Source of the DNA: Longimicrobiales bacterium | GTDB lineage: Bacteria; Gemmatimonadota; Gemmatimonadetes; Longimicrobiales; Gaopeijiaceae | Assembly (NCBI GenBank): GCA_965238005.1 | Contig: OZ250165.1 | Span: 3,456,001 to 3,520,000, forward strand | Direction: 5' to 3' | DNA: 64,000 bases | Shown: piece after piece, positions 1 to 64,000 of the stretch | Numbering within the stretch: the stretch's first letter is position 1 | Layout of the letters: every line of letters starts with the position of its first letter | The notes under the pieces: generated by a model | What the model was told of the DNA's origin: nothing | What the model saw: the letters and a program-made list of their open reading frames with translations, nothing else | Databases searched by the model: none | Program-made: the position numbers and the translations under genes

Positions 1-166
1 CGCAGAGGTAGAGTGTGCGAGCGTGAAGGTCGATGCCACAGTAGTATCGATGCTGGCCCGTGTATGAGCGCATGGTTCCCCTCCTGGGTTGGTTGAATCG
101 AAGTGTCATGCTCTGATTCTTCCGTCCTCTCTTCGAGAGGTCCAGGAGGGGGCCTGCATGAGTATC
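1..166 (-). mobile_element. IS110-family element (transposase N-terminus plus ~93 nt upstream end), inserted in an attC site; continues beyond the window start
   Basis: ATG at 73 (-) with AGGAGGGG RBS gives MRSYTGQHRYYCGIDLHARTLYLC, the DEDD/IS110 N-terminal GIDLH motif. The end ...GGCCTGCATGAGTATC abuts the attC arm AAGCAGTTGCTGCTG. Confidence 0.85.
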
Positions 167-274
167 AAGCAGTTGCTGCTGTCGCGGTAGGCGGATGGGT
201 CCGGAGCACTCGCCTCGCAGCTCGCGCTCCGGGTGGACATGGTGGCGCGCAGCAGAACTGCAAAGTCGTTAGGA
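167..274 (+). repeat. attC site 1 (R'' box separated by the IS110 insertion)
   Basis: GCAGTT(G)CTGCTG pairs with CAGCAGAACTGC with one extrahelical G; ends in core GTTAGGA at 268-274. Confidence 0.85.
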
Positions 275-302
275 AGCGGAGATCCAAGCGAACTGAGCCT
301 GG

Positions 303-1136
303 TCAGTCAGACCCGTCTTCCGACGACCACACGACGCGAAAGCCGATGTGGTTCCAGCGGTAGTCCGTGGCGAGATCATTGGTGACGGCTGCGGCTCTAA
401 GGAAGAAGGCCGGATGCAGGAACGAGCCGCCCTTGAGCTTGAGCGCGTCATGGTTCACGGGGTGCCTATCTCGGTCGAACCAAACGGGCATCACCCACTC
501 TCGAACATTCCCTGCGAGGTCGTAAACGCCCTCAGGTGTCGCATCAGTGGGCCGGGTCATAACCTCGATGGTGCTTCTCGGGGGACACTCACGGTAGTGA
601 GAGCCTTCGCACGTCGGCGCCGAATCACCCCACGGGTACTCCCGTCGTTCCGCGCCTCTCGCGGCGTACTCCCACTCCACCTCTGTCGGTAGGCTGCCCC
701 CCAAAGACACGGCGTAGGCCATGGCTTCTCGCCAGGTGACGTTGACTACGGGATGCTGCCCCCACCCGGCCGGGAAATCGTGCGCAGGATCGAACCGACG
801 GTATTCCTCATTGGTGACCTCGTGCTCCTGCATCCAGAAGCTCTCTAACGTCCACCGTCCCATATCCTCCTCGACCTTGGAGTATGGGCTTCCGATTGGG
901 AACTCATCGGTCCAATCCTCACTGCCGGAAATAAACGGCCCGCCCTCTACCAATACCGCACGGTTCAACGGGTCCGCGGCCCCCTTTGGCGGCATCGACT
1001 GTGCCGCGGTGGCGGCTTGGCCTGCTGTGTCATTCGAACAACCCACCGAAAGCACGACGAGAAAGCCGCCAACGGCGACGCCCGTAGCCCGGATCACCCC
1101 TCCAAGCGAGGTCGACAACTCTATTGCCAGGCGCAT
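303..1136 (-). CDS. Formylglycine-generating enzyme (FGE-sulfatase/SUMF1) family protein, cassette gene in inverted orientation
   Basis: HEVTNEEY, HPVVNVTWREA, LPTEVEWEYAARG, YPWG, DLAGNVREW and IGFRV motifs; lipoprotein-like LSVGC. Start could be 1169. Confidence 0.88.
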   Translation of the reverse strand: MRLAIELSTSLGGVIRATGVAVGGFLVVLSVGCSNDTAGQAATAAQSMPPKGAADPLNRAVLVEGGPFISGSEDWTDEFPIGSPYSKVEEDMGRWTLESFWMQEHEVTNEEYRRFDPAHDFPAGWGQHPVVNVTWREAMAYAVSLGGSLPTEVEWEYAARGAERREYPWGDSAPTCEGSHYRECPPRSTIEVMTRPTDATPEGVYDLAGNVREWVMPVWFDRDRHPVNHDALKLKGGSFLHPAFFLRAAAVTNDLATDYRWNHIGFRVVWSSEDGSD

Positions 1137-1235
1137 GATCAATCCGGGATCAGGCTGCTGCGGACGCACGTAGACTACTCAAGAAACCTACGCCGGTGCT
1201 CGCAGGAAGCGACAGGTGTGTTCGAGCTCTCCGGT

Positions 1236-1330
1236 TCCTAACAAGGGTTTGAAGCTGTCCGGGTAGGCTGCTTAGGTCCGGAGCACTCGGCTTGCACCTC
1301 GCGCTCCGGGCGAACATGGTTGTCCGGTTG
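1236..1330 (+). repeat. attC site 2 (left arm; right arm eroded)
   Basis: TCCTAAC (1236-1242) is the exact reverse complement of GTTAGGA (268-274). The central GGTCCGGAGCACTCG...CTCGCGCTCCGGG is shared with attC1. Confidence 0.75.
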
Positions 1331-1435
1331 GCGGCCTTGGTAGTGAGTAGTGCCCGCCGGTCTGTGCATTCAGTGGCGACAATTCTCTTCGGACCCATAT
1401 TGGTCTGGGTGTTGGTATTGGCCACGACCTGGGCG

Positions 1436-1528
1436 TACTAGCGAGCGATTGCTGCAGTCGCGGTAGGCTTGGAAGGTCGCGAGCTGCGCTTGCGGTCCCC
1501 ATACTGGTGCGCAGCAAAGTCGTTAGGC
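1436..1528 (+). repeat. attC site 3
   Basis: TACTAGC-GAGCGATTGCTGCAGTCGCGGTAG...GCGCAGCAAAGTC-GTTAGGC. Confidence 0.7.
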
Positions 1529-1566
1529 GGCTCCTCGCGAGCGACCGGATCCGAAGGAGGACCTGC

Positions 1567-2202
1567 ATGAGCTCAGACGAGATACCCAGTATCGAGCCGA
1601 CGCCCGACGGGCCCTATCTGGTGAAGAACCTGCAGCACTTCTCCAACCGGAAGGGAGCCATCGAGGCCCGTGCCAGTGTGGCGCTGTGTCGCTGCGGCGG
1701 ATCGGCCAACAAGCCGTTCTGCGATGGGACGCATGCAAAGATTGGATTCTCCTCGGCCAAACTCGAAGGCCGTGTACCGGACAAGCGAGAAGCCTACGAG
1801 GCTGAAAAGATCACCATTCACGACGACCGGGGTATTTGCGCTCACGCTGGGCGTTGCACCGATGGACTCTCCTCGGTGTTCCGCCTGAAGCAGGAGCCCT
1901 GGATCGATCCGCAAGGGGCACTCCCGGAGGAGATCATCGAAACGATCCGGAGATGCCCGTCGGGAGCGCTCAGTTACACGGTCCATGGCGTGGAGCAGCG
2001 CGACCGGAAGGGCCCTGCGGCGATCTTCGTCTCCCTGAACGGCCCCTATGTGGTCACGGGTGGACCGCAGCTTCTCGACACGCCGCGCGGAGAAGGTGCT
2101 TCAACGGAGCATTTCACACTCTGCCGGTGCGGCGGCTCGAAGAACAAGCCGTTCTGTGACGGCTCGCACTGGTATAACAACTTCGATGACGACAAGAACT
2201 GA
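1567..2202 (+). CDS. CDGSH iron-sulfur domain protein (CDGSH - (4Fe-4S)-binding - CDGSH), cassette gene
   Basis: LCRCGGSANKPFCDGTH and LCRCGGSKNKPFCDGSH flank CAHAGRC...RCPSGAL; AAGGAGG RBS before ATG 1567. Confidence 0.92.
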   Translation: MSSDEIPSIEPTPDGPYLVKNLQHFSNRKGAIEARASVALCRCGGSANKPFCDGTHAKIGFSSAKLEGRVPDKREAYEAEKITIHDDRGICAHAGRCTDGLSSVFRLKQEPWIDPQGALPEEIIETIRRCPSGALSYTVHGVEQRDRKGPAAIFVSLNGPYVVTGGPQLLDTPRGEGASTEHFTLCRCGGSKNKPFCDGSHWYNNFDDDKN

Positions 2203-2225
2203 GCCAACGATTCGGGAAGGAGCCC

Positions 2226-2322
2226 GCCCAAGAAGCGATTGCTGCTGACGCAGTCAGCGTGAGGGTCGCGTGCTGCGCACGCGGGGGGTAATGTGGTGCG
2301 CAGAATCGCATATCTGTTAGAG
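2226..2322 (+). repeat. attC site 4
   Basis: CCGCCCAAG approximates the reverse complement of GTTAGGCGG (1522). GCGATT(G)CTGC pairs with GCAGAATCGC. Core GTTAGAG at 2316-2322. Confidence 0.8.
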
Positions 2323-2502
2323 AGCCCTCGTCAGGCGCCTGGCCCGAGGCTGGGTCCGCGATCGTATCCACGCGGCTACTGCTTCCTCATCGAGCTTGCC
2401 GGAAGCCAAGGCCAGCATTCTCTGAACTACTTCGTCTTCGGGGGCGATGAAGTCGAATCCGTTGAGGCCGAGAAAGATGACGGCCGCCAACAACGAGATC
2501 CG
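2317..2502 (-). pseudogene. C-terminal remnant of a Doc/Fic (death-on-curing) toxin inside a ~290 bp cassette
   Basis: Minus frame reads RISLLAAVIFLGLNGFDFIAPEDEVVQRMLALASGKLDEEAVAAWIRSR. No start codon and no HPFxDGNK motif. Confidence 0.7.
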
Positions 2503-2504
2503 CT

Positions 2505-2603
2505 CTCTAACGAGTGTTTGCTACTGTCGCGGTAACGCTGCGGGTCGCGCGCTACTCGCGCGCAGCCCAGATTGATGCGCATCAGAAGCCCGAGACGTTA
2601 GGC
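2505..2603 (+). repeat. attC site 5
   Basis: GCTCTCTAAC (2502-2511) is a 10/10 reverse complement of GTTAGAGAGC (2316-2325); ends in GTTAGGC at 2597-2603. Confidence 0.82.
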
Positions 2604-2631
2604 TGCACGAGCAACGTAAGATCGTGCGTCT

Positions 2632-3357
2632 TTGGGAAAAGAACCCTTGCAGAATTCCTCAGACCGTCAGCTCCGCCGAATCGGGGCCATTGCAGCCATG
2701 CTCGGCCCGCTGGTGCTGCTCGTTTCAACGCTTATGCATCCGCGTGAGGCCGACCCCAACGACGCAGTTGCAGCTTTCACAGAATATGCTGCCGATCGTC
2801 TTTGGGTAGGAACTCACCTTGGTCAATTCCTCGGGGTGGCGATTATCGTGGCGGCGTTAGTGATGCTTTCTCGCTCACTGGAGGAAGGAAAAGCCGCGGC
2901 CTGGTCGCGCATCGGCTTAGCCGGAGCAATCGCCACTCTTGCTTGCACAGCCGTCCTTCAGGCTGTCGATGGAGTGGCCCTCAAGTTCATGGTAGACCGA
3001 TGGGCTGCGGCGCCAGCGGAACAACAACCAACGATCTTTGAAGCTGCCTTTGGTGTTCGGCAAGTTGAGGCCGGGTTGGCGAGCCTGACGAGTTTGCTCT
3101 TCGGGATCACGGTAACAGCGTATGGTGTCGCCATGCTTCTTAGCCCGATCTACCCAGCTTGGGTTGGCCTCTTGGCGATAGTTGATGGGCTCGGGACCGC
3201 AGCTGGTGCCGTCGTCCTGGCCTACGCCGGGTTTTCGGAATTGATGATGACGATAAGCATGCCTGCCAACCTCCTCCTGCTGGTGTGGATGATCGTCGTT
3301 GGCGTTTTGATGTGGACTCGAGGCGGCAAAGAGCACGCGAGCAACAGTGGGGCCTAA
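2632..3357 (+). CDS. Multi-pass membrane protein (DUF4386-like), cassette gene
   Basis: About six hydrophobic helices. The TAA stop lies inside the attC R'' box GCCTAAC, which is typical of cassettes. Confidence 0.75.
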   Translation: MGKEPLQNSSDRQLRRIGAIAAMLGPLVLLVSTLMHPREADPNDAVAAFTEYAADRLWVGTHLGQFLGVAIIVAALVMLSRSLEEGKAAAWSRIGLAGAIATLACTAVLQAVDGVALKFMVDRWAAAPAEQQPTIFEAAFGVRQVEAGLASLTSLLFGITVTAYGVAMLLSPIYPAWVGLLAIVDGLGTAAGAVVLAYAGFSELMMTISMPANLLLLVWMIVVGVLMWTRGGKEHASNSGA

Positions 3358-3732
3358 CTTATCAAGAGCCCCGTGGATCGCCTTCATGTAGAGCCATGGC
3401 CGAGCACGAAGGGGATCTGCTCACGAGCACAGAGATCGGCGAGCCAGTACCAACAGAAGATGCACTCGCTGCCCACCACGAGGTCTGCACGGTGGGGCTT
3501 GAGGGCGCGAAGCAATGCCTCGCGCTCACAGCGCAGCCTCTTGTGCAGGCGTATCTTGCCCTGGGAGTCCAGGACGCAGAGGTAGAGCGTGCGAGCGTGA
3601 AGGTCGAAGATGCCACAGGAGGGGGCCTGCATGAGTATCAAGCGCTTGCTGCAGTCGCGGTAGCGTGGAGGGTCGCGCGCTTCGCTTGCGGTCTGCGTCT
3701 TAGGCGCGGAGCAGAATGGCGAGACGTTAGCT
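3352..3732 (+). repeat. attC site 6, split by a mini-IS110 directly after R''
   Basis: GCCTAAC (3352-3358, reverse complement of GTTAGGC 2597) | insertion | AAGCGCTTGCTGCAGTCGCGGTAG...GAGAC-GTTAGCT (3726-3732). Confidence 0.85.
3359..3639 (-). mobile_element. Internally deleted, non-autonomous IS110 derivative
   Basis: 3575-3639 matches 1-41 joined to 146-166. Encodes CGIFDLHARTLYLC...VGSECIFCWYWLADLC...FVLGH and MKAIHG. Confidence 0.85.
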
Positions 3733-3787
3733 GGACTCCGATAGGCTCTGAGAGGATGAGAGCGTTGGAGGCCGCCGCGAGCCGCCG

Positions 3788-4279
3788 TCAGTTTCGCTTT
3801 GTCGTGTCCGGTGAGAGCTCGCGGAGGCTGTCTTCCAGCTTCATGTACCAGGGATCGTCGACGCTGTCGCGTTGGAAGTAGAGTATGACCTCCCGCTCGT
3901 TGATCAGCGCGTTCAGGAGGAGCTTCACCTTCACGCGCAACTTCACCCGGGCCCGGAGCCCGCCCGAGTCGATCTCTGCGAAGACGACCTCGTAGTCCTT
4001 GATGTCCAGGGCCTCCGGTCTCACCGTGAAAAGGCGCTGGATAAGGAACGGAATATCGACGCTGTCGCGTATGTCGGGTGCGTGGTAGCTCGCCGCGCTC
4101 ACGAAATCCTTGAACTGGATGTCCTCCAGGAACGCAAGCGCCACGCGCCGAAGTGCGCCGCGATCCCCGCCGAGGGCCAGGCCCAGGGTTGAGAAGGCGC
4201 CCCCGGAGACGTGCGCTACGCCGAGGTAGCCTCCCAGGAGAAGGGCCAGCACCAACAGGGCGGTCACGGCCTTTTTCAT
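3788..4279 (-). CDS. Hypothetical membrane-anchored protein, co-translated with the ABC genes
   Basis: N-terminal hydrophobic anchor; ATGA overlap with the upstream permease. Confidence 0.75.
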   Translation of the reverse strand: MKKAVTALLVLALLLGGYLGVAHVSGGAFSTLGLALGGDRGALRRVALAFLEDIQFKDFVSAASYHAPDIRDSVDIPFLIQRLFTVRPEALDIKDYEVVFAEIDSGGLRARVKLRVKVKLLLNALINEREVILYFQRDSVDDPWYMKLEDSLRELSPDTTKRN

Positions 4280-5013
4280 GTCACGACCTCACGCCGGGGG
4301 AGCAGGGACGCCGTAGCGGCGGCGACGAGGACCGTGGACATGGCCAGCAGTACGACCAGAAATAGCGCAACCATGTGCCAGCGAGGCTCGAGGGCGGCGC
4401 TCTCCTCGAAGACGCGAAAGGCCCAGTGTACAGGCATCGCCCTTTCCACGGCGGCGACGACGTCGCTATAAAGATTATTGGGGATCGCCAGCTCGGAGAA
4501 CAGTATTTGGGGGAGGAGGAGAAGCGGCACCGCGAACACCGCCCGCTCCTGGGTCGTCGCCAGGGCGCTGACGAGGAGGCCGAGGCCGGTGCCCGCCAGC
4601 GAGGCACCGAAGAGTGCCAGAAGCTCCAGCGGCATGGGACCTCGGAGCTGGAGGTGCCACTCCACCGTCCCCTGCAACAGGACGACCTGAGCCGCGCCGA
4701 GGGCGGCCAGCACCCACACCTTGGAGGCGACGTAGGCGCCGGGGCGGAGGCCGAAGAGGCGCTCCCGCTCGAGGATGGCGCGCTCCTTTACGATTTCCCG
4801 GCAGGCGTTGATGCACCCGAACCAGACGGCCGCCAGGCAGAGCACGAAGTAGAGCGCGGGCGTGTCACGCTCGATGGACCCCCACACCACGGCGCACAGC
4901 CATCCGATGAGGGGGGCCTGCGCCAGAACCAGGACCAGGCCACCCATGTCGCCGAGCCAGCAGTCCCGGTAGCGGGCTGCCAGGATGTGCGACTGCCGGC
5001 GCGGCGTGCTCAC
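4276..5013 (-). CDS. ABC-2 type transporter permease
   Basis: REIVKERAILERERL, YVASK and PLLLLPQILFS motifs; six TM segments. Confidence 0.88.
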   Translation of the reverse strand: MSTPRRQSHILAARYRDCWLGDMGGLVLVLAQAPLIGWLCAVVWGSIERDTPALYFVLCLAAVWFGCINACREIVKERAILERERLFGLRPGAYVASKVWVLAALGAAQVVLLQGTVEWHLQLRGPMPLELLALFGASLAGTGLGLLVSALATTQERAVFAVPLLLLPQILFSELAIPNNLYSDVVAAVERAMPVHWAFRVFEESAALEPRWHMVALFLVVLLAMSTVLVAAATASLLPRREVVT

Positions 5014-5921
5014 GGAACCTCCGGGCTCCCCAGCCGAGCCTTCAGGCGGTCGAGGGCTTCGTCAGTGCTGGTCAGGCCTCTCTCCCCACTTGCTCGGGCG
5101 GCTTGCGAACGGGGTGCGGGCCCCGGGCGGCGGAGAAACGTCCGCTGGTCTGGGTCCGCGCTGGCGGTGAGGTGCCAGGCCGACGGCGATTGCTTCTCGA
5201 GCTGTCGGAAGAGTTCGGCGTACCGATCGACCCGGAAGTACGAGAGCGCTTTTCGGGGCGGCCCGAAGAAAGCGACGTATCCGCCCACCAGCACGCACAG
5301 TGCTTCGGCCCGCTCGATGCTCTCCATGGCGTGGGTGGCCACGAGGACGATCCGGCCGGTCCCCGCGACCTGGGACAGGAGTGCCATCGTACGCGCCTCG
5401 AGACCGGGGTCGAGACCCGAAGTCGGCTCGTCGAGGATGAGCAACGGCGGGCCGGTCAGGAGCTCGAGGGCCACTGACACGCGCTTTCTCTGGCCACCGG
5501 AGAGCTGGCGAATGCGGACTCCGGAGCGGTCACCAAGGTCGACCTGGTCGAGGACCTCCGCGATCCGGGACTGGCGCTCCTCCGCGCTCGTCCCCGGCAT
5601 GCGCAGCTCAGCGGCATAGGTCAGCTCGCGCCGCACGGTGAGCCCCCGGTGGAGCGTGTCATCTTGGGGCACATAGCCGACCGGGCCCAGCTTCGCCACG
5701 GGGAGCGGTCCCATCATCACGGACCCCTCGTCAGGATCCCGAAGGCCCAGGAGCGCCTTGATAAGCGTGCTCTTTCCCGCCCCCGACGGACCGATAAGCG
5801 CGCACATCTCCCCGGGGTGCAGCGTCAGGTCCACCATCTTGAGAATGCGGGTGCCGCCGGCAGACACACCCACGTTCTCCACGCGCAGGGGACCGGGGAG
5901 AAGGCTCGTCGTCGAGGCCAC
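5010..5921 (-). CDS. ABC transporter ATP-binding protein (ABCG-like)
   Basis: GPSGAGKST, YVPQDD, LSGGQRKRV, LDEPTSGLD and ATH motifs. Confidence 0.93.
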   Translation of the reverse strand: MASTTSLLPGPLRVENVGVSAGGTRILKMVDLTLHPGEMCALIGPSGAGKSTLIKALLGLRDPDEGSVMMGPLPVAKLGPVGYVPQDDTLHRGLTVRRELTYAAELRMPGTSAEERQSRIAEVLDQVDLGDRSGVRIRQLSGGQRKRVSVALELLTGPPLLILDEPTSGLDPGLEARTMALLSQVAGTGRIVLVATHAMESIERAEALCVLVGGYVAFFGPPRKALSYFRVDRYAELFRQLEKQSPSAWHLTASADPDQRTFLRRPGPAPRSQAARASGERGLTSTDEALDRLKARLGSPEVP

Positions 5922-6138
5922 GCGGGGCGGTTCCGGCTACGATGGGGACAGCGAGGCGCTCAACGCGATGTCCTCGTCGAGGGAAATGGAGGATGTCTCA
6001 ATTTCACGATGTGCCGCAACCCAACGAATTAGCAAGCGTGGCAATTTCATAGGGCTCGGGATCCGCTCGACGGCCGCTCGCGTGGGGCGAGCCCGCGCGA
6101 TCGGAAGGATGACTCCCTGGTCTTCTTGGACACAAACC

Positions 6139-6199
6139 ATCGTACGTATGTTCACGATGTAAAGATACGTACGCCTCTCCGGCGAGCAGCTCGGCGAGC
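6139..6199 (-). repeat. ~60 bp palindrome-containing segment, copy A (copy B at 52017-52075)
   Basis: ATCGTACGTAT..TCACGA..TAAAGATACGTA...GAGCA...GGCGAGC is shared by both copies. Confidence 0.7.
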
Positions 6200-6200
6200 T

Positions 6201-6250
6201 TCATGACAAGCGCTTGCTACCGTCGCGGTAGGCGTCGGGCTCGCTGGCGA
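6201..6250 (+). repeat. attC remnant 7 (left arm only)
   Basis: TCATGAC-AAGCGCTTGCTACCGTCGCGGTAGGCG matches the left arms of attC1, 3 and 6. Confidence 0.6.
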
Positions 6251-6254
6251 CGCG

Positions 6255-6560
6255 AGGGGGATGCCGTTTACCTCGGTGGTGCCGGTAAGGTGCGGATGTC
6301 CGGCGACGATCAGGTCCACATCGGCCGAATCCAGCTCACGAGCCATCGAGAGGATCTCTCCGCTGCAGCGATTTTCGTTGCAGGACCAACCCGCGTGAGC
6401 GGTGAGGATGGTGAGGTCGGGGCCTTCGGCGCGCACCTGCTCCGGCACGCCGTCGATCGCCGCCCTCCCGCGACCGAAGGCGAGGCCTGCGACGCGTGGA
6501 GCATATACGATGCGCTCGGCGCTAGACGTCATGAACCCAATGAAGGCCACGCGCAGCCCC
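6255..6560 (-). pseudogene. Fragment of a 5'-nucleotidase / metallophosphatase
   Basis: AFIGF...AHAG...C..GEI...ARELD..DVDLIVAGH...VNGIP; no intact start or end. Confidence 0.6.
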
Positions 6561-6619
6561 GAGAACTCCGTAATGTGATAGGGCCGTGCCGAATTGGGGG
6601 GGCAAACGCGCCGCGCATG

Positions 6620-6891
6620 GCCTAACCAGCGATCGCGGGCATCCTATGCGCTCAGCATCTCTGCCACGTCATTCCGCCTGGCACCAAGACGGAGCAGAGT
6701 CCGGATCATAAGGTTCACTGACACGCTCGGATGAGCCACCTCCATCAAGGGCAATTTGTCTGCCCCTCAGGCTCGCGCGCTTCGCTTGCCGTCGGCAGAT
6801 TGGACGAGCAGCAGAGCTTGAGGCACGCCGCGCGTGCCGGAGACGGCCGAGCGCCGCGAAGCGGGCGCGGGTCAATCGCGGGACGTTAGAC
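6620..6891 (+). repeat. attC remnant(s) 8
   Basis: GCCTAACCAGCGAT at 6620. TCGCGCGCTTCGCTTGC (as in attC6) and GCAGCAGAG at 6773-6816. AATCGCGGGAC-GTTAGAC at 6885-6891 precedes the next ORF. Confidence 0.55.
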
Positions 6892-6911
6892 GGCAGACAC
6901 GAAGAGGAAGC

Positions 6912-7514
6912 ATGCGACCTTGGTCCCGAGCCACTGTCGAGGAGTACCGCCGACTAACCCTTCGTGCTCACAGCCTCCTGGCCGATGTGCCTCTACACGA
7001 TGTCTGGCGAGTTGCCCTTCCGGGCGGGAGCCCCTCGTGCACCATGCAGGATGTTCGCTCCGTGTTGCACGCCGCGAGGAGGTCACAGCCTCTGAGCCCT
7101 CCGGTTCGTGCCCTCTTTGCCCTCCGCTGGTTGCTGGGGCGTTTGTTTCGATGGGATGGTCCTCTGTCGGAGCCAGAGGAGTGGTCTTTTCGAACGCGGC
7201 TCACCGAGGCTGATCGCCAGCAGTCGAGCGTGAAGCCGGGTACGCTCGATGGGCCGTTCGCCGTCCTGTACGTTCACGCGACGGAGGCAGTCAGTGAGAT
7301 CCGGAACGCGACGTTCCACGCCTTCCTAGTCTGGGCGCTGGAGCCAGCGCCGGATGGCTATCAGCTCTTCTGGGCGATTCACGTCCTCCCGGTCAGCGTC
7401 TGGACAAAGCCTTATCTGGCGCTGATCGATCCCTTCCGCCGCTGGTTGGTGTACCCGTCGTTGTTGCGCCGCATCCATGAAGCGTGGTCCCGCGAGTTCA
7501 AGTCTGCTGCCTAG
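6912..7514 (+). CDS. DUF2867-like domain protein, cassette gene
   Basis: LADVPLHDVW, LFALRWLLGRLFRWD, EIRNATFHA and YLALIDPFRRWLVYP. ATG lies 20 nt after GTTAGAC, with an RBS. Confidence 0.75.
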   Translation: MRPWSRATVEEYRRLTLRAHSLLADVPLHDVWRVALPGGSPSCTMQDVRSVLHAARRSQPLSPPVRALFALRWLLGRLFRWDGPLSEPEEWSFRTRLTEADRQQSSVKPGTLDGPFAVLYVHATEAVSEIRNATFHAFLVWALEPAPDGYQLFWAIHVLPVSVWTKPYLALIDPFRRWLVYPSLLRRIHEAWSREFKSAA

Positions 7515-7810
7515 TGTTCCGTTTCCGGAGTTCGCGAGCCACCAAGAGGGTCGGGGCGCCGTGGGATCAAGGCGGGACGACGCGGCGTAGCGCAAGCGGG
7601 CACCGCGCGAAGCGTAGTCGCAAGGAGTCCCAACGCCGAGCCCACGGATGCACCGTGTCCTCGACTGGCCGAGACACTTTGGTAACGGGACACTAGCAAG
7701 CGATCACTGCTGGCGCGGAGGACTCCCGAGTCGCACACTGCGTGGGCGGTCAGCTGCGAGGCGCGCAGCAGAGCCAGAGGCACGCATCGTGTGCCGGTGA
7801 CGACCGACCT
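7509..7810 (+). repeat. attC remnant 9, split by the MITE
   Basis: Removing the MITE restores GCCTAGC-AAGCGATCACTGCTGGCGCGG...GCGCGCAGCAGAG; no GTT core remains. Confidence 0.6.
7511..7696. mobile_element. MITE-like element with ~21 bp imperfect terminal inverted repeats, CTAG at both ends, inserted in an attC R'' box
   Basis: CTAGTGTTCCGTTTCCGGAGT versus reverse complement of the right end CTAGTGTCCCGTTACCAAAGT (17/21). Confidence 0.7.
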
Positions 7811-8140
7811 CAAGAAGAACGGATGGTTCGAGGAGGAGGTCTTGCCGATGCTCCGGGAGCGAGTGAGGCAACTGGTTCTCTAAATCTGGGGCCCGAGTCA
7901 ATGGAGGGAACTGATCGATACGCATGGTCGCTGCTATTCGGACGAGGATTTCGCGCTCATTCTCCAGCGAGCGGCAGAACTGCAGGACCGAGCTGGTGGG
8001 GCTGCTGCCAATTGCCGGACCGGACCGACGGTGCGTCGACCACCGCTGGTCGCCGGAGGCATCGTCATCGATTCCCTGCAACCGGCCTCCCTCTTGGAGG
8101 GGCTCCGAGAAGAGATCGCCCGGTACCTGTTTCGTTGGCC

Positions 8141-8188
8141 GCCTAACCAGCGCCTGCTACTGACGCAACTTGAGGGTCGCGTGCGAAC
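8141..8188 (+). repeat. attC remnant 10 (left arm fused to the next gene start)
   Basis: GCCTAAC-CAGCGCCTGCTACTGACGC...GAGGGTCGCGTGC (as in attC4), then ATG at 8189. Confidence 0.65.
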
Positions 8189-8824
8189 ATGACGAGCACT
8201 TTGACGAGACGTCGGGAAGAGCTCGCGAATAGTCTTAGCCATGGCGTTGGCCTCATTTGCGCCGTGGCGGCCACGCCGGTTCTCATCATCGGCACCGTGA
8301 ACCGCGGGGGCGCGGCCGGCGTGGTCGGCAGCAGCGTCTTCGGGGCGACGATGGTGCTGCTCTATCTGTCGTCCACTTGGTATCACGCTGTGCCGGAGGG
8401 CCAACTCAAGGACCGTCTTCACAAGCTCGACCATGCCGCGATCTACCTACTCATCGCCGGCAGCTACACGCCCTTCACTCTGGGTGTCCTGGGCGGGGCA
8501 TGGGGATGGACCCTGTTCGGTATCGTGTGGGGCGCCGCCGCAATCGGAGTGTGTGAGAAGCTGATCTCCGGAATTCGCTATCCGCGGCTGTCCACCGCCC
8601 TGTACTTGATCCTGGGTTGGTCGGTCGTGATCGTGATTCGACCGTTGGTGCTCAATATGCCACCCCAGGGAGTAGGGTGGCTCGTTGCCGGGGGCCTCTC
8701 GTACACGGCAGGCGTGGTGTTCTATATCGCCCGCCGCCTTCCGTACCACCACCTCATTTGGCACCTGTTCGTGCTGGCCGGCTCAACCTGCCACTTCTTT
8801 GCGGTCCTGTGGTACGCGGCATAA
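8189..8824 (+). CDS. Hemolysin III / PAQR family membrane protein
   Basis: EELANSLSHG, SSTWYH, LDHAAIYLLIAGSYTPF and HLIWHLFVLAGS motifs. Confidence 0.93.
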   Translation: MTSTLTRRREELANSLSHGVGLICAVAATPVLIIGTVNRGGAAGVVGSSVFGATMVLLYLSSTWYHAVPEGQLKDRLHKLDHAAIYLLIAGSYTPFTLGVLGGAWGWTLFGIVWGAAAIGVCEKLISGIRYPRLSTALYLILGWSVVIVIRPLVLNMPPQGVGWLVAGGLSYTAGVVFYIARRLPYHHLIWHLFVLAGSTCHFFAVLWYAA

Positions 8825-8841
8825 GCGCGAATTCGTTAGCT
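8819..8841 (+). repeat. Collapsed attC 11 (R''-like and R' joined)
   Basis: GCATAAG containing the stop codon, followed 9 nt later by GTTAGCT. Confidence 0.45.
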
Positions 8842-9170
8842 AGAACTGGTGTGGGACACCACACTAGATCTTCGTCTGAGATCTCTGTTCCAGAGGAGAA
8901 GCCTGTGGATACCAAGTATCGCCGCACTGCAAACGTAGTGGGTGCTGCCTTGAGTCATCTTGCCAATGAGTAACCATCCTCGAGAGCGGTAGAGTCAACT
9001 CCAGGTAGCGATCCGTGATCCCACGGGTCGAATCGCTGTGGCCGGCGAGCCTGGGCGGCAAAAGGCGACTCGCGATGGGCACTAGGGTCCCTCGCGCTCG
9101 CCTTGCAGCCCCCGCCGAAAACGGACACTCTGGTCGCGCGCAGTAGAGCCACCCCGATCTCGAGCATGTC

Positions 9171-9581
9171 ATGTCGCCTGAGTTCCCCACGGAGGACGTC
9201 GAGCTCACGCACCTCCTCGTCGTCGCCGATGTCACACGGGCTTGCGCTTTCTACACCGACGTTCTTGGCGCCCAGCTGTTTCGGGAGTACGGTGGCACAT
9301 CCGCCGTGCTCCAGTTCCAGGGCAACTGGCTGCTACTTGTCACGGGAGGCGGGCCGGCGGAGGACAAGCCCGACGTGGTCTTCGCTCCGCCGGACGACCC
9401 AAATCGGGTCAGTCATCAGCTCACGATGCGGGTTCCCGATTGTCGGGGCGCCTACGAGGTGCTGAAGTCTAGGGGCGCCGAATTCCTGGCGCCTCCGGTA
9501 GACCGGGGCGACGAGATCCGCTGTTTTTTTCGAGATCCGGATGGACATCTCCTGGAGATCAGCGAGCTGACACGAGGGTGA
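9171..9581 (+). CDS. VOC/glyoxalase family protein
   Basis: LLVVADV...FYTDVLGA and CFFRDPDGHLLEI motifs. Confidence 0.9.
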   Translation: MSPEFPTEDVELTHLLVVADVTRACAFYTDVLGAQLFREYGGTSAVLQFQGNWLLLVTGGGPAEDKPDVVFAPPDDPNRVSHQLTMRVPDCRGAYEVLKSRGAEFLAPPVDRGDEIRCFFRDPDGHLLEISELTRG

Positions 9582-10138
9582 GCGCGTGCCGGAGACGACC
9601 GAGCGCGGCGACGCATGCCGGGTCGGCCGCAAGTCCGCTTCAGGGGCCGCCAAGGACTTGTGGCGAGGGGTTCAGGGACGGCCGCTAAGTACGGCAATCC
9701 GGAATTGGGAGCGAGAATGCGAAGCATCGTCAGTATCTCCGCGACTAGTCGACCCGACAACTACACTGCCAGGGCCCTGGCGATCGTGAATGACGAGCTG
9801 GGCCACCGCGAACGTCCGCCAACCGTTTTCGATGCCCGTGATCTATCCCTCTCCTTCCCACCCTCTCCTTCCCAGGACACCCACCGACGGAGGACGCTGA
9901 CCGACTACGATCGGCCGTCGAAGGGTCCTTGGGAGTAGCTATTGCTCGAGCAGCTACGTGTGTCTGCTCTAACGTCGGGGCTCTCGTACTTCCGGGGGGC
10001 GTCTCGGTCGCCGGTGTGCGTGCGGCGTTCGACGATGAAGGTGGGCCCTGGACATCAACGATCTGATCGGAGGCAGTCACCCCTGCTGTGGCGGGGAGCG
10101 GGTCGCGCTTCTCTCTTATGGACTGCATCTTGATGCGC

Positions 10139-10813
10139 ATGAAGGTACTTCGCCCCGCCCAACGTCAGGGGCAGACCGCACCTGCAGATCTGATCGATCT
10201 CCACCGGCGCGTTTTCGCGCAGGCGACACGGATCGCAGCGCTGATCCTGGCTGCGGTGTTCCTCGAGGGGTGGGAGCTAGGTGCGCAGGACCGCCGTGAG
10301 CTGGTCATTTCGGACTCGGTCGGGCTCCGGACACCTCCCACCATCTCCCCCCGGAGCGGATTGCCCGGCACCCAGGTGACGGTCAGCGCCATACACCTAC
10401 CGGCCATCACGCCGGTACAGATCGGCATCGGGGCCACCGGCGTGGGCTTCGAGGTCCTTGATCAACTCATGACCAGTCCGGAAGGCCAGATCACGCACAC
10501 GGTCCGGATCCCTGGCTGGGCAAGCCGCGACCGGTCGCACGTCTTCATCGTCTTCGACATCTACTTCCGGCCGCTGTCGCTGTCGGGCCCGTTTCATGTT
10601 ACCGACCGCAACGGCCTCTTCACGAGAGCAGGGCGAATCACGAGACGGGATTCAGTGTGCACAACGATGCTCGCAGACGACGGCGAGTCGTATTCGCTGA
10701 CGGGGGACATCCGTGAGCTCGAACCCGAGGACGAAGTGATCGTGGAGGGAGCGCTCGCCGAGTCTTCCCAGTGCACTCAGGGGATCGCAATTGACGTGGT
10801 ACGGATTCGCTAG
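10139..10813 (+). CDS. Hypothetical secreted protein
   Basis: Signal-like hydrophobic segment, beta-rich body and C-terminal C..DDGESY.L.G...C domain; start uncertain. Confidence 0.6.
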   Translation: MKVLRPAQRQGQTAPADLIDLHRRVFAQATRIAALILAAVFLEGWELGAQDRRELVISDSVGLRTPPTISPRSGLPGTQVTVSAIHLPAITPVQIGIGATGVGFEVLDQLMTSPEGQITHTVRIPGWASRDRSHVFIVFDIYFRPLSLSGPFHVTDRNGLFTRAGRITRRDSVCTTMLADDGESYSLTGDIRELEPEDEVIVEGALAESSQCTQGIAIDVVRIR

Positions 10814-10903
10814 CTCTAGAGGCCGGTTTCTGCCATCCTGGAGAAGATGGTATTCCTGGCGGCCAAGAAAGCACTCTAGGAGTCTCACAGGCCACGCGAG
10901 CGC

Positions 10904-11242
10904 ATGCCCTACGAGACCAACGGCCTGGACAACGTCGCGCGCAGGACCCGGTATCTGTCGGACTACCTGAAGGATCGGCTGTCAGCCATGGCAGGAGTCA
11001 CGCTGCTGAGCGGAAGCACGCCTCAGACGTCCTGCCCCGGCTCGACGATCTTCGAGATGGAGGGGGTGGACGCCATGGCCCTCGTTCCCGTCATGGACGA
11101 ACGGCACTCCATCCACATCGACGAGCACCAGAGAGACCGCCACAACGCCATCCGGGTATCAACCCACATCTACAACGCCAGAGCCGAGATCGACCGCCTC
11201 GTCGCCGCACTCGGAAGCCTCACATCCGGAAGCTTCACATGA
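10904..11242 (+). pseudogene. C-terminal fragment of a class V aminotransferase (PLP enzyme)
   Basis: NAIRVSTHIYNARAEIDRLV motif; only ~110 aa with no PLP-binding domain. Confidence 0.65.
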
Positions 11243-11258
11243 GTCGGAAGCTTCACAT
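11212..11258 (+). repeat. Three direct copies of CGGAAGCYTCACAT
   Basis: Copies at 11212-11225, 11227-11240 and 11245-11258. Confidence 0.85.
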
Positions 11259-11267
11259 AGGGAAGAG

Positions 11268-11522
11268 ATGATGCCGATCTACGAATACTCCTGCAAAGAA
11301 TGTGAGAATCAGTTCGAGGAGTTGGTGCGTGGGGACGAGACACCACAGTGCCCCTCGTGCGGGAGCGAGAATCTGGAGAGGCTCGTCTCCCTCCCCAGAG
11401 TGCAGTCCGAGAGCACGAAAGACATGAGCATGAGAGCCGCCAAGAAGCGAGACGCGGAGCAGGCCAGGGACCGCTTGCACGACCGGTTACACTACGAAAG
11501 AAGTCACGATCGACACGGGTGA
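11268..11522 (+). CDS. FmdB family zinc-ribbon protein
   Basis: MPIYEYSCKEC..FEEL...CPSCGS. Confidence 0.9.
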   Translation: MMPIYEYSCKECENQFEELVRGDETPQCPSCGSENLERLVSLPRVQSESTKDMSMRAAKKRDAEQARDRLHDRLHYERSHDRHG

Positions 11523-11539
11523 GCCCTTCGGGAGCGAAC

Positions 11540-12049
11540 ATGGACGCGTCGCTCGAGATGCCTGACCGGCCTCCCATCGATCCCCGAGTCGACATCGGGC
11601 ACGTGCACCTGAAGGTCGCCGACATCGAGCGATCTCTGGGCTTCTATCGTGATGTCCTCGGATTCGAGCTTGTCCAGCGGATGGGCCCTGACTCCGCGTT
11701 CATCAGCGCCGGAGGCTATCATCACCACATCGGCCTCAACACGTGGGAGAGCCGGGGCGGCGAAGCAGCTCCCCGAGGCTCCACCGGGCTCTACCATCTG
11801 GCGATCCGTTACCCGGACCGGGCTACCCTGGCCGACGCCTATCGTCGCCTTCTCGATGTCGGGATCCCTCTCGACGGAGCCGCGGATCACGGCGTCAGCG
11901 AAGCTCTTTATCTGAGCGACCCGGACGGCAACGGCGTGGAGCTCTACCGGGATCGACCCGTGGAGGAGTGGCCACGGGATCCCGACGGCGAGCTCACCAT
12001 GTACACGCACCCCCTCGACCTGGAGAGCCTGAGGCTCGAGCGTCCGTAG
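11540..12049 (+). CDS. VOC family protein (CatE-like)
   Basis: IGHVHLKVAD, AGGYHHHIGLNTW and DHGVSEALYLSDPDGNGVELY motifs. Confidence 0.92.
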   Translation: MDASLEMPDRPPIDPRVDIGHVHLKVADIERSLGFYRDVLGFELVQRMGPDSAFISAGGYHHHIGLNTWESRGGEAAPRGSTGLYHLAIRYPDRATLADAYRRLLDVGIPLDGAADHGVSEALYLSDPDGNGVELYRDRPVEEWPRDPDGELTMYTHPLDLESLRLERP

Positions 12050-12161
12050 GCTTGGTGCCCGCCAGGGACTGTGCCCACCGGGCTTCCGTCTCTACCCTGG
12101 TGCCCCCCGCCGACCCCGTGTCGGTGGCGTTGGAATTGGACGTGTGACCAGGAGGACTCCG

Positions 12162-13112
12162 ATGTCCGAAAAGAAGATAATAGTGGTGGCAGGTGCGACC
12201 CGTGCCCAGGGCGGCGGTCTCGTCCGAGCGATATTGAATGACCCCGACGGGCCCTTCACCGCCCGTGCCCTCACGAGGAATGTCGATTCGGACAATGCCC
12301 AGGCGCTCGCTGCGGCCGGCGCCGAGGTCGTAGCCGCCGACTACGACGACCCCGAAAGCCTCAACCGGGCGTTTGCCGGGGGGTACGGCGCCTACCTCGT
12401 CACCAACTTCTGGGAGCACTTCTCTCCCGAGAAGGAGATAGCGCAGGCGACGGCCCTCGCCGATGCTGCGCAGCAGGCGGGCATCCAGCATGTCATCTGG
12501 TCCACCCTGGATGACACGCGCAAGTGGGTGCCGCTCGATGACGACCGCATGCCCACGCTGATGGGCAAGTACAAGGTCCCGCACTTCGACGCAAAGGGCG
12601 AAGCGGACGCGCTGTTCAGCGCCCGTGGACTGCCGACCACCCTTCTGCAGACCTGCTTCTACTGGGAGAACTTCATCTTCTCCGGGAGTGGTCCGGTGAG
12701 GGGCGAGGACGGCAAGCTGGCCATCACCTTCCCCATGGACGACAAGAAGCTGCCTGGCATCGGCGTAGAGGACATCGGCAAATGCGCCTACGGGATCTTC
12801 AAGAAGGGGCCAGAGCTCATCGGTGAGACGGTGGGCATCGCCGGCGAGCACCTCACGGGCGACCAAATGGCCGCCGCCCTGAGCGAGGCCATCGGTGAGG
12901 AGGTGGGATGCAACGCCGTGTCCCCGGAGATGTACCGGAGCTTCGACTTCCCGGGGGCGGAGGATCTGGGCAACATGTTCCAGTTCCACCGGGACTTCGA
13001 GGAGATGTACTGTGCGTCGAGGAACGTGGAAGGGGCGCGAGCCCTGAATCCAGAGCTCCAGAACTTCTCGGAGTGGCTCGCCGTGAACGGAAGCCGAGTC
13101 CCCATCGAGTAG
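12162..13112 (+). CDS. NmrA/HSCARG family protein
   Basis: IVVAGATRAQGG, TNFWEH and VPHFDAK motifs; AGGAGG RBS. Confidence 0.92.
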   Translation: MSEKKIIVVAGATRAQGGGLVRAILNDPDGPFTARALTRNVDSDNAQALAAAGAEVVAADYDDPESLNRAFAGGYGAYLVTNFWEHFSPEKEIAQATALADAAQQAGIQHVIWSTLDDTRKWVPLDDDRMPTLMGKYKVPHFDAKGEADALFSARGLPTTLLQTCFYWENFIFSGSGPVRGEDGKLAITFPMDDKKLPGIGVEDIGKCAYGIFKKGPELIGETVGIAGEHLTGDQMAAALSEAIGEEVGCNAVSPEMYRSFDFPGAEDLGNMFQFHRDFEEMYCASRNVEGARALNPELQNFSEWLAVNGSRVPIE

Positions 13113-13126
13113 ACAAGACGACCTCG

Positions 13127-13245
13127 ATCGTGGACGTGCGCTCGGCCACCGTCGCGGATATACCGGCCCTGGCCGCCCTCATCGAGGCGTCGGTTCGTGG
13201 CCTCGGGCCACCGCACTGCGACCCACGGCAGATCGAGAGCTCCCA
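13127..13245 (+). pseudogene. N-terminal fragment of a GNAT acetyltransferase
   Basis: VRSATVADIPALAALIEASVRGL....RQIESS, after which similarity ends. Confidence 0.5.
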
Positions 13246-13387
13246 TCCATTTGGAGGCCGGATTCAAGCGAGACAGGTCATTCGACCGCGGGCTTGCAGA
13301 GGCACTGGAAAGCCTGGGCGAGCACGTGGGAGCCGACCGACTCGACCTCCCCAACGGCTGGCGACAGATGGTGTAACTCGTCCGCGG

Positions 13388-14962
13388 TCAATCGTGGAAC
13401 GTGGCCGGGGTGTCGGGAGGCGAGTCCTGCGCCCCCGTGAGTCGCGCCCGGAACTCGGATTCCCTCTCAGGGGACAGCGCCGTGAATAACGATACGGCAG
13501 GAACCACGAGCAGCGGGACCACCGTAGTCACGTAGGCCGGATCGAGCCCTTCCCCGTGGCTGGTCAACAGAGAAACGAGCAGCCGAACCGGAGCGGACGC
13601 TCCTTCGGGCGCCTGGAGATCGATCCACAGGGCCCATTTGATCAACACGAACCAGATCCCTCCGGCACCATAACCGGCCAGCATCCCCCAATAGGCGCCC
13701 GGCTCCGTGGTGCGGCGCCAGTAGAGCACGTAGGCCACGGAGATGGCGGCAGGGACCACCATGGCGAACGCGAACAGGAGCAGATCAAGTATGGAGACCC
13801 GGGTGCTCGTGGCGATCCACCAAGCGATCAGCGCTGAGATCAGGGCGTATCCCACCGTGACCGTCCGGTAGGCGCGGAGCCTTCGCGCTGACGAATAGGT
13901 GCTGGCCGAGGGGATCCAATCGCGAACGAACATGGTGGCGCTGGAGAGGAGGATCGGTCCACCCGACGAGATGACCGCTGCCAGGACGGCCGCCAGAGCG
14001 ATCCCGCCCATGACCGGACTGATCTCCGCGGCCAGGGTGGTGAGATTTCGGTAGCCGGCCAACCCGGAGTCGGTTCCGTAGCGAGCCACAGTGAGGATGC
14101 CGATCAGCCCCGCGAGGACCGGCATGAGGGCGGCTATGGCGCCACCGGCGATAAATGCCGGCGCGAGGCTCCGCTCTGACCGCGTCGCGGTGGAGTAGTT
14201 TGCGTAGATGGACGCGGCCGGTGAGTGGACCGTAGCCGAGAAGAACATGGCCAGGATCGCTATCCACCCCCCACCCGCGAACCCCCACCAGGCCTCTCGG
14301 GCGCTGGACGACGAAGCGAGTTGTGCGTTCACCCGCTCGGTCACGACGTCCCAGCCGCCGAGCTCGCGCACCCCCAAGACCCCCACGGCCAAGAGGGACG
14401 CCAGGATCACCGTGCAATGGATGACGTTGGTGACCGCGGTGCCCCACAGACCACCCAGAGACACGTACGTCGCCAGGATCAGGGCGGCGATGAGCGTGCC
14501 GTGCAGCATGGAGAGGGGCGTGAGAGTGCTGATGATCACGCCGATTACGTACGCTTCGATGACGTTGACGATGGCGTACTCGGTCTGCACACACAGGCTC
14601 GTGAGCCACTGGCACCGCTTCGAGCCGAAGCGGATCAAGAACAGCTCGCCCACAGTCTGGAGACCAAGTCGCCGGTAGTAGACCGCGAAGGCTAGACCCA
14701 CGAGGACCAGGGCGGCGAACGAGCTGATCCCGTACCACCACATGTTCCAGACACCGCCGGTCACGACGTTCCCGGCTACGCCGTAGGTGCCGGCACCCCC
14801 GATGCGCGCGCCTGCCAGCCCGAACGCCACGAGCACTCCAGACATGCCCCCGCCAGCCACGGCCCAGTCGCTCGAGCCTTTGGATCGTCGGGCCATGAGG
14901 CCCCCGACGGCCGTGACGCCGACCAGGTAGAGGACGATGACAGTGACGGCGACGTTGTCCAA
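13388..14962 (-). CDS. Sodium:solute symporter family protein
   Basis: About 13 TM helices; AVAGGGM, IGGAGTYG, YVSLGGLWGTAVT and LAAVISS motifs. Confidence 0.9.
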   Translation of the reverse strand: MDNVAVTVIVLYLVGVTAVGGLMARRSKGSSDWAVAGGGMSGVLVAFGLAGARIGGAGTYGVAGNVVTGGVWNMWWYGISSFAALVLVGLAFAVYYRRLGLQTVGELFLIRFGSKRCQWLTSLCVQTEYAIVNVIEAYVIGVIISTLTPLSMLHGTLIAALILATYVSLGGLWGTAVTNVIHCTVILASLLAVGVLGVRELGGWDVVTERVNAQLASSSSAREAWWGFAGGGWIAILAMFFSATVHSPAASIYANYSTATRSERSLAPAFIAGGAIAALMPVLAGLIGILTVARYGTDSGLAGYRNLTTLAAEISPVMGGIALAAVLAAVISSGGPILLSSATMFVRDWIPSASTYSSARRLRAYRTVTVGYALISALIAWWIATSTRVSILDLLLFAFAMVVPAAISVAYVLYWRRTTEPGAYWGMLAGYGAGGIWFVLIKWALWIDLQAPEGASAPVRLLVSLLTSHGEGLDPAYVTTVVPLLVVPAVSLFTALSPERESEFRARLTGAQDSPPDTPATFHD

Positions 14963-15221
14963 TCAAGCTCCCGTCTTGGGAGGATTCGCCCATCGAGCAC
15001 GGGGATAGCGTCTCGGCCCGGGGGCAGCGACTCGGGCGGGTTGGATAACCTTCGGGGAGTCGGTTTGCAACCGGGCGTCCGCCCACCGCTGACGCGAGAA
15101 GCTGCACGCACCAGACGATGGAGCCGACGGATCGGCCGGGTGTGGGACCCTCGGGCACCGTCGGGGTATTGGGTTGTCGCGGTGACACCCACGTTCACTT
15201 GCCCTGAGGTACCGGCCGATC

Positions 15222-17618
15222 ATGTCTACGCCTTCGCCCCTGGAAGATTTTCCCTTCGGAACCCGCCTGAGCCTGGCACGCCTCATCGACTTCTGGGAGC
15301 GCCAGGATGAGGATCCGAGCTCCTTGCATGCGCCCCTGGCCCGGGTGATCGTCGAGCGGCTCGAAGAGGCTCCGGAGCTCCGAGGGATCATCGACGACCG
15401 CTCGGTGCTGGAGCCGCACCGGGAGCTCATCGACCTCATGATGACCGCCATGGTCCCGGCGGGTCGGCGTGACGACTACTACGCCACAGCCGGCGAGCCC
15501 TTCAACATGCTCCCCTTCTACCAGACGCCGGCATGGCGGCGGGTCGGGCTGGGCGAAGCCGAACGCTTCATGGAGCGGCTCGACATACCGCCGGACCAAT
15601 TTGCCTTGTCGAAGCTCATGTGGGCCTACGAGTTTCTTCTCGGGAAGTGGTTGGGCGTCGAGGCGAATCTCCAGCACGCCCTCGTCATGACCGTACACGA
15701 CGAGGATGTCGGGCTGGACAGACACTTTTCGTTGAGCCCCGATCCTCGGTTCGTGTCGGTGAGGCTCGTTCGTGACATCGAGAAGCCGTCCTCGGAGGAC
15801 ATCGCAAGCCTGCTGGCCGAGCCGACCAACCTCGACCTCTGGACCGAGCTGCTCCCTCCGAACGCCTTCGAGTTCGATGGGATGACGGTGATCACAGCGG
15901 TGGACGTGACGCCGCACGAAGTGATCTCGCGACTCAAGAACGACCTCATCGAGAAGGATTCAATGGCGTCGCCCGAGAAGGTCGATCGGCTCCAGCATCG
16001 GATCCGCAATCTCCTGGGTTGCCCGGAGCTCAGCCTCGGCCTGATCGCCTTCGACCGGCGCGCCGACGTCGAAGCGATCGAGGGAGCGAGGGCGGTGGGC
16101 AAGAGCCTACTCCTCTGCGACGAATGCGCCCCCATCTGCCGGAACCGAGCCAATTCCCACTACGCGGGAGTCTTCCAGGGAGCGGACCCCATCATCGTTC
16201 AGGATCTGAAGAGGTCGAGGATACGCACCGGTTACGAGCACCACCTTCGGCAGCACGGGCACCGTAGCCTCCTTCTCTACCCTCTCCACGTCGGGGACCA
16301 ACTGGTCGGGCTCATGGAGCTCGCCTCGCCCAAGCCCGGAGACCTCAACGCCTTCAACGCCGGCGACTGGTGGACGTCGTCCCGCTCTTCGCCACCACAC
16401 TCAAGCGCAACCTGGACGAGCTCGAGGATCATGTGCAGAGCGTCATCAAGCGGAAATACACGGCGATCCACTCGGCTGTAGAATGGCGTTTTCGCGAGGC
16501 CGCCCTGCACTACCTGGAGGAGAAGGAGCGCGGGGAGGTTAGCCCCGAGCTCGAGCAGATCGTCTTTCATGACGTGTACCCACTCTACGGCCTGGTCGAC
16601 ATGCGCGACTCGTCGCGGATACGCAACGAGGCGATTCGGGTCGACCTCGGCGACCAGCTCAAGCTGGCCCTGGACGTGATCAATGCCGTCGGGCAGATCC
16701 GACCGCTTCCCGCGCTGGAAGAAGTGGGATACCTGCTGGCGCGGCATCTCGACGGTATCGAAAGCGAACCGGTCGGCTGACGAATCAGGAATCTTGGAGC
16801 TACTCCGGCATGACGTGGAGCCGCTCTTCGGACAACTCGAGAACTACGGGAGTGATGTGGCGGAGCGTGTGGCCGCCTATCGCGCGGCACTCGACGGAGA
16901 CCTGAACATCGTCTATCGCCGCCGCAAGGACTTCGAAGAGAGCGTGGCGGCCTTGAACGAGACTATCTCGATGACGCTGGACGCGGAGGAAGAGCGAGCA
17001 CAGGCCATGTTCCCCCACTTCTTCGAGAAGTTCAGGACGGACGGCGTGGACCACAGCATATACATCGGTCCTGCGCTGCACGAGGACGGGCTCTTCGATG
17101 AGCTCTATCTGCGAAACCTCCGGATCTGGCAGCTCATGACGACCTGCCGGATCGAGTGGGAACTCGCCCGCGTCAAGACCGACATGCCCGTGCCCCTGGA
17201 GGCGACCCACCTTATCCTCGTCCAGCATCAGCCGCTCTCGATCAGGTTCCGCATCGACGAGAAGCGCTTCGACGTGGACGGGGCGTACGACATCCGCTAC
17301 GAGATCGTCAAGAAGCGGATCGACAAGGCCCGCATCCGCGGGACAAACGAACGCGTAACCCAGCCGGGCCAGCTCGCCATCGTGTACTCGACGGCCAGTG
17401 AGGCCGCCGAGTACAGGAGATACGTCGAGTTCCTTCAGAGCAAGGGCTACTTCGGCCCGGGGTTGGAGGAGCTGGAGCTGGAGGACCTCCCGGGCATCTC
17501 CGGTCTCAAGGCGCTGCGAGTCGCCATCGCGAGCAAAGGCGAGATCGATGAGTCGGCCCCGCCGGCTCGACCCTCGGCCCGGGAGATCGAGACGGTCCTC
17601 ACCGGAGACCAGGCCTAG
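15222..17618 (+). pseudogene. Large GAF-domain protein broken by two frameshifts (~16368 and ~16775)
   Basis: Three consecutive overlapping ORFs (15222, 16370, 16683) form one protein: GAF-like SLLLYPLHVGDQLVGLMEL, then TAIHSAVEWRF, FEKFRTDGVD, FDVDGAYDIRYEIVKKRIDKA. Confidence 0.75.
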
Positions 17619-17634
17619 GAGCCTGGCGCGGACC

Positions 17635-18675
17635 TCACACGTTGAACCGCACGTGCATGATGTCGCCGTCGGCGACGACGTAGTCCTTTCCCTCGACCTG
17701 GAGACGTCCCGCGTCCTTCACCGCCTGCTCCGAGCCGTACTCCATGAAGGTCTCATACGGCATGACCTCGGCACGGATGAACCCACGCTCCAGGTCGGAG
17801 TGAATCCGTCCCGCGGCGAGTCGGGCTCTGGTGCCCCGGCGGATGGTCCACGCCCGCACCTCGTCGTGCCACACGGTGAAGAACGAGATGAGGTCCAGGA
17901 GGCCATAGGCGGTCCGGATGAACCTGGCGAGGGCGGACTCGCCGAGGCCCAGGTCTTCGAGAAAGGCGACCTGGTCTTCGGCATCGAGTCCGGCGATCTC
18001 GGCTTCCACGCTCGCCGAGAGCACGAGACCAGCGGCGTGTAGCTCGCTCACGCGGGACTCGAGATCGGGAGGCAAGGGCTCGGCCGCTTGGTCCTCGGCG
18101 CGATTCAGGGCCACGAGGAGGGACCGGTCCGTGAGCAAGCCGAAACCTCTCAGATGGTCGCGATTCAGCTCCTCGGCCGGGACGGATCGCAACGGGCGCT
18201 CCTCCTCCAGCGCCGCTTTCATCGTCTCGAACGAGGCCACCTCCTGCGCGTCGGCCTGCTCCTTTCGTGCTCGGTCGAGCCGCCGCTCGATGATCTCGTG
18301 GTCGGCGAAGACACACTCGGCGTGGAAGGCCTCAAGATCCCCCATGGGATCGGGGTCACCGTCGAGCGCGGGATTGGGAAAGTCCCTGAGCACCAGACAA
18401 AGCGCCTCCTGATCGCGGATCTGTTGGAGAGCCCGAGGCGAGAGGCCCTTCTTCTCGGCGCCGTGCTCCCCGGGGATGTCGCAGAAGCTCATCTCCGCAT
18501 ACGTGGTCTTCTTCGGCGAGAAGATGCGGGACAGCTCGTCGATCCGCGCGTCGGGCACCCTCACGGTGCCCAGGCGCACTTCGCCGCCGAAACCTACGGG
18601 CACGCCCAGGCCCGTCATCGCGTTGAACACCGTGGTCTTCCCTGAGCCCGCGAATCCAACCAAACCGATCTTCAT
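17635..18675 (-). CDS. ychF: Redox-regulated ATPase YchF
   Basis: GFAGSGKTT, VRVPDARI, EVRAWTI, IHSDLERGFIRAEV and EGKDYVVADGDIMHVRFNV. Confidence 0.93.
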   Translation of the reverse strand: MKIGLVGFAGSGKTTVFNAMTGLGVPVGFGGEVRLGTVRVPDARIDELSRIFSPKKTTYAEMSFCDIPGEHGAEKKGLSPRALQQIRDQEALCLVLRDFPNPALDGDPDPMGDLEAFHAECVFADHEIIERRLDRARKEQADAQEVASFETMKAALEEERPLRSVPAEELNRDHLRGFGLLTDRSLLVALNRAEDQAAEPLPPDLESRVSELHAAGLVLSASVEAEIAGLDAEDQVAFLEDLGLGESALARFIRTAYGLLDLISFFTVWHDEVRAWTIRRGTRARLAAGRIHSDLERGFIRAEVMPYETFMEYGSEQAVKDAGRLQVEGKDYVVADGDIMHVRFNV

Positions 18676-19223
18676 ACCTTCTCCGTTTTTCGAGGAAGGA
18701 TACATCATCGCGGGCCGATTGGTAGAATCTTCGCCAAGTCGGCAAACTGTGCTGCCCTTTTGCGACTTTTCCACACCGGAAAAGCCCGTCGAGCGGCCCC
18801 TCGCCACTGGCACGAATCTCGCAGCCGATAGGCTCTCGCAGTACCACAGAAGCATCTCCACCGATCTTCCTCACCTCGAGGCGATGCGTCAGGAGAAGCC
18901 CCGAAACGGGAGATCTCCCATGCGTATCTTCTCGTTCCCACCTCGTGCCGGATGCGCCGGCCCGGGTCACTACCTGCTCGCCCTGCAGGTTTGCCCCAGA
19001 CATTGGGATGGCGAACAGTGCTCGGCTCCTGGAGACCCGAACCATGTATAGGGCACCGGGCTCATCGGGCGGCACCGGGTTCTTCGTCCTCTTCCTCGTG
19101 GTTTGCGGCGCCCTGTACATGGGGGCGTGCCCGAACTCCACGGGAGATCCAGGACCGGCGGAAGCACAGGTTCGTCCCTGGAGCTACTGAGGCAGCTTGC
19201 CTATGCCGGCAGCACGCTCAGGG

Positions 19224-19255
19224 TTGACAGCCCCCGGCGTCTTCTATCATATCTA
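19224..19255 (+). promoter_or_regulatory. Probable sigma70 promoter of the leu operon
   Basis: TTGACA at 19224-19229 followed by an AT-rich TATCATATCTAA; spacing is imperfect. Confidence 0.5.
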
Positions 19256-19314
19256 AGTGCTTCTTTCTCGTTCACGGTGCGGCACCATGCGCCCCGCCCA
19301 AGGGAGCCCACAGC

Positions 19315-19419
19315 ATGATCTGGACTCAGGCGCTGACCTTTAGCCTTGAGGCCCTTCGACTTATCGGGCTTTTTCGGCCGATGAGAGGGCACCGGTTCGT
19401 GCGGCTCGAGGCAGCCTGA
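19315..19419 (+). CDS. leu operon leader peptide (34 aa)
   Basis: MIWTQALTFSLEALRLIGLFRPMRGHRFVRLEAA; six Leu, four of them clustered CTT codons; AAGGGAG RBS. Confidence 0.75.
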   Translation: MIWTQALTFSLEALRLIGLFRPMRGHRFVRLEAA

Positions 19420-19447
19420 GCGGGCGAGACCGGAAGCGCGAAATGCG

Positions 19448-19483
19448 CGGGCCCTCTCGGAAACGGGGGGGCCCGGTTTTTTT
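19448..19483 (+). terminator. leu attenuator terminator
   Basis: CGGGCCCTCTCG-GAAA-CGGGGGGGCCCG hairpin followed by a T-run, just before leuA. Confidence 0.85.
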
Positions 19484-19504
19484 GGGGCTGGCATAGGAAG
19501 AACC

Positions 19505-21061
19505 ATGGCCAAGATCAGAATCTTCGATACGACGCTCCGGGACGGTGAGCAGTCTCCAGGGTGCACGATGTCCACGGCCGAGAAGCTCAGGATGGCGCAT
19601 CAGCTCGACGAGTTGGGCGTCGACGTCATCGAGGCGGGCTTCCCAGTAGCATCGGAGGACGACTTCAACGGCGTGCGATCCATTGTCCGCGAGGTGCGTC
19701 GGCCCATCATCGCAGCCCTGGCGCGGGCGCACCCGGTCGACGTCGACCGGGCGGCGGCGGCGGTGGAGGAAGCGGAGCACGCACGGGTGCACGTCTTCCT
19801 TGCCACTTCGGACGTCCATCTCGAGCACAAGCTGGAGATCACCCGCGACGAATGCCTGGACCAGGTGGTGGAGGCCGTCGAGAGGGCCCGGCGACTCGCC
19901 GATGACGTGGAGTTCAGCGCCGAAGACGCGACCCGGACGGACGTGGCGTTCCTCTGTCAGGTTGTACAGGCAGCAGTGGAGGCAGGCGCCACTACGATCA
20001 ACATCCCCGACACCGTGGGCTACACCTTGCCCAGAGAGTACGCTGCGCTGATAGAGACACTGTTCCGCGACCTTGAGGGTCTGGAGAACACGGTGGTCAG
20101 CGTCCACTGCCACGACGATCTGGGGCTGGCGGTCGCGAACTCTCTGGCCGCCATCGAGGCCGGGGCGCGGCAGGTCGAGTGCACCATCAACGGCATCGGG
20201 GAGCGTGCCGGCAACGCGTCTCTCGAGGAGGTCGTGATGGCCCTCAAGGTGCGTGGGGACTTGACCGAGCACCACACGGACGTCAACACGCGATCCCTGT
20301 ACAAGGCGAGCCAGCTCCTCTCGCACCTGACCGGGATTCACCCCCAACCCAACAAGGCCATCGTGGGCAAGAACGCCTTCGCTCACGAAGCCGGCATCCA
20401 TCAGCACGGCATGCTCAAGGAGAAGATGACGTACGAGATCATGACCCCGGAGATGGTCGGTGCTCCCGGCACCCAGCTGGTCCTCGGGAAGCACTCCGGG
20501 CGGCATGGCCTCAAGAACCGGTACCAGGAGCTGGGTTACGAGCTGGAATCCGAGGAGCTGGACCGGGCCTACAAGCAGTTCACCCTCCTGGCGGACCAGA
20601 AGAAGACGGTCCTCGACGAGGATCTCCTGGTGATCCTGCACCATGAGGCCATGGTGGACACCCCGAGGGCGTTCCGTCTCGTCGAGCTGGACGTGAACTG
20701 CGGCGGCAAGTGGTCCACGGCGCGCGTTCGCGTCACCCACGGTGACGGCCCTCCCATGGAGGCCTCCGGCAAGGGTGACGGTCCCATCGCAGCGGCGTTC
20801 TCGGCCATCGACGAGCTGATCGATGCCACCGTCGCAATCGAGGACTTCAAGATCGTGGCCGCCACTCCGGGCCGGGACGCCGTCGGCGAGGTGAACCTCC
20901 ACGCCCGCATCGGCGGCCAGACCTTCGCCGGCCGGGGGGCGTCGACCGATGTGGTGGACGCCGCGGCCCGCGCCTACATCAATGCCCTCAACAAGGCGGA
21001 GCACGCCAAGGCCCTCGAGGGGATTAAACTGGAGAAGGAAAGCTACCTTTGGGGCGTCTGA
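19505..21061 (+). CDS. leuA: 2-isopropylmalate synthase
   Basis: FDTTLRDGEQSPG, HCHDDLGLAVAN, GIGERAGN, FAHEAGIHQHG and a C-terminal regulatory domain. Confidence 0.97.
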   Translation: MAKIRIFDTTLRDGEQSPGCTMSTAEKLRMAHQLDELGVDVIEAGFPVASEDDFNGVRSIVREVRRPIIAALARAHPVDVDRAAAAVEEAEHARVHVFLATSDVHLEHKLEITRDECLDQVVEAVERARRLADDVEFSAEDATRTDVAFLCQVVQAAVEAGATTINIPDTVGYTLPREYAALIETLFRDLEGLENTVVSVHCHDDLGLAVANSLAAIEAGARQVECTINGIGERAGNASLEEVVMALKVRGDLTEHHTDVNTRSLYKASQLLSHLTGIHPQPNKAIVGKNAFAHEAGIHQHGMLKEKMTYEIMTPEMVGAPGTQLVLGKHSGRHGLKNRYQELGYELESEELDRAYKQFTLLADQKKTVLDEDLLVILHHEAMVDTPRAFRLVELDVNCGGKWSTARVRVTHGDGPPMEASGKGDGPIAAAFSAIDELIDATVAIEDFKIVAATPGRDAVGEVNLHARIGGQTFAGRGASTDVVDAAARAYINALNKAEHAKALEGIKLEKESYLWGV

Positions 21062-21063
21062 CA

Positions 21064-22208
21064 TGAATTGGCGCATCGCCGTTCTCCCCGGGGATGGAGT
21101 GGGCTCCGAGGTAATCGACGCAGCCGTTATGGTGCTTCGGGCGACAGCCAAGCGCTTCGGTCACGAAGCGAGCCTGGACTTCCACGACGTGGGCTGGACC
21201 GCCTACGACCGCCACGGCGTCCCGCTCCCCGAAGACACCCTGGAGGCCTGTCGGTCGGCAGACGCCGTGCTCCTGGGAGCCGTCGGCGATCCCCGCGGAG
21301 ACGGCCTCGATCCCGAGGTACGGCCGGAGGCGGCTCTCCTGGCCTTGCGGCAGGAGATGGGGTGCTTCGCCAACCTTCGTCCGGTTCGTCTCCTCGCCGC
21401 CCTCGCGGACGCGTCTCCACTGCGCCGCGAACGTGTCGACGGCACCGACCTGGTGATCGTCCGCGAGCTGGCCGGCGGGATCTACTACGGACAGCCCCGC
21501 GGCGCCGTCGACGGCGGCCAGGCCGCAGTGGACACCATGCGGTACCACCGGGACGAAGTCGTCAGGATTGCCAAGGTAGCGTTCGAGACGGCCCGGGGCC
21601 GGCGGAAGAAGGTCCTCTCCATCGACAAGGCCAACGTCCTCCACACCTCGAGACTCTGGCGCAAGGTGGTCGACGGCGTGGCGGAGGATTATCCCGACGT
21701 GGAGTGCCATCACATGCTCGTCGACCGGGCCGCCATGGAGCTCGTGCTCAATCCCACCGGCCTCGACGTGATGCTCACGCCGAACCTGTTCGGCGACGTG
21801 CTGAGCGACGAGGCCGCCGCGGTGGTGGGATCCATCGGGCTGCTTGCTTCCGCGAGCATTGGTGGAGACGGTGGGATCTTCGAGCCGGTCCACGGCTCGG
21901 CCCCGGACATCGCAGGAACGGGCACTGCCAATCCCCTCGCCACCATTCTGTCGGCGGCACTGCTGCTCCGTCACGTCTACGGACACGAGGCGGAGGCCAG
22001 GGCCATCGAAGCCGCGGTGGAGCAGGTCCTGGAGGGCGGGCTGCGGACACCGGACCTGGCTCGTGGCGATGAGCCAGCGGTTGGAACGGAAGCCATGGGT
22101 AAAGCGGTGGCCGATGCGGTCAGCAGGGCCGAGGCCGCAGCGAGTGCCGAGGCCGGTGCCGTGACCGGCGTCGACGTGGCGAGCGAAGAGGCGTCATCCC
22201 ATGCCTAG
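21064..22208 (+). CDS. leuB: 3-isopropylmalate dehydrogenase
   Basis: [26 protein letters not shown] and [12 protein letters not shown]. Confidence 0.96.
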
Positions 22209-23601
22209 GACGATGCTGGACAAGATCTGGGACGCCCATCTCGTGCACAGCGAGGAGGGCAGGCCGGACCTCCTTTACATCGATCTCCACCTCCTCCACG
22301 AGGTGACCTCGGCGCAGGCGTTCGAGGGGCTTCGCCTGGCGGGCCGGACTGTGCGGCGTCCCGAGCTTTGCGTGGCCACTGTCGACCACAACGTGCCCAC
22401 CACCGACCGCTCCCTTCCCATCCTCGACGACCTGGCCCGTCTCCAGATCCAGGCGCTCGGCAAGAACGCGCAGGAATTCGGAATCGAGCTTTTCGACGTC
22501 GACAGCCCCCACCAGGGGATCGTTCACGTCATCGGACCGGAGATGGGTTTCACCCAGCCTGGAATGACCATCGTGTGCGGCGACAGCCACACGTCGACGC
22601 ACGGAGCGTTCGGGGCTCTGGCCATGGGGATCGGCACATCCCAGGTCGAGCACGTGCTGGCGACCCAGTGCCTGCCCAGGGCCCGGCCCAAGTCGTTGGA
22701 GATCCGGGTCAATGGGGAGCTGCCGCCTGGAGTGACGGCGAAAGACCTGATCCTCGGCATCATCGCCCAGATCGGGATAGCGGGCGGCACCGGCCAGGTC
22801 ATCGAGTACACGGGCGAGGCAATCCGCGCTCTCTCCATGGAGGAGCGCATGACGGTCTGCAACATGTCCATCGAAGCGGGTGCCCGCGCCGGCATGATCG
22901 CCCCTGACGAAACCACCTTCCGCTATCTGGAGGGACGGCCCAGGGCGCCCCAGGGGGAAGCATTCGAGCACGCCGTGTCCCGTTGGCGGGGGCTCGCCAC
23001 CGACGAAGGGTCCACCTTCGACAAGAGCGTGGAGGTCGATGCAGCGTCCCTGGAGCCCTTCGTCACATGGGGGACCAACCCGGGGATGTCGATCCCGGTC
23101 TCGGGAAGCATCCCAGGGCCCGAATCCGCAACATCGGCCGACGATCTGGAGGCGGTGGAGCGGGCTCTCGCCTACATGGACCTGAAGCCCGGCACTCCCA
23201 TCCAGGAGGTCTCAATCGACCGGGTCTTCCTGGGCTCCTGCACCAACGCCCGAATCGAGGATCTGCGGGCCGCCGCCTCGGTCCTGGACGGTCACGAAGT
23301 CCACGAGAGTGTCCGTGCCATGGTGGTCCCGGGATCGGCGGCGGTGAAACGCGCCGCCGAAGAAGAGGGCCTCGACCGGGTCTTCATCGAGGCGGGCTTC
23401 GAGTGGCGGGAAGCGGGGTGCTCCATGTGCTTGGGGATGAACCCGGACATCCTGGGCCCCGGCGAGCGCTGCGCATCCACCTCCAACCGTAACTTCGAGG
23501 GACGCCAGGGGCGGGGGGGACGAACGCACCTGGTGAGCCCGCAGATGGCGGCGGCCGCGGCCGTAGCCGGCCACTTCGTCGACATTCGGGACTGGGTCTG
23601 A
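22201..23601 (+). CDS. leuC: 3-isopropylmalate dehydratase large subunit
   Basis: [35 protein letters not shown] and [12 protein letters not shown]. Confidence 0.97.
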
Positions 23602-23604
23602 CCC

Positions 23605-24207
23605 GTGGAGCCTTTCACCACACACACCGGGCTGGTGGCGCCGTTGGATCGCGTCGACGTAGACACAGATCAGATCATCCCGAAGCAGTTCCTGAAGCGG
23701 ATCGAGCGCACCGGATACGGCCAGTTTCTCTTTCACGATTGGCGCGCCCGTGAGGACGGCTCCCTGGACCCGGACTTCTCCCTCAACCGCCCCGAGTACG
23801 CCGGAGCCAGCATCCTCGTCGCGGGCCGAAACTTCGGCTGCGGCTCGTCCCGGGAGCACGCGCCCTGGGCGCTGACCGACTTCGGGTTCCGGGCCGTCAT
23901 CGTCCCAAGCTTCGCGGACATCTTCAAGAGCAACAGCTTCCAGAATGGCTTGCTGCCCATCGAGCTGGCCGAAGACGAGATCGCGCATGTCATGGTGGCG
24001 GCCCAGTCCGGCGACGGCTACTCCCTGAGGGTGGATCTGGAAGCGCAGCTGGTCAGTGACGGAAACGCCTGGCAGGCAGACTTCTCCGTCGATCCCTTCC
24101 GGCGGCGCTGCCTTCTGAACGGCTTAGACGACATCGCCCTCACCCTCCAGCTCGAAAGCCGGATCCAGGTGTTCGAGGACGCGCGGAGGGCAGCGGCCAC
24201 GGGTTGA
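23605..24207 (+). CDS. leuD: 3-isopropylmalate dehydratase small subunit
   Basis: [26 protein letters not shown] and LLNGLDDI. Confidence 0.97.
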
Positions 24208-24223
24208 GTGCCCTCGCGTCGTG

Positions 24224-25909
24224 TCAGCTAGTCGTCGCCCCCGTGGCGGCCGACGACACCAGCCGTGCGTACTTGGCCATGACCCCAGGAGTGATCTTCC
24301 GGTCCGCGGGCCGCCACTCCTTCAGCCTGGCTCGCAACTCATCGTCTCCAAGGTTGACCGAGAGCGTACGGGCCGGAATGTCGAAGGTGATCTCATCGCC
24401 GTCCCGGACGGCGGCGATCGGCCCGCCCGCCACCGCCTCGGGTGCCACATGACCCGCCATGAGCCCGTGCGTCGCACCGGAGAATCGACCGTCGGTGAGG
24501 AGGCCCACCGTTTCGCCCAATCCGGCCCCGGCGATGGCCGCAGTGACCGCCAGCATCTCCCGCATGCCGGGCCCGCCGCGGGGCCCCTCACCCCGGATGA
24601 CCACAACGTCGCCCTCTCGAATCGATCCGGTCTGGACCGCCTCGAAGGCCGCTTCCTCCTCCTCGAAGACGCGGGCCGGCCCCGAGTGGTACGTCCGCTC
24701 GTGGCCGGCCACCTTCAGCACACATCCGTCGGGAGCCAGGTTGCCCTCGAGCACTACCAAGCCGCCCTGTGCTTTGAGGGGATCGGACACGGACCGCACG
24801 ACCTCCTGCCCCGGCGCCTCCATGGCGCCTTCGGTCTCATCCGCCAGTGTCCGTCCGGTGACGGTCATGGCTTCTCCATGCAGGAGTCCGGCATCCAGCA
24901 GCCGTCGCGTGACCAGCGCGACACCGCCCGCTCGGTGCAGGTCGGTGGCCACGAATCGCCCCCCGGGCTTCAGATCGGCGATGAGGGGGGTCCTGGCGCT
25001 GATGCGATCGAAGTCGCGCATTTCGAGCGCTACGCCCGCTTCATGAGCCAGAGCCATCAGGTGGAGCACCGAGTTGGTGGACCCGCCCGTCGCCACGGCG
25101 ACGGCGATCCCGTTCTCCAGGCTCTCGCGCGTGATGATGTCTCGTGGGCGAAGCTCTGACTGGACCAGCTCCACGGCCAGGCGTCCACACGCCCGTGCCA
25201 CCTCTTCCTTGGCAGGGTCGACCGCTGGGACGGATCCACTGCCCATGGGCGAGACCCCCATGGCCTCGAAGACCGTGGCCATGGTGTTGGCCGTGAACTG
25301 GCCACCGCAGGCACCCGGACCCGGGCAGGCCGCTCTCTCGAGGTCATCCAGGTCCTCCTGGCTCATGCGCCCGGCGGCGCACGCGCCGATGCCCTCGAAG
25401 ACGTCCTGGATAGTCACGTCCCGACCTCGATACCGACCGGGCTGGATGGAGCCGCCGTACAGCATGAGCGAGGGCCGATCCAGCCGAGCCATCGCCATGA
25501 CCGTGCCCGGAATGGTCTTGTCACAGCCGGAGAGCGTGACCAGGCCATCGAAGTGGTATCCTAGGGCCACGAGCTCGATGGAGTCCGCCACGACTTCCCT
25601 GCTGACCAGCGATGCTTTCATTCCCACCGTGCCCATGGTGATTCCGTCCGAGACGACGATGGTGTTGAACTCGAGGGCCACGCCCCCCGCTTCCCGGACG
25701 CCCTCCTTCACCCAGGCGCCGAGCCCCCGAAGATGGGCGTTGCAGGGAGTGGTGTCGGTCCAGGTGTTGGCGACGCCGATCAAGGGCCGGCCGAAGTCGT
25801 CATCCCCTAGGCCGACTGCCCGCAGCATCGAACGAGCGGCGGCGCGGTCCCGTCCGAGGACGAGGTCGTGGCTGATGAGCGGAAGCCGACGGGTAGATTC
25901 ACCACTCAT
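24224..25909 (-). CDS. ilvD: Dihydroxy-acid dehydratase
   Basis: [38 protein letters not shown] and TDGRFSG. Confidence 0.96.
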
Positions 25910-26859
25910 CGGACGGAAACCCGCTTCGGTTGATGCACCAGGCTCCTCCACCCGTAGGGATCCGGCCGTTTTCCACGGACCAGATCCATGTACTCCTTCT
26001 GCAGCCACTTGGTGAGGGGACCGACGCCCCCATCCGCGACCGGGATCCGGTCGACGCTTCGGACAGGAGTGATCTCTGCGGCGGTTCCGGTCAGGAAGAG
26101 CTCCTCGGCCAGGTAGAGCATCTCCCTGGGTATGGCTTGTTCTCGTGCGGGAATCCCGAGATCATTTGCCAAGGTCAGCACCGAATCCCGCGTGATCCCG
26201 CGGAGGTTGGTGCCGTCGAGGGGCGGCGTCATGAGCGTGCCCCCGCTCACGACGAAGAGGTTCTGGGCGCTGGCCTCGCTGACCAGCCCATCCGGCCGTA
26301 GGCCGATGGCCTCGGCGTACCCGTTCGCCTCCGCCTCCATCTTCATGAGCTGGCTCGCCAGGTAGGTGCCGCCGGCCTTGGCCATGGTGGGCAGGGTGTT
26401 CGGCGCCGGCCGACTCCAGCTCGAGACGCAGACGTCCACGCCCTCCACGAGGGCAGCCGAGCCCAGGTACTGCCCCCACGGCCAGGAGACGACGTACGTC
26501 TCCACCGGGCTGGCGCCGGGGTGCACCCCCAGGGCCCCGAGGCCGCGAAAGGCCACAGGACGGATATAGCCCGAGCTCAGTCCGTTGGCTCGCACGACCT
26601 CACGGCACGCCTCGGCCAGGGTCTCGGCGCTCACGTCCATGGGCATGCGATAGATCCGTGCGGAGTCGAGAAAGCGCTTCACATGGCCCTCGAGCCGGAA
26701 GATGGACGGGCCGTCCGGTGTCTCGTAGAACCGGATCCCCTCGAACACCGACGAGCCGTAGTGCACCACGTGACTCATGACGTGGAGCTGTCCGGCATCC
26801 CAAGGGACGATCTCCCCGTCTTTCCAGATCCAGTCGGTCTTCCCTGAGAACTCAGCCAT
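25906..26859 (-). CDS. ilvE: Branched-chain amino acid aminotransferase
   Basis: [29 protein letters not shown] and GTAAEITP. Confidence 0.95.
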
Positions 26860-26879
26860 GGCGGGCCTCGCTTCCTCGC

Positions 26880-26987
26880 TCACAGCCAAGCCATACGACC
26901 GACGACAGCCACTCGTCGGCGGTCCAACAGAGTGCGGTCGGCATCGGCCGCCTCGAAGAACCTCTTGTCGAACTCTTGTTCACTCAT
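26880..26987 (-). pseudogene. ilvC: Ketol-acid reductoisomerase collapsed to 35 codons (N-terminus joined to C-terminus)
   Basis: [30 protein letters not shown] (IlvC-like start) joined directly to RMAWL* (IlvC-like end); GAAGGACGAGGAC RBS; position in the ilv operon. Confidence 0.65.
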
Positions 26988-27087
26988 GTCCTCGTCCTTC
27001 CAATTGATTGGGTTTCGTGTTCGCTCTTGCGGGGATGAGAAGCTCCCCGGTCCTGGAAGCGCTCGACAGCTCCCCTCGTCGCCAGAC

Positions 27088-27341
27088 CCGTTAACCAGGT
27101 TGGTGGCCCCGGGCCCGCTGGTGGCGACACACACCCCGGTCCGCCCCGTGGCACGGGCGTAGCCGTCCGCCGCGTGGGCGGCCGCCTGCTCGTGCCTAGT
27201 GAGCACGTGGCGAAGGCCCTCGCTCCCGTAGAGCGCATCGTAGAACGGGAGGATCGCCCCGCCCGGATGGCCCAAGAGGACCCAGACGTCCTCGGCCAGG
27301 AGGGCCTCGCAGAGCAGATCGGCTCCGGCCACGGTGCTCAT
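27088..27341 (-). pseudogene. ilvB: Acetolactate synthase large subunit, N-terminal ~83 aa only
   Basis: [29 protein letters not shown] and [10 protein letters not shown], then similarity stops. Confidence 0.9.
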
Positions 27342-27451
27342 GGCCGGCGTCGCACAGCAGCGCAGGGCGGAGCCATCGCTCGCGACCCGGAGCCGAAGGC
27401 ACGGGTGGGTGCAGAAAAGGTGATCTCTTGCATGGCCGCTTCTCCAGGGCC

Positions 27452-27488
27452 AGAAAGAAGCGGGCCCTCCCGTTTCGAGAGGGCCCGC
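27452..27488 (-). terminator. ilv attenuator terminator
   Basis: (-) GCGGGCCCTCTCG-AAA-CGGGAGGGCCCGC-TTCTTTCT. Confidence 0.82.
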
Positions 27489-27513
27489 CGCCGTGCTCTG
27501 CTTTGCTTCCGGT

Positions 27514-27666
27514 CTATGTCGCTTCGGGCAAAGCGCACCCGGGCCCTCTCTCGACGAGCTCGCTAATAGGGAGCCCGTCGAGCGTAATAACGCTAACGAC
27601 GAGGGTCGGTGTGCGGTTTGACATCAGTTCGACGTGCCGGTCTCGGTCCGTTCCTTCGATGCTCAT
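27514..27666 (-). CDS. ilv operon leader peptide (50 aa, or 36 aa from the second Met)
   Basis: [53 protein letters not shown] cluster with GTT, GTT, ATT and ATT codons. Confidence 0.7.
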
Positions 27667-27852
27667 GTCCTACAATTAACCGCTCAAGGAAACAGATGGC
27701 GTGTGGGAAGTCAAGGGAAAGTTTTTAGAGGCTGCTCACCCCTACCGAAACCTGCCCCTCCCAGCCACCGTACGCTCCGGAAGGGAGAGCCGTCTCTTCT
27801 GCCCCACACGACAGACACCGGTCGGACCCGACCTCTACGAGAATCGAACGCT

Positions 27853-28666
27853 ATGGAACGCCTGACTCGAGACCTCCGCTACGCCGCCCGCCGCCTCCTC
27901 AAGAAGCCGGTGTCTTCAGCGGGGTGGCGTCATCGCGATTGAGCTTCATCCAGACGGACGTCGAGGGTGGCGTGGAGATGGTCCCGGCAGACTCGTGAGC
28001 GGCAGCTACTTCCCGCTGCTCGGCGTTCCCGCGCATATCGGCCGAACGCTGCTTCCCGAGGACAACGTCTCTCCCGGGGGTCACTACGTGGTGATGCTCG
28101 ACTATGGCTTCTGGCAGCGGCGGTACGGGGGGGATCCGTCGGTGGTGGGACAGGAGATCAGGCTGAACGGGCGAGCCTATTCCATCGTGGGGGTGGTGCC
28201 GGAGGAGGGGGGACGGCCGGGCTGGTCTTCGGATAGGCGCCGGCCCTTCAGGCGAGCAAGGCGGACATCGCCTCGACCCTGAAGGACGAAGGCACGGGCG
28301 GTGGGCGCCCCGGGCGCGTGACGCTCAGGAGCGCCCTGGTGGTGACGCAGGTGGCCGTGTCCCTCATGCTCCTCATCGGGGCCGGCCTCTTCCCGCGAAG
28401 CCCGCACCGCTGTGGATCCGGGATTCGGAGCCAACCCGGCAGCTATCGTCACGATCCAGACCGCAGCGGATCGGTACTCGACGGACGAAGCTCGAGTGTT
28501 CTTCCGCTCCTTCCGCAAAGAGGCGCTTCGGCTTCCCAGGGTGACCGCCGTGGGTATGTCCGGAGACCAGCCCTGCGTGCTGGCGTTGGTGGTATGGCTG
28601 GCCGCGTGGATACCGGCGCGGCGGGCGGGCAGGATCGACCCCGTAAGGGCGCTGAGGGCGGAGTAG
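27853..28666 (+). pseudogene. MacB-type (ADOP-like) duplicated ABC permease reduced to colinear fragments
   Basis: MERLTRDLRYAARRLLKKP / SGSYFPLLGV..GRTLLPED...WQRRYGGDPSVVG / LRSALVVTQVAVSLMLLIGAGLF / DPGF / AAWIPARRAGRIDPVRALRAE*, all within ~810 bp. Confidence 0.85.
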
Positions 28667-28693
28667 GCCCGGAAAGCCTGCTCCCGCTACGGA

Positions 28694-28858
28694 TCAGGAA
28701 TCTCGCAGACGCTCTTCGATTCTGGCGAGGCGCTCCTCGATCTCGCGGAGCTGGTGGATGATCATGACGTGTGTCTTCTTGGCGTCGATTCCCACCGGGC
28801 TAGAGTCGCTGGCGATCTCTTCCTCGATGGCCCGAACCGTTTCCTCGGGGATGTTCAT
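28694..28858 (-). CDS. Small hypothetical protein (54 aa)
   Basis: MNIPEET...SPVGIDAKKTHVMIIHQL...coiled coil; AGGAG RBS. Confidence 0.65.
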   Translation of the reverse strand: MNIPEETVRAIEEEIASDSSPVGIDAKKTHVMIIHQLREIEERLARIEERLRDS

Positions 28859-29059
28859 GCATGGCTCCTGAAGGCTAGCGGTGCGTGTGATGAGGCGGGT
28901 GTCTCGTGGGGCTGCGGAACCATACACGGGAGCGCCTCGGCTGGATAGGCAGTCCGAGCGCACCGCAGGTCCCCTGGCAAAGAGGCTCCCGGCACCGAAG
29001 ATTGCCCGTGCAGTCGATTCAGCCGTGCATGCCTCGTCCGGGCCCAGGGCCGCGCGGGA

Positions 29060-30266
29060 CGAGCCTTCACGCCCGAGGACGCCCTCGACGTGCGCACGGC
29101 TCGGATTCAGGACGTCTCCGACGACGGGGCGTGGATCGCGGCCACCGTTCAGCGTCACCGGGACCGCCTCAACGTGGACCACGAGCGCTTCGGAGACCCC
29201 ACATATGTATCGCCGTCCCTGAACGAGGTGTTGGTCGTGAGCACGCGCACGGGCGAGGAGCTCTCCCTCTTCGACAGCCCGGTGGTCGAGCTGGAACGTC
29301 TCCGAGGACGGAAGCACCATCGTGTTCGCCCGGTCGGACGGCGACCGGCCGGACGAGCTCTGGGTCGCCGACCGATCGATGGCCAACCCGCGCCAGCTCA
29401 CCGATCTGAACCCAAAGCTGGACGGCGTACAGCTCACGCGGAGTGAACTCGTCAAGTACCTGGACGTGGACGGCGAGAAGCTCTACGGCATCCTCTACTA
29501 CCCCATCGACTACGAGCCCGGGAAGAAGTACCCCCTCGTGGCCGAGATCTACGAGACCTTCTTCGACAACGGCTATAACACCAACATGAATTTGTTGGCG
29601 AGTCGGGGATGGTTCGGCTTCCGCCCGCCCGTCGATCTCGAGATCGGCTACCCCGGCGAAGCGTGGCTCAAGGGCGTGACCACCGCCATCAACAAGGTCA
29701 TCGACCGGGGGCTGGTGGACGAGGATAAGCTGGGGGTCCACGGAACCAGCTACGGAGGGTACGCTACCAACCTCCTCATCACCCAGACCGACCGTTTCGC
29801 CGCCGCGGTGAACATCTCCGGGAAGGTGAACATCATCAGCCTCCTGGGAGACAGCGAGAAGATCACGACCCGTAACTACAACGCTGCCGGGGAAGGTCAG
29901 GACCGCCTCGGCGCCACGCTCTGGGAGCAGCCCCAGAAGTATGTGGAGCACTCGGCCATCATGTTCGCCGATCGCATCAACACGCCCCTGCTCATGCTCT
30001 CGGGAGAGGGTGACTGGAACGTGCCCGCCACCAATCAGCGCGAGATGTACTACGCGCTACGAAGGCTGGGTAAGAAGGTGACGTGGGTGAACTACATGCG
30101 GGCCGGCCACGGAGCCGGGCGGGCCGGCACCGTGGAGGACTTCCTCGACCACTGGAACCGCATGTTCGAGTGGTACGGCACCTACTTCGAGGAGGAAGAC
30201 GAAGGGAAGGCCACGAGGGATCCGCCCCAGGTCCGCCCGTACGAAAACCGTTGGCCCTCCCATTAG
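29060..30266 (+). pseudogene. S9 family (prolyl oligo/acylaminoacyl) peptidase with the propeller domain largely deleted
   Basis: Catalytic GTSYGG, GEGDWNV and AGHG in 29322-30266; a short N-terminal piece sits in another frame. Confidence 0.75.
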
Positions 30267-30334
30267 TTGGGCGGTATCGTGTGTAGGGCATGCAGTAGCC
30301 TGAGTCGAAGTCGTCACGCCATTCTCCCTGGGAG

Positions 30335-30529
30335 ATGCAAATGTCGGGTGCCGCGAAGCTGTTCGTCCTCCTCGCCTTCCTCGCCTTCCTCCTGGCCATC
30401 GTAGCCAGCTTCTGGATGGGTGCCATCATGGGCATCGGTGCTGAGGCGTATTCCCGAGCCTGTACCAACCTCGCGCTCATCGCCATCGCCATCGTCATGG
30501 TCTTCGAGGAAGAGGGGTCGGCCGGCTAG
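30335..30529 (+). CDS. Small two-TM membrane protein
   Basis: 64 aa, two hydrophobic helices, GGAG RBS. Confidence 0.6.
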   Translation: MQMSGAAKLFVLLAFLAFLLAIVASFWMGAIMGIGAEAYSRACTNLALIAIAIVMVFEEEGSAG

Positions 30530-30651
30530 AACCGGCGCAGATCACACTCCGGCCGAGCCCGGCGGGCTCGGCCGGGCATTTCGAGCCCGCAGCAAGCGGC
30601 CTGGCCCTCCGGGGTTCGGAGTCCGCGTCCAGAGCCCGTGTGGTGGCTTCT

Positions 30652-31506
30652 TCAAAGGCCCAGGACGTTGGTCCGGATCTTCGTGAGTCCCTGCTCCCTG
30701 GCCCACAGATCCAACTCCACGGTGGCCACCTCGTCGACGAGAGGGACGGCCGCACCCTGCTGCCGCTGGTCCACGGACTTCAGGTATCGCCGACAGGTCC
30801 GGCACTCGTCGATCCGGACGTGGGCGACCGACTCCGCCGTGTGCACGGGAAGACGGTCGGCGTTGGTCTCGCCGCACCCTGGGCAAGTGAGTCGCGGAAA
30901 GCGCCACTCGGTGGCACAGGTGGAGCAGACGAGGGTCCGGCGACCGACGGCGTCGGGGAGATCTCGGAGAACGGCTACCTGCGGCTGTCCGCCACAGGTC
31001 ATGCAGCGTCTTCCGCCTTGCTCCAGCTGTGTGGGCGGGCCATCCGAAGCCAGAGACGTGATCACGGGCTCGAGGAAGGCCCGGGCGTGGAATTCGGTGG
31101 GGTCGGGCTCGGTCTCGGCGGTCTCGCTCCGTGCCGCACCGAGGGCTGCCCGGAGCATCGTGGAGCGGTGCGCCCCGTCGGTGTCCAGAAGGGCTCGGGC
31201 GCCCTCCGTGATCACCTCGGTCCCGACGTCGGCGATCCTCGCCAGGAAGTCCTCGAACCGGGGGACGAGCTCGTCGACGGGGAGCTGATCGACGAGGAGG
31301 AGGGGGGAGGTGCCTGCGGTGCTCCGCACCAGAGGTAACCAATGCTCCACGGGCACGCGCTCCGCCACCCGCTCCTGGATCTCGATGAGCCCCACGTAGA
31401 ATCCGAGGAGCTCTTCGGCATGTGGGGCCTTGTCGAGGAGGTGGACCGCCCTGGCCCGCCGGAGCGTCCACGGGCTCACGGTGGAAGCGGAGCCGATGGC
31501 CGTCAA
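30652..31506 (-). CDS. fdhE: Formate dehydrogenase accessory protein FdhE
   Basis: CMTCG..P, CSTCATEW...R..CPGCG, CRTCRRYLK and DEVATVELDL; TTG start overlapping the upstream stop. Confidence 0.9.
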   Translation of the reverse strand: MTAIGSASTVSPWTLRRARAVHLLDKAPHAEELLGFYVGLIEIQERVAERVPVEHWLPLVRSTAGTSPLLLVDQLPVDELVPRFEDFLARIADVGTEVITEGARALLDTDGAHRSTMLRAALGAARSETAETEPDPTEFHARAFLEPVITSLASDGPPTQLEQGGRRCMTCGGQPQVAVLRDLPDAVGRRTLVCSTCATEWRFPRLTCPGCGETNADRLPVHTAESVAHVRIDECRTCRRYLKSVDQRQQGAAVPLVDEVATVELDLWAREQGLTKIRTNVLGL

Positions 31507-32138
31507 GACCCGGACTGCTCCTTCTGCCAGAGAGGGTGGTGTAGCTTGGCCCATGCGTGGGTCACCGACCCGTGGAGCATGGACCCGAGCGTTCCCGGGT
31601 AGGCCACCGTTCCGAGGTAGACGTGAACGATGAGGAGCAGCCCCCCGGCCACGGTGGTCAGGTAGTGGAGGACGCGCATCCCGTTGACCACGCCTCCGTA
31701 GAAGGGGCCGAGGCCCAGCGCGCCTCCGGGCAACCAGAGAGGGACTCCGGACACCAGATAGGAGACCCCCAGCAGCCCCATGGCCCAGAAGAAGAGCTTC
31801 TGGCCGGCGTTGTACTTGCCGGCAGGGGGGACGTTGTCCTTGTCGTGGACGGCGTAGTGGCGGATCGCCTTGAGCCACTCCCGGTCGCCGGAGTCGATCC
31901 GCATGTCGCGGGCCCAAACGAGGACCATGGCCGCGAGCGACCCGGAGAAGATGACGCCCATCCAGGGGTGGAGGATGCGAGCCGTCGGGCCGCCGCCCAC
32001 CAGAGTGGTGATCCAGAACAGCCTCGGGTGGGAGAACGCCAGGCCGGTGAACAGAAGAAAGACGAAGGAAAGGCCAACGACCCAGTGCAAGACTCGCTCA
32101 GCGTAGGTGAAGCGCTGAATCTCCCCCTGGGCGCTCAT
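31503..32138 (-). CDS. fdoI: Formate dehydrogenase gamma subunit (cytochrome b556; FdnI/FdoI)
   Basis: ERVLHW, LHPWMG, GKYNAGQKLFFW and WAKLHHPLW. Confidence 0.93.
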   Translation of the reverse strand: MSAQGEIQRFTYAERVLHWVVGLSFVFLLFTGLAFSHPRLFWITTLVGGGPTARILHPWMGVIFSGSLAAMVLVWARDMRIDSGDREWLKAIRHYAVHDKDNVPPAGKYNAGQKLFFWAMGLLGVSYLVSGVPLWLPGGALGLGPFYGGVVNGMRVLHYLTTVAGGLLLIVHVYLGTVAYPGTLGSMLHGSVTHAWAKLHHPLWQKEQSGS

Positions 32139-33130
32139 GCGTCGCCTCCCACGTCACCTCCCACGCCGCGGCCATCTCCGTGGGCACCCGCTCCGGAGCC
32201 CGACCCGACTCCCGATCCGGCCCCGGCGGGCTCGGCCGGCGGAACTCCCGGCCCGGAGTCGAGGTCGGCGTGCTCGGGCTCCGGCTCTTGAGGTCCGAAC
32301 CCGAGATAGTGAAGGGCCGTGACAAGGAGCCCGATGCCCAGTGCCGAGGCGCCGAGCTGCCTGAGCCCCACGAGGGCGGCTAGCGCGCCGGGGCTCGCCG
32401 TGGGATCCGCCGGCAGATCGTACTCGTCGAGCTGATCGCCGTGGGGCACCACGTACATCATGTGGGTCCCGCCCACACCCGCCGGATCATAGAGGGTGGC
32501 GTGCTCGAAGCCACGGGCCTGCAGCCCCTCTACCTTCTTGGCCGCCAGCGCCTGCATGTCCTCCTTGGTCCCCCAAGAGATCGCGTCGGTTGGACACGTC
32601 TTCACACACGCGGGCTCGAGGCCCGCTTCCACCCGGTCGACGCACATGTTGCACTTGTAGACCTTGCGGGTCGCCGGATTGAAGCGCGGGATGTCGAACG
32701 GGCAGCCGGACACGCACATCTGACACCCGATGCACTGATCCTGATTGAAGTCGACGATCCCGTTCTCGTACTGGACGATGGCTCCGGGGGCGGGGCACGC
32801 GTACAGGCACCCGGGCTCTTCGCAGTGGAGGCAGGCGTCCTTCTTGATGAGCCACTGGAGGTCGCCCCCCACCTCGATCTCGTTGAAGCGCATGAGGAGC
32901 CAGGTGTCGGGCGACAGGTCCCGGTGGCTCTGCATGCTGCCGAAGTTCTCCGTGGGCTCCACTCCGAGCTCGTTCCACTCCTTGCACGCCACCTCGCAGC
33001 CCTTGCAGCCGATGCAGCGCGAGATGTCCACGAGCTTCGAGTACTCGGGACCCCGCCGGATTCCCGGCGCCGGATCGGGCGATGCGGAGATCCGCTTGAT
33101 GGCGAGACCGTTTTGCGGAAGCTGGGCCAT
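32135..33130 (-). CDS. fdoH: Formate dehydrogenase beta (Fe-S) subunit (FdnH/FdoH)
   Basis: CIGCKGCEVAC, CLHCEEPGC, CIGCQMCVSGCPF and CNMC..PACVKTCP; C-terminal TM. Confidence 0.95.
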   Translation of the reverse strand: MAQLPQNGLAIKRISASPDPAPGIRRGPEYSKLVDISRCIGCKGCEVACKEWNELGVEPTENFGSMQSHRDLSPDTWLLMRFNEIEVGGDLQWLIKKDACLHCEEPGCLYACPAPGAIVQYENGIVDFNQDQCIGCQMCVSGCPFDIPRFNPATRKVYKCNMCVDRVEAGLEPACVKTCPTDAISWGTKEDMQALAAKKVEGLQARGFEHATLYDPAGVGGTHMMYVVPHGDQLDEYDLPADPTASPGALAALVGLRQLGASALGIGLLVTALHYLGFGPQEPEPEHADLDSGPGVPPAEPAGAGSGVGSGSGAGAHGDGRGVGGDVGGDA

Positions 33131-36120
33131 CACACCTTCTCCAGATTCACGAGGAAGGCCTTGAACTCGGGGCAGCTGGTGTTCGCGTCACCGACGAAGG
33201 GCGTGAGGTTGTTGGCCATGGATCCGGTGGTGATCCCCTTGAATCCCCAGTGGACCGGAATGCCGACCGTCCAGCACTTCTTGCCGTTCACGGTCAGGGG
33301 CTTGATGCGCTTGGTGACCACGGCCACCCCCTCCACCTCCCCGCGCTTGGACCACACCCGGACCCGCCCTCCGTTCTCGATCCCCTTCTCGGCGGCGAGT
33401 CCTTCGGGCACCTCGACGAAGAAGTCGGGCATGAGCTCCACGAGGTACGGAACGTGTGACGTCACGAAGTGCTCCCGCTCCACGACCCGGTAGACGGTAC
33501 AGGCGTAGGGATACCCGTCGCTAGGCTTGGCCAGCGTCTCCCGCACCCCGTCGTACCAGCGGATGAGCGGGTTGGTGGGAACCTCTTCGTGGAGGATGTT
33601 GGGGGTGGGGCTCTCGACGGGTTCGTAGTGTTCGGAGAACGGCCCGTCCACCAGGTAGGTGGTGAAAAGCCGTGCGACGCCCTCCTCGGTCATGATGAAT
33701 GCGCCCGCCTGGTCGGGCGGGGTCGTCGGGCCGTAGTCCGGCACGTCGCCGATCCACTTGCGGCCAGTCCACCGGATGCCCGAGCGGTTCGAGTCCCAGG
33801 GCACCCCGTCCCCGTCGGCCGAGGCCCGGTTGTAGAGGACCCGCCGGTTCATGGGCCAGCTGAACGCCCAGTCGTGGTGGTAGCCCATCCCGCTGGGATC
33901 GTCGGTCCCCCGGCGGGCCATCATGTTTCCTTCCTCAGTGAAGCTCCCGGTGTAGAGCCAGTTGCCCGAGCTGGTGGTGCCGTCGTCCCGGAGTTGGCCG
34001 AACGACGACAGCAGCCGGCCTGTGCTCAGGTCGTAGCCGTTGATCTCCATGGCCAGCTCCTCGAGGATGGGCTCCCGTGGGTTCAGATAGTTCCACTGGA
34101 GGTTGAGCAGGGGCTCATGGTAGGCGCCGCCCTCCTCTTCATAGAGCTCCCTCACACGCCAGAAGAGCTCCGAGAGTATCCAGGTGTCCGAGCGCACTCC
34201 GTCGGGGGCTTCGATGGCCTGTTCCTTCCACTGGGCCCATCGGCCCGAGTTGGTGAAGGAGCCGCTCCGCTCCACCCAATGCGTCGCCGGAAGGTAGAGG
34301 ACCTCGGTGTCGATCTCGCTCGGATCCACGTCCGGGGCTCGCCAGAACTCGGCCGAGTCCAGCATGAACGGATCGATGACCACCTTCCACTTCAGATTCG
34401 CCATGGCCCGGAGGAGCCGCGGGACGTCGGGCCCAGCCAGCAGCGGGTTGAAGCCCAGAGCGACCAGCCCCTCGAGGCGGCCCTGGTGGGCCTGGTCCCA
34501 CATGGAGAGCCAGGTGGCGTCGTCGGCCGGCTTGCCCAGGTAGTGGTAGCCGAACTCGTTCTGGGGTCCCACCGCGTCGCCGAACCAGGCCTTGAGCTGG
34601 GAGACCAGGAAGCGGGGGTAGTTGCCCCAGTAGTTGACGGTGTCGGGGACCAGCGGGCGTGGCGTCGACTCGCGCAGGTGCGTGGCCAGCGACGACTGGC
34701 CGGGATTGGGCACGTGCAGATAGCCGGGAAGGATGCCGGCCACGATGGCGTGGTCCGTGGCTCCCTGGACGTTGGCGTGACCCCGGAGCGCGTTGATGCC
34801 CCCACCTGGTCGGCCGATGTTGCCGAGGATGAGCTGGAGGATGGCGGCGGTGCGGATGATCTGGCTCCCCACCGTGTGCATGGTCCAGCCCACCGCGTAC
34901 ATGATGGTCCCCACCCGGTCGGCCGTCCCGGTGGAGCAGACGATGTCCGCCATGGCGAGGAACTGCTCGGCGGAGCACCCGGCGATCTGCGCCACCACCT
35001 CCGGCGTGTAGCGGCTGTAGTGGCTCTTCAGGAGCTGGAAGACGCAGCGCGGGTGCTGGAGCGTCATGTCCCGGCGCACGAAGCCGTCGGCACCGCGCTC
35101 GTACTCCCAGGCCGTCCGGTCGTAGGCACCTTGGGCCTGGTCAAAGCCCGCGAAGAGCCCGTTCTCGAAGCCGTAGCCCTCCTCGATGAGGAAGGAGGCG
35201 TTGGTGTGGAGCCGGACGTAGTCCTCGTGGAAGAGGCCCTCGTCCAGCACCTTGTGGATCATCCCACCGAGGATCGCGATGTCCGAGCCCGGACGGATCT
35301 GGAGATGGTGGTCGGCCACAGCCGACGTGCGGGTGAAGCGCGGATCTACGGTGACGAGCTTAGCGCCCCGGTCGTCTCTGGCCTCCAGTGCCCACTTGAA
35401 CCCGCAGGGATGGTTCTCCGCGGGGTTGGCCCCCATGACCAGGACCACGTCCGTGTTCTTGATGTCCTTCCAATGGTTGGTCATGGCGCCCCGACCGAAC
35501 GTTGCGGCCAAACTGGCCACTGTGGGGCTGTGTCATATTCGGGCCTGATGATCGATGTAGACCAGGCCCATGGCGCGCATGGTCTTGGTGATGAGGTAGG
35601 CGTCCTCGTTGGCCACCGTGGCGCTGCCCACCCAGCCGATGCCCTCGCAGCGGTTGACCGTCCGGCCCTGCTCGTCCCGCTCCACGAAGGTGGCGTCTCG
35701 CGAGTCCTTGAACTTCCGGGCGAACCACTCCATGGCCCAGTCCCAGGTGACCTCGGTCCACTCCGACGCTCCCGCCGCCCGATGGCGGGGCCCCTTCTCG
35801 AGCCGGGGGCTCATGGCGAGCTGCATCTGGGCTGCGCCCTTGGGACACAACGTGCCGCCGTTGATGGGGCTGTCCGGATCGCCCTCCACGTGGATGATGG
35901 AGTTCACCGTGTTCAGGCCACCGCTCCCGTGCACGTATGCGATGGCCCCGCAGCCCACCGCGCAGTACGGGCACACGGTCTTGTACTCCCGTGCGTTGGA
36001 GATCTTGAGCTCACGGGAGGCAGCGTAGGCGGGCTTCAGGTCGAAGCCCAGGGTGCTGATGAGCGTGCCCCCTCCGGCGAGGGCGGAGAACTTGAGGAGG
36101 TCTCTCCGAGAGATGTCCAT
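33130..36120 (-). CDS. fdoG: Formate dehydrogenase alpha subunit, selenocysteine-containing (FdnG/FdoG)
   Basis: Tat signal SRRDLLK; CPYCAVGC..LCPKG; in-frame TGA at 35533-35535 in HQARI-U-HSPTV; LRGHANVQG. Confidence 0.95.
35490..35532 (-). promoter_or_regulatory. SECIS-like hairpin of the FDH alpha subunit
   Basis: UGA-N12-GUGGCC-AGUUU-GGCCGC. Confidence 0.75.
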
Positions 36121-36507
36121 GGCCGGCGTCCTCCTCCCCACGTGCGTGGCGGGTCCGGGGCAGTGCTGTGGCGCTGGACTGATAATAGGGAGAGCGCGGG
36201 CCGCGCGCCAAACCTCCCGATTGGCGTTTCCCCTCCTCAAGCGTATTGTGTCCGCCGAAAACCCTCCGGCGCGACCGCCGAAGCGACCTGGAGCCCCTCA
36301 GGACGATCCTGCCGAGCTATTCGGAGCCACGCACCACGCCTGGTTCGGACGTAGGCCGGCGGGATGACCTGCGAGCCGCACACGGTGTGGGCTCTGCAAC
36401 GTCACCTAGTGCTGCACAAAGCTCTGCCCCGAGGGTATCACGATCACCGACAACGCCATCATTCCGCTCAAGGAGGGGTCGTTGTGGGACGTTCGAAGGA
36501 TTGATCT

Positions 36508-37011
36508 ATGGAATTCGAGCTGAAAGCCATCTCGCCGGACAGTATCGAGGCGGCGAAGGAGAAGGCGGTCCGATACCGGCTACTGAACGAGCCGGCCCTA
36601 GCCGAGAGTATCTGTCGCGACGTCCTGGCGGTCGCGCCCGACGATCGTGAGGCCGGGATCACCCTCCTCCTGGCCCTCACCGACCAGTTCACGTCTCCCA
36701 GGGGATCCCGGGTTCGTGAGGCGACCGAGCTCGTGGAGCACCTCGAGAGCGAGTACGACAGGCGCTACTACTCGGGCATGATCTGCGAGCGTCGAGGCCT
36801 GGCGTCCCTGACCCATGCGGGACCGGGCTCGGGGCCCATCGCCTACGACTGGCTGCGTAGGGCCATGGACCACTACGAGTCGGCCGACGACGTTGGGTCC
36901 GAAGGCAACGAGGAGGCGCTCCTGCGCTGGAACACGTGCGCCCGGGTGATCATGCGCGACCGCAACATCCGGCCTCTGCCGGATGAGCGGGTCAATACGA
37001 TGCTGGAGTAG
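36508..37011 (+). CDS. Conserved-looking helical (TPR-like) hypothetical protein
   Basis: 167 aa; [32 protein letters not shown] and LLRWNTCAR. Confidence 0.75.
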
Positions 37012-37035
37012 CGCCCTCACGAGCGCACCCGTACA

Positions 37036-37428
37036 CTACGCTTCTCCTGCGCTCAGGTGCTGTAAATCGAACACCGCAGCGGCCGCCACGCCGCCCAGGA
37101 TAGGCCCCACCAATATAGATCCACAGGCTGGCCAGGGACCCGTCACCGGCGAAGGAATCGACGAGGATCGGGCCCGTTCCCACCGCCGGATTGAAGACGC
37201 CGCCCGAAACAGGTCCTACGGCGAAGGCGCCCACCATGACCGTGAATCCGATGGCGAGACCATAGAAGGAGTTACCGGCGGTGGCGTTGTCCGTGGCCAC
37301 GTTCAGGACGACGATGGCCAAAGCCGACCCGATTGCCAGAGGAGCGAAGGGCGTCCCGTCCAGCACCGTCAGGCCGATGGTGAGTACAGAAAGAAGGTTC
37401 CGATGGCTTCGGTCAGGTAACGGCTCAT
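37036..37428 (-). pseudogene. Aquaporin (MIP family) with an internal deletion and frameshifts
   Basis: [17 protein letters not shown]...LAIGSAL joined to [26 protein letters not shown]; the first NPA half is missing. Confidence 0.8.
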
Positions 37429-37584
37429 GGTACGGATGCTCCATCCTTGAGGGGGTGTGCGAGTCTCCTCCGTCCCGGACACGGACTGCGCGGCGGGGAT
37501 CGAGTGGGCAGTTTGCGCGCCGGCCCGTTGCCCGGCAACCTTCGGCATGAAGCCATCGTCTGCAAGCCTAGCGCGGGTCTCAGC

Positions 37585-38736
37585 GTGCTCAAGTTCGGCG
37601 GCACGTCGCTCGCCGACGTCGCGCTCGTCAGGAGGGTCGCCGCCATCGTGGCGGCACAGTCTGCCAGCGGTCCCACCGTCGCGGTCGTATCCGCCTTCGG
37701 GGGTGTCACCGACGACCTGGCCGACGCCGCGGCCTGGGCCGAGCAAGGCGATGCCCGCTCCGCCGAGAAGCTGGAGCAGATCAGGGAGCGTCACCGAGAC
37801 GGCGCCGCGGAGCTGGTGTCGGAGGGCGAGCTAGTCGCCGTGACCGAGGCCGTGGAGGCGCTCCTGGACCGGCTGGAGGAGCTTCTTCAGGGCATTTCCC
37901 TCGTCAAGGAGTGCAGTCCGCGCACCAGGGACAGCGTCCTCAGCATCGGCGAGCGCCTCTCGTCGATCCTCGTGGCAGCGGCCCTCAGGGTCCAGGGGAC
38001 GGACGCCGCACCGTGCGACGCGGCGAACCTCATACTGACGGATGCGAACTTCGGGCGTGCATGGGTGGACATGGAGGCGAGCCGCTCCCGGGTACTAGAG
38101 CACTCGGTCGGGGCAGGTATTCCCGTTCTGCGGACCATCGAGGACCTGGTCTCCACCGGCGACACCATCCAGAGCATCGAGGGGGTCCTCTCAGGCACCT
38201 TGAGCTTCATCTGCGACCGCCTCATGGTGGGCACGCCCTTCAGCGCGGCCCTGCGGGAGGCCGACGAACGCGGCTTCACCGAGCCCGACCCCCGGGAAGA
38301 CCTGGGCGGCCGGGACGTGGCGCGGAAGCTCGTGATCCTGGGGCGCATGGCGGGCTTCTCGCTGGAGATGGACGACGTGGAGGTAGAGCCGCTCCTCCCG
38401 GACGCGCCGTGGGTGACGGGGCCGCTGGAGGCCTTCTGGGAGAAGCTCCCCGAGGTGGACGCGGAGTTCGACGAGCGCCGCGCGGCCGCGGTGGCCGACG
38501 ACACGGCACTCGTCTACCTGGCCTCGGTGGAGGACGGCCGAGCCACCGTGCGCATGACGGGCGTGCCGGCCGACCACGCCTGCAGCGGACTCTCCATCAG
38601 TGAGAACCTGATAGCCATCACCTCCCGCCGTTATGCGGAAACGCCGCTGGCGGTACGGGGTCCCGGCGCCGGTCCGGAGGTGACGGCGGCCGGAGTGTTC
38701 GCTGACGTCCTCCGGGCTCTGGCGGAATCGTCATGA
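37585..38736 (+). pseudogene. thrA: Bifunctional aspartokinase/homoserine dehydrogenase with an in-frame internal deletion
   Basis: VLKFGGTS, VVSAFGGVTD and SIGERLS joined at ~38106 to VGAGIPV, SGTLS, GFTEPDPREDL and GPGAGPEVTA; ~385 aa against ~810 aa typical. Confidence 0.85.
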
Positions 38737-39683
38737 GCGACGCGACCCAGGTCCGAGCCTTCGCGCCGGCCACCGTGGGAAACGTCCTGTGCGGTTTCGA
38801 CGTCTTCGGCTTGGCCCTCGAGCGCCCCGGCGACGTGGTCGAGGCCCGGCGGCGCTCCGCGCCTGGGGTGGCGATTACGGCGATCCACGGGGACGGGGGG
38901 CGGCTTCCCACCGATCCGGACCACAACGTCGTGGGCGTGGCCGCGGTAGCCGTGATCGAGGCGGCGGGATTGGAGGGGGTGGGAGTCGAGCTCGAGGTGT
39001 GGAAGGGCCTGCCCCTGGCGGGCGGGATGGGAGGCAGCGCCGCTAGCTCGGTGGCGGCCGTGGTGGCCACGAACGCCCTCCTCGGCGCCGGGCTGAGCAA
39101 GGAGGACCAGCTGCTCTGCACGCTGGAGGGGGAGCGGCGGGCCGCCGGAGTCACCCACTCGGACAACAGCGCCCCTTCCCTTCACGGAGGCATCGTCATG
39201 GTGCGGCCCGAGCGGCCCGGTGTGGCCATCCCGCTCCCCGTGCCGGACGGCCTCTCGGTAGCGCTGGTCCACCCTCCCTTGGAGCTGGAGACGGAGGCGA
39301 TGCGGCAATCTCTCCCAAAGGAGGTGCCCCTCGAGCGGGCTATAGCCCAGTGGGCCAACTGCGCCGCCCTCGTCGTTGGTCTGTACGAGGAGGACTGGGA
39401 GCTCGTGGGCCGAGCGCTGGTGGATGAGATCGCGGCGCCACACCGGACCCCCCACGTGCCCGGATTCAGTGAGGTCTGCTCCGCGGCCCTGGAGGCGGGC
39501 GCGGTGGGCGCGGGCCTGTCCGGATCCGGCCCTTCTATATTCGCGCTCGGTCGGAGCATCGGCGATGCCACCGCCGCCGCGGACGCCATGACGCACGCCT
39601 TCTCGCAGGTGGGGCTGGACGGCGCCGACCGCTATGTATCCCTGGTGGGGAGTGGTGCACGCGTCGTCGAGGACCTCCCTTGA
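38733..39683 (+). CDS. thrB: Homoserine kinase
   Basis: APATVGNVLCGFDVFG, GMGGSAAS, HSDN and LSGSGPS. Confidence 0.95.
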   Translation: MSDATQVRAFAPATVGNVLCGFDVFGLALERPGDVVEARRRSAPGVAITAIHGDGGRLPTDPDHNVVGVAAVAVIEAAGLEGVGVELEVWKGLPLAGGMGGSAASSVAAVVATNALLGAGLSKEDQLLCTLEGERRAAGVTHSDNSAPSLHGGIVMVRPERPGVAIPLPVPDGLSVALVHPPLELETEAMRQSLPKEVPLERAIAQWANCAALVVGLYEEDWELVGRALVDEIAAPHRTPHVPGFSEVCSAALEAGAVGAGLSGSGPSIFALGRSIGDATAAADAMTHAFSQVGLDGADRYVSLVGSGARVVEDLP

Positions 39684-40975
39684 GGCTCCTGAGCACCAAC
39701 GGACGAGCTCCCGCCACCGACCTGGGAACCGCGCTGCTGGAAGGACTCGCGCCCGACGGCGGCCTTTACCTGCCCGAACGGTTCACACCCATAGCGGACG
39801 GGACGCTTAAGGGCCTGCGGGGCCGGTCCTTCTCGGAAGTAGCGAGGGAGGTGGCGCGCCACCTCATGGGGGCCGAAATCGCCCCGTCCGACGTGGACGC
39901 TCTGGTGGAGTCGGCGCTGGACTTCCCCGTGCCCCTCGTGGAGCTGGAGCCGGACGTCTACGTCCTCGAACTCTTCCACGGACCGACCTTGGCCTTCAAG
40001 GACGTGGGAGCTCGCTTCATGGCGAGACTCCTAAGGCATGTCCGAGAGGAAGGCGAAGAGGCGCTCACGGTCCTGGTGGCCACGTCCGGCGACACAGGCA
40101 GCGCGGTGGCCCACGCGTTCCTCGACGCGGCAGGCGTCCGGACCGTCGTCCTCTTTCCTAGCGGAAAGGTCAGCGCGCTACAGGAGCGGCAGTTCACAAC
40201 CCTGGGCGGCAACGTCCGCGCCCTTGAAGTCGACGGCACCTTCGACGATTGCCAGCGGCTGGTGAAAGACGCATTCGCGGACGAGGAGCTCAGGGCTCAG
40301 GTTCGCCTCACCTCGGCCAACTCCATCAATGTCGGCCGTCTTCTTCCGCAGATCTTCTACTACGTCCACGCGTGGGCCCAACTCCCGAAGGGGCTTCCTC
40401 CCGTCTTCTCCGTCCCGTCCGGCAACTTCGGGAACCTCACGGGCGGGCTCATCGCGAAGAGGCTGGGGCTCCCGACCCGCGGGTTCGTGGCGGCCACGAA
40501 CGTGAACGACACGGTGCCCGAATACCTATGTACCGGGGTGGTAAGGCCCCGGGCCTCCGTACAGACGATATCGAACGCCATGGACGTAGGAGACCCGAGC
40601 AACCTGGCTCGCATCCTTGCGCTCTACGACGACGACCTGAGCCGCCTCAGCGCCCACGTGGTGGGAAGCGTTCACGACGATCACGAGACCCGGCGGGCGA
40701 TCCGTGAGGTCTTCGAGGTGACGGGCTACGTGCTGGATCCCCACTCGGCCGTGGGCTACCTGGGTCTGGAGGCGGGCCGGGTGGCCTTCGGAGACGGGCC
40801 CTCAGTGTCTCTGGCCACGGCCCACCCGGCGAAATTTCGGGAAGCGGTAGAAGCAGAGATCGGAGCACCCGTACCCGTGCCCGACCGGCTATCCGCCTGC
40901 TTGAAGGCGGAGCGTCACGTCACTCCGATGGGGGCACGACTCGCGGAGCTTCGGGAGCTGCTGCTGGAGGGATGA
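39680..40975 (+). CDS. thrC: Threonine synthase
   Basis: GLAPDGGLY, ELFHGPTLAFKD, ATSGDTG, SANSIN, PSGNFGN and TAHPAKF. Confidence 0.96.
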   Translation: MRLLSTNGRAPATDLGTALLEGLAPDGGLYLPERFTPIADGTLKGLRGRSFSEVAREVARHLMGAEIAPSDVDALVESALDFPVPLVELEPDVYVLELFHGPTLAFKDVGARFMARLLRHVREEGEEALTVLVATSGDTGSAVAHAFLDAAGVRTVVLFPSGKVSALQERQFTTLGGNVRALEVDGTFDDCQRLVKDAFADEELRAQVRLTSANSINVGRLLPQIFYYVHAWAQLPKGLPPVFSVPSGNFGNLTGGLIAKRLGLPTRGFVAATNVNDTVPEYLCTGVVRPRASVQTISNAMDVGDPSNLARILALYDDDLSRLSAHVVGSVHDDHETRRAIREVFEVTGYVLDPHSAVGYLGLEAGRVAFGDGPSVSLATAHPAKFREAVEAEIGAPVPVPDRLSACLKAERHVTPMGARLAELRELLLEG

Positions 40976-40980
40976 GCTGC

Positions 40981-41469
40981 TTATCGTCCCGTCGGTGCAT
41001 CAGGCCACAGCGGGAGAGCCCTCATGGTATTCCGATCCGGGGTGAGCTCCGCGGTCCCAGGCGGATATCCGTTGAGTTCGAGAATGTAGGCGACGATGTC
41101 GGTGTAGGTCTGAGCGGGCAGGCCTCCCGGATTATCGTCGGGCATGCTGTACGCGATGTTCCCGTACAGGTCCCGGACCGTCCGACCGCGCCACTGGCGC
41201 TCGAAGGCAGAGCCACGGAACTCGCTGGATGCGTGGCACGAGAGGCAGGTCTCTCTGAAGAAGCCCTCGCCTCGGGCCGCCTGATCGGCGGAGTAGTACC
41301 CGGGGAGGGCCGGGGGGGCTGCATCCGCTTCGGGGCTCATGTCCGCAGTGGTGGACGTCAATGGTCCGGGAGCGCTGGTGACGGTCCCCTCCGGGGTCGT
41401 GCCACAGCCGGAGAGTGCGAGCGCCGCCAGCATCGCCCAGGGCTCTATCAACCCCTTCAATCCCTTCAT
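40981..41469 (-). CDS. Monoheme cytochrome c lipoprotein
   Basis: LALSGC lipobox; YSADQAARG, CLSCH and SMPDDNPG. Confidence 0.85.
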   Translation of the reverse strand: MKGLKGLIEPWAMLAALALSGCGTTPEGTVTSAPGPLTSTTADMSPEADAAPPALPGYYSADQAARGEGFFRETCLSCHASSEFRGSAFERQWRGRTVRDLYGNIAYSMPDDNPGGLPAQTYTDIVAYILELNGYPPGTAELTPDRNTMRALPLWPDAPTGR

Positions 41470-41613
41470 GAACGTCCTTTTCAACGAGTCCCCAGACGTC
41501 ATGCCTACCACGGGTGGGGGCAAGGGTCCCTAGCTGACACACACGACAGCGTCAACGTTGAGGATCGACACCAACTGCCCGAGCACCGATGCCCACCGCT
41601 GAGGAAGACGGCA

Positions 41614-42069
41614 CTAAAGATCCGGCGGCACGCACCAGGTCAACTCCCATCTCCCTTCGCCACCCTCGAGGCAAACGATGCCGGCGTTGGTGAAGCGGAC
41701 GGGAGTCGCCTCAGGCGAGCCGGTCAGCAGAAATGCGGCTAGGCGGGCGAGGAACGGCAGGTGCCCCACGAGCATGACGGTGTCGTCCTCGCCGCCCAGC
41801 GCTTCGGCCACAGGCCGGACGTCGTCCAGGGGGGCCAATCCCGGCGCCACCTTCACCCCGAGCGCGGGCTGAAGGTGGTCGCCCAGGATCTCGGCCGTCT
41901 CGGCGGCTCTCCGCTTGCCACTGTGGCGGATCTCGTCGACTCCGAGACCCCGCTCCGCGGCCCAGGCTCCCATGCGGGAAACGGTGTCGGCCCCGTCGGG
42001 GCGGAGGGGTCTGTCGGGATCCTCGTCCTTCGACATGGCCACGCCGTGTTGAACGAGAAGAAGCCTCAT
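41614..42069 (-). CDS. sixA: Phosphohistidine phosphatase SixA
   Basis: LVQHG, RPL, HSGKRRA.ETA and LVGHLP. Confidence 0.9.
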   Translation of the reverse strand: MRLLLVQHGVAMSKDEDPDRPLRPDGADTVSRMGAWAAERGLGVDEIRHSGKRRAAETAEILGDHLQPALGVKVAPGLAPLDDVRPVAEALGGEDDTVMLVGHLPFLARLAAFLLTGSPEATPVRFTNAGIVCLEGGEGRWELTWCVPPDL

Positions 42070-42483
42070 TCAGCCTTGCACGGGGGCGTCGAGGTTCCAG
42101 CAATCCGTGGCCAGACGCCAGCGGCCCCCCTCCTTGCGGTAGGTGGCCAACCACTTGCCCACCATCCGGGCCTCACCCTCATCCGTCTCCACAGTCATGT
42201 CGAACGCGTCTCGTAGCTCCGCATGGTCGGCGCGCCCGTCGGCGCCGTCGATGCTGGTTCTGAACCGGGTCATGGTCGGAAACGCCTCAAGAAAGTGGGC
42301 CACCGCCGTTTTGCCTATGACCGTCGGCTCGTCTGGAGGCAAGAAGACGACGTCATCCGTCAGCCGCTCCACCAGCGCGTCCCAGTCCCGGTCGAGGCAA
42401 TGACTGACCCACTCGTCGATATACGCCTCGAGAGCGTCCCTGTCCCCAGACGACAAGCCGATGGGTTGAGGTTGCACACTCAT
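42070..42483 (-). CDS. SnoaL/NTF2-like (DUF4440) protein
   Basis: TDDVVFLPPD...GK, GKWLATYRKEGGRW...DCWN; AGGAGG RBS. Confidence 0.82.
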   Translation of the reverse strand: MSVQPQPIGLSSGDRDALEAYIDEWVSHCLDRDWDALVERLTDDVVFLPPDEPTVIGKTAVAHFLEAFPTMTRFRTSIDGADGRADHAELRDAFDMTVETDEGEARMVGKWLATYRKEGGRWRLATDCWNLDAPVQG

Positions 42484-42790
42484 GATGTCCTCCTGATCGT
42501 GGGTTCCACATGGATCAACCGTGCCGGCCGAAATCCCTCTGCACGGAGGGTACTGCGGGGGTAGAGCGAGAACGGACTCAACGTAGAGACCGGTCCAGGG
42601 CGGAGCAACGTTTGGCCTACTTTGGCCATCCAATAGTCGGACCTCGGAAATCCGCGTCGGCATTCGGTGTGGAGGTCCCGAAACCGAAGGGATTCCGTTA
42701 ACGTATCAACCGTAGGATTTGCTGCGAGGCTTCTGCACCGAAGAGGAGTGGAGAGGCCTCGTTTTTCAGTAACCATTAGACGGGGAAACT

Positions 42791-45157
42791 GTGAGGGTTC
42801 TAAACGTGATATGGACAGCGGTGGCCGTGAGCGTCTTGATGGCCACGCCTCTCGCCGGCCAGGGCTACGGACAGTCCGTAGCCGTTGGGGATGGTGAAGT
42901 GATCGTCGGGGAGTCGTTGAACAAGATGGCCCCCGGATACGTGTATGTGTACCGGAAGGACGTCGGTGGAGAATGGACCGAGGTCCAGCGCCTCGAGGCT
43001 TCCAACTCGGCCAACGGCGACCACTTCGGCCGCTCTCTCGCCCAGACCGGGAACCACCTCCTGGTGGGCTCGACGACCCTCGAGACGGTCTACGTCTTCG
43101 AGAACGACGCGAGCGGCGCCTGGCGGGAGACCCAGAAGTTGCAGGCAAGCGACGGCACCGACGGTGACTACATCGGACGGCTCGCCGCCGTGGGCGGTGA
43201 CAACGTCCTCATGGCCACCTGGGCCCATGCCGAAGGCCGAGGCGCGGTGTACGTCTTCCACCGCGACAACTCCACCGGTCGCTGGAGCGAATCCGCCAAG
43301 CTCATGGGGAGCGACATCGAGCCCAACGATTGGTTCGGGATGTCGCTGGCCATCGAAGGCGATGTGGCGCTGATCGGCTCACCCCGGAAGGACGGCAATA
43401 CCGGCGCCGTGTACGTCTTCCGCCTCGAAGAGACGGGCGCGTGGACGGAGCAGGCCAAGCTGACGGGGGCGGGCACCGCCCCAAACAGCCGCTTCGGCTC
43501 GTCGGTGGCCCTGAGGGCCGGTCGCGCGTTCATCGGCGCGGCCACCCATCAGCAGGGTGTGGGAACGGCCTTCGCGTACACCTTCGATGAGGACTCGGGT
43601 GAGTGGGAGCCGGGACCGACGCTGAAGCCGTTCGACGGCGGAACGCCGGGCACGCAGTTCGGGGCCTCCGTCTATTACGGCGAGGACGAGGTGTGGATCG
43701 GCGCCCCCGGAGCGTCCGGCTTCGAGGGTCGGATCTACGCCATGACCCAGGACGCCACCGGCGAGTGGACGAACGCCACGAAGATGTCAGCGGGCGAGCT
43801 CAACGGGGGCGATCAGTTCGGTGGCACGTTCGCCGTCAGCGGCGACGTTGCCGTGGTCGGCGTCGTCGGAGACGACTATGGCTTGGGCACGGCCACGATC
43901 TTCGAGCGGACCGATGACGGATGGTCCGAGGCCGCGAACGTTTTCAGCGAGCCCGTCGGCTTGGAGGCCGTCACGGGAGATCAGGTGGATTGCTCGGAAG
44001 GCACCGCAACCCTCTTCGACTGCAGCGACATCGACATGCTCTCCTTCGTCCCCGTCCAGGATTTGGGTGGGGGACGGGGCGTTCAGGTGAACGACCTCTG
44101 GGGCTGGACCGACCCGGAGTCGCGTCGGGAGTACGCCCTGGTCGGCCGCTACGACGGCACATCGTTCGTCGACGTGAGCGACCCCTCCAACCCCCGGTAC
44201 CTCGGGAATCTGCCTTTGACGGAAGGGGCCCAGGGCAACTCCTGGAGAGACATCAAGGTCTTCGACAATCACGCCTTCATCGTCGCCGACGGCGCCGGGC
44301 AGCACGGCATGCAGGTCTTCGACCTGACGAAGCTCAGGAACGTGAACGACCCGCCCGTGACGTTCGAGGAAGACGCCCATTACAGCCGCCTCGCGAGCGC
44401 CCACAACATCGTCATCAACGAGGACACCGGCTTCGCCTACGCGGTGGGAGTCAACTCGGGCGGCGAGACGTGTGGTGGTGGTCTCCACATGATCAACATC
44501 CAGGATCCGCTGACGCCTATCTTCGCGGGGTGCTTCCAGGATCTGTCGACGGGGAGACGGAGCACCGGGTACAGCCACGATGCGCAGTGCATCACCTACC
44601 AAGGGCCCGATGAGGAGCATCGGGGACAGGAGATCTGCCTCGGGGCCAACGAGACGGCGCTGAGCATCGCCGACGTGACGGACAAGGCAGCCCCGGTTGC
44701 ACTGTCCAAGGCCACCTACCCCAACGTCGGGTACACGCATCAGGGCTGGATCGATGAGGAGCACGAGTACTTCTACATGAACGACGAGCTCGACGAGATC
44801 GGCGGTGGCGTCGAGCAGACCAGAACTCTCGTGTGGGACATCAAGGATTTGGACGACCCGATCCTGGTCAAGGAATACTTCGCCGACAACACCTCGTCGG
44901 ACCACAACCTCTACATCCGCGGTGACCTCATGTATCAGTCCAACTACGTGAGCGGACTGCGGATCTTGGATATCTCGGATCGCGAGAACCCCGAGCTCGT
45001 GGGATTCTTCGACACGGTCCCGTGGTCGCCCGACGCCCCCGGATTCGACGGATCGTGGAGCAACTATCCGTACTTCGGGAGCGGTATCATCGTGGTGAAC
45101 AGTGGGACCGAGGGGATGTTCATCCTGCGCAAGCGGGAGCGGAACCTGATCCCATGA
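42791..45157 (+). CDS. Secreted choice-of-anchor B family protein with FG-GAP repeats
   Basis: Signal peptide; repeated FG.S.A..G...IGAP...G.VYVF; NDLWGWTDP, WRDIKV, AHNIVIN, YTHQGW, NDELDE, DHNLY and WSNYPY. Confidence 0.88.
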   Translation: MRVLNVIWTAVAVSVLMATPLAGQGYGQSVAVGDGEVIVGESLNKMAPGYVYVYRKDVGGEWTEVQRLEASNSANGDHFGRSLAQTGNHLLVGSTTLETVYVFENDASGAWRETQKLQASDGTDGDYIGRLAAVGGDNVLMATWAHAEGRGAVYVFHRDNSTGRWSESAKLMGSDIEPNDWFGMSLAIEGDVALIGSPRKDGNTGAVYVFRLEETGAWTEQAKLTGAGTAPNSRFGSSVALRAGRAFIGAATHQQGVGTAFAYTFDEDSGEWEPGPTLKPFDGGTPGTQFGASVYYGEDEVWIGAPGASGFEGRIYAMTQDATGEWTNATKMSAGELNGGDQFGGTFAVSGDVAVVGVVGDDYGLGTATIFERTDDGWSEAANVFSEPVGLEAVTGDQVDCSEGTATLFDCSDIDMLSFVPVQDLGGGRGVQVNDLWGWTDPESRREYALVGRYDGTSFVDVSDPSNPRYLGNLPLTEGAQGNSWRDIKVFDNHAFIVADGAGQHGMQVFDLTKLRNVNDPPVTFEEDAHYSRLASAHNIVINEDTGFAYAVGVNSGGETCGGGLHMINIQDPLTPIFAGCFQDLSTGRRSTGYSHDAQCITYQGPDEEHRGQEICLGANETALSIADVTDKAAPVALSKATYPNVGYTHQGWIDEEHEYFYMNDELDEIGGGVEQTRTLVWDIKDLDDPILVKEYFADNTSSDHNLYIRGDLMYQSNYVSGLRILDISDRENPELVGFFDTVPWSPDAPGFDGSWSNYPYFGSGIIVVNSGTEGMFILRKRERNLIP

Positions 45158-45222
45158 ACTACTCCATGTGAACGACTAAGCCGCGCTGCATGGATGCCTG
45201 TCCCTGCGAGGCTCTCCTCGGC

Positions 45223-45750
45223 TCACTTCGCATTGGCGAGAGCCTCGATGATCTCGTCGACGACGCCGTCCGCTTTTTCACGCATCTCGTCATCCGTGGC
45301 ATCTTGAATCGGGTGTGGAACTTGGATGTGTTTGGCTTCCGGCAAGCCGAGGGCCTCGGCCTGTACCGTGGCCGCGCCCGTGAACTCTGCCGAGGTCACG
45401 GCCACAGCCGGAACACCCTGAATCTCGAACCATACCGTGTCGTGCAAACTGCACGTTGTGCATGAGCCTCAGTCGGCGAGGGCTTCGATTACGAAGCCGC
45501 AGTCCTCTGCGATCCGGCGTCTCAGGTCTTCAGGCGCGGGCCGCGCGAACGTCCGTTTTCGGTAGCGCTTGAACTCCACTCCGGGTAACCGCTCGCGCAG
45601 GACTGCCTCCAACCGGTCGATGAACACGTCCCCCCGGGGCTTCGAGATGTCCAAAAGCGCCACGCGACCGCTGATGACGTCCGGGCGATGAGTCAGCTCG
45701 CGCCGGATCGGGGTTTGCTCGCTCGTGGGATCCAAAATCTGCGTCGTCAT
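45223..45750 (-). CDS. UGSC family selenoprotein (TGA read-through at codon 94)
   Basis: Two in-frame ORFs joined by TGA at 45469-45471: IEALAD-U-GSCTTCSLHD; SECIS-like hairpin follows. Confidence 0.88.
45438..45468 (-). promoter_or_regulatory. SECIS-like hairpin of the UGSC gene
   Basis: UGA-N13-CGUGC-AGUUU-GCACG. Confidence 0.75.
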
Positions 45751-45752
45751 TG

Positions 45753-47267
45753 TCAATCCCCGATCTTGCGACTCGTGGGCGTGGAGCCGAGTTCTCGCAC
45801 CCATCCCTCGAACACCACCGTGAACTTCCCCGCTTCGCCTCCGGCCACGACTACGTGGACGTACTCGGGCCCGGGGAACTTGGGCGTCGCGAGGTCCGGA
45901 TGTCCCAGCCCGGAGGAGGTGGCCGACTGTATCGCCTCGCGCAGGTCGTCCTTCGTCCATCCGTCGCGGTGGAGCGTGTCCACATGCTCCGGGCTCACCA
46001 CCACCAGCACGTCACCCCGCGCCTTGGCGCGGGGATCTTGGATCCCCTGCACGACCAGCGCGATGCTGGTTGCGAGGGACTCCGCCGTGCGGGACTTATG
46101 GTCGACCACCAGAGACGGCCCCCCGCTAAGCGCGTAGACGGTGACCACCGAATCATCGGGTAGGAACCCGCGCTCCACATGCAGGGGCGCCCACGGGCTC
46201 CGCTCCTCCCATTCGGCGAACGCGAGCGTGAACTTGGACGGCGACCCGAACGTCGAGCGTTCCGTGCCGCCGGGCTTGGCGCCACCGACGTTGCGCAGCA
46301 CGAGCCGAAGGGCCCGACCGATCGTCGCGTTGGCGCGTGTACCTTGCCCGAGACATCCGAGTCCCATGTTGATGCCCAAGCGGTGGCGGATCGGCCCGTT
46401 GACCACCACCACGGGCGTAGCACCCATGGTCGTCGCCATGACGCCGTGAATGTTGAACTCGTCCGTACACACCGCTTCGATCGAAGCGATCACCACAGGC
46501 ATGTACTCGGGTCGACAGCCGGCCATGACGGCGTTTATGGCGATCTTTTCGACCGTCAGAGGCGCCATGTTCGGGGGCACCGTGGCTACCACGTCCTGCG
46601 GGTGGCGCTGCGTCCCGGACAGCATGCGCAGGACCCGCTCCGGCGTCGGAGGAACCACCGGAAGTCCATCCGTCAGATCCTGATCGAACAGAAACTCCAT
46701 GACGTCGTCACCGTCCGCGATGTCGACTCGCCGGGCCTGGAGCGGACTTTCCGCCGCATCCGCGCTGAGACGCTCGTAAACACCCGGCTCCATCGAGCGC
46801 GACCCGCATCCCGGCCGGGATGCGGGATACGTGCCCCAGTCGAGCGTGAGTGGATCGCGATCACTCAGGGACGCGAGCCGGTCAACCAGACCCCGCCAGT
46901 CGTCCCGAACGAATCCCCACCACCGGCCGAGCTCGTCGCCACGACCATCGGCCAGGATCATCGTCGGTACGGTCTCGATTCCGTACCTCCAGGACACGCT
47001 CAGCGAAGAGTCGTCCACCACGGGCATCGAGGTCCCGTAGTCCTCGAGGAGCGAACGGCTTCCCTTCGGGTCCTGGCCCACGGCCCAGACGTCGATGGAG
47101 TCCCCGAAGGATTCGTGAATCCGCAAGAGTAACGGCATCGAGAGCTCACAGGTGGGACAATCACGTTTGACGAAGCACAAGATCGTGGGTCGCCCGGTAG
47201 GGAATGAACGCTCCGACCCCGAACCGTCGGAAAGCCGGAATTCAGGAAGATTCGTCCCTGTAGCCAT
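45753..47267 (-). CDS. Thioredoxin/TlpA-like domain fused to the large UGSC-partner domain
   Basis: CPTC...IETVPT; PGCGS; TDGLPVVPPT.ERV, KIAINAVMAGC, RANATIGRALRL and EWEERSPW; start uncertain. Confidence 0.82.
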   Translation of the reverse strand: MATGTNLPEFRLSDGSGSERSFPTGRPTILCFVKRDCPTCELSMPLLLRIHESFGDSIDVWAVGQDPKGSRSLLEDYGTSMPVVDDSSLSVSWRYGIETVPTMILADGRGDELGRWWGFVRDDWRGLVDRLASLSDRDPLTLDWGTYPASRPGCGSRSMEPGVYERLSADAAESPLQARRVDIADGDDVMEFLFDQDLTDGLPVVPPTPERVLRMLSGTQRHPQDVVATVPPNMAPLTVEKIAINAVMAGCRPEYMPVVIASIEAVCTDEFNIHGVMATTMGATPVVVVNGPIRHRLGINMGLGCLGQGTRANATIGRALRLVLRNVGGAKPGGTERSTFGSPSKFTLAFAEWEERSPWAPLHVERGFLPDDSVVTVYALSGGPSLVVDHKSRTAESLATSIALVVQGIQDPRAKARGDVLVVVSPEHVDTLHRDGWTKDDLREAIQSATSSGLGHPDLATPKFPGPEYVHVVVAGGEAGKFTVVFEGWVRELGSTPTSRKIGD

Positions 47268-47419
47268 GAAGTCATCTACCCTCGTTCCCAAAGTCATGTC
47301 AACCGCCGTGCTCCGCGAAAACCTCATCCGCCTTGCCGGGGTTGACGTTTCGGCCTCCGCCACCGGACCGTGGGATCATGATCTCATGGCTCCTTCTGGT
47401 CTTCCGTGCCTCACTGGCA

Positions 47420-47560
47420 CGGCTCGTTCTCGCACCTCCTTGGCGGCTGAGAACGCCGTTCTCCGTCACCAACCAGCAGCGCACATCGAGCGGTTCATGG
47501 GAAGCCTCCTGAGGGAGTGCCTGAACCACTTCATCTTCCTGTCGGAGGACCACCTTCGCC
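47420..47560 (+). mobile_element. Debris of an rve/integrase-core transposase
   Basis: SLAAENAVLRHQ joined to IERFMGSLLRECLNHFIFLSEDHLR. Confidence 0.65.
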
Positions 47561-47580
47561 CGGGAGTTCGAGCGGATGGC

Positions 47581-47712
47581 TCAAGGTTGAGGCTCCGGCT
47601 TGACGGGCGAGTGCTCAGGCTGGCCGAGCGCGCGGCGGCAGCGAGACAGTAGGCGGGGTCCTACCGGCGTTGGCGAGGAACCCGTAATGACGGATGCGCA
47701 CGAAGCAAGAGG
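47581..47712 (-). mobile_element. IS91-like transposase C-terminal fragment
   Basis: FVRIRHYGFLAN motif on the minus strand (47668-47706). Confidence 0.65.
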
Positions 47713-47816
47713 AGGTTCTTGGGGTGTCTCGGCTCGCTCAAGCAGGGTGCCGGACTCGAAAAGGGCTTTTGACCATCCTTCGCTCAGGAGGACGAGGCTC
47801 GGTAGAGTGGAAAGTG

Positions 47817-49112
47817 TCACGCACGATCTGCTTGGGTGGGCATCAGCCTGGCATCGCGCCTGCCTACCTGATGCGGGTCACGAGGATCCTTCTCCAACGA
47901 GGTGCGAAGAGCTGCTACCGCCGCAGACGCTGCGGCCGCGAGCACCAGGGGCTCGGAGGCCGTCACCCGGTCGAGAGCGGCGCTCAGATCGGCCACGAGG
48001 TCCTCCGCGGCCTCGATCCCCACGGAAAGTCGCACCAGGCTGTCCCCGACGCCGGCGACGGCCCTCGCCTCCTCGTCCATGGCGGCATGGGTCATGGTCG
48101 CCGGATGACAGACCAGGCTCTCGACGCCACCCAGCGACTCCGCCAGGGTGAACAGCTCCAGGCCGTCCAGGAAGGCCTTCACCTGCTCCCTTCCGCCCTC
48201 CAGCTCGAAGCTGACCATCCCGCCGAAGCCGGATTGCTGGGATGCCGCGATGCCGTGCCCCGGGTGGTCCTCGAGGCTGGGGTGATAGACGCGGCTCACG
48301 GCCGGATGCTCCTTCAAGGCACCCACGATGGCACGGCCGTTGGTCTCATGCAGCCGCATACGGGCGTGCAGGGTCCTGATTCCCCTCATGGTGAGAAACG
48401 AGTCGAAGGGCGAACCGGTCACGCCCAGGGCGTTGGCCCACCACGCCACCTCCTCGGCCAGGTCCGCCGTCCGGGCGATCACGGCGCCACCGACGACGTC
48501 CGAGTGCCCGTTCAGGTACTTGGTCGTCGAGTGGACGACCAGGTCGGCCCCCAGCTCGATGGGCCGCTGCAGCACCGGCGAGAGGAAGGTATTGTCGACC
48601 ACCACCAGGGCGTCCACGGTGCGGGCCCGCCGAACGATGTCCGCGATGTCGACCACTCGAAGCAAAGGATTGCTCGGCGTCTCCACCCAGATCATGCTCG
48701 GCTCGTCCGCGAAGGCCTCGTCCAGCCGGCTCGGGTCGGTCTGATCGATAAGCTCCAGCCGGAACTGGCCCTTCCGCGCCAAGCTCGTCAGGAGCCGGTG
48801 GGTCCCTCCGTAACAGTCGTGGGGCGCCAGGATGAGGTCGTCCGGTCCCAACAGCTGCAGGACCGTCGTCACCGCCGCCATGCCCGAGGCGGTCACCACG
48901 GCGCCGTGACCGCCCTCGAGATCGGCCAGCGCCTCTCCCAGGATGTCCCGCGTGGGATTCCCCGAGCGGGTGTAGTCGTACCGGCGCTGTTCTCCCAGTC
49001 CCACGAAGGAGAAGGTGGACGAGAGATGGATGGGCGGGATCACGGCTCCGTGTTCCCGGTCCACGGCCACTCCCGCACAAGCGGCACGGGTCTCGCTGCG
49101 GCGCTCAGGCAT
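47817..49112 (-). CDS. metB: Cystathionine gamma-synthase
   Basis: YDYTRSGNPTR, SGMAA, ETPSNP, DNTF, HSTTKYLNGHSD and AESLGGVESL. Confidence 0.93.
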   Translation of the reverse strand: MPERRSETRAACAGVAVDREHGAVIPPIHLSSTFSFVGLGEQRRYDYTRSGNPTRDILGEALADLEGGHGAVVTASGMAAVTTVLQLLGPDDLILAPHDCYGGTHRLLTSLARKGQFRLELIDQTDPSRLDEAFADEPSMIWVETPSNPLLRVVDIADIVRRARTVDALVVVDNTFLSPVLQRPIELGADLVVHSTTKYLNGHSDVVGGAVIARTADLAEEVAWWANALGVTGSPFDSFLTMRGIRTLHARMRLHETNGRAIVGALKEHPAVSRVYHPSLEDHPGHGIAASQQSGFGGMVSFELEGGREQVKAFLDGLELFTLAESLGGVESLVCHPATMTHAAMDEEARAVAGVGDSLVRLSVGIEAAEDLVADLSAALDRVTASEPLVLAAAASAAVAALRTSLEKDPRDPHQVGRRDARLMPTQADRA

Positions 49113-50085
49113 GATGAGCCTCCACGTCGAGGACGTTACGGACCAGACGGCTCACCACCTGGTGCTCCTTGAGGAATGCGTCGTGACCGAAGTGGGATGC
49201 GATCCTGATGGCCCGGCCCGAGCTCGGCAGTCTTCGCGCCAGCTCGGCCACCAGCCAGGGCGGTACGAGCGTGTCGGAGTCCACCGAAACGACGGTCGTG
49301 GCAACGGTGATGTCCTCAGGCTCCACCCGATGAAGGTCGAGTGACTGGGACAGGATCCCGAAGGCGTTCGCGTCGAAGCGACGGCTGAATCTCTCGCCCT
49401 GGACGTCGAGGTACTCCTCCACGGCGAATCGCGGGAGGCCATCCTCCCAGCTGGGTGAGGACACGAAGCGCTGCTCGAACTCCTCCGGAGTCCGATAGGT
49501 CGTCATGGCCAGGGCCCTGGCCAGAGCCAGTCCCTCCGTCTCCCGGCCCGCCTCCGCGGAGAGAGCGACGATACGGCGCTGGAGCACCCGGAGGCCCACG
49601 GCCATGGGATGCGAGCGGTGGGCCGCACAGAGCATCAGAAGTCGTTCGACCCGCTCCGGGTAGAGCACACCCAGGGCCAACCCCACCATTCCTCCGTACG
49701 ACGCGCCCACGAAGCCGTGGAGCTTCTCGATCTCCAGGTGGTCGAGCACGGCGGCCACGGCCCGGGCCTGATCCTCCGTGGTCACGACGGGGACGCCGGA
49801 CTCGATGGGAGAGGGGCCGCCGGAGTCCCCCGCACCGCCGAGCCAATCGATGCCCACGATGCGGTACCGCTCCGGATCCAGAGCGACGCCCGCACCTACC
49901 ACGCCCGGCCACCAGCCCTCGGTCCCGTCCGGCTTGCCGCAGACGAAACGATGGGCCGAGATGCCACCGAGCACGAAGACGGCAGCAGCCTCTTCCGGGC
50001 CGTACGAGGCGTAGGCCACCATGTCTCCCGCAGCGGAGCCGTGGAGGGCCACCGTCCCGAACGGCGGCGCCGCCACGACCCTCAT
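49105..50085 (-). CDS. metX: Homoserine O-acyltransferase (MetX family)
   Basis: GGISA, GWW, GASYGG, AMTTYR, LSQSLDLH and GHDAFLKE. Confidence 0.9.
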   Translation of the reverse strand: MRVVAAPPFGTVALHGSAAGDMVAYASYGPEEAAAVFVLGGISAHRFVCGKPDGTEGWWPGVVGAGVALDPERYRIVGIDWLGGAGDSGGPSPIESGVPVVTTEDQARAVAAVLDHLEIEKLHGFVGASYGGMVGLALGVLYPERVERLLMLCAAHRSHPMAVGLRVLQRRIVALSAEAGRETEGLALARALAMTTYRTPEEFEQRFVSSPSWEDGLPRFAVEEYLDVQGERFSRRFDANAFGILSQSLDLHRVEPEDITVATTVVSVDSDTLVPPWLVAELARRLPSSGRAIRIASHFGHDAFLKEHQVVSRLVRNVLDVEAHHA

Positions 50086-51134
50086 GACGGCCTCCCCGAG
50101 CCCACGGGGAAGCGCGCCTGGAGATCGACCAGGACGGCCTCGGCCGTCGGTCTCGCTCCGAGTCCCTTGCCCTGGTGCGTACAGACCTCGCCGTTGGCCA
50201 GGTGATAAGTGTACGCGACCTCGTCACAACGGACGTCCAGCGTGCTGCCCTTGCGCACCGCCCTGTAGCTCAGCGTGCTGGGCCCACCCCTGCGCGCTCG
50301 TCCCACCAGGCGCGTGGTGAGTTCTTCCCCTGCCCGCTGTCTGACGACCTGGGGATCCACGTCACGGAGATCCTGGGCCGCCACGAGCTCTGCGGGACAA
50401 CCGGTCAAGGCCGCCTGCACCACCGACAGCTTCACGGCAGCGTCTACACCTTTCAGGTCGAGCTCCGGATCCGCCTCCAGGAATCCACGCTCGTCGGCCG
50501 CGGCCAACCCGTCCTCGAAGGAGCCTCCCTCTTCCATGACCTCGATGATGGCCGTGGTAGAGGCACTGCCGGCGAAGGCGGCCTCGATCCAGTCGTCCCT
50601 GAGCTCGTCCACCGACTCGAGGAGCTGTCGGCCGGTGCCACCGAGAACCGCGTTGATTCCGACCCGTCCGTCCAGAGCCGGATCGCTCCAGCGGTCGATG
50701 TGCGAGGCCGCAGCGTCCTTGGCTGCCAGGATGAGGCCCTTGCCGCGGCGGACCACCGCCTCGTCGAGGATCTCACCCCACTCGTGGCGGCCGAAGTCGG
50801 TCGCCGTGATGTCCACGACCACATCGGCATCGACCTCGAGGAGTGCGGCGTCCAGAGGCAGAGGTCGGCCTCCGCAGGCCGAAGCGAGGGTCTCGCCGGT
50901 CTCCTTAGCCGCGATCACCGCCTCGCGGTCCAGCCCGTCGGCTCGGCTGACCGTCCCACTGCTGTCGGTCACACCTGCGAGCGTGTGGCCCGTGTGGCCG
51001 AGGAGGCCCAAGAAGGCGCACCCTACGCGACCTGGTCCGAGCAGGTGAACGGTGGGCGAAGGTCCGGTGGTCCGGTAGGCGTCGAGGGTCGCTGTCGACA
51101 AGCGACGGCCCGAGACGCCGATCTGCTGGCTCAT
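50082..51134 (-). CDS. hom: Homoserine dehydrogenase (monofunctional)
   Basis: LLGPGRVG, GFLEADPELDLKGVDAAVKL and GKGLGARPTA; first gene of the met operon. Confidence 0.82.
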   Translation of the reverse strand: MSQQIGVSGRRLSTATLDAYRTTGPSPTVHLLGPGRVGCAFLGLLGHTGHTLAGVTDSSGTVSRADGLDREAVIAAKETGETLASACGGRPLPLDAALLEVDADVVVDITATDFGRHEWGEILDEAVVRRGKGLILAAKDAAASHIDRWSDPALDGRVGINAVLGGTGRQLLESVDELRDDWIEAAFAGSASTTAIIEVMEEGGSFEDGLAAADERGFLEADPELDLKGVDAAVKLSVVQAALTGCPAELVAAQDLRDVDPQVVRQRAGEELTTRLVGRARRGGPSTLSYRAVRKGSTLDVRCDEVAYTYHLANGEVCTHQGKGLGARPTAEAVLVDLQARFPVGSGRPS

Positions 51135-51238
51135 GCTTCTCACTCCTGTTCCATGACCGTGGGGAACGAGGAGCGCTGGCGGATGATCCGATCGCACCGG
51201 AAGCCACGACCAGGGAAGGTCGGGGACTCGGACGCGAG

Positions 51239-51356
51239 TTCATCTTTCGGTGAACCTTGGTTCCCGCAGGACTTGGCACCGTTCCGAGGGCTGCGTAATC
51301 CCCCGAAGGTTGCCCCGGCGTCGTAGGGCCTGCCCCTCAGCCGGTCTCGATGATGA
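51239..51356 (-). ncRNA. SAM-I (S-box) riboswitch
   Basis: (-) TCATCGAGACCGGCTGAGGGGCAGGCCCTACGACGCCGGGGCAACC...GGTGCCAAGTCCTGCG...AAAGATGA, upstream of hom-metX-metB. Confidence 0.9.
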
Positions 51357-51439
51357 CCCGGAGGATATACGACGTGCTGGGATACGTCAACGGGGATGAA
51401 TTTTCTTCCAGCCGTTCAGTCAATGGTGTCGTATTATTC

Positions 51440-51582
51440 GGCGCCGCCACCTTCGGTGATGACGACATGGTCTCTACGGTGGATGACATGTTGGCATTCG
51501 ATCAGGCGCTACGCTCCGGTCAACTCCTGACTTCCGAGACCCTGGAGCGTGCGCTCACCCCCGTGATTCTCAAGAGTGGTAG
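51440..51582 (+). pseudogene. Serine hydrolase (beta-lactamase-like) fragment
   Basis: GDDDMVSTVDDMLAFDQALRSGQLL...ALTP. Confidence 0.5.
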
Positions 51583-51699
51583 AGCTCGAGAACGCCTGGA
51601 CGAGCGAGCACGCGACCCTGGTGATAGCTCTCGGACAAATGCCACCGGCCGTAGCAACCTTTACGGCGCCGCCCCTCTTCACGATCGCGCCCACGAAGT

Positions 51700-51850
51700 T
51701 CACGGGCCGGGATGTGGACCGAGGCATCGATGCTGAACCCGCCGGAGGCTTGCCAAGTGAGCATGTCGTCGGTGACGTGGCGTTCGAGCAGACCGTGGCG
51801 GTGGAAGTAACGGAGCACGCGCGAGGTGGTGCTGGACCAGCGGGTAGAGC
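51700..51850 (-). mobile_element. IS91-like transposase fragment
   Basis: RVLRYFHRHGLLE...DMLTWQASGGFSIDASVHI. Confidence 0.6.
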
Positions 51851-52016
51851 GGCGTCTGAGTGGGACGGCGCCGGCGGTAGACGGGCCCACAGTTTGGTGC
51901 GGTGGGCCGAAGGGGCGGCCCTGATCGAGAGCGGACCCGAGTGCGCCGCGACGTGGGGTGCATCCCGGACGGTGAGTACAGTCCGGTGGCGGCAACATGG
52001 CGCGGCAGGCCTAGCT

Positions 52017-52075
52017 ATCGTACGTATACTCACGACATAAAGATACGTATACATCCGAAGAGCACCTTGGCGAGC
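52017..52075 (-). repeat. ~60 bp palindrome-containing segment, copy B (see 6139-6199)
   Basis: ATCGTACGTATACTCACGACATAAAGATACGTAT...GAGCACCTTGGCGAGC. Confidence 0.7.
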
Positions 52076-52320
52076 ATCCTATCGAGCGATCGGCTGCGGA
52101 CAGCCTCACCATCGTGGCGGAGGAGGACACCGCCCCCATCTGTGCCCCGCCGGAGACCGCCAGATCGCCGCTCGGAACGACGGCCGCGCCTTTACCAGGC
52201 GAAGTGGGTGGTGAGCAGCATGATCGACATGCCGGACTGATCGCGGGACGAGGCCGCGCGACGTCTGCTGCGCTCTCGGTGGGGCGGTGGCCCCGTCCCG
52301 ACCCCCCGTCTGCCCGTGCC

Positions 52321-53076
52321 TCAGATCGTTTCGAGCACCTCTACGCGGACCCAGCCGACCTTGCCATCCTCCAGAACCACCTCGGCCCATTCTTCGGCAC
52401 GGCGGTCCACCCTTACCTTGGTGCCTTCGTGGACCGTGAAGATCGTGAGTGTCTCGTCGTCGACGGGAGCGCTCATGACGTCCACCTGCGGCTCCAGGAC
52501 TACCGCCTCTTCCGCCTGACCGATCTCCAGCTCCCGGATGGCCAGATTGAGCCCCAGGACCAACAGGACCCCACCGGTACCGAGCGCCACGCGTCCGCCC
52601 CAGACCGCGGAAGGCGCTCCGCGCCTAAGGATGAGCACGATCACACCGCTCATGGCGGCGACGTACGCCGAGACCACCAGAAGGACGAGGAGTGATCTGG
52701 GCAGGAGGTCGACCCACCAGCTCCAGGCGTCCAGCACCCAGAACCTCGGGAGAGGCTCGATCTCGTCGGCCGTGAGCGACCGGGCCAGATCCAGGTTCGC
52801 CCGCACGTCCTCGTCACGGGGGAGGAGGCGCCGGGCCCGCTCATAGTAGAGGATGGCGCGTGCCAGATCGCCGCCCTTGAAGTACGCATTCCCGATGTTG
52901 TAGTAGACCTGTCCGCTCTCGAAGCCGGCCTCGACCACCCTCAGGTAGCTGGAGAGGGCTCCCTCGAAGTCGCCCTCCTGATAGAGCCGGTTGCCCTCCT
53001 GGTAGAACTCCACCTGAGCGGATCCGGCCCCGGGAACGAAGACCGCCAGAGCAGAGAGCAGCAAAGCGGCCCTCAT
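52321..53076 (-). CDS. batE: BatE-like TPR + SH3 protein
   Basis: GNRLYQEG, YYNIGNAY, AILYYERA, two TMs, VHEGTKV and DGKVGWV. Confidence 0.85.
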   Translation of the reverse strand: MRAALLLSALAVFVPGAGSAQVEFYQEGNRLYQEGDFEGALSSYLRVVEAGFESGQVYYNIGNAYFKGGDLARAILYYERARRLLPRDEDVRANLDLARSLTADEIEPLPRFWVLDAWSWWVDLLPRSLLVLLVVSAYVAAMSGVIVLILRRGAPSAVWGGRVALGTGGVLLVLGLNLAIRELEIGQAEEAVVLEPQVDVMSAPVDDETLTIFTVHEGTKVRVDRRAEEWAEVVLEDGKVGWVRVEVLETI

Positions 53077-54917
53077 GACAGCCCCTCCTGGACGGCGGTC
53101 ATGGCCCTGGCCGCCCGCTCGAAGAACGCGGCCCGCTCCTCGTCGCCGGAGCCCGGGGGAGCGAAGCGCGCCCGGTCGCACGCGCCCAGGCACTCCAGGT
53201 ATTCCTCGACCGCATCCGGTGAAACCCCACGCTCGCGGAGCTCGGACTCGGCGCTGTCGGACATGAAACCGGCCTCGGCGACGTTGAGCTTGTCGGCGAG
53301 GAAGCCCCGCAGGGCCCGCTCAACCTCCGCGTAGAAGCCCCGTGCATCATCCCCGGACATGGCCGACTGCGCCCGGGCCAGGCGCTTCCTCGCTACGCGG
53401 CTGGCCCGACGCCCCCGGGCGTACGCCACGTCGCCTTCCAGGCGGTCCTGGTGCCACCTGATGCCCAACGCCCCGATCATGGCGACCAGGGGGAGCAGTG
53501 TCACCATCCAGAAGCCCGGAGAGTCGAAGATCGAGCTGTGGGCCACGGCGAAGCGCGGCGGGGCGATCTGGATGAACCGGATATCCTCCCGAAGCGTCTC
53601 CACGCCGGTGCGTACATCGGGCGCGATCACCACGGCGTCCCCGGTCACCTCCAGAGCCAACGGGTCGGTCGCTGCCGTGGCGTAGCGCCCACTCCCCGCA
53701 TCGAAGTAGCCCATCTCGATGGAGGGGATCGTCTTCTCGCCCGGCGTCCTAGGGATCAGAACGTAATCGTAGGTCCTGGTCCCGCTGATGCGAGTCCCGC
53801 TTCGGTCGATGGACTCCGACACCTCCGGAGGGAAGACCTCGAAGTCACGGGAGAAGTCGATCGTGGGCGCCGCGAGCGCTCGCAGGTTCCCTTCGCCGGA
53901 GACCGTAACGGACAGCGTCACCGCCTCGTTCGTCTCTACATCGGTTCGATCGACGGAAGCCGTGACGTCGAGCCGGCCCACCAGACCGGTGAAGCTCTCG
54001 GGCTGGCCGGCCTCGGGCAGCGGCAGCACCTCGATGTCCACGGGGTCGGACGCCACCACAGTGGGCACCAGTGAGCCGAACAGAGAGCTGCGGTTGAAGA
54101 AATCCTCGAAGGGGTCCCGTGACCGCTGCTGCACCCTGATCCTGGCTTCCACGCTGAGGGGCTCGACGGTCTTGGTTCCGGGCCCCGTGGGGAAGAGCAC
54201 GACGTGCCTGAGGACAGCCGTGGCGTACTGTGTTCCATCCCTCACCACCTGCTCAACCTGGGGGCTCTGCGTCTGGGGAACGTCCTCCACCCAGAAGCCC
54301 TCGCTCCCCGCAGTCTGCGTGATGCTGTAGGAGCTGACGTTGACGCGCGTGAAGAGGCGGTACTGCACCACGACGGGCTCGTTCTCGTAGACCCGGCGCT
54401 TGCTGACCTCGGCCACCACGAACAGGTCCTCGGAGCTCACGCCGGAGGGGTCCTCGGGGGGAGGGCCGGCACCCGGCGGAGGTGGCGGGGCGGCGGACAC
54501 GGTGAGCGTCACCGGCTCGGTCCCGAGAACCCGTCCCCCCGCCCGAACCGTGACGGGGCCGATGTCGAAGGTGCCTTCCTCGACGGCCTGGTAGCGATAC
54601 TGGACGATCAGCGAGACCGTGGTGACCCCGTTGATCATCTGCATGTTGGTGGAGCTGCTGGCGCCCAGGTAGCGGGCGAAGCTCCCCATGACCGGAAGCT
54701 CCGGATCGCTGTCGGTCCGCTGCGTGCCCGTCACCTCGACGTTGAGCACGAACTGCCTGTTGAGGCCCACCGTGGTGGGGGTGAGGAAGGCTCGGGCAGT
54801 CACTTCCTGGGCCACAGTGTGGGCCGGGGCCAGCGTGGCAAGAAGGAGCGCGACCCCCAACAAGGGCCACGATCCCTTCCTCGAGATCACCCACGACACG
54901 GTGTGAACCACGCTCAT
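53073..54917 (-). CDS. batD: BatD family protein (as assembled, fused in frame to batC)
   Basis: Own ATG and signal peptide at 54917; SSTNMQMINGV, VYENEPV, FTGLVG, GEGNL and YFD. Confidence 0.85.
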   Translation of the reverse strand: MSVVHTVSWVISRKGSWPLLGVALLLATLAPAHTVAQEVTARAFLTPTTVGLNRQFVLNVEVTGTQRTDSDPELPVMGSFARYLGASSSTNMQMINGVTTVSLIVQYRYQAVEEGTFDIGPVTVRAGGRVLGTEPVTLTVSAAPPPPPGAGPPPEDPSGVSSEDLFVVAEVSKRRVYENEPVVVQYRLFTRVNVSSYSITQTAGSEGFWVEDVPQTQSPQVEQVVRDGTQYATAVLRHVVLFPTGPGTKTVEPLSVEARIRVQQRSRDPFEDFFNRSSLFGSLVPTVVASDPVDIEVLPLPEAGQPESFTGLVGRLDVTASVDRTDVETNEAVTLSVTVSGEGNLRALAAPTIDFSRDFEVFPPEVSESIDRSGTRISGTRTYDYVLIPRTPGEKTIPSIEMGYFDAGSGRYATAATDPLALEVTGDAVVIAPDVRTGVETLREDIRFIQIAPPRFAVAHSSIFDSPGFWMVTLLPLVAMIGALGIRWHQDRLEGDVAYARGRRASRVARKRLARAQSAMSGDDARGFYAEVERALRGFLADKLNVAEAGFMSDSAESELRERGVSPDAVEEYLECLGACDRARFAPPGSGDEERAAFFERAARAMTAVQEGLS

Positions 54918-54925
54918 CGCTTGGC

Positions 54926-55658
54926 CTACCAGGGTTGGTTTCTTCGGCCGGCGACCCCGGGCGGGTTGGGCCGGGCGTCGGTTCACATCGTCCGGATCTT
55001 CCTGGACGGCTTGCAGCAGCCGCTCAGCTTCCTCCTGGCTCATCTGGCCGGGAGCCTCCTGAGGCTGTTGCTGCGCCTCCTCCTCGGACTCCTGCTCCTC
55101 GGGAGAGTCCTGCGGTGGCTGCTCCTGACTCTGATCCTGGGGGTCCTGCTCTCCCTGTTGTTGCTGGTCCTGATCCTGGTCCTCGGGCTCTCCTTCGCTG
55201 TCCTGCTGCTGGTCCTGTTGCTGCTGTTGAAGCTGCTCCAGGACTCGCTCCAGGTTGTGCTTGTAGTCCGCCTCCCCGGGGAGGATGCGGAGGGCCTGTT
55301 TGTAGGCTTCCAGGCTCTCTTCCAGCTGTTGGCCGCGATAGAGGGCGTTGCCGAGGTTGTACCAGGCCGGTCCTGCCAGGGACGGGTCTCCGCTCTCGAT
55401 GGCCTGGCGATAGGCGTCGAGAGCCCTCTGGTACTCCTCGGTCTGGTAGAGGGCATTGCCGTCGTTGAAGATGACCAGGGGCGAATTCGGCGCATCCCGT
55501 AACGCCTCGAGATACCTCTCGTGCGCCTCCTCGAAGAGACCCTCCTCGTAGAGACGGTTGCCTTCGTTCACCTGGGTACGACCCCGTTGGGCGGCTGCTC
55601 CGGAAGGCAATCCTGCAAACAACACAGCGGCCGTCACGAGTCCAAGGCTCAGCCTCAT
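54926..55658 (-). CDS. batC: BatC-like TPR protein with a Q/E-rich tail
   Basis: GNRLYEEG, YNLGNALY, AYKQALR, HNLE and MSQEEAERLL; expected KKPW* end shifted by an AACC duplication. Confidence 0.82.
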
Positions 55659-56686
55659 GAGAACCTCCCCGCCCATGCCTCTTCCTTCCGTCGTCGGTCA
55701 GACACGAGGCCCTCCGCCAACAGAAGCAGTAGCGCCATCCCGAGGAAGATCTGGAACTGCTCCTCGAATTGAGTCACCTCCCGGGCCTCCAGCTCCCGGC
55801 CATCGCCGCCTGTGATCACGTCGATGAGGGGGTCCAGATTCGCCCCAGGACCCGCGGCCGGGAAGTACCGGCCCCCGGTGGCCCGGGAGATGCGCTGCAG
55901 CGTCGCCTCATCAAGACGGGTGGTCACCACGTTCCCCTCGGCATCCCGCTTGAAGCCCCTCCGTACTCCAGCCTCGTCCACCTCCGGGATGGGGACGCCC
56001 TCCAGGGACCCGATCCCCACCGTGTGAATCTGAACCCCTTCCTGCACCGCGCGCTCCAAGGCGCTGTCGACCTCACCCTCGTGGTCCTCGCCGTCGGTGA
56101 CGATCAGCAGAACCCGGTGGTCGCGGGTGCCCTCCTCGAAGGCGTCGAGGGCCACCGTCAGGGCCTCACCCAGGTCGGTTCCCTGGATGGGAATCAGGCC
56201 GGGCTCCATCGAGTTCAGAAACATGGCCGCCGCACCGTAATCCACCGTCAGAGGTGCTTGCACGAAGGCGTTCCCGGCGAAGGCAACCAGGCCGATGCGG
56301 TCACCATCCAGGCGCAGGAGAATTCGCATGATCTCGAGCCGGGCCCTCTCCAACCGGTTCGGGGTGACGTCCTCGGCGAGCATGGACAGCGATACGTCAA
56401 GGGCCACCATCACGTCCTGCCCCTGGCTTCGAACGGTCTCTACGCGGGTCCCGAACTGGGGCCGAGCCAGTGCCAGCACCAGGAACGCCACGGCAACCAA
56501 CAACAGGACGCTCTTGGCCGTCCTACCCCGCCGGCTCACGGTCGCGCTCAGCTTCCGAACCAGCTCCAGGTCGCCGAAACGTGCCAGGGCCTGTCTGCGT
56601 GCTTTGAGCGCTCCCCAGAAGAACGCAGCCAGAGCTGGGACCAGGAGCAGTCCGAAGAGCGTCTCGATGGATGCGAAGCGGAACAC
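55655..56686 (-). CDS. batB: BatB-like VWA domain protein
   Basis: ALARPQFG, DVSLSMLAED, PLTVDY and TDGEDHEG. Confidence 0.88.
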   Translation of the reverse strand: MFRFASIETLFGLLLVPALAAFFWGALKARRQALARFGDLELVRKLSATVSRRGRTAKSVLLLVAVAFLVLALARPQFGTRVETVRSQGQDVMVALDVSLSMLAEDVTPNRLERARLEIMRILLRLDGDRIGLVAFAGNAFVQAPLTVDYGAAAMFLNSMEPGLIPIQGTDLGEALTVALDAFEEGTRDHRVLLIVTDGEDHEGEVDSALERAVQEGVQIHTVGIGSLEGVPIPEVDEAGVRRGFKRDAEGNVVTTRLDEATLQRISRATGGRYFPAAGPGANLDPLIDVITGGDGRELEAREVTQFEEQFQIFLGMALLLLLAEGLVSDRRRKEEAWAGRFS

Positions 56687-56696
56687 CTGTCGTCCC

Positions 56697-57686
56697 CTAC
56701 GGCAGCTTCCGGAGAACCGTCTGACCCAAGCCCACCTCCAGGACCAGTAGAAGGAGCCCCGCGGCCAGCGGGTAGTGGAATAGCTCCCCATACCTGGTGA
56801 AGTTCTGAACCTCGATCTCGGTCGTCTCCAACTCGTCGATCTCGCGGTAGATCTCGGCGAGGCTCTCCGTGTCCGCGGCCCGGAAGTATCGGCCACCGGT
56901 GAGCGTGGCTATCTCCTGGAGCGTGGGCTCGTCCACGTCCACCTGGATGTTCACGTAGCGACGACCCAGGGTGGGATCGTTCACGGGCACCCGCGCCGTC
57001 CCGCGGCTCCCTGCACCGATGGTGTAGACCTTCACCCCCAGGGCCCGGGCCATCTGAGCTGCCGTCACCGGGCCGATCTCCCCCGTGTTGCTGCGTCCGT
57101 CGGTGAGGAGGACGACCACCTTGGACTCTGCATCTGAGGCCCGAAGGCGCTTCACGGCGGTGGCGAGCCCCATCCCCACGGTGGTCCCGTCCTCGATCAT
57201 GCCCACCTCCATCTGCCCCAGGAGGTCCGTGACGACGGAGTAGTCCAGCGTCAGAGGTGCTTGCGTGAAGGCCTGTCCGGCGAACACCACGAGCCCGATG
57301 CGATCGTTCCGCCGGCCCAAGACGAAATCGGCCGCCACGGCCTTGGCCGCCTCTATCCGGTTGGGGTCGAGATCTTCGGCCAGCATGGAACTGGAGATGT
57401 CGATGACCAGGACGATGTCGATGCCCTCGGCCGTGACCGTCTCGCTCGTGACCCCAGTCTGCGGGCGGGCGAAAGCGACGATGAGGGCGCCGAAAGCGAT
57501 CACCCGAAGGACGAATAGGCCATGGCGGAATCGGCCCGTCCTCCCGACATCCGATCGCCTCAACGACTCGACGTTGGAGTACCGAATGGTCCCTGACCGC
57601 CGCTTCCGGCGTGCCACGAAGCCATACACCATGACGGGGATGATCAGGAGCAGGATCAACAGCCAGGGATCTTCGAATCGGTACAT
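56697..57686 (-). CDS. batA: BatA-like VWA domain protein
   Basis: ARPQ, DISSSMLAED, PLTLDY, TDGRSN and TGGRYFRA. Confidence 0.9.
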   Translation of the reverse strand: MYRFEDPWLLILLLIIPVMVYGFVARRKRRSGTIRYSNVESLRRSDVGRTGRFRHGLFVLRVIAFGALIVAFARPQTGVTSETVTAEGIDIVLVIDISSSMLAEDLDPNRIEAAKAVAADFVLGRRNDRIGLVVFAGQAFTQAPLTLDYSVVTDLLGQMEVGMIEDGTTVGMGLATAVKRLRASDAESKVVVLLTDGRSNTGEIGPVTAAQMARALGVKVYTIGAGSRGTARVPVNDPTLGRRYVNIQVDVDEPTLQEIATLTGGRYFRAADTESLAEIYREIDELETTEIEVQNFTRYGELFHYPLAAGLLLLVLEVGLGQTVLRKLP

Positions 57687-58777
57687 CAGGCCCCCTCGGC
57701 TCCCGCCGTCTCGAGGACCGGCCCCTCAGGGTCCCGGAGATCGTCGGGTCCCTCGGAGTCCTGCGAACCCGCCTGGGCACGGTCGTCCCCCTCGGCACCC
57801 AACTCGCCCGACATCGGCGCGGTGGTGAAGTCCTCGACTCGTGGCCGCGTGCGATCCACCAACTCGCGGGCCGCCACAATCACCCGACGGCAGTCGTCGG
57901 GGGCCGGCCGAAGCTTCGCGAATTTCACCAGGTCGCATCGGCCCAAGAAGTCGGCGAAGGCGGCCAGCGTATCGTCGGCGAGTCGGGTCTCCCCGAGGCC
58001 GTCCATCACTTCCCCCGTGGTCATTTCCAGGGCAAAGACGTCGAAGCGGCCCTCTACGTAGGTTCGGATGATCTCCGACACGAGGATGTGGTACTCCTTG
58101 ATCTCCCCCCGCTCCAGCAGATTCGAGCTGTCCAGGCGATCGAGGGCCTCGTACGCCTCCTCGTGGGGAAGCCGGGGAATGATGACCGGCCGCCGGCGTG
58201 TGGCCTCCTCCCCTCGGCTCAGCCTCCGCCAGAGCCAGAACGCCACAAAGCCCAGTGCCACCAGCAGGAGAAGCCAGGGCAGGAAATAGAGGACGCTGAT
58301 AGGGATCCCCAGGGGTCCCCGGATGGCCCGGATGTCTCCCCCCTCGTCCAGGCCGACGCTGTGCACGGCCACCCCGTACGGATCGGTGGACACGAGCGTG
58401 GAGGATCCGTCTGGAGCCTCCACGCCAAAGTCGAAGGCGGGGACCTCCAGATCGCCGAGCTCGAAGACCGTCAGCGTGAATCGAGCGCCCGTGACAATGC
58501 GGCCCTCGACGCTGTTGGGGGCCAGGAGCTCGGCGCCGAGGATCTCGAAGGGATCCAGGGACAGGGAGTCGGGCCAGACCACTGTCTCCTCGGGAGAGTG
58601 CTCCACCGTCACCCTGAGCTGTAGTCGGTCACCCACACTGACGAGCGTCGTGTCCAAAGACGTGCGTACACGCGGCGCCTGGGCTGTGGCAGCGCTCGGC
58701 GCCTGGGCTGAGGTGGCGCTTGGCGCCACCGCCGCAAGCGCCGCCGCCAAGAGGAGTGCCGACCCGCGCGCCCTCAT
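57686..58777 (-). CDS. Bat-cluster membrane protein (DUF4381/BatD-like)
   Basis: Signal peptide, Ig-like domain, DIRAIRGP-TM, ALEMTT and DLVKFAK. Confidence 0.8.
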   Translation of the reverse strand: MRARGSALLLAAALAAVAPSATSAQAPSAATAQAPRVRTSLDTTLVSVGDRLQLRVTVEHSPEETVVWPDSLSLDPFEILGAELLAPNSVEGRIVTGARFTLTVFELGDLEVPAFDFGVEAPDGSSTLVSTDPYGVAVHSVGLDEGGDIRAIRGPLGIPISVLYFLPWLLLLVALGFVAFWLWRRLSRGEEATRRRPVIIPRLPHEEAYEALDRLDSSNLLERGEIKEYHILVSEIIRTYVEGRFDVFALEMTTGEVMDGLGETRLADDTLAAFADFLGRCDLVKFAKLRPAPDDCRRVIVAARELVDRTRPRVEDFTTAPMSGELGAEGDDRAQAGSQDSEGPDDLRDPEGPVLETAGAEGA

Positions 58778-59652
58778 CGGAACCGCCTCTCCCGCTCCTT
58801 GAAAAAGCGCATGAGGGGCTGGACGTAGGACTCGTCCGTCTGGATGTCGATGACGTCGACCCGGCTACGCCGGAAGGTGCGCTCGAGGCCCTCCCGGACC
58901 CTGGCCGACCGCCCCTCGAACGCGGTGCGGAAACGCGCGTCGGAGGTGTTCACCAGGAACAGCTCGCCCGTCTCGGCATCCTCGAACTCCACATATCCGA
59001 GTGGCGGGAGCGACTCCTCCCGCTGATCGCCCAGGCGCACGGCGATGAGATCGTGCCGTCTCCCCGCCACCGACAGGGGCTTCTCGAACCCCTCGGACAT
59101 GAAGTCGGATACGAGGAACGCCACCGCCCGGCGCCGCACCACGTGAGTCAGGTATTCGAGTGCTCCGGCGATGTCGGTCCCCCGGCCCTCGGGCCTGTGG
59201 TAGAAGAGCTCCCTGAGCACGCGGAGCACGTGGGCGCGGCCCTTCCGGGGAGGCACGAACTTCTCGATGCGGTCGCTGAAGATGATCAGGCCGACCTTGT
59301 CGTTGTTCTTGATGGCACTGAAAGCCAGGAGTGCGCAGATCTCGACGGCGATCTCGCCCTTCATCCGCTCCCGGGTTCCGAAGTCGCCCGAGGCGCTCAC
59401 GTCCACCACCAGCATGACGGTGAGCTCGCGCTCCTCCTCGAAGACCTTCACGAAGGGGTGTCCGGTGCGGGCCGTGACGTTCCAGTCGATGCTTCGGATG
59501 TCGTCTCCGTACTGGTACTCCCGGACCTCGGCGAAATTCATCCCACGGCCCTTGAATACTGAATGGTACTCGCCTGAGAAGACCTCGTTGACGAGGCCCC
59601 GGGTGGTGATCTCGACCCGGCGGACCTTCTTGAGGATGTCTCGCGGGATCAC
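58774..59652 (-). CDS. DUF58 domain protein
   Basis: GEYHSVFKGRG, VREYQYGDDIRSIDWNVTAR, EERELT and DVSAS. Confidence 0.93.
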   Translation of the reverse strand: MIPRDILKKVRRVEITTRGLVNEVFSGEYHSVFKGRGMNFAEVREYQYGDDIRSIDWNVTARTGHPFVKVFEEERELTVMLVVDVSASGDFGTRERMKGEIAVEICALLAFSAIKNNDKVGLIIFSDRIEKFVPPRKGRAHVLRVLRELFYHRPEGRGTDIAGALEYLTHVVRRRAVAFLVSDFMSEGFEKPLSVAGRRHDLIAVRLGDQREESLPPLGYVEFEDAETGELFLVNTSDARFRTAFEGRSARVREGLERTFRRSRVDVIDIQTDESYVQPLMRFFKERERRFR

Positions 59653-60692
59653 GGCACTTCGATGTTGTCCAGGACCCGGGTGACCACGTCCTCGGCCGTG
59701 ACCTCTTCGGCCTCAGCCTCATAGGTGAGGAGCACCCGGTGACGCATCACGTCCAACCCCACCGCCCGAACGTCCTCGGGGGTCACGTAGCCCCGGCGCC
59801 GCAGGAAGGCGTGGGCACGAGCGGCCTTGGCCAGATTGATGGTCGCCCGAGGCGATGCGCCGAAATCGATGAGCTCCACGAGATCGTCCAGGCCGTGGTT
59901 CGCCGGCTCGCGGGTGGCGAAGACCAGATCGACGATGTACCGCTCGACCTGGCTGTCCATATAGATCATCTGGACGGCGCTCCTCGCCCGGAGGATCTCT
60001 TCGGGCGTGATGACGGGAGACACCTCGGGCATGGGCCCTCCGGCCACCCGGCGCAGGATCTCCACCTCTTCGTCCTTGTCCGGGTAGTCGACCGAGACCT
60101 TGAGCATGAAGCGGTCGACCTGGGCCTCGGGCAGGGGATAGGTCCCCTCCTGCTCGATGGGGTTCTGGGTGGCAAGGACGAGGAACGGGTCGTCCAGCGG
60201 GAAGGTGTTCTGTCCGATGGTGACCTGGTGCTCCTGCATCGCCTCCAGCAGGGCCGACTGTACCTTGGCCGGCGACCGGTTGATCTCGTCGGCCAGGATG
60301 ATGTTCGTGAAGATGGGTCCCTTCTTCGTCTGGAATTCCGAGGCCCTGGGATCGTAGATAAGCGTCCCGATGAGGTCCGCCGGCAGCAGGTCGGGCGTGA
60401 ACTGGATGCGTTGGAAGGACGTCTCGATCGCCTTGGCCAGAGTGCTGACCGTAAGGGTCTTGGCGAGTCCGGGAACACCCTCCATGAGCACGTGCCCGTC
60501 GGCCAGCAAGCCGATGAGCAGGCGCTCGACCATATAGCGCTGGCCCACGATCACCCGGGCCACTTCGTCCTGCAGTCGGCTGACGAACGCGCTCTCCTCC
60601 TGGATCTTCGCCTGGATCACTTCGATGTCCGCGTGCATGGCAGGGGCCTGCGGTGCTTCGGTAACGGTCTCCATTGCGTCTCGATCTTCCAT
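59649..60692 (-). CDS. moxR: MoxR family AAA+ ATPase
   Basis: EGVPGLAKT, RIQFTPDLLPAD, ADEINR, ATQNPIEQEGTYPLPEAQ and GASPRA. Confidence 0.95.
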   Translation of the reverse strand: MEDRDAMETVTEAPQAPAMHADIEVIQAKIQEESAFVSRLQDEVARVIVGQRYMVERLLIGLLADGHVLMEGVPGLAKTLTVSTLAKAIETSFQRIQFTPDLLPADLIGTLIYDPRASEFQTKKGPIFTNIILADEINRSPAKVQSALLEAMQEHQVTIGQNTFPLDDPFLVLATQNPIEQEGTYPLPEAQVDRFMLKVSVDYPDKDEEVEILRRVAGGPMPEVSPVITPEEILRARSAVQMIYMDSQVERYIVDLVFATREPANHGLDDLVELIDFGASPRATINLAKAARAHAFLRRRGYVTPEDVRAVGLDVMRHRVLLTYEAEAEEVTAEDVVTRVLDNIEVP

Positions 60693-60912
60693 CGGGCTCG
60701 TCCGGCTGTTTGAAATCGATGCTTCAACAGCCGAGAAATATACCAAACGACGCGCTCAGTGGGACTCCCCGGGGGAGGTAGAGAGGTTCCAGGGAAGGCC
60801 CACGACGCGTATGAGTCTTACAGATGTAAGATCAGGGAAGTTGCCGGGAGGGTTTACTCGGCTCTCGGGGCTCGATTGGCCGGCCGAACTGCGCTGGGAT
60901 CCGGGCCGACTC

Positions 60913-61050
60913 CTACTCCGTCTTCAACGCCCGCACCGGATCCACTCGGCTGGCCCCCCTGGCGGGCACGTAGGGGCACGTAGGCGGCCAGGAGAGCCAC
61001 GCCCGCCAGCGCCAACGGAACCACCGTGAAGGTGAAGGGATGCATGGGGT
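60913..61050 (-). pseudogene. C-terminal scrap of a MacB/ADOP-type permease
   Basis: FTVVPLALAGVALLAAYVP / YVPARGASRVDPVRALKTE*, with a duplicated CCTACGTGCCC. Confidence 0.7.
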
Positions 61051-61259
61051 TAAATGAGGCCACGAAAGGCCACTCACGGAGGACACTACGGGGGGTCGAC
61101 GAAAGTTTCGAGTGGCCGCGACAGGCCAGCCAATCTCCTGGGGCATACACCGGCAACCGCCGGCGGGCGTAAGCCTGGGTCTGCGGCCGGTGGCTCCCGA
61201 TTCCCCTGGGCGCTACACTACGCGAAGCCCTCAGGAACACCCACCGAGCCCCTGGATCC

Positions 61260-62101
61260 GTGCCAGAAGACACCGACCTCAGACCTCCCGTAGACGCCTC
61301 GTCAGCGCGGCATAAGACCTACGAGATCATCTTCGGACACGAGACCTGGGCGGGTCGCGCCTTCGATGTGCTCCTGATGGTAGCCATCCTGGCGAGTGTG
61401 GCCGTGATCATGCTGGAGAGCGTGGCATCGATCCGTGCCGAGCACGGCCGGCTACTGCGGGGAGCGGAGTGGTTCTTTACCGCGCTCTTCACGGTGGAGT
61501 ACGTGACCCGCCTCTGGTGCGTGGGCCGACCCGGCGTGTACGCCCGGAGCTTCCTCGGAATCATTGACCTCCTGGCGGTGCTTCCCACCTACATCTCCTT
61601 GCTATTCCCGGCGGACAGGTCATCACGGTGGTTCGCATCCTTCGAGTGCTCCGGGTCTTCCGCATCCTCAAGCTGGCCCGGTACGTCGGGGAGGCCCGCG
61701 TCTTGGGCCAGGCCCTGAGGGCGAGCCGCTACAAGATCACGATCTTCGTGATCACGGTGGTGAGCATCACCGTGATCGTTGGATCGCTCATGTATCTGGT
61801 GGAGGGCCCGCCCTCGGGGTTTACCAGCATCCCTCGGAGCGTCTACTGGGCGATCGTGACCCTGACGACCGTCGGGTTCGGCGACATCACGCCGCAGACG
61901 CCCCTGGGCCAGGCTCTCGCGAGCATCGTGATGATCATGGGCTACGGGATCATCGCCGTGCCCACGGGCATCCTGACCGCCGAGTTCGTGGAGACGGCCC
62001 GAGCCCAGCGGGGAGCCCAGTGCCCCGAGTGCGGGCGGAGGGGCAACGATGGGGACGCGAGCTACTGCAAGTGGTGCGGTGGAACGCTGGCGAGCACCTG
62101 A
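61260..62101 (+). CDS. Voltage-gated potassium channel (ion transporter), frameshift at ~61610
   Basis: FTVEY..RL, IIDLLA, S4 [14 protein letters not shown] and TLTTVGFGD filter, split over two frames. Confidence 0.85.
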
Positions 62102-62145
62102 CCAACACACACTGACCTAGACCTCACACAAGGAAAGGACGGACC

Positions 62146-63293
62146 ATGACCGGGTCGTTCGACATGGCGACGATTCAAAGGGGAGCACGGCTTCGGAGGT
62201 CGCCCTACTTCAACGCGACTCTGAGACAGGGCTGCCAGGCGTATACCGTCTACAACCACATGTTTCTTCCGACTCGCTACGACGATCTCGAGGCGGAATA
62301 CTGGAAGCTCCGAAACGGAGTGACGGTGTGGGACGTGAGCGTCGAGCGGCAAACCGAGATCACTGGCCCGGACGGCTTCGCCTTCACGAACCTGCTCACG
62401 CCCCGCGACCTGACGAAGTGCGAGGTAGGCCAGGGCAAGTACGTGGTCATCACGGCGGAGGACGGAGGGATCGTGAACGACCCGGTCCTGCTGCGCCTGG
62501 CGGAGAACCACTTCTGGCTCGCCGCGGCGGACAGCGACCTCCTGTTGTGGCCAAGGGCGTCGCCTACAACTCAGGCATGGACGTGGAGATCCGGGAGCCG
62601 GATGTGTCACCCATGCAGGTCCAGGGGCCCAAGTCGAAGGACGTGGTCCAGGCGCTTTTCGGAGACGAGGTCCTCGGCCTCAAGTACTACTACTTCCTCG
62701 AGACCGAGCTCGACGGGATGCCCGTGGTCGTCACGCGCACAGGGTGGAGCGGCGAAGTGGGATACGAGATCTACCTCAGAGACGGAAGCCGGGGAGAGGA
62801 GCTCTGGGACCGGGTCATGAGCGCGGGCGAGCCATACGACATCGCCGCCACCGGTCCCTCGGACATCCGCAGGATAGAGGCGGGCATCCTCAACTACGGC
62901 ATCGACATGACGCTGGACACCAACCCCTACGAAGTAGGCCTGGACTGGCTCGTGGACCTGGAGCAGGAAGCCGACTTCGTTGGTAAGGCCGCGCTCCCCG
63001 AGATCATGATGCGCGGCGTGGACAGGAAGCTGGTGGGTGTGGAGATCTCCGGCGAGCCCCTGGACCTGAACATGACCGCCTGGGAGGTGACTTACGATGG
63101 CGATTACGCCGGGGAGATCACCTCGGCCGTCTACTCACCCCGGCTGGAAAAGAACATCGGGTACGCCATGCTGTCCTTGGAGCTCACCCAGGAGGGCACG
63201 ACCGTGACGGTAGACGGGCCTTCGGGCGAGGTGGGGGCCGCGGTGGTGCCCAAGCCGTTCGTGGATCCTACGAAGGAGATTCCCAAGTCGTAG
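62146..63293 (+). CDS. GcvT-family aminomethyltransferase, DmdA-like; frameshift at ~62550
   Basis: RLRRSPY, YTVYNHMFLP, WDVSVERQ, NDPVLLRL, VQGPKS, RTGWSGEVGYEIY, RRIEAG and SPRLEKNIG. Confidence 0.85.
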
Positions 63294-63323
63294 TGGGGGG
63301 GAGCGTTCCGTGTCAGGGGAGCG

Positions 63324-63770
63324 TTGGAGAGGGTGCCCTTCGACAAGGCGGAGTGGACACCACACGAGAAGTCCATGACGCTGGGTCGCCTGGCCGGTCA
63401 CATAGCGGAGATGCCGGGCTGGGGAGCGGCCGTGCTCACGACGGAGGAGTACGACATGAACCCCGTGGACGGTGAAGGCTACCAACCCCCTGAGCCGCAG
63501 TCGCTGGACGACATCCTTTCGACCTTCGATGCCGGCGTGTCCGCCGTGGAGGCCACTCTGCCGGGCATGTCCGACGAGGCACTGGGCGTCCACTGGAGCT
63601 TGAAGTCGGGTGGCGAGGAGATCATGGGTGCTCCCCGAGGTACGTTCCTTCGGGACATGATCACGAGCCACGTCATCCACCATCGTGCGCAGCTCGGCGT
63701 CTACCTCAGGCTCCTAGACGTACCGGTCCCGGGGATGTACGGACCCTCAGCCGACGAACACGAGCAGTAG
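63324..63770 (+). CDS. DinB family protein (N-terminus apparently truncated)
   Basis: LERVP...WTPHEKSMTLGRLAGHIAE and HVIHHRAQLGVYLRL..VPVPGMYGPSADE; no good start codon or RBS. Confidence 0.8.
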   Translation: MERVPFDKAEWTPHEKSMTLGRLAGHIAEMPGWGAAVLTTEEYDMNPVDGEGYQPPEPQSLDDILSTFDAGVSAVEATLPGMSDEALGVHWSLKSGGEEIMGAPRGTFLRDMITSHVIHHRAQLGVYLRLLDVPVPGMYGPSADEHEQ

Positions 63771-64000
63771 TCACGTAGAACCCTCTCCACGGTAGCGACC
63801 GCGCGCACCCAGAGGCGTAGGGCACCCCGTAGTCTCCTTGGTGAGCCAGTAGGTGCCGTCGCTCCTGAGCGCGGCTCCGTCCACATGGACGGGGGCCGCG
63901 TTCCTAGCCGCCCGATGCGCCCCATCGGCGTCCGCCGTAGGATCGGCCACACGGTGCCGAGTTGAGCACTTATTTCCAGCTTCGCACCGGACCGAAGAGG

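Follow-up and report, generated by a model that had tools for sequence, protein, structure and literature searches.

Two segments of the window (the whole 64,000-nucleotide stretch of a Longimicrobiales genome analysed here), 1-166 and 3359-3639, probably record two independent insertions, now dead, of one putatively RNA-guided insertion sequence, each in an attC site of a chromosomal integron. The anatomy of the element, its fixed junctions, the logo of its target, the geometry of its junction promoter and the co-variation of its non-coding blocks with target flanks and element ends are directly observed. A broader proposition, to which we give an even chance of being correct, is that ISMahy12-like elements form a deep-branching lineage of the IS110 superfamily, distributed over many phyla and ~17% identical to IS1111-attC elements, which independently became (or anciently was) an attC specialist. 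Its ~340-nt three-module RNA would carry four guides (two for the target and two for the element's own ends) that are readable from co-variation; the lineage may be a main IS shaping environmental integron arrays, as well as a compact bridge-type recombinase with an unusual RNA layout.

Insertion of an element into an attC site can freeze a cassette array or cut it short. Most descriptions of the known attC-targeting IS group concern Pseudomonas and clinical class 1 integrons, and if a second, distant and very widespread lineage does the same, IS invasion would be a general force acting on environmental integrons. This widespread lineage has not yet been described as an integron invader. The family also constitutes a natural data set from whose co-variation the predicted guides for target and donor, and the helices that close their loops, become readable. 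Its layout, in which the guides follow the gene, the core is TG and there is one additional, paralogous module, is shared neither by the bridge RNA of IS621 nor by the short seekRNA of ISKpn4. With readable guides and a distinct layout, the mechanism is therefore testable by a simple plasmid assay.

Host integron and remnant copies

The array in which both copies lie belongs to a chromosomal integron; an integron integrase is encoded 14 kb upstream (genome positions 3441723-3442649; 326.6 bits vs. a cut-off of 265). Its attC sites display the inverted R''/R' boxes (RYYYAAC ... GTTRRRY) and an imperfect hairpin. Genome-wide, the attC motif gave 70 matches at up to three mismatches and six at no more than one, five of the latter falling inside the array. 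When attC site 1 was restored by a script, its bottom strand folded into a hairpin with R'' and R' paired (dG -27.3, z -3.58); for restored attC site 6, the top-strand minimum-energy fold (z -1.02) has CTAAC paired to GTTAG. The features of the array are collected in Table 1.

Table 1. Features of the two remnant copies and of the attC sites (window coordinates)
Feature	Position	Strand	Remark
Remnant copy 1, transposase start (first 24 codons)	1..73	-	continues left to genome 3455604
Copy 1 left end, 93 nt (ribosome-binding site and 5' UTR)	74..166	-	terminus conserved across loci
Subterminal inverted repeat in copy 1 (reverse complement of CAGGCCCCC)	148-156		
Terminal hexamer GATACT in copy 1 (reverse complement)	161-166		-10 of predicted circle-junction promoter
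attC site 1, 3' of insertion point, begins AAGCAGTTGCTGC	167..274	+	inner-repeat motif, 0 mismatches, 173-189
attC site 1, R' box GTTAGGA	268-274	+	
Intact attC, ACTAGC followed by GAGCGATTGCTGC ... GTTAGGC	1437..1534	+	empty-target example
Intact attC, CTCTAAC followed by GAGTGTTTGCTAC ... GTTAGGC	2505..2606	+	R''/R' paired in fold, bottom strand z -2.19
attC site 6, R'' box GCCTAAC, severed by copy 2	3352..3358	+	element starts directly at 3359
Remnant copy 2	3359..3639	-	from sequence matches and reading
Copy 2 right-end terminus, ~10 nt kept	3359-3367		
Copy 2 left-end terminal 24 nt, kept	3616-3639		
attC site 6, 3' of insertion point, begins AAGCGCTTGCTGC	3640..3732	+	motif, 0 mismatches, 3646-3662
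attC site 6, R' box GTTAGCT	3726-3732	+	

Both copies end in GGCCTGCATGAGTATC (151-166 in copy 1, 3624-3639 in copy 2), followed directly by the attC arm, which begins with AAGCAGTTGCTGC at the former and AAGCGCTTGCTGC at the latter. The resulting 20-base junction GGCCTGCATGAGTATCAAGC, at 151-170 and 3624-3643, occurs exactly twice in the window vs. none expected from 100 shuffles. This bears out the original prediction of an identical insertion position in two different attC sites, and two more of its observations were confirmed, namely that both copies run opposite to the cassettes (the start codon of copy 1 reads ATG on the strand complementary to 71-73) and that a GCCTAAC box directly precedes copy 2. 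The prediction was to be abandoned if the far end of copy 1 was not preceded by an RYYYAAC box; GCCTAAAC, which apart from one additional A is close to a canonical R'' box, precedes this end (left of the window, genome 3455603/3455604), and on this point the prediction therefore stands.

What the first look at the sequence could not reveal is that both are dead, internally deleted remnants rather than whole elements (copy 1 ~563 bp, copy 2 ~281 bp), without the transposase and the target-guide module. Over element positions 8-186, copy 1 matches the full-length copy at 92.8% identity; two internal deletions lie further on, outside the window. Copy 2 (281 bp) is 91.4% identical over element positions 125-376; it retains an internal piece of the transposase N-terminal region. 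Its guide region is gone entirely, as are the start codon and the greater part of both the left end and the gene. Its 24 left-end nucleotides (3616-3639) are 100% identical to window 143-166, and its junction with the R'' box is two bases shorter than the corresponding junction in intact relatives. Taken by itself, the window offers a modest result, both copies being debris.

Anatomy of the intact element

The sole full-length copy in the genome is located 3 kb left of the window, its left terminus lacking 4 nt. The intact element (~1.6 kb) consists of a 93-nt left end, a gene for a 348-aa DEDD/serine recombinase and a 460-nt non-coding region. It displays the asymmetry of IS1111-type elements, with 460 nt of non-coding sequence 3' of the transposase gene vs. 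93 nt 5' of it, and also their subterminal repeats, here of 9 bp, CAGGCCCCC being separated from the left terminus by 10 nt and its complement from the right terminus by 6 nt.

Joining of the two ends is predicted to generate a promoter, TTGACA-N17/18-GATACT. Of 46 distinct junctions, 35 have GATACT as the terminal left-end hexamer, and 43 have a -35 hexamer (at least 5/6 matches to TTGACA) 16-19 nt upstream of the left-end hexamer. The 24 sequencing runs listed include no RNA run, and no circle-junction contig was found among the contigs of four runs. The 93-nt end had been suggested to contribute to the junction promoter or to the guide RNA; the former part holds, as this end provides the predicted -10 hexamer GATACT and the 5' UTR, and the latter does not, the guide blocks being located in the 460-nt downstream region.

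Relatives and insertion target

The element has a fixed insertion point, between CTAAC and AAG of attC, in the Longimicrobiales genome as well as at related loci of many phyla, in agreement with the predicted targeting of the attC consensus. At least 539 relatives of the transposase were found across many phyla. At 79 related loci the element is flanked by ..CTT and GTTRRRY, which puts it between the R'' box and the AAG of attC, in an orientation opposite to that of the cassettes. Among 62 distinct left flanks, 59 have T as their last base and 49 have TT; among 55 right flanks, 53 begin with GTT and 42 have A at +4. Empty sites rebuilt from these loci had a mean fold z of -2.05 (20 of 40 below -2) vs. 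-0.05 (0 of 40) for control windows placed 100 nt upstream. When exact R' partners of the right flank were sought in a simple way, the signal was weak (9 of 43 loci vs. 5 in the control). The insertions also include sites that are not attC-like, namely the left flanks of loci L009-L011 and remnants elsewhere in the genome.

Predicted guide blocks and RNA folds

Four blocks within the 460-nt downstream region co-vary with the right flank, the left flank, the left end and the right end, respectively. This was assessed by permuting flanks or ends among loci (5000 permutations each), a test that ignores relatedness between loci and in which 0 of 5000 permutations reached the observed value for any of the four: the block directly 3' of the stop codon gave 186 of 324 matches to the right target flank (141.0 ± 7.1 expected), the GCTTGATT block 175 of 300 to the left flank (113.6 ± 7.0), the ATAAGTG block 130 of 198 to the right-end terminus (119.8 ± 2.8), and the block after RAGGG 106 of 231 to left-end nucleotides 6-12 (77.1 ± 5.2). 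In cross controls, p was about 0.02 for the left-flank guide against the right flank and 0.24 for the other combination. The terminus variants ATAGGT (12 loci), ATACGT (1), ATATGT (2) and ATAAGG (1) are mirrored in the ATAAGTG block. Each predicted guide has one conserved mismatch to its usual partner, e.g. GTTTGG against GTTAGG.

The conserved part of the non-coding region (~340 nt) comprises three modules, including a paralogous middle one. Both target blocks lie inside one loop. Among 52 elements, 47 have a stem of 8 bp or more closing this loop, and 33 different arm sequences occur; for a second stem, CCCCTY:RAGGG, all 26 distinct pairs are compatible (C-G 17, T-A 6, T-G 3). RNAalifold applied to a 29-sequence alignment of the distal region predicted 19 pairs, 0 of them with a compensatory change, and Rfam returned no family match (three chance-level matches, E 0.66-0.8). 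Segments that by co-variation match both target strands and the element's own ends are a feature of bridge RNAs and seekRNAs, and we infer that the block layout is of this kind. Co-variation with the flanks is also what would be expected under the originally predicted RNA guidance tuned to the attC sites of the host lineage.

The likely cycle would start with excision of the element as a circle, in which the joined ends would bring the right-end -35 hexamer (TTGACT/TTGACA) to 17-18 nt from the left-end GATACT, and this junction promoter would drive the recombinase gene together with the downstream non-coding RNA. Of the two target guides of the RNA, one would pair with the GTTRRRY top strand (R'' box) and the other with the ..GCTT bottom strand, two further guides being devoted to the element's own ends. 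Strand exchange by the recombinase at the shared TG core would thus leave the element inserted against the direction of the cassettes, with RYYYAAC on one side and the AAG of attC on the other.

Recombinase and family placement

The transposase scored above the cut-offs of PF01548 (36.3 bits vs. 29), PF02371 (70.3 vs. 21.3) and NCBIfam NF033542 (184.6 vs. 140), the name of the last family including the term RNA-guided. Its N-terminal DEDD/RuvC-like and C-terminal Transposase_20 domains place it in the IS110 superfamily, as had been proposed. The serine of its HRSAGK motif is presumably the catalytic residue. In an alignment confined to the C-terminal domain (E 1.6e-4), this serine falls on the ESGSS serine stretch in the recombinase of IS621 (8wt6).

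The nearest ISfinder entry, ISMahy12, is collinear with the transposase over its full length (96 of the first 157 residues identical by hand count) and shares with it GIDLHAR, HALYMKAIHG, TIPGVGRILALT and KIGNAHLKWAFSEAAV. It differs in coming from another organism, which we take from its name to be a Marinobacter. No statement about its target was found in the searchable literature, its name being absent from the main texts. Among the ISfinder transposases in the supplement of PMC11187229, ISMahy12 alone shares the GNAHLKWAF motif; it is labelled there as IS1111 type with two unique insertion events (table of Fig. 8b). The identity matrix of the same source gives it 17.1% identity to ISPst6, 16.8% to ISKpn4, 17.8% to ISPa21 and 18.2% to ISPa25, and 15-23% to the IS1111-type entries listed in the first 171 of 345 columns; its neighbours, at the far end of the matrix, are ISGsu4/5, ISShfr7 and ISShwo5. 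Among the matches listed from a tblastn search of 72,556 plasmids, those at 50-60% came only from Manganitrophus, Alteromonas, Pseudoalteromonas, Catenovulum, Salinivibrio and Vibrio; the ~30% ones were named as ISGsu4 family, and E. coli and Klebsiella were represented only by partial, ISEc45-type matches.

The IS1111 group is defined by subterminal inverted repeats, a longer downstream non-coding region and the transposase motif GL-P----S(t)G (PMC11187229), in place of which the present transposase reads RLAKPEHRSAG. Judged from the ISMahy12 matrix identities, the transposase would have no full-length relatedness to the IS1111 group and would fall outside the clade of ISPst6 and ISPa21. It behaves as IS1111-attC elements do, inserting close to the 5' end of attC and in a single orientation, opposite to that of the cassettes. 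Given the ~17% identity of ISMahy12 to ISPst6, ISKpn4 and ISPa21, the element therefore probably lies outside that clade. The suggestion of a possibly undescribed subgroup is thereby upheld in substance, the element grouping with ISMahy12.

Comparison with known systems

The IS1111-attC group comprises ISPst6, ISPa21 and ISKpn4, and also ISPa25 (Tetu & Holmes 2008; Post & Hall 2009; as cited in PMC3001079 and PMC11187229). RNA guidance of attC-targeting elements has already been published for ISKpn4, ISPst6 and ISPa25, seekRNA guidance being demonstrated for ISKpn4 and ISPst6 (PMC11187229). The present element resembles them in its DEDD recombinase, subterminal inverted repeats and long downstream non-coding region (PMC11187229), in its insertion near the attC 5' end antisense to the cassettes (PMC3001079), and in an RNA from the downstream region that is predicted to match both target strands. 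It differs in the size of the conserved non-coding region (~340 nt in three modules vs. 82-86 nt for the published seekRNA), in recombinase lineage (its nearest relative, ISMahy12, being ~17-18% identical to the group) and in hosts (many phyla vs. mainly Pseudomonas and relatives).

With IS621, the IS110-group element of the bridge RNA system (Durrant et al. 2024, PMC11208160), it shares a RuvC-like DEDD domain plus a serine domain (structures 8wt6-8wt9) and, as predicted here, a single RNA with guides for both target strands and both donor-end strands around a shared 2-nt core. On the other hand, the IS621 RNA lies upstream of the gene and that predicted for the present element downstream; the latter has long 9-bp subterminal repeats, a TG rather than a CT core, the top-strand guide 5' of the bottom-strand guide in each pair and an extra paralogous module, and the protein similarity is weak. 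Group IIC-attC introns likewise invade attC near its 5' end, antisense to cassettes (PMC3001079), but they are retroelements, and the ribozyme and reverse transcriptase that they carry are both absent from the present element.

Alternative explanations

It is very improbable that the recombinase reads the folded attC or the R'' box by protein alone, the blocks being end-binding sites, a promoter or a terminator. The subterminal repeats do suggest protein binding at the ends, and the core (TT and GTTA on either side of the insertion point) is short and nearly invariant and therefore readable by a protein. However, lineage-specific positions beyond this invariant core co-vary between blocks and flanks: 9 of 9 positions match at L035, 8 of 8 at both L018 and L025, and 7 of 7 at L065 with its atypical GTTGTGC flank, and L077 has a 9-nt match to an atypical left flank. 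The blocks, moreover, lie in loops with closing helices rich in compensatory changes, and the NCBIfam family name also speaks for RNA guidance. Very improbable, too, is the view that the window copies are ordinary IS1111-attC members of the ISPst6/ISPa21/ISKpn4 clade with nothing new about them. It would account for the common insertion behaviour (PMC3001079) and the IS1111-like layout, yet only ISMahy12, itself 17-18% identical to ISPst6, ISKpn4, ISPa21 and ISPa25 (PMC11187229 matrix), shares GNAHLKWAF among the ISfinder transposases of that supplement, and the plasmid matches listed included no ISPst6/ISPa21-type ones.

Finally, the identical 20-base junction and the presence of both copies in one array could reflect a single old insertion, carried along the array when cassettes were duplicated or attC sites recombined with each other. 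This we consider hardly credible. No shared deletion breakpoints or flanking cassette sequence beyond attC were seen; the adjoining attC arms differ (AAGCAGTTGCTGCTG vs. AAGCGCTTGCTGCAG), as do the R'' boxes (GCCTAAAC vs. GCCTAAC). The copies carry different internal deletions, each is 7-12% diverged from the full-length copy where the two can be matched, and the same junction recurs in dozens of unrelated loci.

Insertion of one element at the same point of two attC sites

The original prediction, that an IS110-family element had entered two attC sites of this array at an identical point, describes a real finding, and its interpretation was largely right. In both remnants (copy 1 in attC1 and copy 2 in attC6) the element ends in GGCCTGCATGAGTATC, at positions 166 and 3639, and an attC arm follows directly (AAGCAGTTGCTGC at 167 and AAGCGCTTGCTGC at 3640). 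The 64 kb contain the 20-base junction string at these two places and no others, against an expectation of none from 100 shuffles. On its other side copy 2 adjoins GCCTAAC (3352-3358), as had been claimed, and the antisense orientation to the cassettes was borne out for both copies. Positions 3456001-3520000 of the genome, a single contig of 4.84 Mb, make up the window, whose start falls within copy 1; the far end of this copy (genome position 3455604), checked for an R'' box (RYYYAAC), is preceded by GCCTAAAC, a nearly canonical box with one additional A, so the observation that had been named as evidence against the reading, a missing box, was not made. Rebuilt in silico, both interrupted sites form attC-type hairpins with the R''/R' boxes paired, attC1 in the bottom strand (dG -27.3, z -3.58) and attC6 with the boxes paired in the top-strand fold (z -1.02).

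A full-length copy, which gave nine BLAST matches against its own genome, has retained an intact frame of 348 codons. Its left terminus reads ..CTG/CTCATG versus ..CTT/GATACTCATG in eight close relatives, hence 4 nt are missing from it; in contigs of two public sequencing runs the damaged end continues in the intact form, TATCAAGC... The 24 sequencing runs listed included no RNA run. No circle junction was found in the contigs of the 4 sequencing runs compared with the full-length copy, and one of them (X1) carries the same deletions as copy 1 and thus probably represents the source sample rather than an independent case. Copy 1 has lost two internal stretches (172 and 876 bp, with 13 unrelated letters in the larger gap). 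Of the transposase gene, copy 2 retains about 250 bp from the N-terminal part, with the start codon gone. Four further scraps are found elsewhere in the genome. In a remnant outside the window (L003) the element directly adjoins an apparent 3' half of a tRNA gene, with an attC-like arm next; the end of this remnant is an internal AGTATC resembling the true terminus. In this genome the element has died out or almost done so. What the window contains is debris from an element of a known kind; what the analysis adds is an apparently distinct, widespread lineage and a putative guide layout that is legible in co-variation.

Copies of the element and neighboring features of the cassette region (genome, contig coordinates; window, positions in the 64-kb stretch)
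Feature	Coordinates	Strand	Size	Remarks
Copy 1	genome 3455604-3456166		about 563 bp	both termini kept
Copy 2	window 3359-3639		281 bp	about 10 nt of one terminus and 24 nt of the other kept
Full-length copy	genome 3451465-3453059	minus		3 kb left of the window
Remnant L003	genome 3672785-3673035			outside the window; N-terminal coding part only
Integron integrase gene	genome 3441723-3442649	plus		outside the window
Intact-looking transposase gene	genome 3453569-3454868	plus	about 430 codons	left of the window, between the full-length copy and copy 1
FGE-sulfatase-like gene	window 303-1169	minus		PF03781, 132.9 bits; between two attC sites
Three genes	window 3788-5921	minus		one of no family, two ABC-transporter
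Further attC 5' half	window 6205-6240			ACAAGCGCTTGCTACCGTCGCGGTAGG; 1 mismatch to the local motif

Transposase family and its relation to known attC invaders

The 348-aa transposase has two IS110-family domains and passes the NCBIfam model "IS110 family RNA-guided transposase". A scan of one genome per species returned at least 610 pattern matches and at least 539 confirmed relatives. The best 80 of the latter (56-96% identity over the best aligned segment), which make up the 79 distinct loci analyzed here, come from genomes deposited as Longimicrobiales, other Gemmatimonadota, Eisenbacteria, Nitrospirota, Desulfobacterota, Beta- and Gammaproteobacteria, Chloroflexota, Planctomycetota, Acidobacteriota and others. 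In the order to which the window belongs, 5 of the 121 genomes sampled, its own among them, contain a copy at E <= 1e-60, a patchy, mobile pattern. Judged by its sequence, the family is a distinct and very widespread lineage.

RNA-guided attC targeting by ISKpn4, ISPst6 and ISPa25 has already been published (PMC11187229), and the IS1111-attC group is described in PMC3001079 as one clade inserting near the attC 5' end, antisense to the array. The present element shares this insertion behavior and the IS1111 layout but has a different recombinase lineage. Among the ISfinder proteins in the PMC11187229 source data only ISMahy12 has GNAHLKWAF; it is collinear with our transposase throughout, with 96 of the first 157 residues identical (hand count). 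The published matrix (PMC11187229) gives ISMahy12 an identity of 17.1% to ISPst6, 16.8% to ISKpn4, 17.8% to ISPa21 and 18.2% to ISPa25, and the distance to ISPst6 and ISKpn4 is therefore one judged through ISMahy12 rather than from this protein directly. A plasmid search agrees with a separate recombinase lineage: the best matches (50-60%) were in marine Gammaproteobacteria and Manganitrophus, the next (about 30%) belonged to an "ISGsu4 family", and among the matches listed, enterobacterial plasmids had only partial ones of the ISEc45 type. Similarity to the structurally solved IS621 recombinase is weak (E 1.6e-4), with the serine motif aligned.

The literature search, which covered neither Tetu & Holmes 2008 and Post & Hall 2009 nor the notes in ISfinder, gave no report naming an ISMahy12-like lineage as an attC invader, and the name ISMahy12 did not occur in the texts searched. 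Titles and abstract openings retrieved for ISShfr7, ISShwo5, ISGsu4 and ISVisp held nothing apparently relevant to the lineage at attC; in the portions of text retrieved for bridge RNA together with attC, the only link was a citation of Post & Hall.

Target site

Calling of element ends by motif search, with the left ends of L056 and L066 disregarded because both loci are cut at the N-terminus, gave 62 distinct flanks on the left and 55 on the right. Read in the direction of the transposase, 59/62 left flanks have T as their last base (TT in 49/62), and the right flank begins with GTT in 53/55, with A at +4 in 42/55. A strict GTTRRRY is present in 22 of the 55 right flanks, and GTT with at least three of the four remaining positions in 42. 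In attC orientation the target thus reads RYYYAAC/AAG, with the insertion between the two parts. As the donor junction (..ATAAG-TG-ATACT..) and the target (..CT-TG-TTAG..) share TG, the ends are ambiguous by two bases.

A search ahead of the left flank for an exact R' partner of the right flank succeeded at 9 of 43 loci versus 5 in the control; this signal was too weak to use, and folding z-scores were calculated instead. Empty sites rebuilt from 110 nt of left and 10 nt of right flank had a mean z of -2.05, with 20/40 below -2, as compared with -0.05 and 0/40 for control windows 100 nt further upstream. Some sites are not attC-like, namely those of scraps elsewhere in this genome and the left flanks of L009-L011. 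The recognized feature is probably a short sequence, not the hairpin as such. The left flank of another locus, L038, contains TTGATTGGC, identical in sequence to the putative guide block for the left target inside the element; the L038 copy may have landed in what is left of an earlier one.

Co-variation of putative guide blocks with flanks and element ends

The 460 nt downstream of the transposase gene contain blocks invariant across phyla, and four blocks track the flanks or the element tips. Each was assessed by shuffling flanks among loci (5000 permutations per test, none of which reached the observed value in any of the four). Block 1, the six bases before AAC about 30 nt past the stop codon, matches the complement of the right flank at 186/324 positions (54 locus pairs; permuted 141.0 ± 7.1), including 9/9 positions in L035 with its atypical right flank GTTGGG and 7/7 in L065 with an atypical GTTGTGC. 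Block 2, the hexamer preceding TGATT within the GCTTGATT block, matches the left flank at 175/300 positions (permuted 113.6 ± 7.0); in L077, where the left flank is an atypical ..CATCAT/, it reads CATCATGATT.

The other two blocks track the element's own ends. Block 3 (ATAAGTG) matches the right-end terminus at 130/198 positions (permuted 119.8 ± 2.8), and the terminus variants ATAGGT (12 loci), ATACGT (1), ATATGT (2) and ATAAGG (1) are mirrored internally, while in five loci with an ATAAGG terminus the change is not. Block 4, the seven bases just after RAGGG, matches the complement of left-end nt 6-12 at 106/231 positions (permuted 77.1 ± 5.2); the five terminal left-end bases give no signal because they hardly vary. 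Cross controls (p 0.24 and p 0.02) indicate that relatedness inflates these tests somewhat, albeit far less than the effects seen. A putative RNA with four guides in three modules is readable from this co-variation, and the insertion mechanism as a whole is a proposal derived from sequence comparison.

The right end of L010, a locus from another Longimicrobiales genome related to this one, contains a tandem duplication of 143 bp (about 3855-4140): behind the terminal ..GATAAGT the sequence begins anew at the internal GATAAGTGTTTGG block, which suggests recombination between the terminus and an internal guide block mimicking it.

Predicted structure of the putative RNA

Blocks 1 and 2 are predicted to lie on the two strands of one helix-closed loop. 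The closing helix has at least 8 bp in 47/52 elements, with 33 different arm sequences, as compared with 25.7% of 2036 control trials in which arms were paired across different elements. The block predicted to pair with the top strand is 5' of its bottom-strand counterpart, and they overlap at the core; the order is the same as in IS1111-type seekRNAs, provided that "top" in PMC11187229 denotes the transposase orientation.

A paralogous second loop, between the two guide loops (e.g. L006, about 3660-3760), has near-invariant CTAACTGG and YTTGAnTnGG as its strands and is closed by CCCCTY:RAGGG, compatible in 26/26 distinct pairs (C-G 17, T-A 6, T-G 3). It resembles a generic version of the putative target-binding loop. 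No significant tracking of the right flank was seen for its CTAAC block (591/5000 permutations, p 0.12), and tracking of the left flank by its TTTGA block is weak (p 0.004).

RNAalifold on 29 aligned distal non-coding regions returned 19 pairs, none with a compensatory change, an uninformative result given how little the blocks vary and that the variable hairpins were misaligned. These were 29 of 36 distinct regions, with the near-identical Longimicrobiales sequences L010, L013 and L070 and those with long inserts (L038, L063, L067, L074) omitted. An Rfam scan of the full-length copy and copy 1 (6327 bases) detected no family, only three chance-level matches (E 0.66-0.8).

Predicted promoter at the circle junction

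Of 46 distinct junctions formed by joining the ends in silico, 43 have a -35 hexamer (TTGACA, at least 5/6) 16-19 nt (mostly 17-18) before the left-end hexamer, and the latter is GATACT in 35 of the 46. This spacing bears on the 93-nt left end, for which a contribution to either a junction promoter or the guide RNA had been proposed: the former part stands, the left end being predicted to supply the -10 element and the 5' UTR, and the latter does not, as the putative guide blocks lie downstream of the gene.

Integron array

With 326.6 bits the integron integrase is above its curated cut-off of 265, and its gene is on the cassette strand, not divergent from the cassettes. In class 1 integrons the integrase gene is divergent. 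The local attC inner-repeat motif occurs with at most one mismatch at 6 places genome-wide (70 matches at up to three mismatches), five of them in the window (173, 1449, 2518, 3646 and 6214). Cassette genes of the region include those for an FGE-sulfatase-like protein, a CDGSH iron-sulfur protein and a membrane protein of no family, the first being opposite in orientation to the other cassettes. Three minus-strand genes further on comes another attC 5' half, and the array or its remnants may extend past the attC originally taken as the last. An intact-looking second transposase gene inside the array, whose product reads as IS256/Mutator type, may mark an insertion that disrupted the attC adjoining the full-length copy.
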